In this document: piece after piece, positions 1-64,000 of the stretch
Layout of the letters: the number at the start of each line of letters is the position of its first letter
Numbering within the stretch: the first letter of the stretch is position 1
Origin: an uncultured Candidatus Saccharibacteria bacterium
Lineage (GTDB): Bacteria; Patescibacteriota; UBA1384; DTJR01
NCBI GenBank assembly: GCA_964580065.1
Contig: CAZOJE010000002.1
Location: 2,978 to 66,977, forward strand
DNA: 64,000 nucleotides
Reading direction: 5' to 3'
Made by a program: the position numbers and the translations under genes
The notes under the pieces: generated by a model
The model's database searches: none
The model's input: the letters and a program-made list of their open reading frames with translations, nothing else
Told to the model about the DNA's origin: nothing

Positions 1-1
1 T

Positions 2-1252
2 AGTAACATTTCGCTCGACTATATTTACGTCGGACGCCATAGCATTAAAAAAGCCGGCAAAACAGTCGTAGTCTATCAACCCACTCCAGTTAAAATCGAG
101 AAGGAAGAGAAAATTGCTCGAGCCAAATTGATCTTCGATGCTTATCAGAGCTATCTCAAGAGAAATCCTTCGGTAGAAGAGTTTACTAACTGGTACATCT
201 ACGGCGGACACATGCCAGAAGGAACGGATAAATATCCATGGCAAGACACTTTAAAGGCGGAAAATTCAAAAGTTCGACTTGGCTGGTTGCAGAGAAACCT
301 AACTGGAAAAGGCAATGGCTCCGTACCCGATGGTGGTAAATCACTGATTGAATATGGTTTTTGCTCATGGTGTTCTAACTCCCAATGGAAAACGGCGGTA
401 GCTAAATTGAAATTTGCTTATGGAAACCAGAAAGAATATAAGTGCATTAAATCTGGTAAAGCGGCAGAAGATTGTCCGACGAGACCAACCGATATAATGC
501 AATACAATCCGCTTACAGAAGAATATCTCGATGGTGACACTGGCGGAACCGACAGTAACGAATACAAATACATCAAAGAATTCCTTGACTTGATTGAAAA
601 GATGTCACAAGAGGACCCGGGTGTTGACGAAATAGTTGATGCGTTTATTAAAAACCACGTCGGCTATACCGGATCGATAACACCGACAGCGTCGGCAACG
701 GCTAGCGAATCGGCTGACGGCACTAGTGTGACGTTCCCGAAGGGCTTTAGTACCTATGTCGTACCTTCGACGCTTAGCGGGGTCAATCCAGTTGAGTTTA
801 CTAACAAAGGATTAGATCTGTTCCAGTATGACTCGACTTCTGCCAATAAATGGATTTCGACGGCCTTGGGTGATGAAATTGAAGTATTAAGAAAGGGTGT
901 CGGATATTATATCTATAACCCCGGCACGGCTGTAACGGTTTCGATTAAACAATCGACCGTTGTCGATACCTCTCAAGCCAAGCCGACGCTCAAAAAGGGC
1001 TGGAATTTAGTCGGAAACAGTTTGGGTAAGGATATGAATCTTGGCGAAATAACACATGAAATAGTTGCGGGCGAAAGTAAAACCCTTTCGGCGATGGGTA
1101 AAGAAAATCACATTTACAGTAAGATTTATCTTATCAAGAACGGTTCAGCGACGACAGCTTCAGAAGCGTTTTCGGTGCTTAACCCATTAGCGTCTGACAT
1201 TAGTTCTCAAGTTGTCAGCTATCGCAAGGCGTATTGGGTCTACGTAAAATAA
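2..1252 (+). CDS. Hypothetical secreted/surface protein, 5'-partial; the reading frame is open back to the window edge
   Basis: The listed ORF begins at 128 with TTG, but the same frame has no stop codon back to nt 2. There is no recognisable catalytic motif. Background host-like composition. Confidence 0.45.
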   Translation, partial: SNISLDYIYVGRHSIKKAGKTVVVYQPTPVKIEKEEKIARAKLIFDAYQSYLKRNPSVEEFTNWYIYGGHMPEGTDKYPWQDTLKAENSKVRLGWLQRNLTGKGNGSVPDGGKSLIEYGFCSWCSNSQWKTAVAKLKFAYGNQKEYKCIKSGKAAEDCPTRPTDIMQYNPLTEEYLDGDTGGTDSNEYKYIKEFLDLIEKMSQEDPGVDEIVDAFIKNHVGYTGSITPTASATASESADGTSVTFPKGFSTYVVPSTLSGVNPVEFTNKGLDLFQYDSTSANKWISTALGDEIEVLRKGVGYYIYNPGTAVTVSIKQSTVVDTSQAKPTLKKGWNLVGNSLGKDMNLGEITHEIVAGESKTLSAMGKENHIYSKIYLIKNGSATTASEAFSVLNPLASDISSQVVSYRKAYWVYVK

Positions 1253-1253
1253 A

Positions 1254-2117
1254 ATGTCTGCGGATACGGCCGTAAAAGCGGTCAAAGAGGCCGAAAAGCT
1301 GTATCCGCGGCGCTTGGCGCCGCTCGAAAACCCGCCCAAAGTTCTTTATGGAAAAGGCGATCTATCGCTGTTAAATTGTCAAAAAAGTTTTGCGATTGTT
1401 GGCACAAGAAAGGCCTCGACTTATGCTCTGCAACAGGCCGGAAGAGCGGCTTATGAGCTGGCTGAATCGGGTTTTGTGATAATTTCGGGATTAGCACTAG
1501 GCATAGACTCCGAAGCGCACCGTGGGGCGCTTCAGGCAAAAGGAAAAACAATTGCTGTTTTGGGTAATGCGATCAATTCGATTTATCCGCCACAAAATGA
1601 ATCCTTAGCGGAAAAAATTATCAAAAATAACGGGCTGATTTTGTCAGAATATCCACCTGAAACGGTAACGCAAAAATACAATTTTCTTTATCGCAACAGG
1701 ATAATTGCTGGCTTAGGAGATTATTTGTTTGTGGTGGAAGCGCCCGAAAGATCGGGCGCTCTAGTCACGGCTGGTTTTGCCGCCGATTATGGTCGTGAAG
1801 TTTTTGCTTTGCCCGGAGACATTTCCCGCTGCCAATCAAAGGGTTCAAATAATTTGATTGCCTCTGGCGCGCAATGCGTTTGCTCGATTGATCGTCTGCT
1901 GGAAGCAGTCGGAGCAACGTCAAAGAAAATTAAAATATCGTCAGAGGACGAAAAAATTTTGTCAGCGATTGTCACAAATGCCGGCAATTTTGATAAAATA
2001 CTAACATGCCTGGCATTAAATTCAGCCGAGTTGAACGTTGAGTTAATGCGGTTAGAAATTGCAGGGCTTGTCAAAAAGGATAATTTAGGGAAATATATAG
2101 TGGTTAATTATGAGTAA
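1254..2117 (+). CDS. dprA: DNA processing protein DprA/Smf (Rossmann-fold DNA-protecting protein)
   Basis: Motif ...FAIVGTRKAS...ISGLALGIDSEAHRGAL...TIAVLGNAIN...GALVTA... is typical of DprA. It overlaps the topA start by 8 nt. Confidence 0.75.
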   Translation: MSADTAVKAVKEAEKLYPRRLAPLENPPKVLYGKGDLSLLNCQKSFAIVGTRKASTYALQQAGRAAYELAESGFVIISGLALGIDSEAHRGALQAKGKTIAVLGNAINSIYPPQNESLAEKIIKNNGLILSEYPPETVTQKYNFLYRNRIIAGLGDYLFVVEAPERSGALVTAGFAADYGREVFALPGDISRCQSKGSNNLIASGAQCVCSIDRLLEAVGATSKKIKISSEDEKILSAIVTNAGNFDKILTCLALNSAELNVELMRLEIAGLVKKDNLGKYIVVNYE

Positions 2118-4095
2118 AAATTTAGTCATCGTTGAGTCTCCGGCAAAAGCCAAAACAATCAATGCCTATTTGGGCAATGATTTTGAAGTTACGGCCTCCT
2201 TTGGTCATGTAAGAGATTTGCCTAAAAGTGAAACGGGTATTGATGTTGAGAATAATTTTGAGCCGAAATATATTATCCCCGCTAAAGCAAAAAAAGTTGT
2301 GGCTGATTTGCGCAAAAAAGCTAAAAGTGCTAAAGAAATTTATTTAGCCACTGACCTTGATCGCGAAGGTGAGGCGATTGCTTGGCATATTGCCGAAGCG
2401 ATTGGACTTAATAAGGAAAAATCAAAAGATGAAACGGCTAAAGCCAAACGCATCACTTTTTCTGAAATTACCAAAGACGCTATTTTGGAAGCCGTCAAAA
2501 ATCCCCGCAAACTCGATGTTGATTTAATTGATGCCCAGCAAGCGCGCCGTGTCCTCGACCGTTTGGTTGGCTACAATTTGAGTCCTTTGCTTTGGAAAAA
2601 AGTCATGAAGGGTCTTTCGGCTGGAAGAGTGCAATCAGTCGCTCTTCGCTTAGTTGTGGAGCGCGAAAGAGAAATTGAAGCTTTCAAACCCGAAGAATAC
2701 TGGACGATTGTTGCCGAGCTTGAAAAAGACAAAATCAAATTCGAAGCTCGCTTATCGGAAATAGACGGCAAAAAAACTGATAAACTGGAAATTAAAAACG
2801 AAGAATCAGCCAAAGCGATCGAAAAAGAGCTTGAAAAAGGTAAATATATTGTTTCTAGCGTAGAAAATAAGAAAGAAACCCGCAATCCTTCCAGCCCTCA
2901 CACTACTTCTACTATGCAGCAAGAGGCAGCCAACAGCTTTGGTTTTTCGGCCAAACAGACAATGCGCTTAGCCCAAACTCTTTACGAACAGGGTTTCATC
3001 ACATATATGAGAACCGATTCAGTTAATATTTCGGCCTATGCTAAAGACAAAATTGCTAATTATATCCGCCAATCTTTTGGTGAAAAATACTTGGCCGAAG
3101 CTGGACGCGCCTATAAAACTAAAACTGCACGGGCACAAGAGGCGCACGAATGTATTCGCCCAACCGATGTTGCCAAAACACAGGAAAATTTACAAGGAAA
3201 ATTTGATGCTCAAAGCATAAAATTGTACGACATGATTTGGAGGCGAACTTTATCGTCGCAAATGGCTAAAGCCGAGCTAGATGTAGTTGAAGCCAAAATA
3301 GACAATTCCAAATATCGGTTTTCGGCTAGGGGACAGGCGATTGGTTTCGATGGTTGGCTTAAACTTTATCCCAGCCGTGTCAGCGTGATTGAATTGCCAA
3401 ATCTGGCCGTTAAAGATGAAACAAAATTAGTAGAGCTCAAAAGCGAAAAACACTTCACTGAACCGCCCGGGCGATATTCGGAAGCTACCCTCATTAAAGC
3501 GCTCGAAGAGAGGGGGATCGGCCGACCTTCAACTTACGCACCAACCATGTCAACCATTCAAGATCGCGGTTATGTCGCGAAAGAAAAAGGTAAACTAAAA
3601 CCGGAAAGAGTTGGTTTTATTGTCAATGACATTCTGGTGGCAAATTTTCCCGAAGTGATTGACTATAATTTCACGGCTAAAATGGAAGACGATTTAGATA
3701 AGGTTGCCGCCGGAGAATATAACTGGCGCAAATTAGTTGGCGATTTTTATGGTCCATTTAGCAAAAAAATTGACGAGGGAAAGGACAAAATTGAAAAAAC
3801 TTCTCTCGATGAAGAAACAGAAGAACCTTGTCCTGAATGTGGTAAAAAATTGGTTATAAAACAGTCGCGCAACGGCCGTTTTTACGGGTGTAGCGGTTTT
3901 CCAGAATGTCGTTTCACGAGGTCGTATATCGATGAAAAAACGCAAGCCAAAATCGACGAAGGACAAGATTTAATTAAAGGACGCACTTGCCCAAATTGTT
4001 CAAGCGAGCTTAAAATAGTTAACGGTAAATATGGTCCGTTCATCGGTTGCAGTAAGTATCCCGAGTGCAAATATATCGAAAAAATTAAAAAATAG
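2110..4095 (+). CDS. topA: DNA topoisomerase I
   Basis: N-terminal Toprim (LVIVESPAKAKTI), the catalytic region, and two C-terminal C4 zinc ribbons (CPECGKK...GCSGFPEC; CPNCSSEL...GCSKYPEC). Confidence 0.9.
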   Translation: MSKNLVIVESPAKAKTINAYLGNDFEVTASFGHVRDLPKSETGIDVENNFEPKYIIPAKAKKVVADLRKKAKSAKEIYLATDLDREGEAIAWHIAEAIGLNKEKSKDETAKAKRITFSEITKDAILEAVKNPRKLDVDLIDAQQARRVLDRLVGYNLSPLLWKKVMKGLSAGRVQSVALRLVVEREREIEAFKPEEYWTIVAELEKDKIKFEARLSEIDGKKTDKLEIKNEESAKAIEKELEKGKYIVSSVENKKETRNPSSPHTTSTMQQEAANSFGFSAKQTMRLAQTLYEQGFITYMRTDSVNISAYAKDKIANYIRQSFGEKYLAEAGRAYKTKTARAQEAHECIRPTDVAKTQENLQGKFDAQSIKLYDMIWRRTLSSQMAKAELDVVEAKIDNSKYRFSARGQAIGFDGWLKLYPSRVSVIELPNLAVKDETKLVELKSEKHFTEPPGRYSEATLIKALEERGIGRPSTYAPTMSTIQDRGYVAKEKGKLKPERVGFIVNDILVANFPEVIDYNFTAKMEDDLDKVAAGEYNWRKLVGDFYGPFSKKIDEGKDKIEKTSLDEETEEPCPECGKKLVIKQSRNGRFYGCSGFPECRFTRSYIDEKTQAKIDEGQDLIKGRTCPNCSSELKIVNGKYGPFIGCSKYPECKYIEKIKK

Positions 4096-4180
4096 TTCTC
4101 CTTCAAGGTTTTTGGCGGTGACAAATAAGTAAAAATACGCTATTTTTATTGTGCAATTAATTTGTAAATAAAAAGTATCA

Positions 4181-4777
4181 ATGCTTCCAAAATCGATTAG
4201 TAACCTCATCGAAGAATTTTCCCGGCTTCCCGGAATCGGGCCGAAATCGGCTTCGCGAATTGTTTTTTATCTTCTTTCTCAACGAAAAGAAGATTTGGAG
4301 CGTTTGTCAAAATCTGTTGCTGATTTGAAGGAAAATTTAAAGGTTTGCTCGGACTGCTATAATTATGGCGAAACAGATCCTTGTGAAATTTGTTTAGATG
4401 AACAAAGAAATAAAACAATGGTTTGTGTCGTCGAAGAGCCGCTTGATGTCATTGTTTTGGATCGAGCTGGTTTTGATGGCCTTTTTCATGTTTTAGGTGG
4501 AGTAATTTCACCGATCAACGGCATTGGCCCTGATGATATCAGGATTAAAGAGCTAGTTGACAGAGTGAGGAAGGATTCTGATAAAATAAAAGAAATCATT
4601 CTGGCGACAAACCCATCGCTAGAGGGTGAGGCGACGGCTGTATATATTCAAGATCGTTTGCGTGATCTTGATGTCAAAGTGACTCGCTTGGCCCGCGGTT
4701 TGCCGGTTGGTGGTGATTTAGAGTACGCTGACGAGCTGACTTTATCAAGATCGCTCGATGGCCGAAAAGAATTTTAA
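4181..4777 (+). CDS. recR: Recombination protein RecR
   Basis: HhH N-terminus (LPGIGPKSASRI), a C4 zinc finger (CSDCYNYGETDPCEIC), and a Toprim domain. Confidence 0.9.
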   Translation: MLPKSISNLIEEFSRLPGIGPKSASRIVFYLLSQRKEDLERLSKSVADLKENLKVCSDCYNYGETDPCEICLDEQRNKTMVCVVEEPLDVIVLDRAGFDGLFHVLGGVISPINGIGPDDIRIKELVDRVRKDSDKIKEIILATNPSLEGEATAVYIQDRLRDLDVKVTRLARGLPVGGDLEYADELTLSRSLDGRKEF

Positions 4778-4822
4778 ATCTAAAAGCTCGATTTGTGAGC
4801 AAAGCAAAGATAAAGGGGAAAA

Positions 4823-5095
4823 ATGGACAATAGCAATCAAAATATTGATGAGGTAAAAGCAGAAGCAAAATATTTTTGTTCAATTTGCGGATTTGAAGGC
4901 AATGATTTAATCTGTCCAGTCTGTGGCGAAAAAATGGAATCGCTCGAAACAGAGCTGGATAAAATTAAAGAACGTGAAGAATCGGACGATTTACTTGATG
5001 TTGAAAGCGATGAAATTAGCTTGGAACAAGAAGTCGAAAAAGAACACAAGGAGGCGGAAAAAGAGGCGAATGAGGAAGATACTGGAGATTTATAA
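4823..5095 (+). CDS. Small zinc-ribbon protein (CxxC...CxxC) with an acidic C-terminal tail
   Basis: CSICGFEGNDLICPVCG motif. An AAAGGGG Shine-Dalgarno sits 6 nt upstream of the ATG. The 3' end overlaps the cysS start by 26 nt. Confidence 0.45.
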   Translation: MDNSNQNIDEVKAEAKYFCSICGFEGNDLICPVCGEKMESLETELDKIKEREESDDLLDVESDEISLEQEVEKEHKEAEKEANEEDTGDL

Positions 5096-6551
5096 CACAT
5101 TATCGAAAAAAATCGAAGAAGTTGAACCGCTCGAAGGTGATTTAATTCGAATTTATTCATGCGGCCCGACAGTTTATGATTATGCTCACATTGGCAACTT
5201 GCGAAAATATGTTTTTGATGATTTGCTGGTTCGCACCTTAAAAAATTTCGGTTATCAGGTAAAAAGAGTAATGAACATTACAGATGTTGGTCATCTGACT
5301 AGCGACTCTGATACCGGCGAAGACAAAATTGAAAAAGGGGCACGCCGCGAAGGCAAAACGGCTTGGGAAATTGCTAAATTTTACGAAAAGGCGTTTTTTG
5401 AAGATATCGAAAAGCTGAATATTATCGAACCGGATATTGTGGCCCGAGCTTCGGAACATATCGACGACCAAATTAATCTTATAAAAAAACTCGACGAGAA
5501 AGGTTTTGCCTACAAAATAGACGATGGAATCTATTTCGACACTTCGAAATTGGCTGATTATGGCAAATTAGCCCATTTAAATACTGAAGGCCAGATTGAA
5601 GGGGCGCGGGTAGAAGCGAACCAGCAAAAAAGAAACCCAACTGATTTTGCGCTGTGGAAATTTTCTTATCCGAGTGGACGGAAATTTGATTCGTCGCGTG
5701 ATGACGCAAAAGCTCGTCGCCAAATGGAATGGAATTCTCCTTGGGGATTAGGTTTTCCGGGTTGGCATTTAGAATGTTCGGCAATGAGCGTGAAGTATCT
5801 TGGCCAGCCGTTTGAAATTCACACCGGTGGTGTCGATCACATCAGTGTTCATCACACTAACGAAATCGCCCAATCGGAAGCGGCCGAAGACAAGTCTTTG
5901 GCCAAATATTGGGTTCATAGCGAATTTGTGCTTGAAAACGGTCACAAAATGGCCAAATCCGAAGGCCATTTTATTAGACTTTCCGATTTAGAGGCGAAAT
6001 CTTTTGATCCGCTGGATTTTCGTTATCTTTGCTTGGGGGCCCATTATCGCTCAAAACTTGATTTTAGTTACGATTCTTTAGCGGGCGCCCAATCGGCTAG
6101 GCAGAAAATTGTTAATTTTGCCCGAAAAATTGCTACTGACAAGCAGTCATCAGAAGAGGAAAAGGCATTTTTTGTTGATAAGGAAAATGCCTTTGAGCAG
6201 GCGTTAGCAAACGATTTGGACACGCCGCGCGCTTTGGCGATAATTTTTGAAACAATTTCTTCAGCTTACGAATCAGCGTATTTTGGCAAGTCAGCCGAAG
6301 AATTTTTAGAAAAAATTGATGGTTATCTCGGTTTGAATTTAATGGCGAAGATGTTCTTTTACGATTCCGTAAGATCAACCGCAGAATTGCCTGAAGAAAT
6401 TATTAAATTAGCGCAAAAAAGAAATCATTTGCGTCAAGTTGGCGATTTTGCCCAAGCCGACCAGTTAAAGCAGGAAATTATCGCTAAGGGATATCGATTA
6501 GAGGACTCACTTGATTACGTAACTATTGACAAATCTGCCATTTTGAAGTAG
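5070..6551 (+). CDS. cysS: Cysteine--tRNA ligase
   Basis: HIGN and KMAKS(E) class-I motifs. The listed ORF starts at 4923, but the conserved N-terminus (MRKILEIYNTL...) starts at the ATG at 5070, which has an AAGAGG Shine-Dalgarno. Confidence 0.9.
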   Translation: MRKILEIYNTLSKKIEEVEPLEGDLIRIYSCGPTVYDYAHIGNLRKYVFDDLLVRTLKNFGYQVKRVMNITDVGHLTSDSDTGEDKIEKGARREGKTAWEIAKFYEKAFFEDIEKLNIIEPDIVARASEHIDDQINLIKKLDEKGFAYKIDDGIYFDTSKLADYGKLAHLNTEGQIEGARVEANQQKRNPTDFALWKFSYPSGRKFDSSRDDAKARRQMEWNSPWGLGFPGWHLECSAMSVKYLGQPFEIHTGGVDHISVHHTNEIAQSEAAEDKSLAKYWVHSEFVLENGHKMAKSEGHFIRLSDLEAKSFDPLDFRYLCLGAHYRSKLDFSYDSLAGAQSARQKIVNFARKIATDKQSSEEEKAFFVDKENAFEQALANDLDTPRALAIIFETISSAYESAYFGKSAEEFLEKIDGYLGLNLMAKMFFYDSVRSTAELPEEIIKLAQKRNHLRQVGDFAQADQLKQEIIAKGYRLEDSLDYVTIDKSAILK

Positions 6552-6574
6552 GGTTTGATGTTATAAATAAGGAG

Positions 6575-6598
6575 AGGAGGGAACCCTCTTCTTTTTAT
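6575..6598 (+). terminator. Putative intrinsic terminator of cysS
   Basis: 7-bp stem AGGAGGG/CCCTCTT (one G-U pair) with a 2-nt loop, followed by CTTTTTAT, 24 nt after the cysS stop. Confidence 0.5.
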
Positions 6599-6620
6599 AC
6601 GATTCACGGGCCCGATGAGC

Positions 6621-6634
6621 CAAAAGCAAATTAT
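6621..6634. repeat. Left copy of a 14-bp direct repeat CAAAAGCAAATTAT flanking the high-GC cassette
   Basis: An identical 14-mer is at 9383-9396; together they bracket the ~2.8 kb GC-rich insertion. Confidence 0.5.
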
Positions 6635-6778
6635 AATTTGGTTTTAAGATGAATAGAATTCTGGCTGGGATTTGGGAGAGTTGTCCCGACTTGGATCGGG
6701 ACTATGCCCCTCCTTCTCACTTCCTGGCTAGAATCCTGCTCGTCTTAATCTAGGCGAAGCATGTAATTTGAAAATTGA

Positions 6779-6901
6779 AGCTTCGGACAATTAAGCGCGC
6801 AAAGCCCTATCATTTATAAAGATGACTAAATTTCTTCTTGGAATTACTAATTCCAAGCTATTTGGGGTCAAGGGCGTTTGTTCGTTTAGTTGTCCGAAGC
6901 T
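6779..6901. repeat. 12-bp inverted repeat (AGCTTCGGACAA / TTGTCCGAAGCT) separated by ~100 nt, just upstream of the GC-rich cassette
   Basis: Arms at 6779-6790 and 6890-6901 are exact reverse complements. Inside is a 7-bp hairpin, TTGGAAT/ATTCCAA. Confidence 0.45.
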
Positions 6902-6980
6902 CGAAACTAAGGGGTAGATTAAAATCGCCCCGCACGCCGAAAAGGCGGAAAGCAAAAAGCCGCCAATTCGGCGGCAAGGA

Positions 6981-8141
6981 GTGGTTGAAGTGACGAAGTA
7001 TTTCGCCGTGGTCGTGCTCCTTGCTGTGGTTACGACATTTGTACCACAGCAGGCGATGGCGGGAGGGGTGTTTGAGCTCGTCTTTGGCTCCAAGTCGAAG
7101 ACGGTTCAGGCCTTTGCCCCCGGGGTCATTGGGGCTTTTTCGGCCCGTGATCCGAGAGACTTACACGAGGTCAGCTTTGACCTCGACGGCTCCGGCCGGC
7201 GGGTGGTGCTGGATACCGGCATCCCCGTTGAGAAGGGGCTAGTACTGGTGGGTATCCTTGCTGCCAGCACGGCGGCGAGAAACGCCCAAAAAGCCGTTCT
7301 ACGCCTAGATCTCGATCCGAAGGCTTTTGACGTTGTGCCAGGGCCGAGATCAGGCGAGGATCAAGAGGCGTGGTTGGCCTACGCAGTCACCTGCGCCAGA
7401 TACAAGGTTGGGGCAGGCGGGAGGGCCTTCAAGCCCTTCCAGACGGCGTCACCACCATTCGTATTCGTCGTCGATTCGAGTACGCTGCTGAACTCGGCGC
7501 ACTCGATCGACATTTATCTGGAGTGCGGGGGGACGGGAGCGTCGTTCTTACTGCCCTTCCGGGTTGTTCAGTTGGCTGATGAGACTGGACAACCGATCCA
7601 GAGCGAGTACCAAAAGCCGCTGCCGGCTGGTGCTTACTCTGGCGGAGCAGTTCCGCCCAGTCCCGCTGCTGGCGACTTTGCTGCGCAAGCGCTGGCAAGC
7701 GCCCCCTGGAAGGCGAGGATCAAGGAGGCGGCCGCCAAGCACGGCCTAAACCTGGATACCTCCTCCGAGAAGGACTTTAGGCTCGGCGGAACGTTTCGCT
7801 GGCCTAAGGATAAGGGCCCTTCTCCCTTCATCGTCATTTGCCTCGGCAAGGACGGCCTCCCCTTGCCGCAGGGGAAGATTTCCCTCCTTCTCATGGATAG
7901 AGACAAGATCAGGAGGGAGATCAAGGGAGATGTTATCGACGGAATGTTTGTTTCTTACGATGTTCCGTCGATCAAGCAGGTCGCGTTCCGGGTGAACGGG
8001 CAGATATTGTCCGTTAATATCGTTCCACCCGGGCACGACCCATACTTCGTATGGCAAACGCGTCCCCACGACAAGACGGTGGGGACGTATGTTGTACTCG
8101 TCCAAGACAAGGGCGAGTGGCGCATACCGCGATCTAACTAG
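6981..8141 (+). CDS. Secreted hypothetical protein with a signal peptide, on strongly GC-rich foreign-looking DNA
   Basis: GTG start with an AAGGAG Shine-Dalgarno. The signal peptide ends ...AMA|GG. Codon usage is GC3-rich, unlike its neighbours. No known domain recognised. Confidence 0.6.
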
Positions 8142-8146
8142 AGGAG

Positions 8147-9283
8147 GTGCGCAAGATGCGCACGAAGATTGTCGCATTGACATTTGTCGTGGCCATGGTT
8201 GCTTCGACCGCCATGGCAGATCGGCCGTCGTACGTTCGTGAGGTGAGGGTGGCCCTGACGCACGAAAGGGTCATCCAAGATCCTCGCTTCGCCGCTTTCG
8301 CTCGGCAGTTCGGCTTGTGCGAGAACGTCTTCACGAGTTTCCCGCACAAGCAGGCGAATCTCCCGTCGGAAACGACGGGAAAGTTTCGCTGGGGTGTCGA
8401 CGACTCCCAGGCCAAGGAGTGGGGAGCCGTTACACCGCAGGAGTCGGCCTGTTTCCCGGGGGTACTGTACGACCTCGGGAACGGCTGGTTCCTGCACGCC
8501 CAGCTAGGAGCACTGGGAAACGCTATCCTGTTCTACGGGCGTTTCCCGGGAGCGGGTCCAGCTGGTCCTGCCGGCCCACAGGGTCCTGCCGGTCCTCCTG
8601 GGCCTAAGGGCGATGTTGGTCCGATGGGTCCGGTTGGTCCTACCGGTGCTACTGGAGCTACTGGTCCGGCTGGTGCTCCTGGACCGGCGGGTCCCAAGGG
8701 CGACGCGGGCCTGCAGGGGGCTCCCGGCACGGACGGGGCCGATGGTGCTCCCGGGCCTAAGGGCGACAAGGGAGATACTGGCCCACAGGGTGTCCCCGGA
8801 GCTACGGGCGCTACGGGCGCCAAGGGTGATACGGGGCCTGCTGGTCCCCCTGGACCAGCCGTTGCCGCCGCGCCAGCACCGGCGCCGGCTCCTCCCGAGA
8901 AGCCCAAGAAAAAGCGGGAAGCGCCCTGTGTTTGGGAGCCGCAACCACTTGAGCGGCCGTGCCAGCCACTGGTACAGAAAATCGTCGTGGCTGGCATGCG
9001 CAATGACCGCCCCTTTGGAGTTGACGTTCACGGGGCGCAGCCAATCATCATCCAGCAACCCGGCCGGCCGGGCTTGCTGGACTATGTGGTGCCTCTTGGC
9101 GCGGCCTATCTCGGCCGGGCCGAAGGCAGCCGTTACTACTTGTCGGCCACCGGCGGTACGGCTGTCGCCACCGGTGGCCAGGGCGGATCGGCTTGCGTTG
9201 GGCCGATCACGAACGTGAGCAGCAACACAAACTCCAACGCAAATAGCAACTCTAACGCGTTGGCCGCTAGTGCCGGCAACTAG
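8147..9283 (+). CDS. Secreted collagen-like (G-X-Y repeat) protein, on GC-rich foreign-looking DNA
   Basis: GGAGG Shine-Dalgarno; signal peptide (...STAMA|DR); about 34 uninterrupted GXY triplets ([20 protein letters not shown]...). A Pro/Ala linker follows, then a C-terminal globular region ending in an Asn/Ser-rich tail, [12 protein letters not shown]. Confidence 0.7.
8555..8860 (+). repeat. Collagen-like triplet repeat coding region (~34 x G-X-Y)
   Basis: Direct read of 9-nt/3-codon periodicity GGN-CCN-NNN in frame with CDS 8147-9283. Confidence 0.7.
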
Positions 9284-9302
9284 AGGCCAACGCATTCTCA
9301 TG

Positions 9303-9335
9303 GGGCGGCGGCGAGTGACAAGCTCGCCGCCGCCC
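9303..9335. terminator. GC-rich 13-bp perfect hairpin 20 nt after the collagen-like gene; factor-independent terminator-like without a U-tract
   Basis: GGGCGGCGGCGAG tgacaag CTCGCCGCCGCCC. Confidence 0.4.
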
Positions 9336-9382
9336 TACCGCACTGATTAATTTTCAGCAGAGATAAGCTCTTGAGAAATAAT

Positions 9383-9396
9383 CAAAAGCAAATTAT
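9383..9396. repeat. Right copy of the 14-bp direct repeat CAAAAGCAAATTAT
   Basis: Identical to 6621-6634. Confidence 0.5.
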
Positions 9397-9449
9397 GGTG
9401 AAAATTAGTTCGAGGGGAGCTCACACCTAGGTCGAAAATAAAGAGCCAA

Positions 9450-10118
9450 ATGGCTCAAAGAGGTAAAATGAAAAAAGCAATGACGATTGTTGCAGGAATG
9501 GCCTTAATTGGCTTGGCTACTCCTGTCTACGCCGCAGACACTGCCACTGATTTAACCAATAAAATCATGGCAAATGTCTCGAGCGACCTTCAAAAATCGG
9601 GGATCAAGGCGAATCTTGCAGGTTCGGCTAACCCGTGTTGCATAAGTGGTGGCACATGCTGCGCTAATGGTGGCAGCAATATTACCAATATCAACACTAA
9701 TAACAATACTTCGAGCAATTCGAATAGCATTGCGGTTAATGTTGGAAGCAAGACCTCTGACACTGGCGGAGCAGCCGCTTCAGCCGGTGGTGGAGCTTCA
9801 GCTGGTAATGGGGCCGCCGCTTCAAGTTCAGCCGCTGCCGCCGCTGGCAATGCCAGCGCTTCAGCGTCTGGAGCCGCTTCAGCCGGTACAAATGGAGCTT
9901 CAGCTTCTAGCGCCGCAGCTGCTTCAGCTGGTACAACTAAAGCTAGTACGACCGCAAAGGTTGCTGTTGCCAAAAAGACTGTTAGCAAACCGGCCGAATT
10001 ACCAAAAACCGGTTTTCCGGTTGCACCTGCTGCGGTCGCTTCAGTGGCCGTTAGCGGAGCTTCAGCTGCCGCTTTAGCAATCAGAAAGAAGCTCGCTTTC
10101 ATACGAGAGAATCTTTAA
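9450..10118 (+). CDS. LPXTG-motif cell-wall-anchored surface protein, a sortase substrate
   Basis: N-terminal signal peptide; a Cys-rich CCISGGTCCANGG motif; an Asn/Ser-rich tract; an Ala/Ser/Gly-rich low-complexity region. The C-terminal LPKTG (nt 9999-10013) is followed by a 23-aa hydrophobic segment and RKK, a classic sorting signal. Confidence 0.65.
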   Translation: MAQRGKMKKAMTIVAGMALIGLATPVYAADTATDLTNKIMANVSSDLQKSGIKANLAGSANPCCISGGTCCANGGSNITNINTNNNTSSNSNSIAVNVGSKTSDTGGAAASAGGGASAGNGAAASSSAAAAAGNASASASGAASAGTNGASASSAAAASAGTTKASTTAKVAVAKKTVSKPAELPKTGFPVAPAAVASVAVSGASAAALAIRKKLAFIRENL

Positions 10119-10143
10119 TTGCTCGACTGCCGCACGAAAAAAA

Positions 10144-10175
10144 GAAAAACTCCGGTTCGCCGGAGTTTTTCTTTT
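10144..10175 (+). terminator. Intrinsic terminator after the LPXTG gene; bidirectional in form
   Basis: AAAAACTCCGG ttcg CCGGAGTTTTT, a perfect 11-bp stem with an A-run before and a T-run after. Confidence 0.65.
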
Positions 10176-10210
10176 TGTCTTTTTCGGGAAAAAACGATAC
10201 AATTACCCTG

Positions 10211-11182
10211 ATGAAAAAAGAAGAATTAGCCAAACTGCTAAAAATTGACGATAAAACTCGTGAAGCCGAGGAAATTCAGCAAAAAATGCTCGAAGAGGGC
10301 TTTTGGAATGCTCGAGAATTATCCGCTAAACTAAGCCAGCGATTGGCTTATTTAAATGATTTTTTAACTAAATTTGCCAATAGCGAAACCGAAGCAGAAT
10401 TAGCCGATTTGGAAAAAGATGCTTTGTTCGACGAAGAATTTGACGAAATGGCAACTATTTTATCAATTCATGCCGGTGCCGGCGGTACCGAAGCGCAAGA
10501 TTGGGCCCAAATGCTTGAAAGAATGTATCTGCGTTATTGCGAAAAGGAAAATTTCTCGGCGACAATTCTTGATTCGTCCGAAGGCGAAGAAGCAGGTATA
10601 AAAAGTTGTTCGATCAAAATCGACGGGATTAATGCGTATGGTAAGCTAAAATCGGAAAATGGCGTTCATCGGCTAGTCCGAATCAGCCCGTTTGATGCCG
10701 ATAAAGCCCGCCATACATCTTTCGCTTTAGTGGAGGTGATTCCGGAATTTGACGATATCGGTGATGTTGATATTGATGAAAAAGATCTCAAGGTTGACGT
10801 TTTTCGCTCTGGCGGACACGGTGGGCAATCGGTTAACACAACTGATTCGGCGGTCAGAATCACTCATTTGCCAACCAAAATTACGGTTTCGGTGCAAAAT
10901 GAGAGATCGCAGCTGCAAAATCGCGAAACGGCCATGAAAATCTTAAAAATCAAGCTTAAGAAAAAAATGCTTGATAGTCAAAAAGAAAAAGAACGCGACA
11001 TCAAGGGTGGCCATATTTCGGCTGAATGGGGCAATCAAATACGATCGTATGTCTTGCAACCGTATCAACAGGTAAAGGATCATCGTACGCAATTTGAGTC
11101 AGCCAATCCCGAAGCAGTTTTGGATGGCGATTTAAATGGATTTATTGACGCTTATTTGAAGTGGCAACACGAAAAAAATTGA
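10211..11182 (+). CDS. prfB: Peptide chain release factor 2
   Basis: SPF tripeptide and GGQ motif (SGGHGGQSVNTT). The ORF is uninterrupted from TTG 10175; ATG 10211 (MKKEELAKLL) is the likely start. No internal in-frame TGA programmed +1 frameshift site is visible. Confidence 0.85.
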   Translation: MKKEELAKLLKIDDKTREAEEIQQKMLEEGFWNARELSAKLSQRLAYLNDFLTKFANSETEAELADLEKDALFDEEFDEMATILSIHAGAGGTEAQDWAQMLERMYLRYCEKENFSATILDSSEGEEAGIKSCSIKIDGINAYGKLKSENGVHRLVRISPFDADKARHTSFALVEVIPEFDDIGDVDIDEKDLKVDVFRSGGHGGQSVNTTDSAVRITHLPTKITVSVQNERSQLQNRETAMKILKIKLKKKMLDSQKEKERDIKGGHISAEWGNQIRSYVLQPYQQVKDHRTQFESANPEAVLDGDLNGFIDAYLKWQHEKN

Positions 11183-11237
11183 AAAATCCTTTAATTAACG
11201 ATAAATTTAATCAAATAACTAATTTAAGAGGAGAAAA

Positions 11238-11546
11238 ATGGCCTTCGACAAAGCAAAACAGCTCTATCAACTACAAAAAAAAGCCAAACAGGTGCAAAAA
11301 GAACTGAAAGAGACAGAGATTGAAGCAAGAAGCACCGACGACATGGTAATGGTGGTAATAAGTGCTGATCAAAAAATTAAATCGGTTGAAATCAATGAAG
11401 ACTTGTTAAAGCCGGAGAAAAAGAAAGATTTAGAAGACAAACTAGTCAAAGTAATTTCCGAAGCCATGAGCCGATCCCAAGCCGTTGCGGCGGAAAAAAC
11501 CAAAAGCTTAATGGGTGATATGGGCCTTAATATTCCAGGGATGTAA
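11238..11546 (+). CDS. ybaB: Nucleoid-associated protein YbaB/EbfC
   Basis: About 100 aa with a coiled N-terminus and a C-terminal ...GLNIPGM typical of the family; AGAGGAG Shine-Dalgarno. Confidence 0.75.
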   Translation: MAFDKAKQLYQLQKKAKQVQKELKETEIEARSTDDMVMVVISADQKIKSVEINEDLLKPEKKKDLEDKLVKVISEAMSRSQAVAAEKTKSLMGDMGLNIPGM

Positions 11547-11548
11547 AA

Positions 11549-12109
11549 ATGTATTTAATTGTTGGATTGGGCAATCCGGGGAACGAATATGCGCAAACGC
11601 GTCACAATGTTGGTTTTGATTTTATTGACGATTTAATCAAGAAAATTGATTTTCCTGTCGGCTCAATTACTCTCAAAAATCAGTCCAAATTTGAAAGCAT
11701 AATTGGCGAAACAACAGTCGATGGCGAAAAGATCATTTTAGCTAAACCGCAGACATTTATGAATTTATCCGGTCAGGCAGTCAAAAAAATTACTGATTTT
11801 TATAAAATCAGTAACGAAAATATTATCGTTGCTTGCGACGATGCTAATATGGAGCTAGGCAAAACGAGAATTAAAATTTCGGGTGAAGATGGCGGTCACA
11901 ACGGTCTAAAATCAATTATTTCTTCAGTAGGCCCGAATTTTTGGCGCGTTCGGATAGGCATAGGCCAAGGTAATATTGCGTTAGAAAATTATGTTTTGGC
12001 CAAATTTTCTGCTGACGAAAGGCAAAACATAGATCTAGCGATTGACAAAGCGACCCAAGAAGTGATAAACTCATTATCTAAAAATTACTTAGAAAATAAA
12101 ACAATTTAA
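11549..12109 (+). CDS. pth: Peptidyl-tRNA hydrolase
   Basis: N-terminal LIVGLGNPG...YAQTRHNVGF signature. Confidence 0.9.
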   Translation: MYLIVGLGNPGNEYAQTRHNVGFDFIDDLIKKIDFPVGSITLKNQSKFESIIGETTVDGEKIILAKPQTFMNLSGQAVKKITDFYKISNENIIVACDDANMELGKTRIKISGEDGGHNGLKSIISSVGPNFWRVRIGIGQGNIALENYVLAKFSADERQNIDLAIDKATQEVINSLSKNYLENKTI

Positions 12110-12171
12110 TCCGCTCTTTTAGAGCGACAAGTGGGACCTCGAAAAGAGGGTTTGACCACGGGGAGGTATGT

Positions 12172-13044
12172 ATGGCAAAGAAAAAACAAGAAGTCGGACA
12201 AGAGGAAAATCTGGCGATTTCCGAGGAAGAACTCGACAAGGAAGAAACCGAGCAAGAATCGGCCACTGATCAGGAGGCCGAATTAGAAGTGGTAGAAGAA
12301 CAAACCGATACGGAAGATGTTGCACCGGCTGAATTAGAAAGTATTCATACAGATACAGAAACGGCTGAAGAGGCGACAAAAGAAGCCGCCAAGCAAGAAA
12401 AAAAAGCGACAAAAAAAAGCAAAACCAAAAAACAAGCAAAAAAATCTGCTAGATCAAAAAAATACCTAGAAAAAACCGAACTTGTTGACCATAAGAAAAA
12501 ATATTCTGTCGCGGAAGCCGTCAAATTAGTCAAAGAATTATCTTTTAGCAAGTTTGACGGTACTGTAAGTTTGGCTTTAAAGCTGGAAAAAGCCAAAAAA
12601 GCGGAAGATGCGATAAGAGGGACGATTAAATTGCCCCATGGCACCGGAAAAAAACAAAAAGTTGTTGTGGTCACAGAAGAAATAATCGAAGATATTAAAA
12701 AGGGCTCGCTTGACTTTGATATCTTGGTTTCAACTCCGGAAATGATGCCGCGGCTTGGCGTTTTAGCCAAAGTCCTCGGACCAAAAGGTAAAATGCCTAA
12801 TCCTAAGGATGGTACCGTGGTTGAAGACCCCACGGCAGTGATCGAAGATTTAAGCGAAAAAATTGTCCGCTACCGAACAGATGCTGGTCGCAATATTCAT
12901 CTTCCTGTTGGCAAAGTGTCTTGGGATGCAGAAAAATTAGAAGAAAATATTAACTTTGTTCTAAAATCTCTTATAAGATTCAAAAAAGAATCGGCTACTT
13001 TGAGCCCGACAATGGGCCCTGGCGTTCATCTTGACATCAAATAG
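12172..13044 (+). CDS. rplA: 50S ribosomal protein L1 with a ~95-aa acidic-then-lysine-rich N-terminal extension
   Basis: The canonical L1 core starts at ...KKYSVAEAVKLVKELSFSKFDGTVSLALKL... The N-terminal 95 aa are low-complexity (E/D-rich, then K-rich). No rplK lies upstream; pth does. Confidence 0.8.
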   Translation: MAKKKQEVGQEENLAISEEELDKEETEQESATDQEAELEVVEEQTDTEDVAPAELESIHTDTETAEEATKEAAKQEKKATKKSKTKKQAKKSARSKKYLEKTELVDHKKKYSVAEAVKLVKELSFSKFDGTVSLALKLEKAKKAEDAIRGTIKLPHGTGKKQKVVVVTEEIIEDIKKGSLDFDILVSTPEMMPRLGVLAKVLGPKGKMPNPKDGTVVEDPTAVIEDLSEKIVRYRTDAGRNIHLPVGKVSWDAEKLEENINFVLKSLIRFKKESATLSPTMGPGVHLDIK

Positions 13045-13087
13045 GACGGTAGCTTAAGATTATAAAAGAAACTAACAAGGGGGGAAG

Positions 13088-14035
13088 ATGGGTCTAGAAG
13101 TGTCGAAAAAATCTGCCACTGTTGGATTGGTGGCCTTGGTGGCTGTTTTGGCTGCGGGAGGTTATAGTTTTTATAACATGTCACAGGTATCCGCTGATGT
13201 TGTTGGCGATACAGACATTAGCACTTACACTTCGGCTCTTTGCGGCAAGGGCAATCCGGTTGCGGGCTACTATAAAAAAAGTGTCGATGAGAATGTAACT
13301 TTTTTGCCAGAGTCAACGAGCTCGACTACAGCCAATAAGGCGGCTGCGGCTACAACCACAGCTACAGCTACTTCGACGACTTCGACTGAATTGTCATCGC
13401 TAAAAATATCGACCAAAACCAAAACCGAAGGCAGATATGTCGAGTTAACAACTATTGCCGGAGAAGACTCCCAGCAAAAATTTTCTGTCGGTATCAGTGC
13501 GGTCATCGCGTCGGGAACAGGATCCCTACAAACATTGAAAGCAGGCGACAAAATTAATTTTTATGTCAGAGTGAAAAATAATGCCGACACAACTTTGAGC
13601 CAAAAAGGAAGCGACCGGATTTATTTGACATTTTCAGATGCGGCCACAGGCAAAAACATTAGTTCGAGAATATTCACAGTCTCCAAGACCAATTCGAAAG
13701 CAATCTCAAAAGCCACTGCCAAAGCGAGCAAAGAAGAGTATCAAACTTTTGCCGTACCAAAGATTTTAGACGGCAAAACACTATCAGTTGGAGTAAAATA
13801 CTACGCTGGCGCTGAAAACAAGAGAACCATTTTCGGCAGAAGATCTTCAAAGAGTGCTTACTGGCTAATTGATAGCGGTTTCCTCGGTTATTGCAATCTT
13901 GACATGAAAAATGTTTTCATGCTTGGAGACACAAGCACAACCGACGGATGCGATGTTTCGGCTGGCGCTACGGCGACAACGACTGTCACAACCACCACAG
14001 CTACGCCTACGACTACCGTTACGACCGCAGATTGA
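13088..14035 (+). CDS. Hypothetical secreted/membrane-anchored protein with Thr-rich termini, inserted between rplA and rplJ
   Basis: N-terminal TM/signal segment, poly-Thr/Ala stretches, no known domain. Confidence 0.5.
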   Translation: MGLEVSKKSATVGLVALVAVLAAGGYSFYNMSQVSADVVGDTDISTYTSALCGKGNPVAGYYKKSVDENVTFLPESTSSTTANKAAAATTTATATSTTSTELSSLKISTKTKTEGRYVELTTIAGEDSQQKFSVGISAVIASGTGSLQTLKAGDKINFYVRVKNNADTTLSQKGSDRIYLTFSDAATGKNISSRIFTVSKTNSKAISKATAKASKEEYQTFAVPKILDGKTLSVGVKYYAGAENKRTIFGRRSSKSAYWLIDSGFLGYCNLDMKNVFMLGDTSTTDGCDVSAGATATTTVTTTTATPTTTVTTAD

Positions 14036-14108
14036 CCTAGCTGATAATTGATTTTAGCAAAAAGAGCCGATTGACGGCTCTTTTTGCGTTAAAATAGCAT
14101 AGAACCTG

Positions 14109-14136
14109 TTGACAAAAATAGGTTAACAGGTATAAT
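14109..14136 (+). promoter_or_regulatory. Near-consensus sigma70-type promoter for rplJ-rplL (TTGACA-16 nt-TATAAT)
   Basis: TTGACA at 14109-14114 and TATAAT at 14131-14136. Confidence 0.6.
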
Positions 14137-14142
14137 TTATTT

Positions 14143-14282
14143 CAGCCGAAGAAAGCCGGATCCGCAAGGATTAAAAACCCAAAAGGTGACCTGCCGAGGC
14201 AAATGCAAGGTGTTTCGAATAATGAGCATTTGTAATTCGGCCAAAAAGCCGAATTTTTTAATAAATTTTTCAAAGGAGACCG
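14143..14282 (+). promoter_or_regulatory. rplJ (L10) 5' leader containing an intrinsic terminator/attenuator hairpin; probable L10(L12)4 autoregulatory leader
   Basis: A ~140-nt untranslated leader with an 8-bp perfect stem, AATTCGGC caaaaa GCCGAATT, followed by TTTTTT (14235-14260) just before the rplJ Shine-Dalgarno AAAGGAG. Confidence 0.5.
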
Positions 14283-14804
14283 ATGGTTTTAACTAAAGGC
14301 AAAAAACAGGAAAAATTAGCCGAATTAAAAGAGCTGTTTTCAGATTCAGCCGCCGCCGTGGCAATTGATTATTCTTCTCTGAAGGCGAATGAATTCACTA
14401 AATTAAGAAAAAAGCTTAAAGCGGCTGACATTACGGCTAGCGTAACTAAAAATACGCTCGTGAAAAAAGCTTTAGCAGAAATTAATTTTACAATCGATCA
14501 ATCAATTTTGGACAAGCCAGTATTATTTGGTTTTGGTCAAGATGAGGTTGAAATGGCCAAAATCCTAACGGAATTTGCCAAGGAATTTGAAGCGGTCGAG
14601 ATACTTGGCGGAATTGTCAGGGGTGAAGCGGTTGACGCGGCTAAAATCAAAGTTCTTTCAACCTTACCGTCGAGAGAACAGTTGCAGGCGCAAGTTGTTG
14701 GCACGATTTCAGCTCCTTTGAGCGGTTTTGTCAACGTGCTTTCTGGCAATTTAAGAGGATTGGTCAATATTTTGAATCAATATAAAAATAAATTAGAAGG
14801 ATAA
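14283..14804 (+). CDS. rplJ: 50S ribosomal protein L10
   Basis: Length, position before rplL and conserved core. Confidence 0.85.
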
Positions 14805-14817
14805 TAGAGGAGAAAAA

Positions 14818-15264
14818 ATGGCAGAAGAAAAAAAAGAAGAAACCACTGTGGAAAAAGCAGAAAAAGAAACCAAGGAAACACCAGCAAAATTTGCTGACTT
14901 GGTAGAAAAAATCGAGAAAATGACCGTCGCCGATTTGGCCGAATTGGTTAAAGTTCTCGAAGACAAACTTGGCGTTAGCGCCGCTCAACCGATGATGGTT
15001 GCCGCTGGTGCTGCTGGTGCCGCCGCTCCAGCCGAAGCCGAGGAAGAAAAATCCAGCTATACCGTTATGCTTAAAGATGGTGGTGCTCAAAAAATCGCCG
15101 TCATCAAGGCCGTTAGAGAAATCAACCAAGACCTCGGTTTAGTTGACGCAAAAAATTTGGTTGAATCAGCTCCTAAGGAAGTTAAAAAAGACTTGCCCAA
15201 AGCTGAAGCAGAAGAAGCCAAGAAAAAACTCGAAGCCGCTGGCGCTACAGTTGAACTAGTCTAA
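14818..15264 (+). CDS. rplL: 50S ribosomal protein L7/L12 with a ~24-aa N-terminal extension
   Basis: ...[27 protein letters not shown]..., an Ala-rich hinge, and a C-terminal domain ending ...[13 protein letters not shown]. Confidence 0.9.
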
Positions 15265-15285
15265 TTGCTAAAACTATCTTAAACC

Positions 15286-15316
15286 CGAAGCCCCTGTGAA
15301 AGCAGGGGCTTTCGGT
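15286..15316 (+). terminator. Terminator after rplL
   Basis: CGAAGCCCCTG tgaaag CAGGGGCTTTCG hairpin 22 nt after the stop. Confidence 0.5.
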
Positions 15317-15341
15317 GCTAAAGTAGAGAAAATATACAAAA

Positions 15342-16493
15342 ATGTTTGAGTATAAAATAAAAAATAAATCCAAGATATCAAGAGCGAGAATCGGCGTTTT
15401 TTCAACCCCTCACGGCGATATCGAAACGCCGGTTTTCATGAGCGTTGGCACTGTGGGTGCGGTCAAAACGATGACGCCTAAAGATTTAGACGATCTTGAC
15501 GCCCAGATTATTCTTGCCAACACTTATCATTTATATTTGCGCCCGGGAGAAGAAATTATAAAAAAAGCGGGTGGTTTACATGGCTATACCCGTCGAGAAA
15601 AGCCATTTTTAACAGATTCGGGCGGCTTTCAGGTTTTTTCGCTCGGGGAAAGTCGCGTCAATAAAAACTCTTTCGCCGCAGTCAAACCGGCCAAGATTTC
15701 CGAAAAAGGCGTTAAGTTTTATTCGCATTTGGACGGCTCCGAGCATTTTATTAGTCCCGAAAAGTCAATCAAAATTCAGGAAGATTTGGGTGCTGACATA
15801 ATTATGGCTTTTGACGAGTGCCCGCCAGCCGATATAACGAAAAATGCTCTTAAAGAGTCGGTTGAAAGAACCCATCGTTGGTTATGTCGTTGTGTTAAAG
15901 CAAAAACCAGAAAAGATCAAGCCCTTTTTCCGATCTGCCAAGGAGGAACCGACTTAAAGCTTAGGCGCTATTCGGCCGAATATATCCAGAGATTTGATCT
16001 CCCGGGTAATACAATTGGTGGGGTATCGGTAGGCGAACCAAAGGAAAAAATTTACGAAATTGCTGATTTTTGTGCTAGTCTTTTGGACGAAAATAAACCT
16101 CGCTATCTCATGGGCATAGGGTATCCAGAAGACATTGTTGAAATTGTGCGACATGGAATTGATATGTTTGATTGTGTTTTGCCCTCAAGATTGGCTCGAC
16201 ACGGTGTTGTTTGGGTTAAAGCCCCTAAAAAGCAGGGGATTAAACTCAATGGATTGGGCTACAATTACGAGCAGGTGAATTTGTCGAATTCGGAACACAA
16301 AAATGATTTTGGGCCAATTGACAAAAAATGCAGTTGCTACACATGCAAATCGGGTTTTTCGAGGTCTTATATCAAACATCTCATCAGTGAACAGGAGCCC
16401 TTGGGGATACATTTAACAACTATTCACAATCTCGCTTTTACATTTGATCTGGTGAGTGATATAAAGGCAAAGATCAAACAAGACAAATTTTAA
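15342..16493 (+). CDS. tgt: Queuine tRNA-ribosyltransferase
   Basis: Tgt family N-terminus (RIGVFSTPHGDIETPVFMSVGT), DSGGFQ motif, and zinc site CSCYTC...H. Confidence 0.9.
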   Translation: MFEYKIKNKSKISRARIGVFSTPHGDIETPVFMSVGTVGAVKTMTPKDLDDLDAQIILANTYHLYLRPGEEIIKKAGGLHGYTRREKPFLTDSGGFQVFSLGESRVNKNSFAAVKPAKISEKGVKFYSHLDGSEHFISPEKSIKIQEDLGADIIMAFDECPPADITKNALKESVERTHRWLCRCVKAKTRKDQALFPICQGGTDLKLRRYSAEYIQRFDLPGNTIGGVSVGEPKEKIYEIADFCASLLDENKPRYLMGIGYPEDIVEIVRHGIDMFDCVLPSRLARHGVVWVKAPKKQGIKLNGLGYNYEQVNLSNSEHKNDFGPIDKKCSCYTCKSGFSRSYIKHLISEQEPLGIHLTTIHNLAFTFDLVSDIKAKIKQDKF

Positions 16494-16518
16494 TTTTACA
16501 TTCTCTATTTGGTATAAT
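16490..16518 (+). promoter_or_regulatory. Extended -10 promoter (TGGTATAAT) upstream of the first coupling-ATPase gene
   Basis: TGgTATAAT at 16510-16518; a weak TTTACA lies upstream at short spacing. Confidence 0.4.
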
Positions 16519-16533
16519 TACAAGTAGAGGAAA

Positions 16534-19014
16534 ATGTTGAATAATCAACTATATAGTGAGGGTCCCAATTTTGTCGTGATTTTTCTGTGCGTATTGGGCG
16601 CTGTAGTATTTTTTGTCTTACTATATTTTTTGTATCGAAAATATCTTAAATCTAAATTGACTAAAAGGGCAGACGACTTAATTATTTTAGAAGTAAAATT
16701 GCCAAAAAAGTACGAAAAAGAAGAGTATGAACAGCAAAAAACTATCAGGGACATAACGGCGGGGGCGGATCAATTTTTTACGGCCCTGTCTTCTTTATGG
16801 GTAGATGGTTTTAAAGGATTGTTCTTAGGTCAGCCAGTCGTTTCATTTGAATATGTCGCGAAAGACCACGAAATTATGTTTTATGTTGGCGTACCAAGAG
16901 CGGTTGCCTCATTAGTTGAAAAACAAATCCAAAGTTTTTACCCTAGCGCCAACGTCGAACCAAGCGGGGATTTTCGCGTTTTTAAGGAGGGGCTAAAAAT
17001 TGCTTACGGTAATTTGCGACTGTCGCGCAGTTATATATATCCTATTCGAACATACACCGAGCTGGAGAATGACTCGATTGCAAACATTACCAATGTTTTG
17101 TCGAAAATTGGCGAAGATTCAAGAGCGGTTATTCAAATCTTGGTTAGACCAGCCAATCAAAGCTGGCGTGGTCAAGCGGATTGGATGATTAGGCGGATCC
17201 AAGAAGGAAAAGGCACGGCATTTGGGGTGAGTTGGTGGAACAAATTGGGATATTATGCCGGTCAATTATTCTCGGCGGCGGCGACTAACAACAAAGACCA
17301 ACAATTAAATAAAATAACACCAATGCAGGAGGAAACGATTAAATATCTCACGGCAAAAAGTGCAAAGCCAGGGTTTGATGTTCAGATAAGATTAATCAGC
17401 TTGGCCAAAACAGCTCCTGAAGCCGAAACCAATCTTAAAAACCTTGCTTCGGGCTTCTCGCAATTTTCTACACCTGACCGCAATGGTTTCAAATTAGTGC
17501 GCGCCCACGAAGAAAAGTCGTTTTTAACTCATTTTATTTTGCGATCTTTCATTGGTTTCAAAAAGAACCTTCTTAATTCCGAAGAATTAGCTAGCATTTA
17601 CCATTTTCCTTCAGAGCACATTGATACACCGGGGATTAGGTGGTTTAACGCCAAGCGCGCTCCAGCGCCGGCCAATATGCCTAAAGAGGGGCTAATATTG
17701 GGCAAAAATGTTTATCGGGGCGAAGAAACTATCATTCGTCTTAAAGAGACCGACAGACGCCGCCACCTTTATGCCATTGGTATGACCGGCACGGGTAAAT
17801 CAACATTTTTTGAATCGATGATTTTGCAGGATATAAGAGAGGGGAAGGGGCTGGCCTTGTTCGATCCACACGGCGAATTGGCAGAAAGCATCTTGGATAA
17901 AATCCCCAAGGAACGCGCCGATGACGTAATTTATTTTGATCCGGCCGACACCGAAAGACCGATGGGTCTTAATTTGCTCGAATGGAAAACTAAGGAGCAA
18001 AAGGATTTTCTTGTTCAAGAAGCTATTCAGATTTTTTATAAATTGTTCGATCCGAACGGCCAAGGATTTGTTGGGCCGCAATTTGAACATTGGATGAGAA
18101 ATGCGGCCTTGACTTTAATGGATTATCCCGAAGGCGGCACGCTTATCGAAATACCAAAACTTTTTATGGACGACGGTTTTCGACAGGAGCGAATTAAAAC
18201 AATCAAGGATAATACGGTGAAGGCGTTCTGGGAAGAACAAATGGCCAAAACATCCGATTTTCATAAATCGGAAATGTATAATTATTTTATTTCTAAATTT
18301 GGCCGTTTTATGACCAATATTACGATGCGCAATATCATCGGCCAAACGCATAGCGCTTTTGATTTGCGCGAAGCAATGGATTCGGGCAAAGTCTTGCTGA
18401 TTAACTTGTCAAAGGGAGAGATTGGGGAAATAAATAGTAATCTTTTGGGTATGATTTTCGTGGCCAAACTTTTCACGGCCGCTTTAAGTCGAGGCGATGT
18501 TGAAGAAAATGAAAGGCGGGATTTTTATCTTTATGTTGATGAGTTTCAAAATTTTGCCACCGATACTTTTTCTTCAATTCTTTCCGAAGCGAGAAAATTT
18601 CGTTTAAATCTCAATATTACTAACCAGTACATTGCCCAAATTCCCGAGCCAATTAGAGATGCGATCATTGGTAATGTTGGTTCACTGGTTTCATTTAGGA
18701 TTGGTGTGCCGGATGCGGAATTTATGGCTAAAGAATTTGAGCCGATTGCTAATCAAACTGACCTTAACCAAATAGACGCTTACAACGCCTATGCCAAGAT
18801 TTTAATTGATAATGCTCCGACCAAAGCATTCAGCATGCAAACAATTAAGGATCCGACGGAAAAAAATGCTAAGCTTGGGCAGGCAATGCAGGAGCTGTCG
18901 CGATTGAAATATGGCCGCGATGCTTCTATTGTAGAAAGTGAGATAGGCGAGAGACTTAAGACCGTAGAAGTGCCAGAGCAGAAAGACTTTGTAAGGGAAG
19001 CGGGAGTTAAATGA
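16534..19014 (+). CDS. VirD4/TraG/TraD-like (type IV coupling protein-like) P-loop ATPase, membrane-anchored, with a ~380-aa N-terminal domain of unknown function
   Basis: N-terminal TM helix; Walker A (GMTGTGKST); DPHGEL; Walker B (YLYVDEFQNFATD). A paralog of the next gene. Confidence 0.6.
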   Translation: MLNNQLYSEGPNFVVIFLCVLGAVVFFVLLYFLYRKYLKSKLTKRADDLIILEVKLPKKYEKEEYEQQKTIRDITAGADQFFTALSSLWVDGFKGLFLGQPVVSFEYVAKDHEIMFYVGVPRAVASLVEKQIQSFYPSANVEPSGDFRVFKEGLKIAYGNLRLSRSYIYPIRTYTELENDSIANITNVLSKIGEDSRAVIQILVRPANQSWRGQADWMIRRIQEGKGTAFGVSWWNKLGYYAGQLFSAAATNNKDQQLNKITPMQEETIKYLTAKSAKPGFDVQIRLISLAKTAPEAETNLKNLASGFSQFSTPDRNGFKLVRAHEEKSFLTHFILRSFIGFKKNLLNSEELASIYHFPSEHIDTPGIRWFNAKRAPAPANMPKEGLILGKNVYRGEETIIRLKETDRRRHLYAIGMTGTGKSTFFESMILQDIREGKGLALFDPHGELAESILDKIPKERADDVIYFDPADTERPMGLNLLEWKTKEQKDFLVQEAIQIFYKLFDPNGQGFVGPQFEHWMRNAALTLMDYPEGGTLIEIPKLFMDDGFRQERIKTIKDNTVKAFWEEQMAKTSDFHKSEMYNYFISKFGRFMTNITMRNIIGQTHSAFDLREAMDSGKVLLINLSKGEIGEINSNLLGMIFVAKLFTAALSRGDVEENERRDFYLYVDEFQNFATDTFSSILSEARKFRLNLNITNQYIAQIPEPIRDAIIGNVGSLVSFRIGVPDAEFMAKEFEPIANQTDLNQIDAYNAYAKILIDNAPTKAFSMQTIKDPTEKNAKLGQAMQELSRLKYGRDASIVESEIGERLKTVEVPEQKDFVREAGVK

Positions 19015-21746
19015 AAAAGCTAAACGTGCCTACAAGCGCTGATAAAGTTTTGATGCGTTTGATGGTGCCGAAAAACAACGAAAAAACGCCGGCGGCGGCG
19101 GAATTGTTTTTTGCCGCCTTGCATGGCGTTTATAATTACTCAAGCCGAATTCAGCCCGAAATGAGCTTTGAAATAGTCTCAATCAACAAGTTTATCCAAT
19201 TTTACTTTTGCGTGCCGAGAGAACTGAAGGAATTTGTTGAAGGCCAGTTTTATGCTCAATATCCAACCGTGGAAATTTCCGCCGCCGATGATTATACCGA
19301 GAAAATTTTTGAAGAAAAATATGCCGTAGGATATGATGTTCAGACAACTAAAGAAGACGTTTATCCGATAAAAACTTTTCAAAGTTTTGAAGTTGACCCT
19401 TTGTCGGGTATCACAAGTGTCTTGAGCCAACTAAGTGCCAATGAAGAAGTTTGGATACAAATTTGTGTTTCGCCGGCTTCCGATCAGTGGCAAAAAAAAG
19501 CGACTAGCTTTGTAAAGGCGATAAAATCCGGCAATGATCCGAACGAACCGATTTGGAAAACAATTCTTGGCGGTTTGGGTACTATTGCTAAAACTGTTAG
19601 CGCTCCGCCGACGCAAACGGCTTCCGCACCAACACAAGTAGATATCAGCGGCCCGGCCGCTTTAGCAATGAGTGGTATTGAAACGAAGTCAACAAAACTC
19701 GGTTTTAAATCAAAGATAAGAGTCATATCTTTGTCGGGCGACTATCATCGCGCCAGAGCTAATGCCGGTTCTGTTGCAGGTGTTTTGAAGCAATTCACTC
19801 AAACGAATATGAACGGTTTTATACAGGGCAATATTGTTGAGGGTGCGCCAGTGGTAGATCTTTATAAACAAAGAACAGTTGGCTCGACGGGATATATTTT
19901 GAACATAGAGGAGCTGGCAAGCATTTATCATCTTCCGGGCGAAAGTGTTGAAACACCGGCAATGGATTGGGCTGGGAGTAAAAAAGGTGAGCCGCCGATG
20001 AATTTGCCGCTGATAAATGATTTGCATGATTCGCAGGATACGACTATTGTCGGAAAAACAGATTTCCGAAATGAGGAAAGAAATTTTGGTATTAAAATCA
20101 AAGATAGGGCTTTGCATGTGTATGTTTTGGGAAAAACCGGTACTGGTAAGTCAACCCTTTTAAGCAATCTGATTATCGACGATATTATAAAGGGCCGCGG
20201 CGTTGCCGTTGTCGATCCGCACGGTGATTTGATCAATGACGTTATGGAATATATTCCCGAAAGCCGAATCAACGACGTGGTCTATTTTTCACCGGCTGAT
20301 CGTGATTATCCCATCGGCTTCAATCTGCTAGAAAGTGTTGATCCCGAATATAAAAACATTGTTGCTTCAGGCATTGTGGGGATTTTTAAAAAAATATTTG
20401 GCGAATCGTGGGGACCGCGTTTGGAATATATTTTGCGCAACGTTGTTCTTGGACTTCTTGATTATCCGGGCGCAACGATGTTGAGCATTATCAAAGTCCT
20501 GACCGATACAAAATTTAGAAGGGGAGTAATTGAAAAAATTAGCGATCCGGTTATTAAGGACTTCTTTCTTAATGAATATGAAAAGTATGATCAAAAATTT
20601 AGAACAGAAGCCGTAGCGCCGATTCAAAATAAAGTCGGACAGTTTCTTTCGTCTACAATTATTAGAAATATTGTTGGACAGGAGGAAAGCACGATTGATA
20701 TTCGTAAATTAATGGACGAACAGAAAATTCTGCTTGTCGATTTGTCCATGGGTAAAATCGGTGAAGATAACAGCGCACTTTTGGGCTCAATGTTAATCAC
20801 AAAAATTCAAATGGCGGCAATGAGTCGAGCTGATATGCCCAAACAATTGCGTGTGCCGTTCTATCTATACGTTGATGAGTTTCAAAATTTTGCGACAGAT
20901 TCCTTTGCAGTTATTTTATCTGAAGCAAGAAAATATGGCTTGAGCTTAATGATGGCTAACCAGTACATTGCCCAAATGCCGGAAAATGTGGCTAATGCAG
21001 TCTTCGGCAACGTTGGAACAATTATCGCTTTTCGAGTGGGCGCCCAAGATGCCGAGGGATTACAAAGAGAATTTATGCCGGTATTTGAAGCTAATGATTT
21101 AATTAATCAGGATAATTACAATATTTATATTAAAATGGCAATTGACGGGATTACCAGTTCGCCGTTTTCGTCTAAGACAATTTTGCCGATTTACGAAAAA
21201 ACCGACAATATTGCCAACATTACCGAGCAATCACGCATTAAATATTCTAAACCTCGCGAAGAAGTAGAAAAGCAAATCAGGGATAAAACGGAAAACATCC
21301 AAACGCCTACGGAAATTTTGGGGAGCAAAAAGGACGAAAATCCAATTGTTAAAGAAGATAATAAGACAAGTCCAGATACGAGCGTGAAAGAAGACAAAAC
21401 AGAAGATGCTAAAAATGGATTATTCGTCAGCGATATGAACGATAAACGAGAAGATCAGCATGAAAAAGACACAGAAGAGAGTGGGGAACAGAGCCAGGAT
21501 AACGACGCTGATATTCCTGAAGAATTAAAGAATGCTAAAACAGCCGAGGATTATGAAATCAACAAATGGTATTTTCTAACGCGAACGGGTTTTAGAAAAG
21601 TAATTGGCAGAGAAGAAGAACAAGCGCCAAAACGAGCAGAGGAAATGGAAACGAATAAAAATGAGCCGGCAAACACTGCAAGTGTGGGAGCGACGATAGG
21701 GCAAAGTAGCTCGTCTGACACACAAGAAATACCCGAAGCACAATAA
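19011..21746 (+). CDS. Second VirD4/TraG/TraD-like ATPase paralog, with no N-terminal TM and a ~170-aa acidic disordered C-terminal tail
   Basis: Motif order matches the upstream gene: LGKTGTGKST, DPHGDL, YLYVDEFQNFATD, NQYIAQ. It overlaps the upstream gene by 4 nt (ATGA). Confidence 0.6.
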   Translation: MKKLNVPTSADKVLMRLMVPKNNEKTPAAAELFFAALHGVYNYSSRIQPEMSFEIVSINKFIQFYFCVPRELKEFVEGQFYAQYPTVEISAADDYTEKIFEEKYAVGYDVQTTKEDVYPIKTFQSFEVDPLSGITSVLSQLSANEEVWIQICVSPASDQWQKKATSFVKAIKSGNDPNEPIWKTILGGLGTIAKTVSAPPTQTASAPTQVDISGPAALAMSGIETKSTKLGFKSKIRVISLSGDYHRARANAGSVAGVLKQFTQTNMNGFIQGNIVEGAPVVDLYKQRTVGSTGYILNIEELASIYHLPGESVETPAMDWAGSKKGEPPMNLPLINDLHDSQDTTIVGKTDFRNEERNFGIKIKDRALHVYVLGKTGTGKSTLLSNLIIDDIIKGRGVAVVDPHGDLINDVMEYIPESRINDVVYFSPADRDYPIGFNLLESVDPEYKNIVASGIVGIFKKIFGESWGPRLEYILRNVVLGLLDYPGATMLSIIKVLTDTKFRRGVIEKISDPVIKDFFLNEYEKYDQKFRTEAVAPIQNKVGQFLSSTIIRNIVGQEESTIDIRKLMDEQKILLVDLSMGKIGEDNSALLGSMLITKIQMAAMSRADMPKQLRVPFYLYVDEFQNFATDSFAVILSEARKYGLSLMMANQYIAQMPENVANAVFGNVGTIIAFRVGAQDAEGLQREFMPVFEANDLINQDNYNIYIKMAIDGITSSPFSSKTILPIYEKTDNIANITEQSRIKYSKPREEVEKQIRDKTENIQTPTEILGSKKDENPIVKEDNKTSPDTSVKEDKTEDAKNGLFVSDMNDKREDQHEKDTEESGEQSQDNDADIPEELKNAKTAEDYEINKWYFLTRTGFRKVIGREEEQAPKRAEEMETNKNEPANTASVGATIGQSSSSDTQEIPEAQ

Positions 21747-21754
21747 TATTGTGC
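21738..21754. repeat. 17-nt perfect palindrome GCACAATAATATTGTGC spanning the stop codon of the second ATPase gene
   Basis: Read directly; a second palindrome, CAATATTG, lies at 21761-21768. Confidence 0.5.
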
Positions 21755-22480
21755 GACATGCAATATTGATCTAAAAATATGCCATCTAATAGGATAAAAT
21801 TTTAGTATTATTACGAATTGATCTTATGGGCGTAAAAGAGGATTAAAATAGAAAAATAAATCCTAAATTAGGAGATTGATTATGGCTCCTCTGAATAAGG
21901 GAGAGCCGGGGGAGGGGTTGAAAAAGCGGTTTTTATTTAATTAGTATGCCGGTGAGGAAGCGGCAAGGTGATATATTTGTGTGTGAGAAATTTTTAGAGA
22001 AACGTTTTCAATTAATTTAGAGTTTTATCTGCAAAATGTATTTATACAAGTATCGAGCAGATTGAGTGTCATTGTAGTGAAAAAAATAGAATATAACGCT
22101 TCGTACTCTACGTCGAACAATATATCTTTTGCGACATAGGGCTGACAAAAAATGCATATTAATTTTTCTTTTGCTCTATTTTTAATCATTTGATTTTTAA
22201 ATAAATATTAATTTAACAATTTCTATCTATTTATCTTTATTTAGTGATTTAATCCTTCATATATACCCTAGGTGTTTGCTCTGGTTTTTACAGGGTAAAC
22301 TTTAAAACAGAATTTATTTTTATTATTTAAATTTTTTAAAAAAGATAAATTTGGTATGCAAAAATATTACGATTTGTTGCATTTGGCGGCCATTTTACAC
22401 CTGTTTTAGCCGCTAGAATCGTCCAGAATCGATTTTTATTTTTTAAATGAGTATTTCTTCGTCTACACTTAAAATTTCAC

Positions 22481-22515
22481 AAAAGATCTCCCCCGCTTTT
22501 AAAATTGCGGTGGGG
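22481..22515 (-). terminator. Putative terminator of secDF on the minus strand
   Basis: Minus-strand hairpin CCCCACCGC...GCGGGGG followed by TCTTTT, ~33 nt after the secF stop. Confidence 0.4.
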
Positions 22516-22547
22516 TATTAACAAGTAGTATCTATTTTGAGTACTTT

Positions 22548-23453
22548 TTAAACTTTAACGCGCTTGTTGTCTTTATTTTTATATTCAAACCACATTACAA
22601 GGGCCGGTGCGGCAATAAATATCGAACTATAAGTTCCAATACCAATACCAATGGCTAGCATTAGAATGAACGGCTTGATAGTTGATCCGCCCAATATAAG
22701 CATGGCAATTAAAATTAAAATAGCGGTTAAGGAAGTGTTAAGCGATCTTGCAAGGGTCTGGTTAATACTGGAATTGGCGTTTTGCGAGAATGATCTTTGA
22801 GGATTTTTGATGATGTTTTCTCTTATACGATCAAATACAACAATAGTATCGTGCACCGAAAAACCTAGGATCGTTAGAGATGCCACAAGAAAATTGCTGT
22901 CTAGCTCGTAGCCAAAGATTCTTCCTATGATCGAATAAATGGCCACAGTTGAGCATAAATCATGCAGAAGCGTTACAATAGCGATTGTACCAAAGGCCCA
23001 TGAAGAAACCGATCTGGGAACCTCTCTGAACGAGTAAGCCAAATACATGATGATTAAAACGGCGGCCAGCAAAAAGCCATAGATACCTCTCCTAGTTGTG
23101 TTGGCCGAGACAATCGTGCCGATATTTTCACGTCGTACAATTTCAATATCGGGAAGCTTGGATTTTAATTCCTCCTCAAATTTTTTTGACTTTTCGTTAT
23201 CGGCAATATTGACTCTGACGATGAATTGATTAGAGCCAGATTGCTGAATTTGAACATTTTTCTCTTCTAGCTCTTTGACCTTTTCCCTCAAAACACTGAC
23301 ATCCATTTGCTCTTTGGGTTTGAATTCAACAAGTGTGCCGCCGGTGAAATCAATCCCTGATGGTAAGCGGAAAAAAATAATAGTTGGAATGCTGACTACA
23401 ACCATTGCTAGTGAAAAAATAAGCCAAAATTTACGAAATTTAATAATATTCAT
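22548..23453 (-). CDS. secF: Protein translocase subunit SecF
   Basis: Six-TM SecF topology and position immediately after secD. Confidence 0.8.
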   Translation of the reverse strand: MNIIKFRKFWLIFSLAMVVVSIPTIIFFRLPSGIDFTGGTLVEFKPKEQMDVSVLREKVKELEEKNVQIQQSGSNQFIVRVNIADNEKSKKFEEELKSKLPDIEIVRRENIGTIVSANTTRRGIYGFLLAAVLIIMYLAYSFREVPRSVSSWAFGTIAIVTLLHDLCSTVAIYSIIGRIFGYELDSNFLVASLTILGFSVHDTIVVFDRIRENIIKNPQRSFSQNANSSINQTLARSLNTSLTAILILIAMLILGGSTIKPFILMLAIGIGIGTYSSIFIAAPALVMWFEYKNKDNKRVKV

Positions 23454-23455
23454 TG

Positions 23456-24718
23456 TTATTTATTTTTTACAAATATCCTTAAAATGTTTCTAGTAACGTT
23501 AATTGAGGTGAACAGCGAAACGATAATACCCAGTCCGAGAGTTACGGCAAAACCTTTAACCGTTCCAGATCCGATATAAAATAGAACTGAAGCGGTAATC
23601 AACGAAGCGATATTGGAGTCTCTAATACTTGGCCAGCTGCGCGAAAAACCATTTTCCAAAGCTTGCGTTGGCACTATCCCCTTCTTTAACTCCTCATAAT
23701 ATCTTTCATAAATGAGAATATTGGCATCTACGGCAATACCGATGGAAAAAATGAAACCAGCAATACCGGAAAGAGTTAGGGTTACTGGAATGAGTTTATA
23801 CAAAGAAACGACAATTATGGTATAAATTCCGAGCGCGGCAGTGGCGGCGACACCTAGCCATTTGTAGTAACTAATCATAAAGATTGCGACCAAAACAAAG
23901 CCAATCAAACCGGCGACGAGACTTTTTTCGATGGCGTCTTGACCCAAAGTTGAACCAATTTGGCTTTCTTGGACAAGTTTAATTGGCGCGGGCAGAGCCC
24001 CTTCGTTAATTAGCTTTGTAGTGTCCTTGGCCTCTTTTAGGGTGTCGATGCCGCTAATTTGGGCTTTGCCGCCAGTGATTTCGGTTTGGACGGTAGCTTG
24101 GTTGATAATTTGGTCATCGAGCTTGGTTATGAGGGCTTTTCCGACATTTCTTTTAGTGATTTCGGCAAATTTTTTGGCGCCTTCTTCAGTAAATTCAAGA
24201 TAAATAATTGGCGAAGTACCAAAGCTTTGGCTGTTTTGATCAGTCCCCGCTTGAGCACTTTTCACATCTGATCCAACCAGATTGGTTTCAATTTCTTTTT
24301 GATTTTCGTCTAATTCGAAAAATTTCAGCTGGGCGGTCTTCCCTATCAGCTTTTTTGCTTCTTCAACATCTGAAATTCCCGGTAATTCCACTAAAACGCC
24401 GTAGCTCTCCCCTATCCTACGGGCTTGGACTATTGGTTCGCTGACACCAAGGTCATTAACTCTCCTATCAATTAAATCAATTGTTTCAGACTGGGCGCTT
24501 TCCGGTGATTTACCGTTTAATTGAGACGAGTCGATCTCATATAGTAGTTGTACCCCTCCTTGTAAATCGAGGCCAAGGTGTGTTTTTGTCTGTTTGCCAA
24601 AATAATTTGGGCCGTTAGGAATAACGATGCTGATTCCAAAAGCCGTTATCGCGATTATTAAAATTAAAGAAACAAAATTATTTCTCATACTAAAAGAGAT
24701 TGAAACACAGCCCGACAA
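23456..24718 (-). CDS. secD: Protein translocase subunit SecD
   Basis: N-terminal TM, large periplasmic domain and C-terminal 5-TM bundle; the true start is probably the internal Met (MRNNFVSL). Confidence 0.8.
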   Translation of the reverse strand: MSGCVSISFSMRNNFVSLILIIAITAFGISIVIPNGPNYFGKQTKTHLGLDLQGGVQLLYEIDSSQLNGKSPESAQSETIDLIDRRVNDLGVSEPIVQARRIGESYGVLVELPGISDVEEAKKLIGKTAQLKFFELDENQKEIETNLVGSDVKSAQAGTDQNSQSFGTSPIIYLEFTEEGAKKFAEITKRNVGKALITKLDDQIINQATVQTEITGGKAQISGIDTLKEAKDTTKLINEGALPAPIKLVQESQIGSTLGQDAIEKSLVAGLIGFVLVAIFMISYYKWLGVAATAALGIYTIIVVSLYKLIPVTLTLSGIAGFIFSIGIAVDANILIYERYYEELKKGIVPTQALENGFSRSWPSIRDSNIASLITASVLFYIGSGTVKGFAVTLGLGIIVSLFTSINVTRNILRIFVKNK

Positions 24719-24801
24719 TCATGTCAAATAAAAAATTCATTTTTGTTAGCATACTCAAACATTGTGCTTTATAAACGGCCTTCGATTAGAAAAAAGCAGT
24801 T

Positions 24802-25710
24802 TTAGATGTTTTCGAGATAACTATTTATGGCGATGGCCGCCTTCGCTCCTTCACCGCATGCGACGACTGTTTGTTTGGCTGTAATATTTGTGACGTCGCC
24901 GGCGGCGTATATCCCCTTTTTCGATGTTTCATTGTTGGCTTTTATGACAATCTCGCCGGCTTTATTTTTTTCTAAATCTTCGAAAATATCAGAATTGGCA
25001 ATCTGGCCAATTTCCACAAAAGCCATTTGTGCTTTAAGTGTTTGAATTTCTTTTGACTTTACATTTTCTATTTCAACTGATTCTAAAACACCATTTTTTT
25101 CGTTTAGCGCTTTTGTTTTTGAATTAAAAACCACTTTTATTGACTTGCTCTGCCTGACTTTTTCAACTGTCACTTTCTCGCAAAATAAACAATCGTCTAG
25201 CACAATCATCGTAACGGAATCAGCAATTTTCTCTAAGATCAAAGCGGCTTCGGTTGCGGCATAGCCACCCCCAATAACCACCACATCCTTGCCTTTTGCA
25301 AATGCGCCATCGCATGTCGCACAATAACTTATGCCTCGGCCAATTAGCTTTTCTTCGTTGTCTAAATCAAGTTTTCTGTGACGGCGGCCGCTGGTGATTA
25401 AAATCGTTTTAGCTTCGACACTTTCCTCGCCAAATGCCATCTTAAAACCATTGGCTATTTTTTCTATATTCCGAACTCCCGCTCCAGTTTTTTTCTCAAC
25501 TGAAAAATTTTCAGTTTGTTCAACCATTTTACTGATTAGTTCGAATCCGTTGATAGACTTGTATCCGGGAAAATTCTCGATTGTTCCGGAAATAGCTGTT
25601 TGTCCGCCAATGTTTTCCGTCAAGATGATTGGTTTTCTTTTAAATCTTGCCAAATAAATTGCCGCTGTTAATCCGGCTGGTCCGCCGCCAATAATTGCTG
25701 TGTCGTACAT
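24802..25710 (-). CDS. trxB: Thioredoxin-disulfide reductase
   Basis: FAD motif GGGPAGLTAA, redox CATCDG, second dinucleotide motif GGGYAA. Confidence 0.9.
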   Translation of the reverse strand: MYDTAIIGGGPAGLTAAIYLARFKRKPIILTENIGGQTAISGTIENFPGYKSINGFELISKMVEQTENFSVEKKTGAGVRNIEKIANGFKMAFGEESVEAKTILITSGRRHRKLDLDNEEKLIGRGISYCATCDGAFAKGKDVVVIGGGYAATEAALILEKIADSVTMIVLDDCLFCEKVTVEKVRQSKSIKVVFNSKTKALNEKNGVLESVEIENVKSKEIQTLKAQMAFVEIGQIANSDIFEDLEKNKAGEIVIKANNETSKKGIYAAGDVTNITAKQTVVACGEGAKAAIAINSYLENI

Positions 25711-26774
25711 TATTTTCTCCCCATTATTTCACCTAAAAGAATAGCTTGTTCAATTAATCTGTTAGAGTATCCCCATTCGTTGTCATACCATGCGACAACT
25801 TTAATCAAATTTCCATCGACAACCTGTGTTAGAGAAAGATCAATAATTGATGAATGTGGGTTGCCGATAATATCACTGGAAACAATTGGATCAGACGTAT
25901 AAGTCATAATATTTTCCCAGCGAGAGCTTTCACATTCTTTTATGAGAACATCGTTTATTTGTTCCACTGTCGCTTCTTTCTCGATAAGCATAGTGATATC
26001 AGAGATTGAGCCGACCGGTACGGGAACCCTAATTGAAAGACCGTCAAATTTTCCTTCAAGATCCGGAACAGTTTTGGTGGCGGCAATGGCGGCGCCGGTT
26101 GTTGTAGGAATTACGTTAATCGAGGCACTTCGAGCCCTTCTTAAATCACGATGTGGACCATCGACAAGCGTTTGGTCGGCGGTAAAAGCGTGAACAGTCG
26201 TCATCATCGATTTTTTAATGCCAAAATGCTTGTTGACAACAGAAATCACCGGAGCAATGCAGTTTGTAGTGCAAGAAGCATTTGAAATAATGTCTTCTTT
26301 TGTCCCGATTTTGTCAGCGTTAACACCCATTACATATGTACCGACATCATCGCTTTTGGCGGGAGCAGAAATAATAACTTTTTTCGCTCCGGCTTTGAGG
26401 TGAGCGCTGGCACTTTGTTTGTCAGTGAAACGTCCAGTTGATTCAACAACAATATCTATACCTAATTTTTTCCATGGCAATTTAGCGGGGTCCGGCTCGG
26501 ATATAACGCCGATTATATCGGAGTCAACTTTAATTTCGCCCCTGAAGATTGAATTTGAAGATTTATCGGACCAGCCAATTTTATTCGGTAAAACTCCATA
26601 AGCGGAATCATACTTAAAAAGATGAGCTAGAGTTTTGGGGTCGGTTAAATCATTAACCGCAACCAATTCTACTTTATCTTTTGAGATTTCACCGTTTTCA
26701 AATTTATCTAATAGCGCCCTTGCGGTTTGTCGTCCAATGCGGCCAAAACCATTTATTGCAATTTTTATTGCCAT
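25710..26774 (-). CDS. gap: Glyceraldehyde-3-phosphate dehydrogenase
   Basis: INGFGRIGR and active-site SCTTNC. Confidence 0.9.
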   Translation of the reverse strand: MAIKIAINGFGRIGRQTARALLDKFENGEISKDKVELVAVNDLTDPKTLAHLFKYDSAYGVLPNKIGWSDKSSNSIFRGEIKVDSDIIGVISEPDPAKLPWKKLGIDIVVESTGRFTDKQSASAHLKAGAKKVIISAPAKSDDVGTYVMGVNADKIGTKEDIISNASCTTNCIAPVISVVNKHFGIKKSMMTTVHAFTADQTLVDGPHRDLRRARSASINVIPTTTGAAIAATKTVPDLEGKFDGLSIRVPVPVGSISDITMLIEKEATVEQINDVLIKECESSRWENIMTYTSDPIVSSDIIGNPHSSIIDLSLTQVVDGNLIKVVAWYDNEWGYSNRLIEQAILLGEIMGRK

Positions 26775-26786
26775 ATTTTCTCCTTT

Positions 26787-27758
26787 TTAATATACGGGAT
26801 TTTTGGGCTTCATGCCGTGAAGCACGCAAATTATATTTTCAGCGGCACATTCCGACATACATTCCCTTGCTTCATTTGTAGCACTAGCAATGTGCGGGGT
26901 AAAGATTACATTTGGTAAATCTTTGAGGCCATCAACAGGATTTGGTTCAAATTCAAAAACATCTATTCCAGCGGCAAAGATTTCGCCATTTTTAAGCGCT
27001 TCGCAAAGGGCTTTTTCGTCTATGACTGGTCCGCGCGCAGTGTTTACGATGATGGCGGTTTTTTTCATGGCCTTCAATTGCTCGTGTGAAATTAAATGCC
27101 TAGTGCTATCAAGAAGCGGCACATGCAAAGAAATAAAATCCGATCTTTCAAGTAAAGTATTCAAGGAAACATAATCGGCCTGCAGATTTCGTTCGACATC
27201 TTCGTTGTGATTAGGGTCATTATAGAGAATTTTCATGCCAAAGCCATGATAACCAATTTTGGCTAACGCTTGCCCAATTCGGCCAATACCAACGATTCCA
27301 AGGGTTTTTCCCGCTATCTCCGGTCCGAGCAAGAGTTCCGGCTCCCAATGTTCGTATTTACCTTGTCTGACGAATTCGTCACCTTCAACAATGCGTCGGG
27401 CGCAAGCTAAAATTAAAGCCATGGCGTGTTCGGCAACGGCTTGAGTCATTACTTCGGGAGTGTTGGAAACAAAAATATTTCTTGATTTAGCCGCCTCGAT
27501 ATCTATATTGTCATACCCTACGGCATAGTTAGCAATGATCTTTAATTGCGGACCGATCGCATCCATTATTTTGCCGTCAATTTTATCGGTTAAAAGGGTT
27601 AGGATTGCATCACAACCTTTAGCCCTATCGATCAGCTCTTCTCTCGAGAGGATTTTGTCTTCATCGTTCATTTTGACATCAAAACTTTCGTACTTTTGCA
27701 AAAGCTTCAAGCCATTTTCATCGATTTTGCGAGTGATAAATAATTTCTTTTTTTCCAT
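26787..27758 (-). CDS. D-isomer-specific 2-hydroxyacid dehydrogenase (glycerate/hydroxypyruvate reductase-like)
   Basis: NAD-binding GIVGIGRIGQALA and the catalytic R/E/H arrangement of the family. Confidence 0.75.
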   Translation of the reverse strand: MEKKKLFITRKIDENGLKLLQKYESFDVKMNDEDKILSREELIDRAKGCDAILTLLTDKIDGKIMDAIGPQLKIIANYAVGYDNIDIEAAKSRNIFVSNTPEVMTQAVAEHAMALILACARRIVEGDEFVRQGKYEHWEPELLLGPEIAGKTLGIVGIGRIGQALAKIGYHGFGMKILYNDPNHNEDVERNLQADYVSLNTLLERSDFISLHVPLLDSTRHLISHEQLKAMKKTAIIVNTARGPVIDEKALCEALKNGEIFAAGIDVFEFEPNPVDGLKDLPNVIFTPHIASATNEARECMSECAAENIICVLHGMKPKNPVY

Positions 27759-27766
27759 TTCCCTCC

Positions 27767-28729
27767 CTAAATTTTTGTTTCTCGTAAAGACGAGGCACTT
27801 AATAATGCCCGTTCCATTTGATTATTTGAGAGTAAACCATCTGTGGCGCCAACTTTTGAAATAACACTTGACGAGTTAATCATGCCCCACTTTGCTGCGC
27901 TAACAGCATTCTTGTTGTAAATTATTCCACCGACAAAACCGGACGAGAAGCTATCGCCTGCTCCGGTTGGATCAACGGCGGTGCCGGCAAAAATATTCAT
28001 ATGAAATCTATGATCGTCTTGCGATATGTAGGCGCCGCTTGAGCCGCAAGTAATGATATTTATTTTTGCTCCTAATGCTTTCATCTCTTTTAACTGTGAC
28101 GAAATTTCTTTTGGCCCAAAGATCAAGTCCGCTTCATCTCGATTGATAATAAAAATCTCGCACCATTTAACTAGCGGCGCGAAAAGCGGAAATTTTTCTA
28201 ATTCCCAGCTTCCGGGATTAAAAACGATGCGTGCACCGGATTTGGCTGAAGCGATTAATTTATCGATTAAAATTTCCGCTCCCTTAGCGGCAGAGGCAAA
28301 ATATATCCAATCTGTTTTTGGAATTTTTATTTTATTATAATTTCTTTGCTCATGATGCGATAAAATAGTTCTTTCACTATCGTACAAGATGATAAATGCT
28401 TGGTTCGTCTTGCCGTTCACGGCCGAGCCGTTGAGGAGGACCTTATTTTTATGTAAAAAATCCAAAACTTCTTTGCCTTCTTCGTCATTACCTACAATGG
28501 TGGCAATATATGTTTTAATATTCTGTCGGGCGAAACCTATTGCGACATTAAGGGCGCTACCACCAAAATCGCGATTGGTTTCAGAAACTGGGATTTTTTC
28601 TCCGTAGTTGAAGCAAATTTCTTTTTCTCGAGTTCGCTTATTGACGGACAAAGCGGCGTTTTCTTTGTCTATACAAATTATTTGATCAATAGTTGAATCG
28701 CCAATAGTTAAAATAGATTTTTCCTCCAT
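27767..28729 (-). CDS. PfkB-family carbohydrate kinase (ribokinase-like)
   Basis: GGSALNVA and C-terminal GAGDSF signature. Confidence 0.75.
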   Translation of the reverse strand: MEEKSILTIGDSTIDQIICIDKENAALSVNKRTREKEICFNYGEKIPVSETNRDFGGSALNVAIGFARQNIKTYIATIVGNDEEGKEVLDFLHKNKVLLNGSAVNGKTNQAFIILYDSERTILSHHEQRNYNKIKIPKTDWIYFASAAKGAEILIDKLIASAKSGARIVFNPGSWELEKFPLFAPLVKWCEIFIINRDEADLIFGPKEISSQLKEMKALGAKINIITCGSSGAYISQDDHRFHMNIFAGTAVDPTGAGDSFSSGFVGGIIYNKNAVSAAKWGMINSSSVISKVGATDGLLSNNQMERALLSASSLRETKI

Positions 28730-28802
28730 GCGTTAAATATATCATATCTAGCAGTTTGGTTTAACAACCGGACTTAAAATTTATTCGTTAGTTAGCTGGC
28801 AA

Positions 28803-29372
28803 TTATCCTATTTTTTTATACTTGACCGTGTTGCTGTCGGGATCAAAAAGGCCATACATTCCTAGCCCATCGGGATATTTTTGGAAAGACGGGATCTTTA
28901 TATGGGTCGTGGCGGCATACTTCACTAGACCATATTGAGAGTGTAGATGCCCCGAAAGATGATATTTTGGGGCGTTTGCAAATGGTGTCTCAAGGATATT
29001 TTTTAAAGGCGGACGGTGCGTTAAAAGGATTGTTCCGGCTATATCAGCGCTGTCAAATTCATCGAGAATTTCCCCGTCTGATATTCCAAAAACATAGTCT
29101 TTGCCAATTTTTCTTTTGACTAATTGAGCGGAATGTTTTGAGTCCCAAACGCGTCTCCTGACATTTGCTCCGTCGTTGTTGCCCGTAATCAAAAATGATT
29201 TTGGCACCGATTCAAGACAAGAAAAAAATTTTTCAAGATAATCTAAATCATCTCCTTGGCAAATATCACCACAACAAATCAGCCCGTCCGGTTTTTCAAG
29301 TTTAATAAGCTGTTTCAGTTGTGCTAGACAAGCATTATTACTATGTGTATCGCTTATCAGGATTATTTTCAC
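28803..29372 (-). CDS. Metallophosphoesterase (YfcE-like)
   Basis: ISDTH...GD...GNND motifs. Confidence 0.7.
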   Translation of the reverse strand: MKIILISDTHSNNACLAQLKQLIKLEKPDGLICCGDICQGDDLDYLEKFFSCLESVPKSFLITGNNDGANVRRRVWDSKHSAQLVKRKIGKDYVFGISDGEILDEFDSADIAGTILLTHRPPLKNILETPFANAPKYHLSGHLHSQYGLVKYAATTHIKIPSFQKYPDGLGMYGLFDPDSNTVKYKKIG

Positions 29373-30016
29373 TTGTTTAAGTCTGCTTCGATTGTCGAAG
29401 AAAGCTGGCTAAGATCTTCAAGATATGTACCGTTGACAAAGATACTTGGTGTGCCTTGCAACCCTAGTGAAACAGCGTCTTCGCTGTCTTTGGCTACATT
29501 GTTTTTTATCTTTTCAGATGACATATCTTGGGTGAATTTGCTTTTATTAAGCCCTAAGTCGTCGGCAATTTTCGCCAAACCTTTTTCGTCGGCATTTTGA
29601 TAATTGTTAAAAATCAAATCATTAGCTTCTTTAAATTTCCCCTGTAGAGAAGCGGCTTCGGCGGCGCGGCTCATCGGCTCGGCGGCATTATGGATAAGGT
29701 ATGTTCGATGGTAAACTACAATTTTGTCGCCATATTTGTCTGCAATTTCTTTAAGGGTGGTGTTTATATTTTTGCAACCCGGGCAAAGGTAATCCGAAAA
29801 AATAACGACTTTTACCTTAGCGTCTTTCTTGCCTATATATGGCGCATCATCTCTATAAATTAGCTTCTCGTCTGTTCCGACTGTTGATTGTGAGCTAGTA
29901 TCTTGTGTCGGCGCCGATGTTTTTTCGGGCGAAGCAATTAAAATTACGCCTAATATGATACCGGCAATTGCGACAAAGATTAGAAAAGCCCCAGAATTAT
30001 TATTTTTTTTAGCCAT
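29369..30016 (-). CDS. DsbA-like thiol:disulfide oxidoreductase, membrane-anchored
   Basis: N-terminal TM and a CPGC active site in a thioredoxin fold. Confidence 0.7.
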   Translation of the reverse strand: MAKKNNNSGAFLIFVAIAGIILGVILIASPEKTSAPTQDTSSQSTVGTDEKLIYRDDAPYIGKKDAKVKVVIFSDYLCPGCKNINTTLKEIADKYGDKIVVYHRTYLIHNAAEPMSRAAEAASLQGKFKEANDLIFNNYQNADEKGLAKIADDLGLNKSKFTQDMSSEKIKNNVAKDSEDAVSLGLQGTPSIFVNGTYLEDLSQLSSTIEADLNK

Positions 30017-31004
30017 TTTGACTCCTTATAATTGATTCAATTTCTTTTACCGCCAGATCCATTTTTCCCTCAATATTTTTGACGATTTTATCGCAGATAC
30101 CTGCATGACGTATTTCGATTCTAGCAATCTCCATTCTCTTTTCAATAGCTTCTGGTGACTCCGTTGCCCGTTTGACGAGACGTTTTTTTAAATCTTTAAG
30201 GTCTACCTCTAGGAAAATAGCATATACGTTTGCAAACAATTTTTTAAAACTTCGAACGCCGTTTAAATCAATTTCCATTAACGCATTTTTGCCGAGCCCA
30301 AGAATATTATCAACTTCATTTTTTGAAGCACCATACCAGTTGCCGTTATAGCAGTTTTTTTCAATCAACTCGCCGTTTGCTTCCATTTGGTTGAACTTTT
30401 TTTTGTCAACAAAAATCCTTTCAGAACTTTCGTTAGGACGCTTTTCTCGTGTGGTGACTGTTCTTGCTTTGACTAAATTGAGTTTTCTATTTTTTAAAAG
30501 GGCTTGAGTAATAGCGCCCTTCCCCGCTCCGGCGGAACCACAGATTATAAATATTTTGGGGTAAAGTTGATTTACGATCGTTTCGTTAGTTTTGAGCAAA
30601 GAACTTTTGTGCCATACGTATTCTAGTTTTTCAACCGCTTTGTCTTTTTCCAAAAATTCATATTGGCTGAATTCTTTTTTGTCAACATTAAGCTGGCTCC
30701 CCGTTATATCAAAAGCAAAAGCTAATTCTTTTACCTCGCCATTTCTTTTTGGGTCACTACTATTTTTTGCCACAAAATTATTTGTCTGGCCTGTATAAAA
30801 GAAATTACGCCATTGGCTGGTGCCTAGTTCTTCGATTAGCTCTCTTTTGACGCCTTCAATGTATGATTCTTGCTCACAACCCTTGCCATCACCAACATGG
30901 CCGGTTGGAAGTCTCCAGAGCCCGTTGTGCGTTGCACGGCCGACAAAATATAATGGCTTTCCCTCAACAATTTTGTAGGGAATAAATTGAACTTTTTTGA
31001 TCAT
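30009..31004 (-). CDS. Fusion protein: N-terminal Nudix hydrolase and C-terminal guanylate-kinase-like P-loop domain
   Basis: Nudix box GHVGDGKGCEQESYIEGVKRELIEELG (aa ~35-61). The C-terminal half has GSAGAGKG, then TVTTRE..R, then ...NGNWYG..., matching Gmk order (P-loop, TTR, Y-G). Confidence 0.6.
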   Translation of the reverse strand: MIKKVQFIPYKIVEGKPLYFVGRATHNGLWRLPTGHVGDGKGCEQESYIEGVKRELIEELGTSQWRNFFYTGQTNNFVAKNSSDPKRNGEVKELAFAFDITGSQLNVDKKEFSQYEFLEKDKAVEKLEYVWHKSSLLKTNETIVNQLYPKIFIICGSAGAGKGAITQALLKNRKLNLVKARTVTTREKRPNESSERIFVDKKKFNQMEANGELIEKNCYNGNWYGASKNEVDNILGLGKNALMEIDLNGVRSFKKLFANVYAIFLEVDLKDLKKRLVKRATESPEAIEKRMEIARIEIRHAGICDKIVKNIEGKMDLAVKEIESIIRSQNG

Positions 31005-31261
31005 TTTTTTACTTCAACTTCTTCTTTATCTTGAAGTTTGAGTTTATCCCAAACATTTCTTAAGTCAATTAACCGATGAGAGTGCATTGCGCCAGTGCAG
31101 TCGCAAGGAATATCATAAATTCTTACTTTTATGGCAGTGCCCTTTATGTTTAGAGCTTGCTCACCTATCTCGATATCATTCCAAATTTTTTTTGGAACAA
31201 CGATGAATTTATCTATTTCGGTGAAATCATTGAATGCCTTTGTAAAGACTTTGAGCCTCAT
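31001..31261 (-). CDS. Small hypothetical protein (86 aa), 4-nt overlap with the downstream Nudix-Gmk gene
   Basis: ORF with CxC...HxH residues; translational coupling (ATGA overlap) suggests it is real. Confidence 0.4.
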   Translation of the reverse strand: MRLKVFTKAFNDFTEIDKFIVVPKKIWNDIEIGEQALNIKGTAIKVRIYDIPCDCTGAMHSHRLIDLRNVWDKLKLQDKEEVEVKK

Positions 31262-31358
31262 AAGCTAAAAATACCACGGAATATTAAATCCATAAATAAG
31301 CAAAGAGAGCACAAAAAGAATGAACGACATTATTAGGACGACTATGATCGAGATAATA

Positions 31359-32588
31359 TTATTTTTTTCTTGGTTTTGTGACGGCATTTGATTTTTTTAC
31401 TTTTGCTATAGTTGTCTTTTTTACAGGAGTTTTAATCGATTCAAGCTTAGTCATTTTTATTGGCACTTCTTTTTTATCTGATATCGGAGACATTTGCGTT
31501 GTTTGCTTTTCAAAGATTGCTAATAATATCGCGCCTAGCGATATAATTATAAGGGAAAAATCTACGAACCAACCGAACACTGGAATGTAGCCAAGGAGAA
31601 TAAAAATAACAGCCCCAGCCGAGCAAACCAGCCAATTTGATTCTAGGGGCTTTCGATTAATCAAACCGATAACTAATTTGCCCGTGAATATTGCGGCGAT
31701 AGCGGCGGCAATGAAAAACGAAAGGATGTAAAGGCAGAGCAAGCTAAAGCCAAAAATCATGCCAATTAAAGTGGAAATAATCACTATTATTGCTATTGGC
31801 GCCAAGAACAGATAGCAAAAACCGAGCAGAGCTGATCTGACGGTATTATTTTGCGCTATTGTGGTTGCTTGACCTGTGAATTTTGGTGAAAAGTAAGTCA
31901 AAACAATTGCAAGAATGAATAAACCAATGACGCGAACCAGAAAGTCAAAACCGTTATTTTGGCGAGTTTTGCCATGATTGAACTCTTTTTGCTCAATAGA
32001 GCCAATTTTTGCCGCAGATGATATATCAGCACTTTCTTTACTAGCGTAGACTAATTTTCCGCTGATTTCTGTGTTATCGGCAATTTTTATTTTTTCGGCA
32101 TTTATTTCCACGTCACCTGAATATTTGCCAGAGATTGCAACGCTTGAACCATTAATTTTTGTCTTTCCCTTTACGGTTCCATTTGCGTTGACATTTCCGG
32201 CGTTAACAATTAAATCGCCCGAAACAATATTCTTATCTGTCGAAGTGAAAGTGCCGCTAAAAATAATCTCATCTTCACTCACGGGGCCATTAACAGTGAC
32301 AGTGCCGCCAAAAATTCTTAGATTTTGACCTACAGGAGAGTCGATTTTGATCGTTCCGCCTGCTGTAAATAAATTCTTTTCAATATTTTTTTCGCTATAA
32401 ATATCGCTACCGAAAGTAACTGTGTCTCCAGCCATATCGGAATTAATATTAACTGTTGAACCAAATATATAAGCGTTTTTGAGTGGCTGATCGATATTTA
32501 CAGAATCGTCTGCTTTGATATCGGCGGCGAGGACTGCAGAAGGTAAGATTAAAACTGCAAACAATGAAAGCACAATTTTTTTAATCAT
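31359..32588 (-). CDS. Membrane protein with an N-terminal signal peptide, an extracytoplasmic bactofilin/DUF4097-like beta-helical repeat domain, C-terminal multi-TM region and a Lys-rich tail
   Basis: Repeats such as GGTVTVNGPV...SGDLIVNAGNVNANGTVKGKTKINGSSVAISGKYSGDVEIN, followed by 4-5 hydrophobic helices. Confidence 0.5.
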   Translation of the reverse strand: MIKKIVLSLFAVLILPSAVLAADIKADDSVNIDQPLKNAYIFGSTVNINSDMAGDTVTFGSDIYSEKNIEKNLFTAGGTIKIDSPVGQNLRIFGGTVTVNGPVSEDEIIFSGTFTSTDKNIVSGDLIVNAGNVNANGTVKGKTKINGSSVAISGKYSGDVEINAEKIKIADNTEISGKLVYASKESADISSAAKIGSIEQKEFNHGKTRQNNGFDFLVRVIGLFILAIVLTYFSPKFTGQATTIAQNNTVRSALLGFCYLFLAPIAIIVIISTLIGMIFGFSLLCLYILSFFIAAAIAAIFTGKLVIGLINRKPLESNWLVCSAGAVIFILLGYIPVFGWFVDFSLIIISLGAILLAIFEKQTTQMSPISDKKEVPIKMTKLESIKTPVKKTTIAKVKKSNAVTKPRKK

Positions 32589-32706
32589 ATTTCTCCATTT
32601 GAGTTTATTAAGATTAAGCTATCATTTAATTATCAGGTGTCAATAGGTGCCGAGATCCTTTCTTAATCTGTCTAAAAATGGTATTTGTAAATAAAAAGGG
32701 AGAAAA

Positions 32707-32892
32707 ATGAAAATAACTGTTGACAAAGACAAATGTATTGCCTGCGGGATGTGTGCCTCAACCTGCCCGCAGTGCTTTGAAATAAAAGATGGTTTCAGCC
32801 ACGTTAAGGAAGGCGTGGAAGATCATCGCGATTGCGATCTCGATCAAGTTGCAGCTGATTGTCCGGTTGGGGCAATTGAAATCAGTGAATAA
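32707..32892 (+). CDS. fdx: 4Fe-4S single-cluster ferredoxin
   Basis: CIACGMCASTCP ... C...CP motifs in 61 aa. Confidence 0.8.
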   Translation: MKITVDKDKCIACGMCASTCPQCFEIKDGFSHVKEGVEDHRDCDLDQVAADCPVGAIEISE

Positions 32893-32900
32893 TTAGCCAA

Positions 32901-32926
32901 AGGAAAAGGGGCCAATTGTTGGCCCC
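32901..32926. terminator. Hairpin GGGGCCAA ttg TTGGCCCC with an A-run on plus and a T-run on minus; likely a minus-strand terminator closing the adjacent GC-rich element, also positioned after fdx
   Basis: Perfect 8-bp stem at 32908-32926; the minus-strand reading is followed by TTTTCCTTT. Confidence 0.5.
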
Positions 32927-32943
32927 GGAAAGGCGTGCGAGGA

Positions 32944-33345
32944 CTACGACGCTCCGACGATGAACGCGATCCTCGTGATGCTCTTGACCCTGTATGGGCA
33001 GTGCCCCTTCGACGTACTTTGAGGAGATAGGGTCGCGGTAAGCTCGACGTAGCGGCCATCACCCATCTTTATCCAACCGATAATCCTGCCGACAAATGCG
33101 GATCCGACAAACACCTTCTCTCCCTTCCGCTTCCCGTTCCTGCTGGCGATGGTGCCGATCAGATGGTTAGCACCTTGCTGAAAGTACCGGGGAGGACGAA
33201 CCGTGACTTCGGCACGGAAATCCGGCTTTCTCTTTCGAGCTGTTTGGACACGACGATGCAAATGCGTCTGGGGCTTGCTGACTGGCTTACTTCCGTGAGA
33301 CACGAAATATCCCTCCTCGAATGTGGTCGTGAGATGGCCGGTCAA
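32944..33345 (-). other. ~450-bp GC-rich foreign-looking patch carrying a 133-codon basic ORF on the minus strand; unresolved between a horizontally acquired small CDS and a structured RNA
   Basis: GC is visibly much higher than the flanks. The minus-strand ORF (MTGHLTTTFEEG...) spans the whole patch with no recognised domain, and a minus-strand terminator hairpin lies at its 3' end. Confidence 0.3.
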
Positions 33346-33381
33346 GGAAAATCTAATTTAAAAAAAGAAATATTTCAAGAG

Positions 33382-34137
33382 CTAGGACGATTTACTTTCT
33401 TTAATGGCCGATAATTCAATAAAAATTTCGGGATTTCTTTTGGCGGCGCGGCCAATGAGAACGCCTTCAAGCCCATCAATTTTTTCTCTTAAAGTTTCGA
33501 GACTGTCGATATCCCCGCTTCCAAGGACAACAAGGTCGGGGAAATTTGTTTTTATAAGTTGAATTGCCTTCCAGTCAGCTTGCCCGTGATATTTTTGTGT
33601 CGGCGTACGACCGTGAACGGCAATCATATCAATCCCCGCTTCTTTAATTTTGTTTATAAAATTCAAACTATCTTGAATATTTTTTGAAACTAATCTTATT
33701 TTTGCGCTTATAGGAATTTTTTTAACGACTAATTTTATCGCGCCGACAATTTCTGCCGCTTTTTCTGAATCAGAAAGTTGAATAGAGCCAAATCCTTGCT
33801 TGGCGGCCTTTTGAACCGGACAACCAAAATTAATATCTATTCCGTCCGGAATAAATTCCTGTTCAATGATTTTTGCCGCTTCGGCCATGGTTTGAGGATT
33901 GTCGCCAAAAATTTGAATGATGATTGGTCGTTCTTCCGGCTCAAAATGCATCATTTGCCATGCTTGAGGAATGCGACGAATTATGGCTTCAGCAGCAACC
34001 ATTTCTGAATAAACTACATCAGCACCGGCTTTGCGGCAGAGAAGGCGCAAAGGGCTTTTTGAAACAGCGTGCATCGGGGCTAGACCAATGATTGGCTTAG
34101 AGACATTATTAAACCAATAATTTTTCTTCTTTATCAT
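33382..34137 (-). CDS. dus: tRNA-dihydrouridine synthase
   Basis: TIM-barrel Dus motifs (LAPMHAVSK...; catalytic Cys region NFGCP...). Confidence 0.8.
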   Translation of the reverse strand: MIKKKNYWFNNVSKPIIGLAPMHAVSKSPLRLLCRKAGADVVYSEMVAAEAIIRRIPQAWQMMHFEPEERPIIIQIFGDNPQTMAEAAKIIEQEFIPDGIDINFGCPVQKAAKQGFGSIQLSDSEKAAEIVGAIKLVVKKIPISAKIRLVSKNIQDSLNFINKIKEAGIDMIAVHGRTPTQKYHGQADWKAIQLIKTNFPDLVVLGSGDIDSLETLREKIDGLEGVLIGRAAKRNPEIFIELSAIKESKSS

Positions 34138-34871
34138 TTTTCAATTTTTAATTTGTTCAAAAAACCAGCCAAATTTTCGGGTAAATCGTCTTGGAGGCAA
34201 ACAACGTTTCCGTCTAAATCCCTTATCTTCAAGCTTATTGCATGCAAGAACTGTCGGTCGAGACCAAGCTTTTTTGAAATCCTTTTTGACTTTTTATTGT
34301 TATAAACCGGATCGCCGATGACTGGACACCCCTCATATTGCATGTGGACTCTAATCTGATGTTTTCGGCCGGTCAAAATTTGCACGTCCAATAAACTCAA
34401 CATTTCACCATCAAATTTAAATTGCTCGATTACTTTATAGCGTGTAGCCGATTTTTTTCGCTCTATTTCATCTAAACCAAAATTCAAAAGATCAATTTTT
34501 TGTTTTTTGCGATCTTTGGGATCACGTCGAATAAAGGCATCAATAGATCTCTCTTTAAACGGCGGTGAGCCAAGAACCAAAGCAAGATAATGTTTTTCGA
34601 CTTCCCTACTTTTAAACTGGGCTTGAAAAAAATCTAAAGTTTTTTGATTTTTGGCTAAAATTAAAAGACCCGAGGTTTCTTTATCTAGACGGTGAACTAT
34701 TCCCGGCCGAATTTTTGACAGCCACGTTTGCGTTTTAATTTCTGGTCTGGTTTGCAAAAGCCAATCCACGATCGTGAATTGTTTTCCACCAGCTCCATCA
34801 TGAACGGATATGCCGGCCGGTTTAGAGATGATCAAATAATCATCGTTTTCTTTTAAGATTTTTATTTCCAT
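34134..34871 (-). CDS. RluA-family pseudouridine synthase
   Basis: Catalytic HRLDKETSGLLILAK motif; 4-nt overlap with dus. Confidence 0.85.
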   Translation of the reverse strand: MEIKILKENDDYLIISKPAGISVHDGAGGKQFTIVDWLLQTRPEIKTQTWLSKIRPGIVHRLDKETSGLLILAKNQKTLDFFQAQFKSREVEKHYLALVLGSPPFKERSIDAFIRRDPKDRKKQKIDLLNFGLDEIERKKSATRYKVIEQFKFDGEMLSLLDVQILTGRKHQIRVHMQYEGCPVIGDPVYNNKKSKRISKKLGLDRQFLHAISLKIRDLDGNVVCLQDDLPENLAGFLNKLKIEK

Positions 34872-34890
34872 TTAGCAGACCCTAGTAACC

Positions 34891-36033
34891 CTAGCCGGTT
34901 ATTTGAATTTGATCTTCTTCCGGCTTTTCAAGAGCACTTTGATTTTTAATTTTATCAACAACGCCGGTAAGTTGCCTTGTCCTTGTTGTTGATACAACGT
35001 CAAATTGCTTACTGGCTGAAGCAATTCTGTCACCTAGAAGATCTACGGATTGCGAATACTTTTGATATTCGTCATCGAATTTTTGAATTAGTCCGATAAT
35101 GTGATGAATATTTTTTTGGTAGCGGAAATTGCTGTAGGCCTGTTTTACCATACGCAAAATTGCCGTGAAACTGAACGGGCCAGCCAAAACAACTTTTTTC
35201 TTCATCGCCTCTTCCCAAACATCGGCCATGTTTTCATAAATATAAGAAAAAATCATTTCATTAGGAATGAAAAGAATAACAAAATCGACGGTATTTTCTT
35301 CGGGATTAATATAATCACGGGTGCACACTTGCTTGATCTTATTTTTGACATCTTGTTTAAAAGTTAGAAAATGCCTTTTTTTATCGGCGTTATTTTCGGC
35401 CTCTAGGGACTTTACGAGAGAATTGTAAGGAAACTTAACATCGATATTTATTTTAGTTCTGTCGGGGAGAAAAATCGTGAAATCAGGCCTGGTGTCTTGA
35501 GTCGCTTGAGTCTCATTTCGAGAGAAATCTTTGCCGATAACAAACCCTGCCATTTCAAGCAGGTTTTCGGCAATTTGTTCGCCAAAAGCGCCGCGCATCT
35601 GATTATTTGACAAAAGATTTTTTAGCTTATCGGTGCTAATTTTTAGTTCGCCAGTAATCTTCTTGTAGCTTTCGAGCTCTGTTTGTAAGGTTGAGAAGCT
35701 TTTGATTCTTTCCTCTTCTGTTTTGATGAGCTTTTCCTCGTTTTTCTTTAAATCTTTTCTGATCTCGTCAATCAAATTATTAATAGCGTTCTTTTTGCCG
35801 TCGAGATCAATAGCCATTTCATTTTTTTGTCCTTGGAGCACTTCTTTGGCCATTAATAAAAATCTTTGACTATTTTTGTCAAGTGCCTCAATTGATAGTT
35901 TCGAAATCATACCCTCAACAGACTCATTGTTTCCCCGTTGTTTTTTTGACAGTAAGATAAACGTAATAATCCCCACTATCAAACCAAGTGTAACGGCGCC
36001 GATGATGATAATAATGTCTAATCCTGTTTTCAT
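34891..36033 (-). CDS. rmuC: DNA recombination protein RmuC
   Basis: N-terminal TM, long coiled coil, and a conserved C-terminal RmuC nuclease-like domain. Confidence 0.8.
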   Translation of the reverse strand: MKTGLDIIIIIGAVTLGLIVGIITFILLSKKQRGNNESVEGMISKLSIEALDKNSQRFLLMAKEVLQGQKNEMAIDLDGKKNAINNLIDEIRKDLKKNEEKLIKTEEERIKSFSTLQTELESYKKITGELKISTDKLKNLLSNNQMRGAFGEQIAENLLEMAGFVIGKDFSRNETQATQDTRPDFTIFLPDRTKINIDVKFPYNSLVKSLEAENNADKKRHFLTFKQDVKNKIKQVCTRDYINPEENTVDFVILFIPNEMIFSYIYENMADVWEEAMKKKVVLAGPFSFTAILRMVKQAYSNFRYQKNIHHIIGLIQKFDDEYQKYSQSVDLLGDRIASASKQFDVVSTTRTRQLTGVVDKIKNQSALEKPEEDQIQITG

Positions 36034-36054
36034 TTATATTTTTTATATCTACTG

Positions 36055-36090
36055 CATTATAATACCGAACGAATGTCGAACGTGTCAAAC
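36055..36090 (-). promoter_or_regulatory. Putative rmuC promoter on the minus strand (TTGACA-18 nt-TATTAT) giving a very short leader
   Basis: Minus-strand TTGACA corresponds to plus 36083-36088; the -10 lies around plus 36059-36064. Confidence 0.4.
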
Positions 36091-36092
36091 AT

Positions 36093-36127
36093 AAAACAAG
36101 CCCCCGCAAATGCGAGGGCTTGTTTTA
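36093..36127 (-). terminator. Terminator of the RRM-protein gene (minus); bidirectional in form
   Basis: AAAACAAGCCC ... GGGCTTGTTTT, an 11-bp perfect stem flanked by A and T runs, 12 nt after the stop at 36139. Confidence 0.65.
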
Positions 36128-36138
36128 TTGGTCGATAT

Positions 36139-36426
36139 TTATCTGAAATCTCTTTTGCCACCAAAGCTTCCACCGCGGTCTTCCTTTGGTCTTGCTTCGT
36201 TGACAATGATAGCGCGGCCTTCGATTTCAGTTCCATTGAGCTGTTGAACTGCTTTTTCAGCATCTTCATCAGCCATTTCGACGAAACCGTAGCCCCTGCT
36301 TCTGCCACTGAATTTGTCAGTAACAACTGCAGCGCTTTCGACATTACCGATTTTACCGAAGATCTCTTTGAGATCTTCATCGGTAGTCTTATATGGGAGA
36401 TTCCCAACGTATAATTTCTTTGTCAT
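36139..36426 (-). CDS. RRM-type RNA-binding protein with a C-terminal Arg/Gly tail
   Basis: RNP2 KLYVGNL and RNP1 RGYGFVEM motifs. The track ORF extends to 36480, but the Met at 36426 (MTKKLYVGNL) fits the family. Confidence 0.8.
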   Translation of the reverse strand: MTKKLYVGNLPYKTTDEDLKEIFGKIGNVESAAVVTDKFSGRSRGYGFVEMADEDAEKAVQQLNGTEIEGRAIIVNEARPKEDRGGSFGGKRDFR

Positions 36427-36598
36427 TTTGATCCTTAATTTTAATCCTGCTCGACCTTTGACCCAGAGCGTAGATTTCAATAAGAAACTATCGTTGGGCT
36501 CCAGCCATACTTTATATGACTGATGCAGTTTCGACTACACTATACCACAATTTCGTAAAAAAAGCAATATAGTTGGTTAATTTATCTGATTCTATGTT

Positions 36599-37408
36599 TT
36601 ATTCAACTGCAATGTCGCGGCGAGAAAAAATTGCTAGAGCTAATATTGTGAAGATTAAACTAATGCTCAAGAAAATGATAATCGAGATCGGCTCAATTTT
36701 TTGATCAGTAACAATGGCGCTAGCATTAAAATAATGGAAAAAAGAAATATATTTCAAATCTGACCAACTCTCTTTAAGAGAAGCGAAAATATTAGCAACA
36801 TACATTATGACAAGGAGCGCTCCGGAAATTGCATATACCCTTGAACGTTCAGAAAAAATTGCCGAGAGCATGAATGTTATAGAATAAACCGCTAAACCGA
36901 ATAGTGCGCCGGATATAGTGATTAGATAAATAGAGGTATGGTTAAATGAAATGTCATAAAATAAGGCAATTGGCACGGCGGCGAGGGTAGAAGTTGCAAT
37001 GAAAATTATTAGCTCTAAAAGTCCTGTCAGATATTTTGACCAAAATAATTTCATTCTTGAAACAGGCATTGCAAGTAGGATTTGGATTGTACCTTTGTCA
37101 ATTTCTCCGGCGATAGCATTTCCGGCTGAAGATATTAATAAAATTGAGAAAACAAGCGGCCAAGTCAGTGAATAAAATTCGCTTGAAAGAAAATTGTCGT
37201 AATAGTTGAAGAAGGTTGTTTGGTTGATGCCAAAAGCTTTTGAAATCGCTTCAGGCAAGTTTTTAAAGACTTCAGAAAAAGATTGACTTTCGGCTTGAAA
37301 TGACGGAAAAAGCGAGCTGTAAAGCGTGAGCATTGCAAGAGAAAATAAGCTATATATTATAATAGATAGGCGTCTTTGTTTTAAGCTTTTTAGTATAATA
37401 TTAATCAT
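36599..37408 (-). CDS. ABC-2 type transporter permease
   Basis: Six hydrophobic segments; 4-nt overlap with the upstream ATPase gene. Confidence 0.65.
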   Translation of the reverse strand: MINIILKSLKQRRLSIIIYSLFSLAMLTLYSSLFPSFQAESQSFSEVFKNLPEAISKAFGINQTTFFNYYDNFLSSEFYSLTWPLVFSILLISSAGNAIAGEIDKGTIQILLAMPVSRMKLFWSKYLTGLLELIIFIATSTLAAVPIALFYDISFNHTSIYLITISGALFGLAVYSITFMLSAIFSERSRVYAISGALLVIMYVANIFASLKESWSDLKYISFFHYFNASAIVTDQKIEPISIIIFLSISLIFTILALAIFSRRDIAVE

Positions 37409-38295
37409 TTTTTATAATATTCTAAAAATATTTCTTCAAGATTGGCATGCGCAACTTCTATGTCCTTTATTTCATATGGGGCGATTCTTTTCAGGAAAGG
37501 GCCAATTTCTCCTTTTACTTTTACGATATATCCGTCCGAAATTTTGCGAATAATTTCACAATCATCGCTCTCGATTTGATCACCTCGAATTTTTTTGGGA
37601 AAGACAACCGTCACAAAGTGGATTTTTAGTTGTTTTATTTCTTGGATCGTGGTGGTTTTGATTATTTTTCCGGATTTTATAATAGCAATACGGTCGCAAA
37701 TCTTCTCAACTTCTGGCAAATTATGTGAAGACACAAAAGCAGTTTTACCGGCTTTTTTATAGTCATTTAAAATCTCATAAATATCGTTTTGCAAAATTGG
37801 GTCTAGTCCCCTCGTCGGTTCATCCAAAACTAAAATATCCGGATTTCCCATTAAAGCCAAAATTATACCCAGTTTTTGTTTGTTACCAGTTGAGAGACTT
37901 TTGACTTTTTTGCGTGAATCAAAAGCTAGTTTCTTTATTAATTCAGTCGGGTTGGTTTTTATCCCATAAAATCCTCTAACAAAGTCCATGTGCTCTCTAC
38001 CGGTCCAACCGCCGTAAAAATAGCTGTCGGAAGGCAGATAACCGATTTTTCTTTTTATTTCGACAGAGTCTTTTTTTGAGTCTAAACCGTCGATCGTAAT
38101 TGTTCCGCTAGTTGGCGTAATAAAATCCATAATGGCGCGCATTGTTGTAGTTTTGCCGGCGCCGTTAGGGCCTAAAAAACCAAAAATCTCTCCCCTTTCA
38201 ATCGATAAATTAATATCATCGACGGCGTGGTTTTTGCCAAAGTATTTCTTTAAATTTTTAATTTCAATTGCGTTGCTCATATTTATTTGAAACAT
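37405..38295 (-). CDS. ABC transporter ATP-binding protein
   Basis: Walker A GPNGAGKTT, signature LSTGNKQKL, Walker B ILVLDEPT. Confidence 0.85.
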   Translation of the reverse strand: MFQINMSNAIEIKNLKKYFGKNHAVDDINLSIERGEIFGFLGPNGAGKTTTMRAIMDFITPTSGTITIDGLDSKKDSVEIKRKIGYLPSDSYFYGGWTGREHMDFVRGFYGIKTNPTELIKKLAFDSRKKVKSLSTGNKQKLGIILALMGNPDILVLDEPTRGLDPILQNDIYEILNDYKKAGKTAFVSSHNLPEVEKICDRIAIIKSGKIIKTTTIQEIKQLKIHFVTVVFPKKIRGDQIESDDCEIIRKISDGYIVKVKGEIGPFLKRIAPYEIKDIEVAHANLEEIFLEYYKK

Positions 38296-38301
38296 TCGTT
38301 T

Positions 38302-38910
38302 TCACATCTGTTTGGCCTCTTCTCTAGCGGTTTTGATTAAGTGGACAATTTCTTGGTTGATGGCATGTGTCAATTTCGTTTCGTGTCCCAATTCTGTTAA
38401 TTGGCGATCTTTTTCCAGCGCTTCATTTAAAGCAGCCATTCTCCCCATATCTGGCTTGCGAGAATTTTTTGTGCCGGTGCTTACTGTTTTAGGGCGGCTT
38501 GGATCAAACTGTCTGTAAATAAACCGTTCGCCTGTGTTCAAATCTGTCACGGTATTTTCGCCATAAGGATAATAATGGGAATCAAAAAAATCTCGGTTAA
38601 TTTGGGTTAAATCTAGGCCATAGAGATCACTTAGCCAACGCATAGTAACTTCAAGATTTATGTTTAAAAACACACCTTCATTCAGCTTCCGACGAGTTTT
38701 TTCCTCGTATTCGCGGCGCTGATTATCTTCTTTTACAACTTGAAGCGTCAGTTTTTTAAGATAAAGCCATTCGCTCATAGATAAGTCTTTAATACCGAAC
38801 TCACTCTCCATAAATTTCCTAACTTCGCGTGCTCGCTCAACGTTTGACTCGCTATTTATTTCCGTCCCTTCTTGATAATTTTCCGGGACATATCCTTTTG
38901 TTTCTGGCAT
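38302..38910 (-). CDS. Hypothetical protein (202 aa), first gene of the ABC exporter operon
   Basis: No recognised motif; 6 nt upstream of the ABC ATPase on the same strand. Confidence 0.4.
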   Translation of the reverse strand: MPETKGYVPENYQEGTEINSESNVERAREVRKFMESEFGIKDLSMSEWLYLKKLTLQVVKEDNQRREYEEKTRRKLNEGVFLNINLEVTMRWLSDLYGLDLTQINRDFFDSHYYPYGENTVTDLNTGERFIYRQFDPSRPKTVSTGTKNSRKPDMGRMAALNEALEKDRQLTELGHETKLTHAINQEIVHLIKTAREEAKQM

Positions 38911-39038
38911 TGTTTTCTCCTAAATATAAGTTTATATCTTTTTTGTCGGTTTTATCAATGCCGAGACTGCAAATTAGGATATTTTTTCAATATTATTCTT
39001 TTTGTAGACAGATATTTTTATACTAAAGGAGATGTAAA

Positions 39039-39722
39039 ATGGAAAAATTTTATCCGGAAAATTTTTTTGATTTAAGCGAATTTGAGTTTAAAGACGTTTT
39101 CTTATCCAACAAACCGGCTTGGGAAACGGTGAGGAATCTTGAATCATATCTTAAATCATTTTTTCAAAAATCAGAAAAAATAGATTTAAACGAGAGATTT
39201 CCTCGGGCTTTTATCGAAGGAAAAAACGTTTACGTCGGTGAAAATACTAAAATTTTCCCCGGCGCTTTTATTGGCGAAAATGTGATCATCGCTAATAATT
39301 GCGAAATCCGTCCGGGGGCTTTTATCCGCGAAAATGTAATTCTCGGCAATGATTGTATCGTTGGCAACTCTTGTGAAATTAAAAATGCTATCTTGCTGAA
39401 CCATGCCTGGACGTCGCATTTTAATTACATTGGCGATTCTATCGTCGGAAGTAATACCAATATTGCCGCCAGTACGATCTTTGCCAATATCAGATTCGAT
39501 TTTTTCGATGAAGACGCTAAAACAATTCAAGTTAAGGACGGTCAAGATCGATATGACACAAAATTAAGAAAATTTGGGGCGATTTTTGGCGATAACAGCC
39601 AAACGGGTTGCAAATGCGTCTTAAATCCGGGCACATTTGTCGGTAAAAAATCAACACTTGGGGGCCTCAAGGGTTATAGTGGATATATTGAGCCGGGGTC
39701 ATTTATTTTAGAGCGAAATTAG
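39039..39722 (+). CDS. Left-handed beta-helix (hexapeptide-repeat) protein, sugar-nucleotide transferase/acyltransferase-like
   Basis: Tandem hexapeptide repeats (IGENVIIANNCEIRPGAFIRENVILGNDCIVGNSCEIKNAIL...). Confidence 0.55.
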   Translation: MEKFYPENFFDLSEFEFKDVFLSNKPAWETVRNLESYLKSFFQKSEKIDLNERFPRAFIEGKNVYVGENTKIFPGAFIGENVIIANNCEIRPGAFIRENVILGNDCIVGNSCEIKNAILLNHAWTSHFNYIGDSIVGSNTNIAASTIFANIRFDFFDEDAKTIQVKDGQDRYDTKLRKFGAIFGDNSQTGCKCVLNPGTFVGKKSTLGGLKGYSGYIEPGSFILERN

Positions 39723-40255
39723 TTCTGGCTAATCTCGAGCGAGTTGATGATTCTGTAATAATCTTTTAAAAAGTTTAGATTGCTTCGGCTTATGAACGTA
39801 TTAGTTTGGTCATAATAGGTGTCGTAAAATTTAACTAGAACGATCAGGCCGTCTTTTTTGAAGTAATTGTAAGTTATTCTATCGCCCGAAACGATCTGGC
39901 TAAATTCATATCCTTCGGCGGACAGTTTCAAATTCTTTTTTAGATCGCTTCTGGTGATTTGCGGATAGGAATCTAAAATAACCTGCTTGAGATCTTTTGA
40001 CTGGGCGTCGGTTTGGATTGCGGCTATTTCGATTAATTTGTTGCTGTTATTTTGGATTGTAATCAGCTTTATATTGTCAAAACTCGTTTCATCTAAGCTG
40101 AAGTTGCCATTATAGCTAAAAGACATATTTTCATCTTCGTATGATTTCAGCGTAGAGGAATTTCGATTGACAAAAAAAGCCGCCCCAAACATAAGTAGGC
40201 AAATGGCGCCCACAATGACGCTATCGAAGGATAGATTTTTTTTAACTTTTTTCAC
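39719..40255 (-). CDS. Hypothetical membrane-anchored protein (N-terminal TM plus ~150-aa extracytoplasmic domain)
   Basis: Hydrophobic N-terminus; no known domain. Confidence 0.4.
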   Translation of the reverse strand: MKKVKKNLSFDSVIVGAICLLMFGAAFFVNRNSSTLKSYEDENMSFSYNGNFSLDETSFDNIKLITIQNNSNKLIEIAAIQTDAQSKDLKQVILDSYPQITRSDLKKNLKLSAEGYEFSQIVSGDRITYNYFKKDGLIVLVKFYDTYYDQTNTFISRSNLNFLKDYYRIINSLEISQN

Positions 40256-40574
40256 TTTCAGTGTGGATTATTTCTCTTATTGCAACAACAAAAGCCGATG
40301 CGGCAACAAAGGAAACAAAGTCATTAAGAATGAGCTGAACGACTCCACCGAGACTGCCTGTAGAAAAAAGTGCGCTAATTCCAGCTGTACCCACAACGAG
40401 CAAGGTAATTGATGCTATTAAAAATTTCTGCGCTTCTTTTTCGTTGATATTAACAAAGCCGACAATGAACCCGAGTAACATTAAAACGACTGGCATGGGT
40501 GACCAATCAATATATCCTGACGCAACCGACAAGACGATACCTACAATAAATAACCATTTCCCTATATTTTTCAT
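40242..40574 (-). CDS. Small 3-TM membrane protein
   Basis: Hydropathy only. Confidence 0.35.
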   Translation of the reverse strand: MKNIGKWLFIVGIVLSVASGYIDWSPMPVVLMLLGFIVGFVNINEKEAQKFLIASITLLVVGTAGISALFSTGSLGGVVQLILNDFVSFVAASAFVVAIREIIHTESEKS

Positions 40575-40644
40575 CTTCCTCCTTAAAATTAATTATAGCA
40601 AATACTAAAAAATATGCTAAAAGCAGAATTTTATTTTGAGATGC

Positions 40645-41070
40645 CTAGTTGATATAAAAATCCTTGATCTGAAATAGGAAATATAGCGAAATAATAAGAC
40701 TAACAATTAATGTGATAAAATCACTTGCAACCAAGTCACCAACAGCGCTAATCAGTGTAGCGTAAAAAAGGATTCGCCATGCACTTAATTTTCTTGCCTC
40801 TAATCCTTTAATAGCAGAAAATCTCATAATTATAGCAATCAACGAAACCCCCCAAATCAAATAGCCCATTGGCATGAATAGATAAAAGAATTTTCTGGGG
40901 ACTAAATCGTTCAGTGGTAATACATGGAAAGCTGTGAGTGCAAAAAATGACGGAATTATAGATACATAAAAAACGATAATCATCAAAGGAATATATCTGA
41001 CGATTATTTCCTTGACTCTTTTTGGCAACTGCGGCAAATTTTTGCTTAAATTAGCCAGATAATCTTCCAT
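40645..41070 (-). CDS. Small multi-TM membrane protein
   Basis: Hydropathy only. Confidence 0.35.
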   Translation of the reverse strand: MEDYLANLSKNLPQLPKRVKEIIVRYIPLMIIVFYVSIIPSFFALTAFHVLPLNDLVPRKFFYLFMPMGYLIWGVSLIAIIMRFSAIKGLEARKLSAWRILFYATLISAVGDLVASDFITLIVSLIISLYFLFQIKDFYIN

Positions 41071-41113
41071 GTCTCCCCCTCCTTTTTAGTTATTCGGGCA
41101 AAAATTTATTATT

Positions 41114-41797
41114 TTAGCGGGAGTTTAGGCCGTCTTTTAATTTAATAATCTTTTTGCATTGCGCGGCGACTTCCATATTGTGCGTGACAATCAAGAAAGT
41201 TTTGTTTTGATTTTTATTTAAATCTTTGAGGATTTTCATGATTTCCAACGAAGTCTTTGTGTCGAGTTCTCCGGTCGGCTCATCGGCTAAAATTATAGTA
41301 GGGTCGTTAATGAGAGCCCGGGCAATAGCAACTCTTTGTTGCTGGCCGCCAGAAAGTTCGTTTGGCTTGTGGCTCATTCTTTTTTCTAAACCAAGTAATT
41401 TTAAAAGATTCTTAGCTTTTTCCATCCTTTCCGATTTTTTTAAACCGCCATATTTTCCGGCTAAGGTGACATTTTCAAGGGCCGTCAGTGTGGGGACGAG
41501 ATTGAAGCCCTGAAAGATGAACCCGATTTTTTTAGAGCGGATTTTATGAGCGTTTTTTTCTTTTAATTTTGACATATTAACGCCGTCAATCTCGAGATGC
41601 CCTTCATCAGGACGATCCAGTAGACCTAAAATATGCATTAAAGTTGATTTGCCGCAACCAGAAGGGCCAACTATGGCGGAAAAATCCCCTTCAGAAACTT
41701 CTATGTTAACTCCACGTAGAGCATGCACGACATTCTTTTTTGACATTCGGTAAGATTTTTTTATACCTTCAGCTTTTACAATAATTTTTTCTCTCAT
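41114..41797 (-). CDS. ABC transporter ATP-binding protein (MacB/LolD/FtsE-like)
   Basis: [32 protein letters not shown]. Confidence 0.85.
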
Positions 41798-43083
41798 AAT
41801 TCCCTCATTGCATCAACGACGTTTAGTTTTGACGCCCTAATGGCTGGTATTACGCCGGCAATAATTCCGACAACAAAAGAAAAGATTATTACTTCAATCA
41901 GAAAATTTCCTTGAATTAAAAATATTTCAGCACCTTTTTCGGCCATTTTGGCATTCATGATGCCTGCGGTTAAAACGCCCAGTCCCATACCGATTGCTCC
42001 GCCAACCAAACCGATAATTCCGGCTTCAAGGGTATATTCAAGGGCGATTGAAAACGGCGAAGCGCCAATAGCTTTTTTTATGCCAATTTCTTTTGTTCTT
42101 TCGGAAATTGACATGACCATCGTGTTGACGATCGAAGAAAGACCTACAATCAAAGCTAGTAGCGCACTTCCCAAAATGATAGCGTTCATTGTAGCGGTGG
42201 CTTTGTCAATTTGCTCGCCCATTTTATCTGGCGAAAGAACAATAACATCGTTTTTGAACTGATCTTTTATTCGGTTTGCTACCTCTTCGGAATTAGCACC
42301 TTCTTTCCAAGAAACAGCAGCCATTGAGGTGACATCTTCAACCTTGAATGTTTTGGCTTGAATTAATTGCTGACGTAAATCAGCTGGCAGTGAGGCCAAT
42401 TCACTTTGCGAAATATTAGCCGCTTTTTCAGACTGTTCTTTGAGTGATTTTAAGAATGGGTTGGCTTCGATATATAATTCGCGCGCTGGTTTTAGCGGCA
42501 TAAACACATAGTAGTCTGGGCCGGTCATCGTTTTGTCGGAAATTCCAACGACTTTAAATTGACGATTGCGAATCGTAACCGTGTCCCCAACCTTCCAGCC
42601 CTTATCAAGGGCGATTGTATAACCGATCGTAATCGAATCTTCACTATCTCCTTTTTCAACCATCTTGCCATCTTTCATTGCCATACTTGTCCAGTTGACA
42701 TTGCGGAAGTTTGAGCTTGTATCAACTGCTTCGATTGTGGGCGGGATACCAAAGTTCACTCCGCTTGTTGGATTATCCGGGTTGGGTTCATCTAAAGATA
42801 GCTCGACACCAGCAGCGACATCTTTGACGCCTTCTACTTGAGCAATCTTATTTAATGTGTCGACCGGAAGCATTGCGCCAACTTGTCCCGTAGCGTAATC
42901 AGTACCTTTGGGCATAATTGAAATTTGACCGGTGACATATTTTTTTCCACCGTCGATCATTTTGTTTAATTTCAGGGCCATTGAACCCATTACGGTAAAC
43001 GCAAAAATTCCGATAACAATACCAAAAATTGTTAAAACGGTCCTAAACTTCCTTCGCCACATATTTCGAAAAATTTCTATCAT
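41794..43083 (-). CDS. FtsX-like/MacB-type ABC permease with a large extracytoplasmic domain
   Basis: N-terminal TM, ~250-aa periplasmic domain and C-terminal 3-TM FtsX-like bundle; 4-nt overlap with the ATPase gene. Confidence 0.75.
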   Translation of the reverse strand: MIEIFRNMWRRKFRTVLTIFGIVIGIFAFTVMGSMALKLNKMIDGGKKYVTGQISIMPKGTDYATGQVGAMLPVDTLNKIAQVEGVKDVAAGVELSLDEPNPDNPTSGVNFGIPPTIEAVDTSSNFRNVNWTSMAMKDGKMVEKGDSEDSITIGYTIALDKGWKVGDTVTIRNRQFKVVGISDKTMTGPDYYVFMPLKPARELYIEANPFLKSLKEQSEKAANISQSELASLPADLRQQLIQAKTFKVEDVTSMAAVSWKEGANSEEVANRIKDQFKNDVIVLSPDKMGEQIDKATATMNAIILGSALLALIVGLSSIVNTMVMSISERTKEIGIKKAIGASPFSIALEYTLEAGIIGLVGGAIGMGLGVLTAGIMNAKMAEKGAEIFLIQGNFLIEVIIFSFVVGIIAGVIPAIRASKLNVVDAMREL

Positions 43084-43184
43084 AATTATTCCTTATAATG
43101 AAAAGATTAACATTAATTCGCAAGTACCTCAAATGTTATTAAGATTTTATTATACGCTACGAGCGTGATTTTACTTATTTTTTC

Positions 43185-43601
43185 CTAAGATGCGGATGTT
43201 TGATCTGGCTCATTTTTTTCTTCAATCCAATTTCGAAATTCGCCAGTAAAAAAACTGTAGATAATACCGGATTCATGATCGGCCTTAATTGTTTGCTGTT
43301 CGCTTTCGGGTATAGAGCTATCTGTTAGCAGGTGAAACAAAGCCGTGTGGCGGATATCTTTACCATAGCTTTCCAGCCACTGCTTACAAATGGCAGTTTT
43401 TGCATTATAAATTTTCATTTTTATTGTCATGTCTTTTATGTCAACGTATTGCTGGTATATTTGTTGACACTCTCTGACTTTTGCAGCGTTTTCTGGTGGC
43501 ATAAATTCTGCGGCTTTAAGAATGCTAACTCCGGTGATATTTTTTTGATCTGGGTCAGGATCTCCTTCTGGCGGTATCATATTGCCATTTTCGTTAAACA
43601 T
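43185..43601 (-). CDS. Hypothetical protein (138 aa)
   Basis: ORF only. Confidence 0.35.
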   Translation of the reverse strand: MFNENGNMIPPEGDPDPDQKNITGVSILKAAEFMPPENAAKVRECQQIYQQYVDIKDMTIKMKIYNAKTAICKQWLESYGKDIRHTALFHLLTDSSIPESEQQTIKADHESGIIYSFFTGEFRNWIEEKNEPDQTSAS

Positions 43602-43610
43602 ATTGCTCCT

Positions 43611-43799
43611 TTAAAATTTTAGAAGCTCGAGAATTTTATACATTAATATTGCTGGCCAAACAATGGCTTTCAAAAAGCCCAAAACTCCCATCCAAAACGT
43701 GCTAGAGTGCTGAATGAAATAAACCGCGGCGCCAACGAAGGCCAATCCATATATTCCGCCGCAAGGAGCGTGCGCTTCACTATTTTTTACTTTCCACAT
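43611..43799 (-). CDS. Small 2-TM membrane protein (62 aa)
   Basis: Hydropathy; tightly spaced with the previous gene. Confidence 0.3.
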   Translation of the reverse strand: MWKVKNSEAHAPCGGIYGLAFVGAAVYFIQHSSTFWMGVLGFLKAIVWPAILMYKILELLKF

Positions 43800-43964
43800 A
43801 ATCCTCCTAACTTAAATTTGGCTAAGATTTATTCGTTGATAATAACGTATTATATTACGGCTTTGATTTCAATATAGTCTCGAAGAGAACGAAATATTTT
43901 TTGCTTATTAAACCTTTAACAGATATAAATTTCGCCAGACAGATCGGACACCAAGTCCATCTTC

Positions 43965-44747
43965 TTGACAAAGGTAGGCCAAGAGGTACGATTTTGTCAG
44001 TATTACGCGCGAACCTTGAAAGGAGGTTCGGTCAAAGTGGAACGGTCGAAATCCGAGCAGGTCAGGTTTCGTATCGAAGCCGCTAAGGGTAACGTGGTTT
44101 TTGAACGCAAGCCCCTTTGGTGGCTTCCCGGACTTGTGCTGGGTTTCAACATAGCATTGCTTTGTGTGGGCATTGCCATCTTCTACAAGATAACAGTAGC
44201 TATCATGGTAACGCTTGCCTTGGTAGCAGGGAATGTCCTTGCAATGGTTGTTATCGACGTCAGCTTGCGTCGAAAATGCACGCTGGCGTCAATCCGCGAT
44301 CTGGGACAAATCGCTGTTAATGATGACGAAGATCTCGCTGATGAGATTCTGTCTGTTCTTATTCCGCTTGCATTAAGGCAGAGCGGAAATCAAACGATAG
44401 CATTGCGTTCGTTGCTGTCGTTTGTTCACGTGAACGAACTGTCGCCAGAGATCGTTTGTCAGCTGTCAGACGATCTTCTCCTTACATCACCAAGAGCGCA
44501 TTTCCTTCTTGGTCACTTTTTTGTGGAGGTCGACGACAGCAAGAGAGCGAAAAGGCATCTCGTTCTCGCTTTGAATGGCAAAGGCGAGACAGCCGCAAAA
44601 GCTGTCAAGCTACTATCTCATCTCGTTGACCAGGACACACTCGAAGATCTCGTTGACCAAACGGATCGGCCCGCTTGCGCTAAATCGCAACTTCTTGGCG
44701 CTGTGCAGAAGTTGTACGTACGGCCGAAGCCGAGTTCCGCCTCTTAG
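43965..44747 (+). CDS. Hypothetical membrane protein on a mid-GC foreign-looking patch
   Basis: Composition is distinctly richer in G+C than its neighbours; TTG at ORF start, true start uncertain; two TM helices near the N-terminus. Confidence 0.4.
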   Translation: MTKVGQEVRFCQYYARTLKGGSVKVERSKSEQVRFRIEAAKGNVVFERKPLWWLPGLVLGFNIALLCVGIAIFYKITVAIMVTLALVAGNVLAMVVIDVSLRRKCTLASIRDLGQIAVNDDEDLADEILSVLIPLALRQSGNQTIALRSLLSFVHVNELSPEIVCQLSDDLLLTSPRAHFLLGHFFVEVDDSKRAKRHLVLALNGKGETAAKAVKLLSHLVDQDTLEDLVDQTDRPACAKSQLLGAVQKLYVRPKPSSAS

Positions 44748-44761
44748 TAGGCCATAAGAAA

Positions 44762-44795
44762 AGGGCTCGTTGCGTGTGTACACGCAACGAGCCCT
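44762..44795. repeat. 34-nt perfect palindrome (AGGGCTCGTTGCGTGTGTACACGCAACGAGCCCT) 15 nt after the stop of the mid-GC gene; terminator-like
   Basis: Exact reverse-complement symmetry around GTAC. Confidence 0.55.
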
Positions 44796-45049
44796 TGATG
44801 TTTTCGAAGCGCTAACGCCTAATGCGTCAGTACGTCCGCAAAGACAACCGAGAAAACAACAAGACCTGCTAAAATCAAGAATATCAGCAGGTCCCAAATG
44901 TCAACTTTGCGTTCTTTTGCCTCTCCGTTCTCGTCTTTCGACAAGAGGATCGCCTCCTTCATGTCTGCAGATTCAACTGACTAAAATATTAGTCTAGTTT
45001 TCATACCTGTCAATACAAATTCAGTTAAGTCTAAGAGAACTTTTTAAAA

Positions 45050-47392
45050 TTAAGGGAGATTTTTATCAACTCGGCCACTCCAATCTAACGCCGTAAAACC
45101 ATTTCGAAACGGAATTTCGGCAAAATTTGGCTCGGGCAAGTTGATTTTTGCCATCAACGGGCGAAAGTACATCACGATCGGAATAAAGGTATCTGGTTTT
45201 GGCGAAATTTCTAAATTGAGTATTTTTTCCGCTTCGGCTAACGGATAGTGAGATATTTGAATATATGGGCCCAGTCCTTTTAGTTTCTTTTGCCAAAAGG
45301 TCACAAAATCCCTTGTTTCTCTTTCATTTAGTTTCAGATTGTGGGCATATTCTGTTAACCCTTTAGCTAAATTAGCGCTTTCAACAACAACGCCGTTTTT
45401 AGGAGGGTTTAAATTAGCGCCTTTATAATCATATTTAATATTATTGTAAATTTGGCCTTCTGAAAAAAGCTGTCCGTTGACAGTGGCCGTTACGTTCCAG
45501 TGTCCGTTTTTATCAATTGGATTCGTGTTGTAAACGGCATTACCTGAACTAATAGAAACTGAAGTTGCTCTGGTGGGGTAAAGATAAAGCGGTGAATCAA
45601 AACAATGATAAAATTGCGCATCCCTATAAGTCAATTTTGACCATGGGTTACGAATATCGTTGTCTTCGGTATATCCACCATTTGTGGCAATAAAAAATTT
45701 ATCGCATTGTTCATCCGACAGTTCCTTCGAATTATCAAGTTTCCATCTTATTACTTCTTCAACTGTCATTTCTCTTTTAACACCGTCCGGCGTTATAACA
45801 GTGTAAACGGCTTCGGTTGAACCAGGCTTGAAATAATAGCCCATCATATTTGGCTTTGTCATATCAATACAACCATTAGTGCAATCGGAAGATTTGAAAG
45901 ATGACTGGAAAGCGGTTGCTTTATTTTCCGATACTATTTGCGACTTGTCTGGTGTCCAAGCTGAAACTTGAGTATTGCTTGGAATACTAGAAGAACTTTT
46001 TGCTTGAGCGCTTTCGTCAACCGTTGTTTTTACATTAGCGGCGTCTTGGTTGAGCGTGGGAACATTTTCAGCCGTTGGAACGCTGTTATCGGGGAAACTG
46101 GCTTGTTTTTTGACCTCTCCAGTTTTGGGATCAGCCAGCATGACATCGCTGGCTAAAAAAGCGCTTGGCGTAGAGCCCAAGAACGAAACGCCCGCCTTTA
46201 AATCGTCTGTATAGTGAACCATCAACATCATTCCGCTATTGGTAAAGTTTGAGGCGCGAAACTTAGCATCAGCTTTAATCTGGACAGATGTTTTGTTCTT
46301 AACATTAATAGATAGGGTGTAATATTCGTTATTTTGTTTATTTTTTATTGTCGCGCCAATATATTGGCCATCATTTGAAATCAGCGGTGCGGCGGAAACA
46401 AAAGAGTTTAAATCTTTAAAGACAAGTGTTTTTTCTCCAGTTGTTAAATCTAGCAAATATATTTCGTCGGGATTTTTTTGAGCAAAGTCAGATGCCTTGC
46501 GTGTTGCAACCAGCGGCTCTGTCGGACTGACAACAACGGCTGTTTTGCCATCAGACGAAATTGTTGGCATATACGAATACGAACCGATTTTTAATGGTTC
46601 GTAAGAAACGATTTTTAAAGTATTTTGGTCAACATAAGAGATTCCGCCTCCCCAACCAAATCCTTCAACGGCATTGGGGCAAAAAGTATCGAGAAAAACA
46701 TTATTATTAACATCGTAAAAAATCGGATATTGCAAACAAACGCTTGGATCGAGAATGAATTGCATTAAAGATAAGTTTTCACTGCTAAAATTTCCGTTGA
46801 GCGATTGTGATGCAACGAGAGTTTTGGAGTGATAAGTGCTAAGATCGACTTGAATTACTCGTGATTGGCCGCCCAATAATTTGCCTTTCTCGGAAAGTTT
46901 TACGTCCCACGTGGCAATTAAATTCCCTTTTGGACTCAAAACAAAATCGTCAATAGCAAAACCATCCTTTGGCTCGTAAACCACAGCTACTTTATTAGTT
47001 TTGGCGTCGAAAACCGAAACATTTGTACCGCTACCCTTTTCGTTAATATTGGCGATATAAATAAACCGTCCATCCGGCAAAATTTTAAGTGATTTACCTG
47101 TCGATGGGATTTTTAAGATAGTTTCTCCGGATGAATTATCTGCCGCTTCGGCATCATCTGTTTTAAATAAATTAGACCGCTTGGCCACAGTTTTGGTGAC
47201 GGCTTCTTTAATTTCGATTGAACCGCTTGACTGATCGGCATAATAAAAGGCGCCAGCTTCTTGGGCTGATTTAGTGTTTGTACTTGAAGTTGATTTGCTA
47301 GAATTTGAGCTGTTTTGACAGCCAGTAAGTGAGACGGTTATCGACAAAACTGTAATAATAAGCAAAAAACTTTTAATTTTTATTCTCATCAA
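45050..47392 (-). CDS. Large secreted lipoprotein with beta-propeller (TolB/WD40-like) repeats and a C-terminal domain of unknown function
   Basis: Lipobox LTGC after the signal peptide; repeated ...PDGRFIY.../...SPKGNLIA... propeller-blade-like segments. Confidence 0.55.
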   Translation of the reverse strand: MMRIKIKSFLLIITVLSITVSLTGCQNSSNSSKSTSSTNTKSAQEAGAFYYADQSSGSIEIKEAVTKTVAKRSNLFKTDDAEAADNSSGETILKIPSTGKSLKILPDGRFIYIANINEKGSGTNVSVFDAKTNKVAVVYEPKDGFAIDDFVLSPKGNLIATWDVKLSEKGKLLGGQSRVIQVDLSTYHSKTLVASQSLNGNFSSENLSLMQFILDPSVCLQYPIFYDVNNNVFLDTFCPNAVEGFGWGGGISYVDQNTLKIVSYEPLKIGSYSYMPTISSDGKTAVVVSPTEPLVATRKASDFAQKNPDEIYLLDLTTGEKTLVFKDLNSFVSAAPLISNDGQYIGATIKNKQNNEYYTLSINVKNKTSVQIKADAKFRASNFTNSGMMLMVHYTDDLKAGVSFLGSTPSAFLASDVMLADPKTGEVKKQASFPDNSVPTAENVPTLNQDAANVKTTVDESAQAKSSSSIPSNTQVSAWTPDKSQIVSENKATAFQSSFKSSDCTNGCIDMTKPNMMGYYFKPGSTEAVYTVITPDGVKREMTVEEVIRWKLDNSKELSDEQCDKFFIATNGGYTEDNDIRNPWSKLTYRDAQFYHCFDSPLYLYPTRATSVSISSGNAVYNTNPIDKNGHWNVTATVNGQLFSEGQIYNNIKYDYKGANLNPPKNGVVVESANLAKGLTEYAHNLKLNERETRDFVTFWQKKLKGLGPYIQISHYPLAEAEKILNLEISPKPDTFIPIVMYFRPLMAKINLPEPNFAEIPFRNGFTALDWSGRVDKNLP

Positions 47393-47408
47393 AATTATTA
47401 TAGCATTT

Positions 47409-50264
47409 TTATGCGGCCGAATCGGGACAGGTAAATTTATAAGGACACCATTTGCATTTTCGTGAATCAGGTTTAGCTGTGTAGTCTTCGGCTTTGATGC
47501 CTTGGGCGACCTCTATAATCATTTGGCGCGTTTTTTCTAAATCTGGCTCTTTAAATAATCTGGTCCCCTTTTTGTCTGATTCGATAAAAAAAAGCGTTGT
47601 TTGAGGAATCTCATTATATTTTTCATACCAAGCCAAGGCATATATTTTCATCTGCGTTGACTCTCGAATTCGTCTATCAGCTTCGGCCTGATCTTTAACT
47701 TCGGAAGTTTTGAAATCGAGAATTTCTGCCCCATCCTTGTTTTTGTTCACCAGATCATATCGGCCGTTAATTTTTAAGCCGTCTTCAGCGAACTCAAATC
47801 TTTCTTCGATCATATCGGGAATGAGATCGGTTCGTTGATCTTCACTGTAAAATCGACTTAAAGTTTCGATAGCTGTTTTGTAGCGTTGCTCTTCATGATT
47901 TCGGGTAATAAATCCTTCGTTTTTAAAATAAATTTGAAAATCGGTCAATAAAGAATCAAGATCGGGTTTTTCACCACGCTGTTTTTTGGAAAAATATCTC
48001 TGCAGGGCCTCGTGAATGGCTGTGCCATACATGAAATGCCAATCTGTTGGCAGGGGTACTTTTACAACCGAAACGAAATAGTATTTTTTGGGGCAAGTGT
48101 AATAATCGTCAATTTGTTGGCGTGATAGATATAGCTGGCCATTTTTAGAAATACTGGTGTCTCTTACTTTTAGTAGCTTCCCTTCAATTTTTTTAAACTT
48201 TTCAATTTTTTCTAGCGGCGATTGTTTATGTTTGATTTTTCCAAGTGTCGGATCATCTAAAAGTTCTAAAACGAATTGAGAGATTTTTTTGGTTCTTTTG
48301 CCGCCGTAATCGTCAGAAGATGTTAAAAATAATCTTTGCTTAGCTCGTGTTACGCCGACATAAAACAAACGCCTTTCCTCTTGGAGATGAAAATCCCCTT
48401 CAGGAAGTTTTTCTTTAATTAACTCTTGGGGAATCGGTAAAGCGTCCTGACGACGGCGTGTTGGAAAGCGCTCTGTAACCATATTGACAATAAAAACAAT
48501 TGGCCACTCCAAACCCTTAGCGGCGTGAACAGTCATCATATTAACAGCATCCAAATCGGGGTCGATATCCGAAGAAACCACTTCATCGCCAACCTCCATA
48601 ATTAGCTCTAGATTATTCAAGAAGGCGTGAACAGTTTTTTCGTTGGAGATGTGATCAAACTGATAAATTCGTTCAAAAAACTTGGCGATATTGGATATTT
48701 TTATTTCTGCTTCAATCGTTGCCTGTTCCGTTAAAGTTTTAAAATAATTTTTTTCTTTCAGATATTCATATAAAAGCTCGCCGGCGCGGTAATTTTTAGA
48801 TAATTTTTCACGATATTTTTGAATGTCAGCTAAAATTTCCTCGATTTTTTTATCCGGTTGTTTGTCGGACGAAAACATTTCGGTAAAATTGCGGTTTTGC
48901 CTTTTAGCTAAGGCGTAGTAATAAGAAAGCATGTGAACATCGCAATTATAAATCTCCCCTGTCGCCAAGGAAAAGAAAGCTAAATTATCGTCGGGATAAA
49001 CAAGGCATTTTAAAAAACTGATGAGCATTTTTATTTCCTCGCGAGCAAAAAGTGACGAAGCGCCAACAAAAATGCTGGGAATTCTTTTGATATTTAATGC
49101 TTGAATAAAAGGTTCCAGATGGGAATTAGCTCGAGCTAAAATGGCAAAATCCTTATATTCATATTGACCAGTTGCTTTAAATTCTTCGATTTTGGTGGCT
49201 ACTTGATCGGCTTCACAAGAAAGTGTTTCACAGTGAAGCAATTCCGGCGCTTGACCTTTTTGATTGGAAAATAATTTCTTATCAATTTTATTTTTGACTT
49301 CTAACCGATCGGGATTATTGTGTTGAATTAATTTATAGGAAGCGTCGAGAATTTCCTGAACCGATCGATAATTTTGATTTAGGACAATTTGGGTGCAGTC
49401 TTTGTAATCGTCCTTAAAAGACAAGATATTAGAAATAGATGCTCCACGAAAACGGTAAATGCTTTGGTCGTCATCGCCAACAACGGTAATATTGGCTTTT
49501 TCGTCGGCCAAAAACTTAACCAGCTGATATTGAGCGTAATTAGTATCCTGAAATTCGTCAACAAGAATATATTTGAAGCGCGCTTGGCAATCAGCCAAAA
49601 CTTTCATATTTTCTTTAAGCAAACGATAAGTTAAATAAATTTGATCGCCATAGTCCAAATTTCCCGATTGAATCATTAAGTCTTGATAATGCTCATAGGC
49701 GTGGGCCAACTCAAGGGCTTTTTCTTTTTCTTCATTATTTTCGTAATTATGATTTTCAACAAAATCTAAATATTCTTTAGGCGTAATTAATTCATCTTTG
49801 AGGCGGGAAAAATGTTTCAAAAGCGCTTCAATATGGCTGGTGGGATTTGCTAAGGGACGAAAATATTTCAGATCAAATGAATAGAGATTTTCTCTCATCA
49901 AAATTGCCTGCTCGGTTTCGGAAAGAACTTTAAAATTAATTGGCAATCCTAAATCAATGGCAAACTCCCGCAAAATTCTGTCGCCAAAAGCATTAAAAGT
50001 AGAAATCCAAGTATCAACAAAACCGTAAGGAACGAGCTGGTCGACGCGTTCTTCCATCTCGCCCGCCGCTTTATCGGTAAAAGTTAAAGCGAGAATCTCT
50101 GAAGGTTTGGCTAACTTTTTTTTGATTAAATAAGCAATGCGGCGCGTGATGACGGTTGTTTTTCCTGTGCCGGCGCCGGCGATTATCAAAAGCGGGCCGC
50201 CGCTATGGGCAACGGCCCGCTTTTGATTTTTGTTCAATCCTTCAAATAGTATTTCTTTGGTCAC
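47409..50264 (-). CDS. UvrD/PcrA-family SF1 helicase fused to a C-terminal PD-(D/E)xK (RecB/Cas4-like, Cys-cluster) nuclease domain (AddA-like)
   Basis: Walker A GAGTGKTT, SF1 motifs through ...VGVTRAK..., and a C-terminal 4-Cys cluster (C...CKWCPYKFTC). Confidence 0.8.
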   Translation of the reverse strand: MTKEILFEGLNKNQKRAVAHSGGPLLIIAGAGTGKTTVITRRIAYLIKKKLAKPSEILALTFTDKAAGEMEERVDQLVPYGFVDTWISTFNAFGDRILREFAIDLGLPINFKVLSETEQAILMRENLYSFDLKYFRPLANPTSHIEALLKHFSRLKDELITPKEYLDFVENHNYENNEEKEKALELAHAYEHYQDLMIQSGNLDYGDQIYLTYRLLKENMKVLADCQARFKYILVDEFQDTNYAQYQLVKFLADEKANITVVGDDDQSIYRFRGASISNILSFKDDYKDCTQIVLNQNYRSVQEILDASYKLIQHNNPDRLEVKNKIDKKLFSNQKGQAPELLHCETLSCEADQVATKIEEFKATGQYEYKDFAILARANSHLEPFIQALNIKRIPSIFVGASSLFAREEIKMLISFLKCLVYPDDNLAFFSLATGEIYNCDVHMLSYYYALAKRQNRNFTEMFSSDKQPDKKIEEILADIQKYREKLSKNYRAGELLYEYLKEKNYFKTLTEQATIEAEIKISNIAKFFERIYQFDHISNEKTVHAFLNNLELIMEVGDEVVSSDIDPDLDAVNMMTVHAAKGLEWPIVFIVNMVTERFPTRRRQDALPIPQELIKEKLPEGDFHLQEERRLFYVGVTRAKQRLFLTSSDDYGGKRTKKISQFVLELLDDPTLGKIKHKQSPLEKIEKFKKIEGKLLKVRDTSISKNGQLYLSRQQIDDYYTCPKKYYFVSVVKVPLPTDWHFMYGTAIHEALQRYFSKKQRGEKPDLDSLLTDFQIYFKNEGFITRNHEEQRYKTAIETLSRFYSEDQRTDLIPDMIEERFEFAEDGLKINGRYDLVNKNKDGAEILDFKTSEVKDQAEADRRIRESTQMKIYALAWYEKYNEIPQTTLFFIESDKKGTRLFKEPDLEKTRQMIIEVAQGIKAEDYTAKPDSRKCKWCPYKFTCPDSAA

Positions 50265-50572
50265 TTTTGTAACGCTTTTCTTAAATCCTCTTTACTCACA
50301 ACACCGTTGAATTGTCTAGTAATGTTGCCGCGGTTGAATATCAAAATTGTTGGAACGGACATAACCTGATATTGATTGGCTAAACCGCCCTCTGCCTCAA
50401 CATCTACCTTAAAAAATTCCGCCTCCCCTTTCATTTGTTTGGCTAATTCATCAATAATCGGCGACATTATTTGGCAGGGGCCGCACCACGAAGCAAAAAA
50501 ATCAACCAAAACCGGTTTGTTGGATTTTAGGACTTTTGCGTCAAATTCGTCACCTTTAAGTTCAAGTGCCAT
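50261..50572 (-). CDS. trxA: Thioredoxin
   Basis: WCGPC active site; ~100 aa. Confidence 0.85.
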   Translation of the reverse strand: MALELKGDEFDAKVLKSNKPVLVDFFASWCGPCQIMSPIIDELAKQMKGEAEFFKVDVEAEGGLANQYQVMSVPTILIFNRGNITRQFNGVVSKEDLRKALQK

Positions 50573-51048
50573 GAGATATTCCTCCTTTTAATTTTCCCAA
50601 CCATGTAGTCAAGCGCGAACAGTGCGGCTGTAAACGTTAAGTCACCCAAAATGGTGTTTTTATAGAAAGGCACTGCAAGCGTAAAACATTTAGTGAATCC
50701 AGCTAGATCATGCGTGTACCACGGACCGAGCCAGACCGCCAAATTGGTTATTGCAAAAAATGAAAGCGACCCTAGCACAGCTGAAATAACAGGAGAAAAC
50801 TTTTTTTGGGTGAAAATTTTTTCAAATAAAATGTAGGAGAGACTGCCGAGATAAACAAAAACGGAATACCAGCCAAATCCTAGAAAAATATCGCTGATTA
50901 TCATGGAAATCAATGTAATCCCAACGGCTTTTTTCCAACCATATTTTTTAGTGGCAAATATCGAAACAGCCCCAACCGGCGTGAAGTTAGCCGGATGCGG
51001 CAAGAAGCGAGAAAGTGTTTGTAAAAAAATTAAAATATAGGTCATCAC
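50527..51048 (-). CDS. Multi-TM membrane protein, possibly an ECF-transporter S-component-like vitamin uptake protein
   Basis: 5-6 hydrophobic helices in 173 aa; sits in a cobalamin/RNR gene neighbourhood; overlaps the trxA start by 46 nt. Confidence 0.45.
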   Translation of the reverse strand: MMTYILIFLQTLSRFLPHPANFTPVGAVSIFATKKYGWKKAVGITLISMIISDIFLGFGWYSVFVYLGSLSYILFEKIFTQKKFSPVISAVLGSLSFFAITNLAVWLGPWYTHDLAGFTKCFTLAVPFYKNTILGDLTFTAALFALDYMVGKIKRRNISWHLNLKVTNLTQKS

Positions 51049-51092
51049 CTTTTTAAGTTATTGCCCTTTGTTGATATTGTCAAGCGCAGGCG

Positions 51093-51656
51093 TTAGAACT
51101 CGGCGCTTGAAACTGAATCTTCCTTATTTTGACAAAACAAAGTTATCGAATCAAATTGTAGAAGTGACACACTGGATGGAATAGAAAAATCGACCGATTG
51201 AGATGAAATTGGCGTTGAAAAAGATGGCGACAAAATGGCGATAACTTTTTCACTCGGTTTTATTGTCAGCTTTGCCGTTAGAGCACCGCAACCGCCATTA
51301 TAGCTAAAATTGGTAAAACGTATTGTGCCGGTGGAAATAATCGTTACTTGTCCATCAATGCCATATTTTGACGATTTTGACAATTTAACTGTAGCGCCGA
51401 TTTTCTTTTGAGCGGCCGCATCAACAGTGGCCGTGGCGGCGGCTTGCACTTTGTTTTTTCCCTGTAAATACTCGTACAAAACCGGATCGGTCAAAATCAT
51501 TGTGTTGCCGTCAAAAGTCGAAAGTAATGGATTAGCTTCGCTGTTTTGTTGACTTGGTGTGGGCGTGGCCGTGGCTTGGGTCTGGCTATTTGAAGACGAA
51601 CAGCCAAAAAGCAACATTGATATGCCAACCACTGTAATTAATATTTTTTTATTCAT
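51093..51656 (-). CDS. Lipoprotein of unknown function
   Basis: Lipobox LFGC. Confidence 0.5.
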   Translation of the reverse strand: MNKKILITVVGISMLLFGCSSSNSQTQATATPTPSQQNSEANPLLSTFDGNTMILTDPVLYEYLQGKNKVQAAATATVDAAAQKKIGATVKLSKSSKYGIDGQVTIISTGTIRFTNFSYNGGCGALTAKLTIKPSEKVIAILSPSFSTPISSQSVDFSIPSSVSLLQFDSITLFCQNKEDSVSSAEF

Positions 51657-51686
51657 TAACGAAATTATAGCAAAAAATAATGTTGC

Positions 51687-52196
51687 TTATAAATCTATAC
51701 CGATTTTGGCTTGTATACCTTTATCGAAAGGATGCTTGATTTTTTTCATTTCTGTCACCAGATCACTTAACCGAAGCAATTTGGAAATTTTGGGGCGGCC
51801 GGTCAAAACTAAATCGATGTTTTTTGGCATGTCTTGAATTAGCTTACATATTTCATTTTCGTCGATTAGCTGGCAATCGATGGCACCAAAGACTTCGTCA
51901 AGGATGATGACGTCGAATTTCTGAAAAGCGTTTGAGATATAACGCAGGCCCTCGAGAGCGGCCTTCTGGTGGTCTTGCAAGGGTTTTTGATCGCCCATGA
52001 TGCCAACAAAACCCAAGCCAAATTTTTTGTGAACGATGAGCTTAATTTTTTTAAGCGCAATGTCCTCCCCCGTTATTTGGTCACCCTTAATAAACTGTGC
52101 AAAAAGAACTTTTTTGTCACGGCCGGCGGCTCGGGTCGCTAGACCCAGAGCCGCCGTCGTTTTTCCTTTTCCGTCGCCGTAGTAAGATATAATCAT
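51687..52196 (-). CDS. cobA: Cob(I)alamin/cob(I)yrinic acid a,c-diamide adenosyltransferase (CobA/BtuR type)
   Basis: P-loop GDGKGKTTAA and conserved ...ILDE... core; ~170 aa. Confidence 0.75.
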   Translation of the reverse strand: MIISYYGDGKGKTTAALGLATRAAGRDKKVLFAQFIKGDQITGEDIALKKIKLIVHKKFGLGFVGIMGDQKPLQDHQKAALEGLRYISNAFQKFDVIILDEVFGAIDCQLIDENEICKLIQDMPKNIDLVLTGRPKISKLLRLSDLVTEMKKIKHPFDKGIQAKIGIDL

Positions 52197-52199
52197 TTT

Positions 52200-55100
52200 T
52201 TACGAGCAACCGGTTGTTGCCCCGCAGTTGACGCATTTGAGGCATTTACCGTTTTGCACCATCATATTTGAGCCGCATTCAGAGCATGTGTCGCCTGAAA
52301 AACCCAACTCTTCAGTCAGTGGTGGCTGACTTACTAAATCAGGCGAGCTCATAATCTTTTCTTCTTCGGACAGACCCATTTCTGTTTGTTTTTCGTCAGC
52401 GGGTGCATTTGTGTCCTCGAAAGGAAGACGCAAGGCCTTTATTTCACCAGAGACAAATTTTTTCTCAAGCCATTTAGCGATGAAATCAGCCACCGAAGAA
52501 ACATTGGGAATATCGTTGTCACCAGTGAAACCCATTGGCGAAAACCGAGTGTGCTTCAGTTGCCTGATAATTGTTTCAATCGGTACGCCATACTGCAAGC
52601 CGATCGAAGCCATTTTAGCAAACGAATCAGCCATTCCCGCGGCAAAACTTCCCTGTTGGCTCATTGAAATAAATATTTCGCCTGGTGCGCCGTCTTTGTA
52701 CAAGCCAACTGTCAGATAGATTTTATGACCGCCAAGCATGACTTTTCTTGTGATTGACATTCTCTCTTTGGGCAGACGTTTTCGCGTCGGCCGATATTCA
52801 ACAACAACTTCTTTCTCTTTTGGTTGCTCGGCTTCTTCTTTTTTGTTTTGCTCTTTTGATGAAAGGGGCTGGGCAATTTTAGATCCATCGCGATAAATTG
52901 CTACCGCTTTCAGAGCATATTTCCACGACTTCATATAAATGTCTCTAATGTCAGATTCGGTCGCTTCGTTTGGCAAATTGACGGTTTTGGAAATTGCACC
53001 AGACAAAAACGGCTGAACGGCCGCCATCATTTCAATATGACCTTCCGGTTTAATAAATCTTATTCCGTAGGCGCCGCAACGATTAGCGCAATCAAATATT
53101 GGCAGATGTTCTTCTTGAAGATCAGGTGCTCCCTCAATTGTCATTATTCCACAGACAAAATCGTTTGCTTCACGGATTTGCTCCTTAGAAAAACCAAGTT
53201 CGCTTAATAAGTCCGCTTTTGGCAAGGAAAAAAAGTCTTCCGAAAGGCCAGCCCTTTTAAGTGACTGTGGCGAAATTGTTTCGCTCCCAATAAGGGTAGC
53301 AATGTCAAATGCACCCGCCAATCGTTTGTTAATTTTGGCGATATCTTCGCTCGTTATCCCCTTCTTTTCCAGCGATTCATTATTGATGTGCGGCGCATTT
53401 TCTAGAGAACCGTGGCCGATAACATAATTAACGATCTTATTAACGGCGCTCTTTGTGTAGCCGAGATTTTTAAGGGCACGCGGAACCGATTGATTAATGA
53501 TCTTAAAATAACCGCCGCCTGCCAGTTTTTTTAATTTCACAATAGCGTAATCAGGCTCAACTCCTGTTGTGTCGCAATCCATCACCAGACCAATTGTGCC
53601 GGTCGGGGCTAAAAGAGTTACTTGGGCATTGCGAAAGCCAAATCTTCCTCCATCGACCAGTGCTTTATCCCAAGATTCTTGGGCCGAGTGCAAAATGTAA
53701 TCGGGGCAATTTTCAGCATCTAAAACCCAAGGAGCGACAGACAACCCTTCGAATTCATCTGCTAAACCATATGCTGCTTTGCGGTGGTTGCCAATGACTC
53801 TAAGCATGTCCTTTTTATTTTTGTTGTAAGTTTTAAACGGACCGATTTCTCGAGCCATTTCAGCGCTGGTCGAATAAGCTATTCCCGTCATCAAAGCAGT
53901 GATACCGGCGGCTACGGCGCGGCCCTTTTCGCTGTCGTACGGCAAACCCATAACCATCAACAAAGCACCAAGATTGGCGTAGCCAAGCCCGAGTGGTCTG
54001 TACAGATAGCTGTTTTTAGCAATTTCGTATGAAGGAAATTGAGCCATCAAAACAGAAATTTCTAATGTAATAGTCCAGAGCCGTGAGGCGTGAGTGAAAG
54101 CTTTAATATCAAATTCACCGCTTTCGTCATGATAAAATTTTAGCAAATTCATCGAAGCTAAGTTGCATGACGAATCATCAAGAAACATAAATTCACTGCA
54201 TGGATTTGAAGCATTGATTCGACCTGATGCTAAGCAGGTGTGCCAATCGTTGATTGTGGTGTCGAACTGTAGCCCGGGGTCGCCGCATTTCCAAGTCGCT
54301 TTGGCAATTTCATCCCAAAGTCGGCTAGCCGATACTGTTCGGGCAATAATATTTGGTTGTGTCCGCCAAGTTAAGTTCCAGTCCTCGTCATTTTCTACCG
54401 CCTTCATATAATCAGACGTAACCCTGACTGTGTTATTGGAATTTTGCCCTGAAACAGTTTGATAGGCCTCACCTTCAAGTCCGGCAGAGTAGCCCTCGGC
54501 TATAAGGGCCGCCGCTTTTTCTTCTTCCTGATGTTTCCAGTTGATAAAAGTTTCTATTTCCGGATGGTCAACGTTTAGAACAACCATTTTGGCGGCACGA
54601 CGAGTGGTTCCTCCTGATTTAATGGCACCGGCGGCCTTATCAAAGATTTCCAACCAGCTCATCAGGCCGGTAGAATGACCGCCGCCCGAAAGTGCTTCGC
54701 CTTTGGCTCGAAGAGATGAAAAGTTCGTGCCGCTACCAGAGCCATATTTAAAGATTCTAGCTTCGCGGGTAACTAGATCAAAGATTCCACCACTATTTAC
54801 CAAGTCATCTCTAACCGATTGAATAAAGCAAGCGTGTGGCTGTGGCCGAGTATAAGCATCTTCAGAAAGCTTGAGCTTTCCATCTTCTGGATCAGCGTAC
54901 CAGTGGCCTTGAGCCGGACCGGAAATTTTGTAAGCATAATTTAAACCGGTGTTGAACCATTGCGGTGAATTTGGCGAGCCGATTTGCCTGATGAGCATGT
55001 ATTTCATTTCGTCTTCAAAAATTGCCGCGTCAGCTTTACTGGCAAAGTAACCATATTTCTCGCCCCAATGTCTCCAACAACCAGCCAAACGATTAACTAC

Positions 55101-55472
55101 TTGTTTAACCGAGGTTTCACTGCCCGTTTTTTGATTGCCGTCTGAATCTAGTAGCGCGTCGCCGTTTTCATCAAATCGAGGAACGCCTTTTCTGCGAATA
55201 TATTTTGAAATTAAAATATCCGAAGCCGTTCGACTCCACGCGGCCGGTACTTCAACTTCATCGGATTCAAAAACAATTGATCCGTCGGGGTTAATAATTT
55301 TGCTCGTTCGTTTTTCGAACTCGATGCCGTCAAACGGATCTTGATTGTGCGTAGTGTAAAACCGATCAATTTTCAATCCTTTAATGTTTTTCTTGCGATT
55401 ATCTTTTTCAACAAGTTTTTCTTTGATTTTTTCTGTTTTAGCCGATGTTCTTGGCACTGATCCCCCCTTCAA
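52200..55472 (-). CDS. nrdJ: Class II (adenosylcobalamin-dependent) ribonucleotide reductase with a C-terminal zinc ribbon
   Basis: Active-site NPCSEF; no glycyl-radical motif; C-terminal CSECGS...CLKCVNCG. The nrdR stop abuts its start. Confidence 0.8.
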   Translation of the reverse strand: MKGGSVPRTSAKTEKIKEKLVEKDNRKKNIKGLKIDRFYTTHNQDPFDGIEFEKRTSKIINPDGSIVFESDEVEVPAAWSRTASDILISKYIRRKGVPRFDENGDALLDSDGNQKTGSETSVKQVVNRLAGCWRHWGEKYGYFASKADAAIFEDEMKYMLIRQIGSPNSPQWFNTGLNYAYKISGPAQGHWYADPEDGKLKLSEDAYTRPQPHACFIQSVRDDLVNSGGIFDLVTREARIFKYGSGSGTNFSSLRAKGEALSGGGHSTGLMSWLEIFDKAAGAIKSGGTTRRAAKMVVLNVDHPEIETFINWKHQEEEKAAALIAEGYSAGLEGEAYQTVSGQNSNNTVRVTSDYMKAVENDEDWNLTWRTQPNIIARTVSASRLWDEIAKATWKCGDPGLQFDTTINDWHTCLASGRINASNPCSEFMFLDDSSCNLASMNLLKFYHDESGEFDIKAFTHASRLWTITLEISVLMAQFPSYEIAKNSYLYRPLGLGYANLGALLMVMGLPYDSEKGRAVAAGITALMTGIAYSTSAEMAREIGPFKTYNKNKKDMLRVIGNHRKAAYGLADEFEGLSVAPWVLDAENCPDYILHSAQESWDKALVDGGRFGFRNAQVTLLAPTGTIGLVMDCDTTGVEPDYAIVKLKKLAGGGYFKIINQSVPRALKNLGYTKSAVNKIVNYVIGHGSLENAPHINNESLEKKGITSEDIAKINKRLAGAFDIATLIGSETISPQSLKRAGLSEDFFSLPKADLLSELGFSKEQIREANDFVCGIMTIEGAPDLQEEHLPIFDCANRCGAYGIRFIKPEGHIEMMAAVQPFLSGAISKTVNLPNEATESDIRDIYMKSWKYALKAVAIYRDGSKIAQPLSSKEQNKKEEAEQPKEKEVVVEYRPTRKRLPKERMSITRKVMLGGHKIYLTVGLYKDGAPGEIFISMSQQGSFAAGMADSFAKMASIGLQYGVPIETIIRQLKHTRFSPMGFTGDNDIPNVSSVADFIAKWLEKKFVSGEIKALRLPFEDTNAPADEKQTEMGLSEEEKIMSSPDLVSQPPLTEELGFSGDTCSECGSNMMVQNGKCLKCVNCGATTGCS

Positions 55473-55473
55473 T

Positions 55474-55917
55474 TTACTTTTTTAATTTTATAAGCTCTTG
55501 TTCAAAAGAGCTGATGTCTTTAAAATTTTTATATACGCTGGTAAATCTCAAATATGCAATTTCGTCGATTTTTTTCAATCTTTTTATCACCATATTACCA
55601 ATTTTCTTTGTTGGCACATTCTGCTCGCCTGATTCGATAATCCTTTTTTCGATACTATCAACAATTTCTTCGATCTCGTCAGGGCTAATCCTATCGTTAG
55701 CCGACATTTTAATTCCGCGGGCGATTTTTTCGCGATCAAACGGTTCAACTCGACCATTGCGTTTGATAACGGAAATTTTAATCGCTTCAATCCGTTCATA
55801 GGTATTAAAACGGTATTTGCAATCTTCGCATTCCCTTCGACGACGAATGGTTTTCGCATCATAGTCACGGGAATCAATGACTGAAATACTAGTAGATTTA
55901 CATATAGGACAAATCAT
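55474..55917 (-). CDS. nrdR: Transcriptional repressor NrdR
   Basis: N-terminal zinc ribbon CPICKS...CEDCKYRF and an ATP-cone. Confidence 0.9.
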   Translation of the reverse strand: MICPICKSTSISVIDSRDYDAKTIRRRRECEDCKYRFNTYERIEAIKISVIKRNGRVEPFDREKIARGIKMSANDRISPDEIEEIVDSIEKRIIESGEQNVPTKKIGNMVIKRLKKIDEIAYLRFTSVYKNFKDISSFEQELIKLKK

Positions 55918-55947
55918 TTCCCCTCCACTAAATGTTGCGTATTTCTA

Positions 55948-55981
55948 AATATAAACTACTAAATATAGTTGTCAAGACAAC
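55948..55981 (-). promoter_or_regulatory. Putative nrdR-nrdJ promoter on the minus strand (TTGACA-16 nt-TATATT), overlapped by a 14-bp palindrome and an NrdR-box-like AT-rich dyad
   Basis: Minus-strand TTGACA corresponds to plus 55970-55975 and -10 to plus 55948-55953. A GGAGGGG Shine-Dalgarno precedes the ATG. The palindrome is at 55968-55981. Confidence 0.5.
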
Positions 55982-56005
55982 AAAAAAACGGGTGGTCCCG
56001 TTTTC
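55982..56005 (-). terminator. ftsZ terminator; bidirectional in form
   Basis: AAACGGG tggt CCCGTTTT flanked by A and T runs. Confidence 0.55.
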
Positions 56006-56027
56006 TAAAAGTCTGACTATATACCTG

Positions 56028-57185
56028 TTATTTGAGTTTTCTTCTAATAAAAGCCGGCACTTCTAATTCATCATCGGATTCTTCCTGTTTTACTTCTTCT
56101 TCCTTTTCAATAAAGGTATTGTAAATTGGTTGCGGCTGGGGTTGGGGTTGAGGAGCTTGAACTGGACGCTGTTGGGGCGTGTTAGCTGAATATCTTCTTT
56201 CTTCATAGGTTGGACGCAACTGTTTTTTGGTTTCTAAATCTTCGTCAAATCCGGTGGCAATAACCGTAATTTTTACTTCGCCAGACATTGACTCGTCAAC
56301 AATCGAACCAAAAATGATATTCGAATCAGGGTCGGCCGCTTCTGTAATAGTTTTGGCCGCTTCGTCTATTTCGTACATACTTAAATCAGGGCCGCCCGTA
56401 ATATTAAACAAAATTCCTTTGGCGCCGTCGATAGAAAGCTCTAAAAGTGGTGAATCGATAGCGGCGCGGGCTGCTTCGATGGCGCGATTATCGCCTGTAC
56501 CGCGGCCGATTCCCATCAAGGCCGAACCAGCATCAGCCATGATTGTTTTTACGTCAGCAAAGTCAACGTTGATGATGCCATGCATTGTAATCAGATCGGA
56601 AATACCTTGAACACCCTGTCGCAGAACGTCATCAACAATACTGAAAGCGTCGGTTAAGGAAGTTTTCTTGTCGATAACCTGCAAAAGTCGGTCGTTAGGA
56701 ATAACAATGAGCGTGTCAACTTTATCTTTAAGGTCTTCGATCCCCTGCTCGGCAACTTTCTTGCGTCTGATTCCTTCAAAACTAAATGGCTTGGTTACAA
56801 TACCGACAGTCAAAGAACCCTGCTCTTTGGAAATGGCCGCTACTACCGGTCCGGCACCCGTACCGGTACCGCCGCCGGCGCCATAGGCCACAAAAACCAT
56901 ATCGGCACCTTTGAGCGCTTCGTAAATTTCTTCTTTATTTTCTTCAACGGCGGCGCGACCCACTTCATAGTTACTGCCGGCGCCTAATCCTCGTGTCGTT
57001 TCTTTTCCAATTTGAATTTTTACCGGCGCTGGATTATTTACAAGCGCTTGAGCGTCCGTGTTTACAACAATAAACTCGACTCCACGCAATTTGGACTCAA
57101 TCATTCTAAGGACGGAATTTCCGCCCGACCCACCTACACCAACAACCTTTATTGTGGCAAATGTTTCCAGCTCTTCTTTAATCAT
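56028..57185 (-). CDS. ftsZ: Cell division protein FtsZ
   Basis: Tubulin signature GGGTGTG, T7 loop and a Gln/Pro-rich C-terminal linker. Confidence 0.9.
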
Positions 57186-57191
57186 TATTTG

Positions 57192-58436
57192 TTAAGGTAT
57201 AAAATTTTTAAAAATGTCCTTAACCTTATTGAAAGCCCCTCCCAACCTTTCAGTTTTGGTTCCTTGCTTGTTTTTATTAGACACAAAGTTAGACGTTTCG
57301 TCAATACCCCACAAAACTAAACCAATGGCTGTGGCGTACTCCGGATCATCTAATTTCTCGATTACACCGGGCAATTCTAAATTGTTTTGTCCAATTTGAA
57401 TTGGCAGACCAAGATTTTGCTTGGCAAATTTTTGCAAACCGTTTAACTTTGACCCGCCGCCGACAAAAACGGCGCCAGCCGGCAACATGCCGTCGCGGTC
57501 GATCGACTTTAACTCATCTTTAATCATCGCAAAAAGTTCATTCAAACGCGCTTCGACAATTTCGGAAATATAACGGCGGTTGGGTTTATCTGTTTCATTT
57601 TTGTCATATTTAGATAGATCAACCTTGTCCGATTCCTTTACTTCGGAAACTCTGACATCGACTTCGTTCAGTTTAATTTTTTCCGCCGCATCAAGTGAAA
57701 TCTTTAAACCGATAGCAATGTCATTGGTGATGTGGTTTGAGCCGATTGGCAAAACCTTGCTGTGAATAACGGTGCCTTCTTCAAAAACTGCCATAGTTGT
57801 GTTTGTCGATCCGATGTCGATTATAACAACGCCAATTTCTTTTTGCTTTTTTGTTAGATAGGCCTTAGCTGAAGCGAGGGGTGAAAAAACAATCCCTTCG
57901 ATTTCTAAGCCGGCTTGAGCAATGGCTTTTGAGAAATTTTTTAAAGCGGGTGTTGATGAACCAATAACGTGACATTGAGCTTCAAGACGAATACCGGTCA
58001 TGCCGATCGGATCCTTAATACCGGATTGGCCATCAACGGTGAACCATTTTGGAATAATGTGCAAAATTTCAAAATTTTGAGGTAGGGCGACGGATTTAAC
58101 GGCGTCAATAACTCTATCGACATCGGCTTGTTGGATTTCGCCATCGCCGCGGCTGACAGCAATAACGCCCTTTGAGTCAACTGAAATTATTTGATTTCCG
58201 CCAAAAGAAGCGTAGCAAGAGTCGATCGGCACACCGCTCGATCTTTCCGCTTCGTCTAAAGCGGCCGAGATCGCGCTGACAGTATCTTCGATATCGACAA
58301 CTGCTCCCTTTCTCATTCCTGAATTCGGCGCTTTACCAAAGCCGTTGATTCTAATCATTCCTTCCTGAATTTGACCAACTATGGCAATTACTTTGGTTGA
58401 TCCAACGTCGATTCCGACGATAGTGTCGTTACTCAC
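57192..58436 (-). CDS. ftsA: Cell division protein FtsA
   Basis: Actin-fold motifs (VGIDVGSTK..., ...DIGSTNTT...) and position upstream of ftsZ. Confidence 0.9.
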   Translation of the reverse strand: MSNDTIVGIDVGSTKVIAIVGQIQEGMIRINGFGKAPNSGMRKGAVVDIEDTVSAISAALDEAERSSGVPIDSCYASFGGNQIISVDSKGVIAVSRGDGEIQQADVDRVIDAVKSVALPQNFEILHIIPKWFTVDGQSGIKDPIGMTGIRLEAQCHVIGSSTPALKNFSKAIAQAGLEIEGIVFSPLASAKAYLTKKQKEIGVVIIDIGSTNTTMAVFEEGTVIHSKVLPIGSNHITNDIAIGLKISLDAAEKIKLNEVDVRVSEVKESDKVDLSKYDKNETDKPNRRYISEIVEARLNELFAMIKDELKSIDRDGMLPAGAVFVGGGSKLNGLQKFAKQNLGLPIQIGQNNLELPGVIEKLDDPEYATAIGLVLWGIDETSNFVSNKNKQGTKTERLGGAFNKVKDIFKNFIP

Positions 58437-58447
58437 TCAATCCTCCC

Positions 58448-58819
58448 CTATTTATGATGTATTCCAACTAAATGATCGATACCATGACAGACATAAAAAT
58501 AAAACTCTTCATCAAAGGATTTATTCAATTTTTTTGCCTGCGATTTTATTATATCACTACACACCACAACAGTTCCAATAAAATCACATTCGGCGACGGT
58601 CGGGAAATCGGCAACAGGAAAACTCAAAACATCGGTGGCATAATCATGATTGAGAAAATCGCGATTTAGACGACGCATTTTTGCTTTGCCGACAATATCG
58701 AGTTCGATCCAAGCATTTTCTTTTTTCCTGTAACGCAAATGCTTCTTTATTACTCTTTGAGCATCATCAAGGGAAATTCCAAAATCGCCCCTTATTTTTA
58801 GAAATATTTTATTTTGCAT
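58448..58819 (-). CDS. ybeY: Endoribonuclease YbeY
   Basis: HGIDHLVGIHH metal-binding motif. Confidence 0.8.
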   Translation of the reverse strand: MQNKIFLKIRGDFGISLDDAQRVIKKHLRYRKKENAWIELDIVGKAKMRRLNRDFLNHDYATDVLSFPVADFPTVAECDFIGTVVVCSDIIKSQAKKLNKSFDEEFYFYVCHGIDHLVGIHHK

Positions 58820-59660
58820 ATTTACGTTTGTGATGAATATGGCTAAGTGTTTCGGTGATTGCTTTAGCGATTTTTTTGAGCTCCGCCGGAGTCAGCGAGC
58901 AATCATCAAGCTGACCAGAATCAAGCTTTTTGTTGATTTCGCCTGTTACTAGTCTTTCTATAGCTTCCTCATTCAATTTTTTTTCGTTACGCGATTTGGC
59001 CTCGACGCAATCGGCGATCATGACAATAGCGGCTCGTTTTGATTTTGGTTTTGGCCCGGGGTAGCAAAAGTTTTGTTTTTTCAATGAGTCAACTCTTGTA
59101 TTACCGTGATGTTGGGCAATAACGCTAATTATTTCTGACGGCAAATCTTTTTTGCGGGCAATTTTTACGCCGTCTTCAACATGAGCAATGAGATTTTTTG
59201 CTAATTCTTCTTTACTTATATCGATCAGGGCTCCTTCGGGACGATTTTCGATAAATAAAACGGGATTTTTCATCTTGCCAATGTCATGGTAGTACCCGCC
59301 AAGACGTAAATATTGGTCGTTTAGCCCAATCGCTTTTCCGGCAGCCGAGCAAAGTTGGGCAACATTTGTCGAATGCATAAAAGTCCCCGGGGCTTTTTTG
59401 GCCAATGAAGATAAAATGGGATTGTTCAGATTACCAAGATAATTAAGTTCGCTAAAGGAACTTTTTTCACTTAGGATTTTTTTCCACTTAACATTGGTGG
59501 CAAAGGCCAAAAAAACCGCATCGGCAAGAATAATCAATGTTTTGGTCTTGGTTGTAAAACTGCTGGTCAGCAAAAGGAGTAGAACGAAATTATTCAGAAA
59601 AAAATATAAAACACTCAAAAGAAGCTTTTTATTAATTTTACCAAAGTTCATTTTTAACAA
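58809..59660 (-). CDS. Membrane-anchored HD/HDIG phosphohydrolase (PgpH/YqfF-like)
   Basis: N-terminal TM helices, YHDIGK and AQHHGNT motifs; classic gene order before ybeY. Confidence 0.7.
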   Translation of the reverse strand: MLKMNFGKINKKLLLSVLYFFLNNFVLLLLLTSSFTTKTKTLIILADAVFLAFATNVKWKKILSEKSSFSELNYLGNLNNPILSSLAKKAPGTFMHSTNVAQLCSAAGKAIGLNDQYLRLGGYYHDIGKMKNPVLFIENRPEGALIDISKEELAKNLIAHVEDGVKIARKKDLPSEIISVIAQHHGNTRVDSLKKQNFCYPGPKPKSKRAAIVMIADCVEAKSRNEKKLNEEAIERLVTGEINKKLDSGQLDDCSLTPAELKKIAKAITETLSHIHHKRKYAK

Positions 59661-60092
59661 TTACAAATATTTTTGCAAAATAGCTGAAACTGTTTTCCCG
59701 TCAGCTCTATCACCAATTTGCGCCATTATTTGGCCCATTAGCGGACCGAATGATTTATCGGTCGACTTTTCAACGATGCTCTTGACGATATTTTCAATTT
59801 CCTCAACTGGCATTTCTTCTGGAAGAAATTTTTTAATTTCATCAATTTCGAATTGCATTTTTTCAACTAAATCTTGTCTTTTGGCTTCTTTGTATTGCAA
59901 AAGCGCTTCGCTTCTTTGCTTTAGCTCATGTTTAAGCGTTTTTGTTGCTTCGTTGTCATCGAATTTATCCGCTAAATCTTTTTGTTTCGACAAAAGAGAC
60001 GCTTTTAGCGTTTGCAATAAAACTCGGCGCTGGGCATTACCGGCTTTGTATTCAACAATTATTTCTTTTGAGATATCATCGAGAATTTTCAT
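59661..60092 (-). CDS. yqeY: GatB/YqeY domain protein
   Basis: About 140 aa of YqeY-like sequence, directly downstream of rpsU as in Firmicutes. Confidence 0.75.
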   Translation of the reverse strand: MKILDDISKEIIVEYKAGNAQRRVLLQTLKASLLSKQKDLADKFDDNEATKTLKHELKQRSEALLQYKEAKRQDLVEKMQFEIDEIKKFLPEEMPVEEIENIVKSIVEKSTDKSFGPLMGQIMAQIGDRADGKTVSAILQKYL

Positions 60093-60202
60093 TTTCCTAT
60101 CACATAAGTTGAACCAGTTATTTTAGTCAGTTGGTATATCACAAAAATGGCCAAAATAACGATTATTGCATAAATGCATAACCATACTGGCTTTATTTTC
60201 TT

Positions 60203-60373
60203 CTTACCATCCTCGCTTGTACTCATTCTTGACGGCCTTTCTTATAGCATCTTGTCTCTTTTTTGCTCTAGAAGGCTCTTTTTCGCGATAACGTCTTCTT
60301 TTTGCTTCAGTGAGAATTCCGCTTAATTGGACTTCTCGAAAGAATTTTCTGATCATTACATCGGGACTTTCAC
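60203..60373 (-). CDS. rpsU: 30S ribosomal protein S21 (not in the supplied ORF track because it is under 60 aa)
   Basis: My translation of the minus strand gives ...MIRKFFREVQLSGILTEAKRRRYREKPSRAKKRQDAIRKAVKNEYKRGW*, an S21-like basic pattern (FKR...G.L.E.RRR.FYEKPS..RK). The start is GTG at 60373 or ATG at 60355. Confidence 0.6.
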
Positions 60374-60535
60374 TTCTTCTCAATTAAATCACCTCTTTCT
60401 CGTTAATTAGAATAGCAAAAATAATCCTATTTTTCAACGCTTAAGAGTAAAAACAGCGCTTATAAGGGATGATTTAAAATAGTAAATAATCATAAAACAA
60501 TTTGGGTTCTTTTTCCTGCAAATATGGGTGGCATC

Positions 60536-60564
60536 TTGACAAATTGAGAAATTCATAGTATAAT
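60536..60564 (+). promoter_or_regulatory. Consensus promoter TTGACA-17 nt-TATAAT for the lytic transglycosylase gene
   Basis: TTGACA at 60536-60541 and TATAAT at 60559-60564. Confidence 0.6.
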
Positions 60565-60606
60565 AACGGCTTCCCAAAATATGGGAATTTTTTATTTTAG
60601 GAAGTT

Positions 60607-61212
60607 ATGATGAAACACAAAATTCAATTGCTGGGTTGGGCGCTGATTGTCGTCATGGCGATCCTACTCAATCCTAGCCAAAGTGCCTTATCGTATTCAG
60701 ATGATTCGAGCTTAAAAGTCCCGATAGAAATTAAGGATGGCTTCGAAATTACCACCATTAGTCCGAAAATAGTCATTACTCCGGGTGAAAGCGAATATAC
60801 GAAAAAACAAAAAAGCTTGGCTAAAAAAGCTTCTACTTCAAGCGTGGCTGTATCTTCGTCTAAGCAATATACTCTAGATGAACTAAAAAGCTTCTATAAA
60901 CAAGCGGCTAGCCAATTTGGTATTGACCCGAAATTGTTAGAATCTGTCCACCAAGTCGAATCGGGTAAGTCTTCTTATTGTAAAACCAGTTCAGCTGGAG
61001 CAATGGGACCAATGCAATTTTTGCGTTCAACTTTTGCTCATTACAGCGACGGTAACATTTGTGATGCTAAAGATGCTATCTTTGCTGCGGCTAAATTGTT
61101 AGCGGCAAATGGCGCTTCTGATGGTGATATTAGATCTGCTCTTTACAGCTATAACCATTCTCAAAAATACGTTAATTTAGTTATTAGCGTAATGGATAGT
61201 ATCCCGTCCTAA
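60607..61212 (+). CDS. Lytic transglycosylase (SLT domain) with a signal peptide
   Basis: Catalytic E-S motif (VESGKSS) and AMGPMQF signature. Confidence 0.75.
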   Translation: MMKHKIQLLGWALIVVMAILLNPSQSALSYSDDSSLKVPIEIKDGFEITTISPKIVITPGESEYTKKQKSLAKKASTSSVAVSSSKQYTLDELKSFYKQAASQFGIDPKLLESVHQVESGKSSYCKTSSAGAMGPMQFLRSTFAHYSDGNICDAKDAIFAAAKLLAANGASDGDIRSALYSYNHSQKYVNLVISVMDSIPS

Positions 61213-62306
61213 AAAAACGTTGGCGTTACTTCGGGTGGAATTATCTCGTACCAGAAATTACCGCCGTTAAATTGAATTTCCTGACCGGATTCATCATAGA
61301 ACTTTGTTCTATCTGTCAAAGAAGTTTTTTTCCAAGTGGCGCTAATTAACTTACCATCTTGCATGATCGTTGCGTTGCCGGAGCCTATAGTCTTGAAAAT
61401 CCAGTTTTGACTGCCATAACTTCCTGTCGGGTCGAGAGTGCGCGAAACGGTTTGAATAATAATATTCTTGGCCGTTATTTGTTTGCCAGTGTTGCGATCG
61501 GTATGCTCTTTTCCAGCTAAAAAGCGCAAATAAACATTATTTGTCGGGTCATAAGTCCATTTCACTTTATAGGAAATGTTGTTAGAGAAGTCTATTTCAG
61601 CGCCCTTGCCAATTTCGGTCGTGGGAGAGTCTTTTTTGAAAGTGAATTTAGTAAAATCCATTCCATTTGTGTCGAATTTCTTGCTTTTGGCGTAGTCGTA
61701 AAGCTTTTCGGTTGAAGAAAAAAGCGTGTGCTCGCTAGCTACCGAACGTCCTTTTGAGTCACGGTAAAAATACTTTGCTGAATGATTCAAATCTTTAATT
61801 TTGTACGAATCAATATTGGCTAAAGCATCTTCATTCCCGCCGGCATGAGCGAAAAAGGCGTCATATTCTTTGAGCCAGTCCATAAAAAATAAACGTGCAC
61901 TTCGAACCGGGCCGACCTCCTTAGCATCTTTTGGCCCAAAAATAGCCAAGAATCTAGTAATACCGCCTTCGGTTATTGCTTCATAAACAATGCTAGCGTC
62001 AGATAAACCGGATTGCGGCCGAGCGTCAGGGTGATTTTCGATCGAAACCGCCAGAGGATGCCGGTCAACCAATTCTTTGGAGGTATACAGCGCGCCATCT
62101 AGGGGCGATTGATAAGTAACAGGTGTTGGCGTGACCTTTGGTTTGTTGATAGAAACGGTTTGTGTGCCGCCTTTCTTTTTTAAATAATGGCCGGCGGCCA
62201 CGCCGGCAACAATGAAAATTGCCACGCTTATTAGAACAACACCAATTATTTTATATTTTTTGCTTATGCCTTTTTGGATCGGTTTACCGTCTTTTTTTTC
62301 TTCCAA
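61209..62306 (-). CDS. DUF3048 (YerB-like) membrane-anchored protein
   Basis: ...EGGITRFLAIF...GPVRSARLFFMDW...HAGGN... pattern typical of DUF3048. Confidence 0.55.
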   Translation of the reverse strand: MEEKKDGKPIQKGISKKYKIIGVVLISVAIFIVAGVAAGHYLKKKGGTQTVSINKPKVTPTPVTYQSPLDGALYTSKELVDRHPLAVSIENHPDARPQSGLSDASIVYEAITEGGITRFLAIFGPKDAKEVGPVRSARLFFMDWLKEYDAFFAHAGGNEDALANIDSYKIKDLNHSAKYFYRDSKGRSVASEHTLFSSTEKLYDYAKSKKFDTNGMDFTKFTFKKDSPTTEIGKGAEIDFSNNISYKVKWTYDPTNNVYLRFLAGKEHTDRNTGKQITAKNIIIQTVSRTLDPTGSYGSQNWIFKTIGSGNATIMQDGKLISATWKKTSLTDRTKFYDESGQEIQFNGGNFWYEIIPPEVTPTFF

Positions 62307-62320
62307 CTCCCCTCCTAAAT

Positions 62321-62710
62321 CTATTTTATAAGGTTCAAGCCAATTTGCTCATCGAAATATCTTTCGACTTCATTTGATGAAGCAAAAAAGCAAAACTCAA
62401 AAGTTGCCCCAACTATTCCTTTCGAAATATGGCCGGAAAATGTTTCAAAATTTTTATTTGATAAAACAGCGTGTGGATGAATTCCCATTTTTCCGTCTGG
62501 CAACTTTCCGACAACACCGACAAAAGAGCCGATTTCCAAAGGGCCTTCAATTTGTTTTTGGGAATACTCCTTCTCTTCAAGCAAATAAAGTTTAAGTTCG
62601 GCCTGTTCAAGAGCACCCAAGCCGACAATTAAACCCGAAGGTTTATCGGCAACAAATTTTTCCAATTCTTCTATTAAATTATCACCTTTTTTAAGACGAT
62701 GAATTTCCAT
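62321..62710 (-). CDS. PPC/DUF296-domain protein
   Basis: Pattern ...GxxHxH...G...G; 129 aa. Confidence 0.45.
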   Translation of the reverse strand: MEIHRLKKGDNLIEELEKFVADKPSGLIVGLGALEQAELKLYLLEEKEYSQKQIEGPLEIGSFVGVVGKLPDGKMGIHPHAVLSNKNFETFSGHISKGIVGATFEFCFFASSNEVERYFDEQIGLNLIK

Positions 62711-62924
62711 TTTGTACCTCCAAAACTTTATGGACTGATTGCTTTCCTTTTATTATTCTAATCGATTTTGGCTCAACATTAAACTCCTTAGCCGCTAGAT
62801 CGATTAACTCAATATTGGCCCGGTTCCCTTTTGGCAGGGCCTTAAGATGCGCTACCAATTTTCCACGATCGTGTGAAAAAAAACTTCTGTTTTGGCCTGT
62901 TTTGCAATCGATTTTTATTTCCAT
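62691..62924 (-). CDS. DUF167/YggU-family small protein
   Basis: ...ALPKGNRANIELIDLAAKEFNV....IKGKQSVHKV... typical of UPF0235. Confidence 0.55.
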   Translation of the reverse strand: MEIKIDCKTGQNRSFFSHDRGKLVAHLKALPKGNRANIELIDLAAKEFNVEPKSIRIIKGKQSVHKVLEVQNGNSSS

Positions 62925-63532
62925 ACTTTCCTAAATATAATCAGCAATAAATTAAGTAAAAATAAGCAAATAATTGTTGCACAGAAGACTATTAGCAAAT
63001 ATTCATTAAAAAGCATATGGGAGAAAATTTTATTTCGGAAAACTATAATTGTTAGTAATATTAATATTGAAGCGACGGCCGAATTGGCGATGTCACGGCT
63101 TGAAGGAAACATGCTCAAGAACACCGAGAAACCCAAGTAAATTAAAACGATTTTCCAGATAAGGATTATATTCACTTGCGTGGAAAAAATTTTGTAAATT
63201 AAAACTAAAAATAAAAGACCGATAACTAAAGGCGCCGTAGAAATAAAAAAATCTCTTATTTGGTTTTTTCTTTTTGACTCATATTCAACAAATCCTTCAC
63301 CTTGAGAAAATAGTTTCATTCTTTTTATTCGCACGCCAAAGATGAGACAAAAAACGGCGTGCGAAAGCTCATGTAAAACTACGCCCGGATAAAGCAAAAA
63401 ATACAGCCAAATTTTGCTAGCAGAGACTTGTGTCAAAAAAAGATTTTTAAGCTTATAAATCAAAAAAGACCCAATCAGAATCGAGATGATTAAGCCATTC
63501 GGACTATTTAGCGCCGAGAGTAACGACTGCAT
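62915..63532 (-). CDS. Intramembrane HExxH zinc metalloprotease (M50/site-2-protease-like)
   Basis: HELSH within a TM helix; multi-TM protein. Confidence 0.45.
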   Translation of the reverse strand: MQSLLSALNSPNGLIISILIGSFLIYKLKNLFLTQVSASKIWLYFLLYPGVVLHELSHAVFCLIFGVRIKRMKLFSQGEGFVEYESKRKNQIRDFFISTAPLVIGLLFLVLIYKIFSTQVNIILIWKIVLIYLGFSVFLSMFPSSRDIANSAVASILILLTIIVFRNKIFSHMLFNEYLLIVFCATIICLFLLNLLLIIFRKVWK

Positions 63533-63968
63533 CGTATTGGCTGGCTATTGAATCAGATTTTTGAATTTCTGCCTTGTATTCCTTTTCTAGAGATGTTTGT
63601 AGGGCTTTAGCCAAATCTTCTTTGCCTGTTTTGTAATAAATTATCGAACTTGTGTATGCTTTAGTAGCGTTGTTCACCAAAACAATATTAAAACCATCCT
63701 CTTTGAGGATTTGGGCGATTCTTTTTCCTTCACCGTTGATAGAGTTGCCATTAGCTACCCTAACTGTGCCGGTTATATTTACGGTTTTAGACTCTTGAGC
63801 GCTAGCGGTAATAGTTTCTGTTTCGGTTACGCTGGCTGTCGCACTTTCAACGGCCGATTCTTCGGCGGTAGTTGTGGCAACTGCATTGGTGCCGTTTTTA
63901 TTTCCACTGTCTTTTAGAAAAACGTACAAAGAAATACCGGCGGCCAGAAGCAGGGCAACGACACCCAA
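63504..63968 (-). CDS. LytR_C (cell-envelope related) domain protein with an N-terminal TM
   Basis: C-terminal ...GTVRVANGNSINGEGKRIAQILKEDGFNIV.VNNATKAYTSSIIYY..G..DLA..L pattern typical of LytR_C. Confidence 0.55.
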   Translation of the reverse strand: MGVVALLLAAGISLYVFLKDSGNKNGTNAVATTTAEESAVESATASVTETETITASAQESKTVNITGTVRVANGNSINGEGKRIAQILKEDGFNIVLVNNATKAYTSSIIYYKTGKEDLAKALQTSLEKEYKAEIQKSDSIASQYDAVVTLGAK

Positions 63969-64000
63969 AACAAGATAAAAAACTCCGCCGCCTTCCTTTG

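Follow-up and report, generated by a model that had tools for sequence, protein, structure and literature searches.

A conserved coding frame with foreign-looking codon usage at a variable dus-fdx junction: a probable small accessory protein gene in a G+C-rich patch

Introduction

Genomic islands and single-gene transfers are reported to account for up to 13% of genome length in Patescibacteria (PMC12455944). The islet ORFans of Patescibacteria/CPR genomes resemble the gene described here, which likewise stands alone amid housekeeping genes, is restricted to a lineage, deviates in composition and is patchily distributed among relatives. Its product is similar in size (100-119 aa in the two family members) to small OB-fold proteins such as the SSB-like protein of M. 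pneumoniae (~100 aa, PDB 2hql) and proteins of the cold-shock/S1 kind. The locus also bears a likeness to the genes for bacterial RNase P RNA and tmRNA, being about 400 nt long, rich in G+C within an A+T-rich genome and ended by a terminator.

The locus is situated between the genes fdx and dus of the window, by which we mean the whole 64-kb stretch of DNA that was analyzed. Comparison with related sequences suggests, at a probability of about 0.8, that this patch is a small accessory protein-coding gene and not an RNA gene.

Results

Position and composition of the patch

The G+C-rich segment comprises 489 nt (32893-33381) and extends exactly from the stop codon of fdx (32892) to that of dus (33382). 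The fdx gene, which encodes a 4Fe-4S ferredoxin of 61 aa, occupies 32707-32892 on the plus strand and is convergent with dus, which runs from 34137 to 33382 on the minus strand. G+C amounted to about 53-55% of the segment and 56% of its core (32927-33345), compared to approximately 38% for the genome. Measured in 200-nt windows it was 0.53-0.57 across 32800-33300 versus 0.33-0.40 on either side, which bears out the statement in an earlier note on this DNA that G+C lies far above that of both neighbours. With a GC3 of 0.66 the patch ORF ranked third among the 62 long ORFs of the window (mean 0.39, sd 0.08), surpassed only by the cassette genes at 6981-8141 and 8147-9283 that are discussed below, and its frame was the sole one in which GC3 exceeded both GC1 and GC2.

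Gene model and expression signals

The mechanical ORF on the minus strand (33345-32944) begins with TTG and spans 133 aa, as had been quoted in the earlier note; the gene itself is probably shorter. No ribosome-binding site was found in front of TTG 33345, while the Shine-Dalgarno sequence GAGGAGGG (33311-33318, minus strand, read from sequence) stands 7 nt before GTG 33303, and the alignment with the homologue P0002 (see below) starts 14 residues further on, at residue 15 of the 119-aa form. On these grounds the likely start codon is GTG 33303 rather than TTG 33345, giving a coding sequence at 32944-33303 on the minus strand that ends in TAG and a product that probably comprises 119 aa, not 133 aa. 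This product has a mass of 13.2 kDa, a pI of 11.5 and 23 K+R versus 5 D+E.

An intrinsic-terminator-like hairpin with a T-rich tail (32898-32926, minus strand) is located 17 nt past the stop codon. It consists of GGGGCCAACAATTGGCCCC followed by TTTTCCTTTG, has a stem of 8 bp (6/8 pairs G-C) and a loop of 3, folds at -17.1 kcal/mol (z -2.4) and has no second copy in the window. The 8-bp hairpin and T-run that had been reported on the minus strand at the low-coordinate end of the patch are thus present (32926-32898), and transcription from right to left ending at this hairpin, which had been claimed along with them, is consistent with the strand of the gene. A weak promoter-like site (TTGAAA, 17 nt, TAGATT; 33350-33378, minus strand) lies in the A+T-rich stretch between the dus stop codon and the G+C-rich core. 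Since promoter-like sites occurred at chance level (2 found, 2.0 expected in shuffles) and no terminator was found between dus and the patch ORF, we infer that the patch gene is probably the last cistron of a transcript that also carries the pseudouridine synthase and dus genes.

A homologue at the same junction

A word-indexed search with the patch ORF returned only P0001, a copy of 98-99% identity on JGI contig L001. This contig, which is 98.2% identical to the window over 5.4 kb, represents another strain of the organism, and two of the three differences between its patch ORF and that of the window are synonymous. The exhaustive HMMER search of 1.84 billion representatives yielded, P0001 aside, a single homologue, P0002, a protein of 100 aa with an E value of 5.2e-4 and about 29-30% identity over 93 residues (query 33-125). 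Pairwise BLASTP of the patch ORF and P0002 gave 45 bits (E 2e-12), and the Smith-Waterman score was 106 compared to 26.3 +/- 4.6 in 5000 shuffles (maximum 54, z 17). The word-indexed search with P0002 recovered itself only, and a profile built from the two proteins detected no further member and no paralogue among all ORFs in six frames, either in the window or in 47 related loci. The family consists of two diverged members, corresponding to two clusters in ~15 billion proteins.

P0002 was present on seven contigs from different samples, at one and the same place each time. The gene order around it is that of the window: pseudouridine synthase, dus, P0002, convergent fdx, DUF8173 and a small ORF, followed by further shared genes (NUDIX/guanylate kinase, DsbA-like and metallophosphatase). 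Between the window and L002, a contig that carries P0002, protein identity was 66% for Dus, 59% for Fdx, 43% for DUF8173 and 29% for the small protein. At the DNA level the flanks could be aligned with 65-72% identity, whereas no similarity between the two inserts was detected across the patch.

When all translated frames of the patch and of the P0002 gene were compared (6x6), the sense/sense combination reached 44.7 bits, and the next value, 23.9 bits, was its antisense shadow. Different codons are used at 21 of the 28 identical residues, e.g. AGG/CGC for Arg and AGC/TCG for Ser. Frame-specific similarity and codon replacement in sequences that are not similar as DNA argue that conservation acts on the protein rather than the nucleotides. 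Both genes possess a terminator hairpin and, 7-8 nt ahead of the start codon, a strong Shine-Dalgarno sequence; in L002, the P0002 gene starts with an ATG that is preceded at 8 nt by AGGGAGGA, and its stop codon is followed by a GGGGGC-UUCG-GCCCCC hairpin equivalent to the terminator in the window. The P0002 gene is G+C-rich as well, with a GC3 of 0.55. Taken as sequence evidence, these comparisons document a conserved coding frame with foreign-looking codon usage at a variable junction. A significant protein homologue or a confident Rfam match had been named in the earlier note as what would settle the nature of the patch, and the finding of P0002 decides for the ORF.

Two side observations concern these contigs. 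In L002, a 10-bp hairpin formed by UUCUCCCUG...CAGGGAGGA (3550-3580; -16.3 kcal/mol, z -2.2) sequesters the Shine-Dalgarno sequence of P0002, which may hint at translational control. Its counterpart in the window is weaker (7 bp, UCCUUGA/UCGAGGA at ~33348-33313) and was dropped as a candidate feature, as its z of -0.7 is not significant, though the hairpin is clear in L002. Furthermore, the window and the 98%-identical strain copy L001 differ by 11 substitutions within 23 nt of fdx (32813-32835), which change EGVEDHRDC to EDTEDCHDC and place an extra Cys beside the cluster-binding region; these differences look more like a short replacement tract than like point mutations.

Structured RNA and foreign DNA as alternatives

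The ORF could instead be incidental to a structured non-coding RNA that is transcribed from right to left, be it RNase P RNA, tmRNA or a large RNA not yet described. In A+T-rich genomes, a G+C-rich patch of ~400 nt is often an RNA gene, a terminator is located at the 3' end of the patch, and RNase P RNA and tmRNA were not found elsewhere in the 64-kb window, although this says little on the whole genome. The searches leave this reading largely refuted already and very improbable. Scanning the whole window with the 4227 families of Rfam (cmscan) gave no match at the gathering score, including none to the RNase P RNA models RF00010/RF00011. A more sensitive scan of 32600-33700 (E<=10) left the minus strand of the patch without a match, and on neither strand did it recover RNase P RNA or tmRNA. 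This check had been asked for in the earlier note, and its outcome does not support the RNA alternative; the loose likeness to RNase P P4/P10-12 described there found no statistical support, with no match on either strand at E<=10. ARAGORN reported 0 genes in the window, neither tmRNA nor tRNA. The only nearby Rfam match at E<1 was PrrB/RsmZ on the plus strand over the 3' end of fdx, and with 19.9 bits, well below the gathering score of 44, it was rejected as a chance match. The folding energy of the 466-nt stretch equalled that of dinucleotide shuffles (z +1.0 for the minus strand and 0.0 for the plus strand), so that the minimum free energy was not better than in shuffles for either strand. 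The L002 counterpart retains the same amino-acid frame yet has no similarity as DNA, and the equivalent G+C-rich islets of relatives had no Rfam match either. A different alternative, which we consider improbable, is that the patch represents a functionless scrap of G+C-rich DNA from a foreign source, in which the ORF either arose by chance or is decaying as the remnant of a pseudogene. Such a scrap would agree with the orphan status of a family of two clusters in ~15 billion proteins and with the foreign look of its composition, and long ORFs do arise by chance in G+C-rich DNA, with 133 stop-free codons estimated at ~0.6% per frame. However, an intact ORF, a Shine-Dalgarno sequence, a start codon and a terminator have been kept at one site in two lineages whose Dus proteins are 66% identical, and the similarity is specific to the frame, while codons at conserved residues have mostly been replaced by synonymous ones. 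A functionless sequence would not remain alignable as protein over such a distance, which disfavours a scrap of foreign DNA and leaves a protein-coding gene as the preferred reading.

Predicted protein

Neither the patch ORF nor P0002 matched Pfam, NCBIfam, PHROGs, PADLOC or, by profile, PDB sequences, in line with the earlier remark that no domain could be recognized in the ORF; for PHROG and PADLOC, this held for both family members even at E<=10 (0 families). Two other ORFs of the patch likewise gave no domain or family match. In addition, tblastn against phage and plasmid records gave no match, and a pattern scan of IMG/VR contigs revealed no relative. An IS200-type HUH transposase, considered for the HLH triplet in the N-terminal tail, was rejected for want of a Pfam match and of the triplet in P0002.

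P0002 is also very basic, with a pI of 11.1. Its AlphaFold model is of moderate quality (pLDDT 73, pTM 0.61) and shows an unstructured basic N-terminus followed by E-E-E-H-E-E with a helix of 14 residues, an order that corresponds to OB-fold connectivity. The model of the window protein, made from an alignment of two sequences, is poor (pLDDT 55); it has the order H-E-E-E-E with a helix where the P0002 model has a strand, and its structural neighbours are meaningless. In Foldseek searches of PDB and BFVD with the P0002 model, the top matches were all OB-folds, none of them significant (best values: E 0.03 and TM 0.36-0.49 in PDB, E 0.007 in BFVD), and included small SSBs, the anticodon-binding N-domain of AspRS, uS12, cold-shock domains and OB domains of ligases. 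The moderate-confidence model of P0002 thus suggests an OB-like fold. Together with the basic charge and the location of the gene behind two genes for RNA modification, it makes a small nucleic-acid-binding protein (RNA or DNA) our best functional guess, if a tentative and rather doubtful one.

Under the proposed gene model, transcription would run from right to left through the pseudouridine synthase and dus genes and reach the patch gene last, before stopping at the hairpin 32926-32908. Translation would then start from GTG 33303 behind the strong Shine-Dalgarno sequence. The very basic product of ~13 kDa is predicted to comprise a Lys/Arg-rich N-terminal tail of ~25-30 residues, which is probably disordered, and a beta-rich domain of ~85 residues with the OB-fold strand order in the better of the two models; this product may bind nucleic acid, either RNA or DNA.

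The dus-fdx junction in related genomes

A metagenome scan with the Dus protein yielded 39 loci. About ten of them contain both dus and fdx at a distance of -20 to +63 nt, frequently with the stop codons directly adjoining, and most relatives lack the segment in this way; the loci with such empty sites are L010, L011, L016, L022, L025, L026, L027, L030, L036 and L038. By Dus identity, the closest relatives of the window are empty sites, namely L010 (72%) and L011 (68%), with 0-1 nt between the stop codons. The neighbour-joining tree of Dus groups the window with L010 and L002 with L011, so that the nearest relative of each carrier is without the insert. This single-gene tree is not decisive, since the identities of the DUF8173 protein rank the lineages in another order. 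Scanning GTDB genomes with this DUF8173 neighbour retrieved only one contig, L008 from Paceibacterota, which is non-syntenic and G+C-rich.

Other inserts occupy the junction in two more distant loci. Both are G+C-rich lipoprotein genes with a lipobox Cys, located downstream of fdx on the fdx strand, one in L023 (4215-4812; 127 aa, GC3 0.70) and one in L028 (1974-2973; 245 aa, GC3 0.68). These genes could be aligned neither with one another nor with the patch ORF, and they share only an A+T-rich upstream stretch of 43 nt near the end of fdx (86% identical).

The borders of the window insert showed no inverted repeats or target duplications, and no tRNA gene or recombinase (transposase/integrase; Pfam, NCBIfam, ARAGORN) was detected nearby. 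A transposon, MITE, insertion sequence or integrative element was rejected for the lack of terminal repeats, duplications, transposase and integrase.

The cassette and other G+C-rich islets

The synonymous codons of the patch ORF fit the cassette at 6981-9283 better than the host, with +0.31 bit/codon compared to -0.54 +/- 0.13 (maximum -0.07) for 48 host genes. This fit in codon choice, with the amino acids given, assigns the patch ORF to the same compositional class as the cassette genes. The earlier description of the patch as an outlier like the 6.9-9.3 kb cassette therefore stands with regard to GC3 and synonymous codon choice, the comparison that had been proposed, while a common origin or donor could not be shown.

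The cassette is positioned between cysS and prfB and encodes a signal-peptide protein and a collagen-repeat protein; the recorded product of the 386-aa cassette protein has a different start. The counterpart of the first cassette gene, P0007, is 49% identical over 229 aa, is likewise found between cysS and prfB and has a GC3 of 0.77. In this relative the cassette counterpart spans L050 6001-8480 (GC3 0.77 and 0.66), with CysS 67% and PrfB 77% identical to those of the window, and the same contig, Ga0247841_10002462 (= L011/L050), is without the dus/fdx insert. Both the synteny and the G+C-richness of the cassette extend to this relative, at 67% CysS identity, so that high G+C can be old in these genomes. 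For the cassette, this synteny indicates that its G+C-richness is old or continually renewed and not the product of a single recent import.

More G+C-rich islets were noted on related contigs (L002 9051-10100, L038 1101-1675, L041 251-1075, L015 4426-4775 and L040 1-425), with G+C of 0.53-0.67 against a background of 0.35-0.43, high-GC3 ORFs and no Rfam match. Their ORFs include a signal-peptide protein of 217 aa, a thioredoxin-like ORF, an FN3-like fragment and, immediately upstream of dus, a protein of 144 aa whose tail is basic. Within the window, the ORFs at 43965-44747 and 36057-36407 have GC3 values of 0.51 and 0.52 (mean 0.39) and a codon usage that falls between that of the host and that of the cassette; they may belong to the cassette class as older members or as ones that have partly ameliorated. 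An Ala/Ser/Gly-rich ORF of 222 aa at 9450-10118 begins with a signal peptide and ends with LPKTG, a hydrophobic stretch and a basic tail, which constitute a sortase-type anchor signal. Its G+C is high at codon position 2 (0.64) with GC3 at host level, unlike in the cassette genes.

Discussion

A recent and independent gain by the lineages of the window and L002, drawn from an unsampled pool of G+C-rich donors at a hot-spot junction and not ancestral, is a possible origin of the gene to which we give less than an even chance. In its favour, the GC3 values of 0.66 and 0.55 compared to 0.39 and 0.23-0.30 for the hosts show no amelioration, the insert is missing from the nearest relatives of the carriers in the Dus tree, which have clean empty sites (0-1 nt), unrelated G+C-rich lipoprotein genes are found at dus|fdx in L023 and L028, and horizontal transfer and genomic islands are on record for Patescibacteria (PMC12455944). 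On the other hand, no donor-side homologue in another context was present among ~15 billion proteins and none in viral contigs, plasmids or phages; the borders are without inverted repeats, target duplications, tRNA or integrase; the two inserts have somewhat similar A+T-rich leaders after dus, with TTTTTTTAAA followed by a box of the TAnAT type; the cassette 6981-9283 has a syntenic counterpart that is G+C-rich as well (GC3 0.77) in a relative whose CysS is 67% identical; and the single-gene tree is weak, as the DUF8173 identities order the lineages otherwise. Several of these points would agree with an old resident gene that was lost in other lineages, namely that ~15 billion proteins hold no homologue in another genomic context, that the borders carry no signatures of mobility while the leaders of the two inserts are partly similar, and that the cassette has stayed syntenic over a comparable evolutionary distance while G+C-rich. 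The lasting high GC3 is explained by neither recent gain nor old residence.

Taken alone, the patch gene is ordinary, an orphan accessory gene for a very basic protein of ~119 aa, and its persistent G+C-richness is its sole puzzling aspect. The best explanation for the family is that it is tiny and fast-evolving and seen only in small A+T-rich (probably Patescibacteria) genomes. The probable placement of the window's genome in Patescibacteria follows from its gene content and from one weak match to a Paceibacterota contig. The analysis settles the patch as a protein gene in place of RNase P RNA, tmRNA or another structured RNA, and corrects the gene model (GTG, 119 aa). It also brings to light G+C-rich genes that occupy the same junctions in lineages 66-77% identical in housekeeping proteins and have not drifted to host composition.

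As judged from the sequences compared, G+C-rich, fast-evolving genes at fixed junctions appear to be a recurring feature of this group of related genomes. We regard it as speculative and rather unlikely that such genes form a class that is kept at fixed chromosomal junctions over long evolutionary distances, for which the patch ORF with P0002, the cysS-prfB cassette with its L050 counterpart and the lipoprotein genes of L023/L028 would be the examples. If true, some process would actively maintain or renew high GC3 at these sites, e.g. biased gene conversion at recombination hot spots or the exchange of cassettes from a hidden G+C-rich pool, and the small basic protein would represent a new component of the accessory pool that binds nucleic acid. 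If general, the pattern would bear on how symbiotic ultrasmall bacteria acquire and retain accessory and surface genes.

Among the known systems, small OB-fold proteins match the patch family in the beta1-beta2-beta3-helix-beta4-beta5 order predicted for P0002, in basic charge and in making up the top structural neighbours. The family differs from them in having no sequence similarity and only sub-significant structural matches (E >= 0.007, TM <= 0.49), and the window protein's own model disagrees in topology. From bacterial RNase P RNA and tmRNA, the patch is set apart by the lack of a covariance or ARAGORN match, of excess folding energy and of nucleotide conservation with the syntenic counterpart. 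In contrast to the islet ORFans of Patescibacteria/CPR, the patch gene has no detectable donor, mobility gene or border repeat. It differs from them as well in that a counterpart of 29% identity at the same site shares its deviant composition, a feature that simple recent transfer does not explain.
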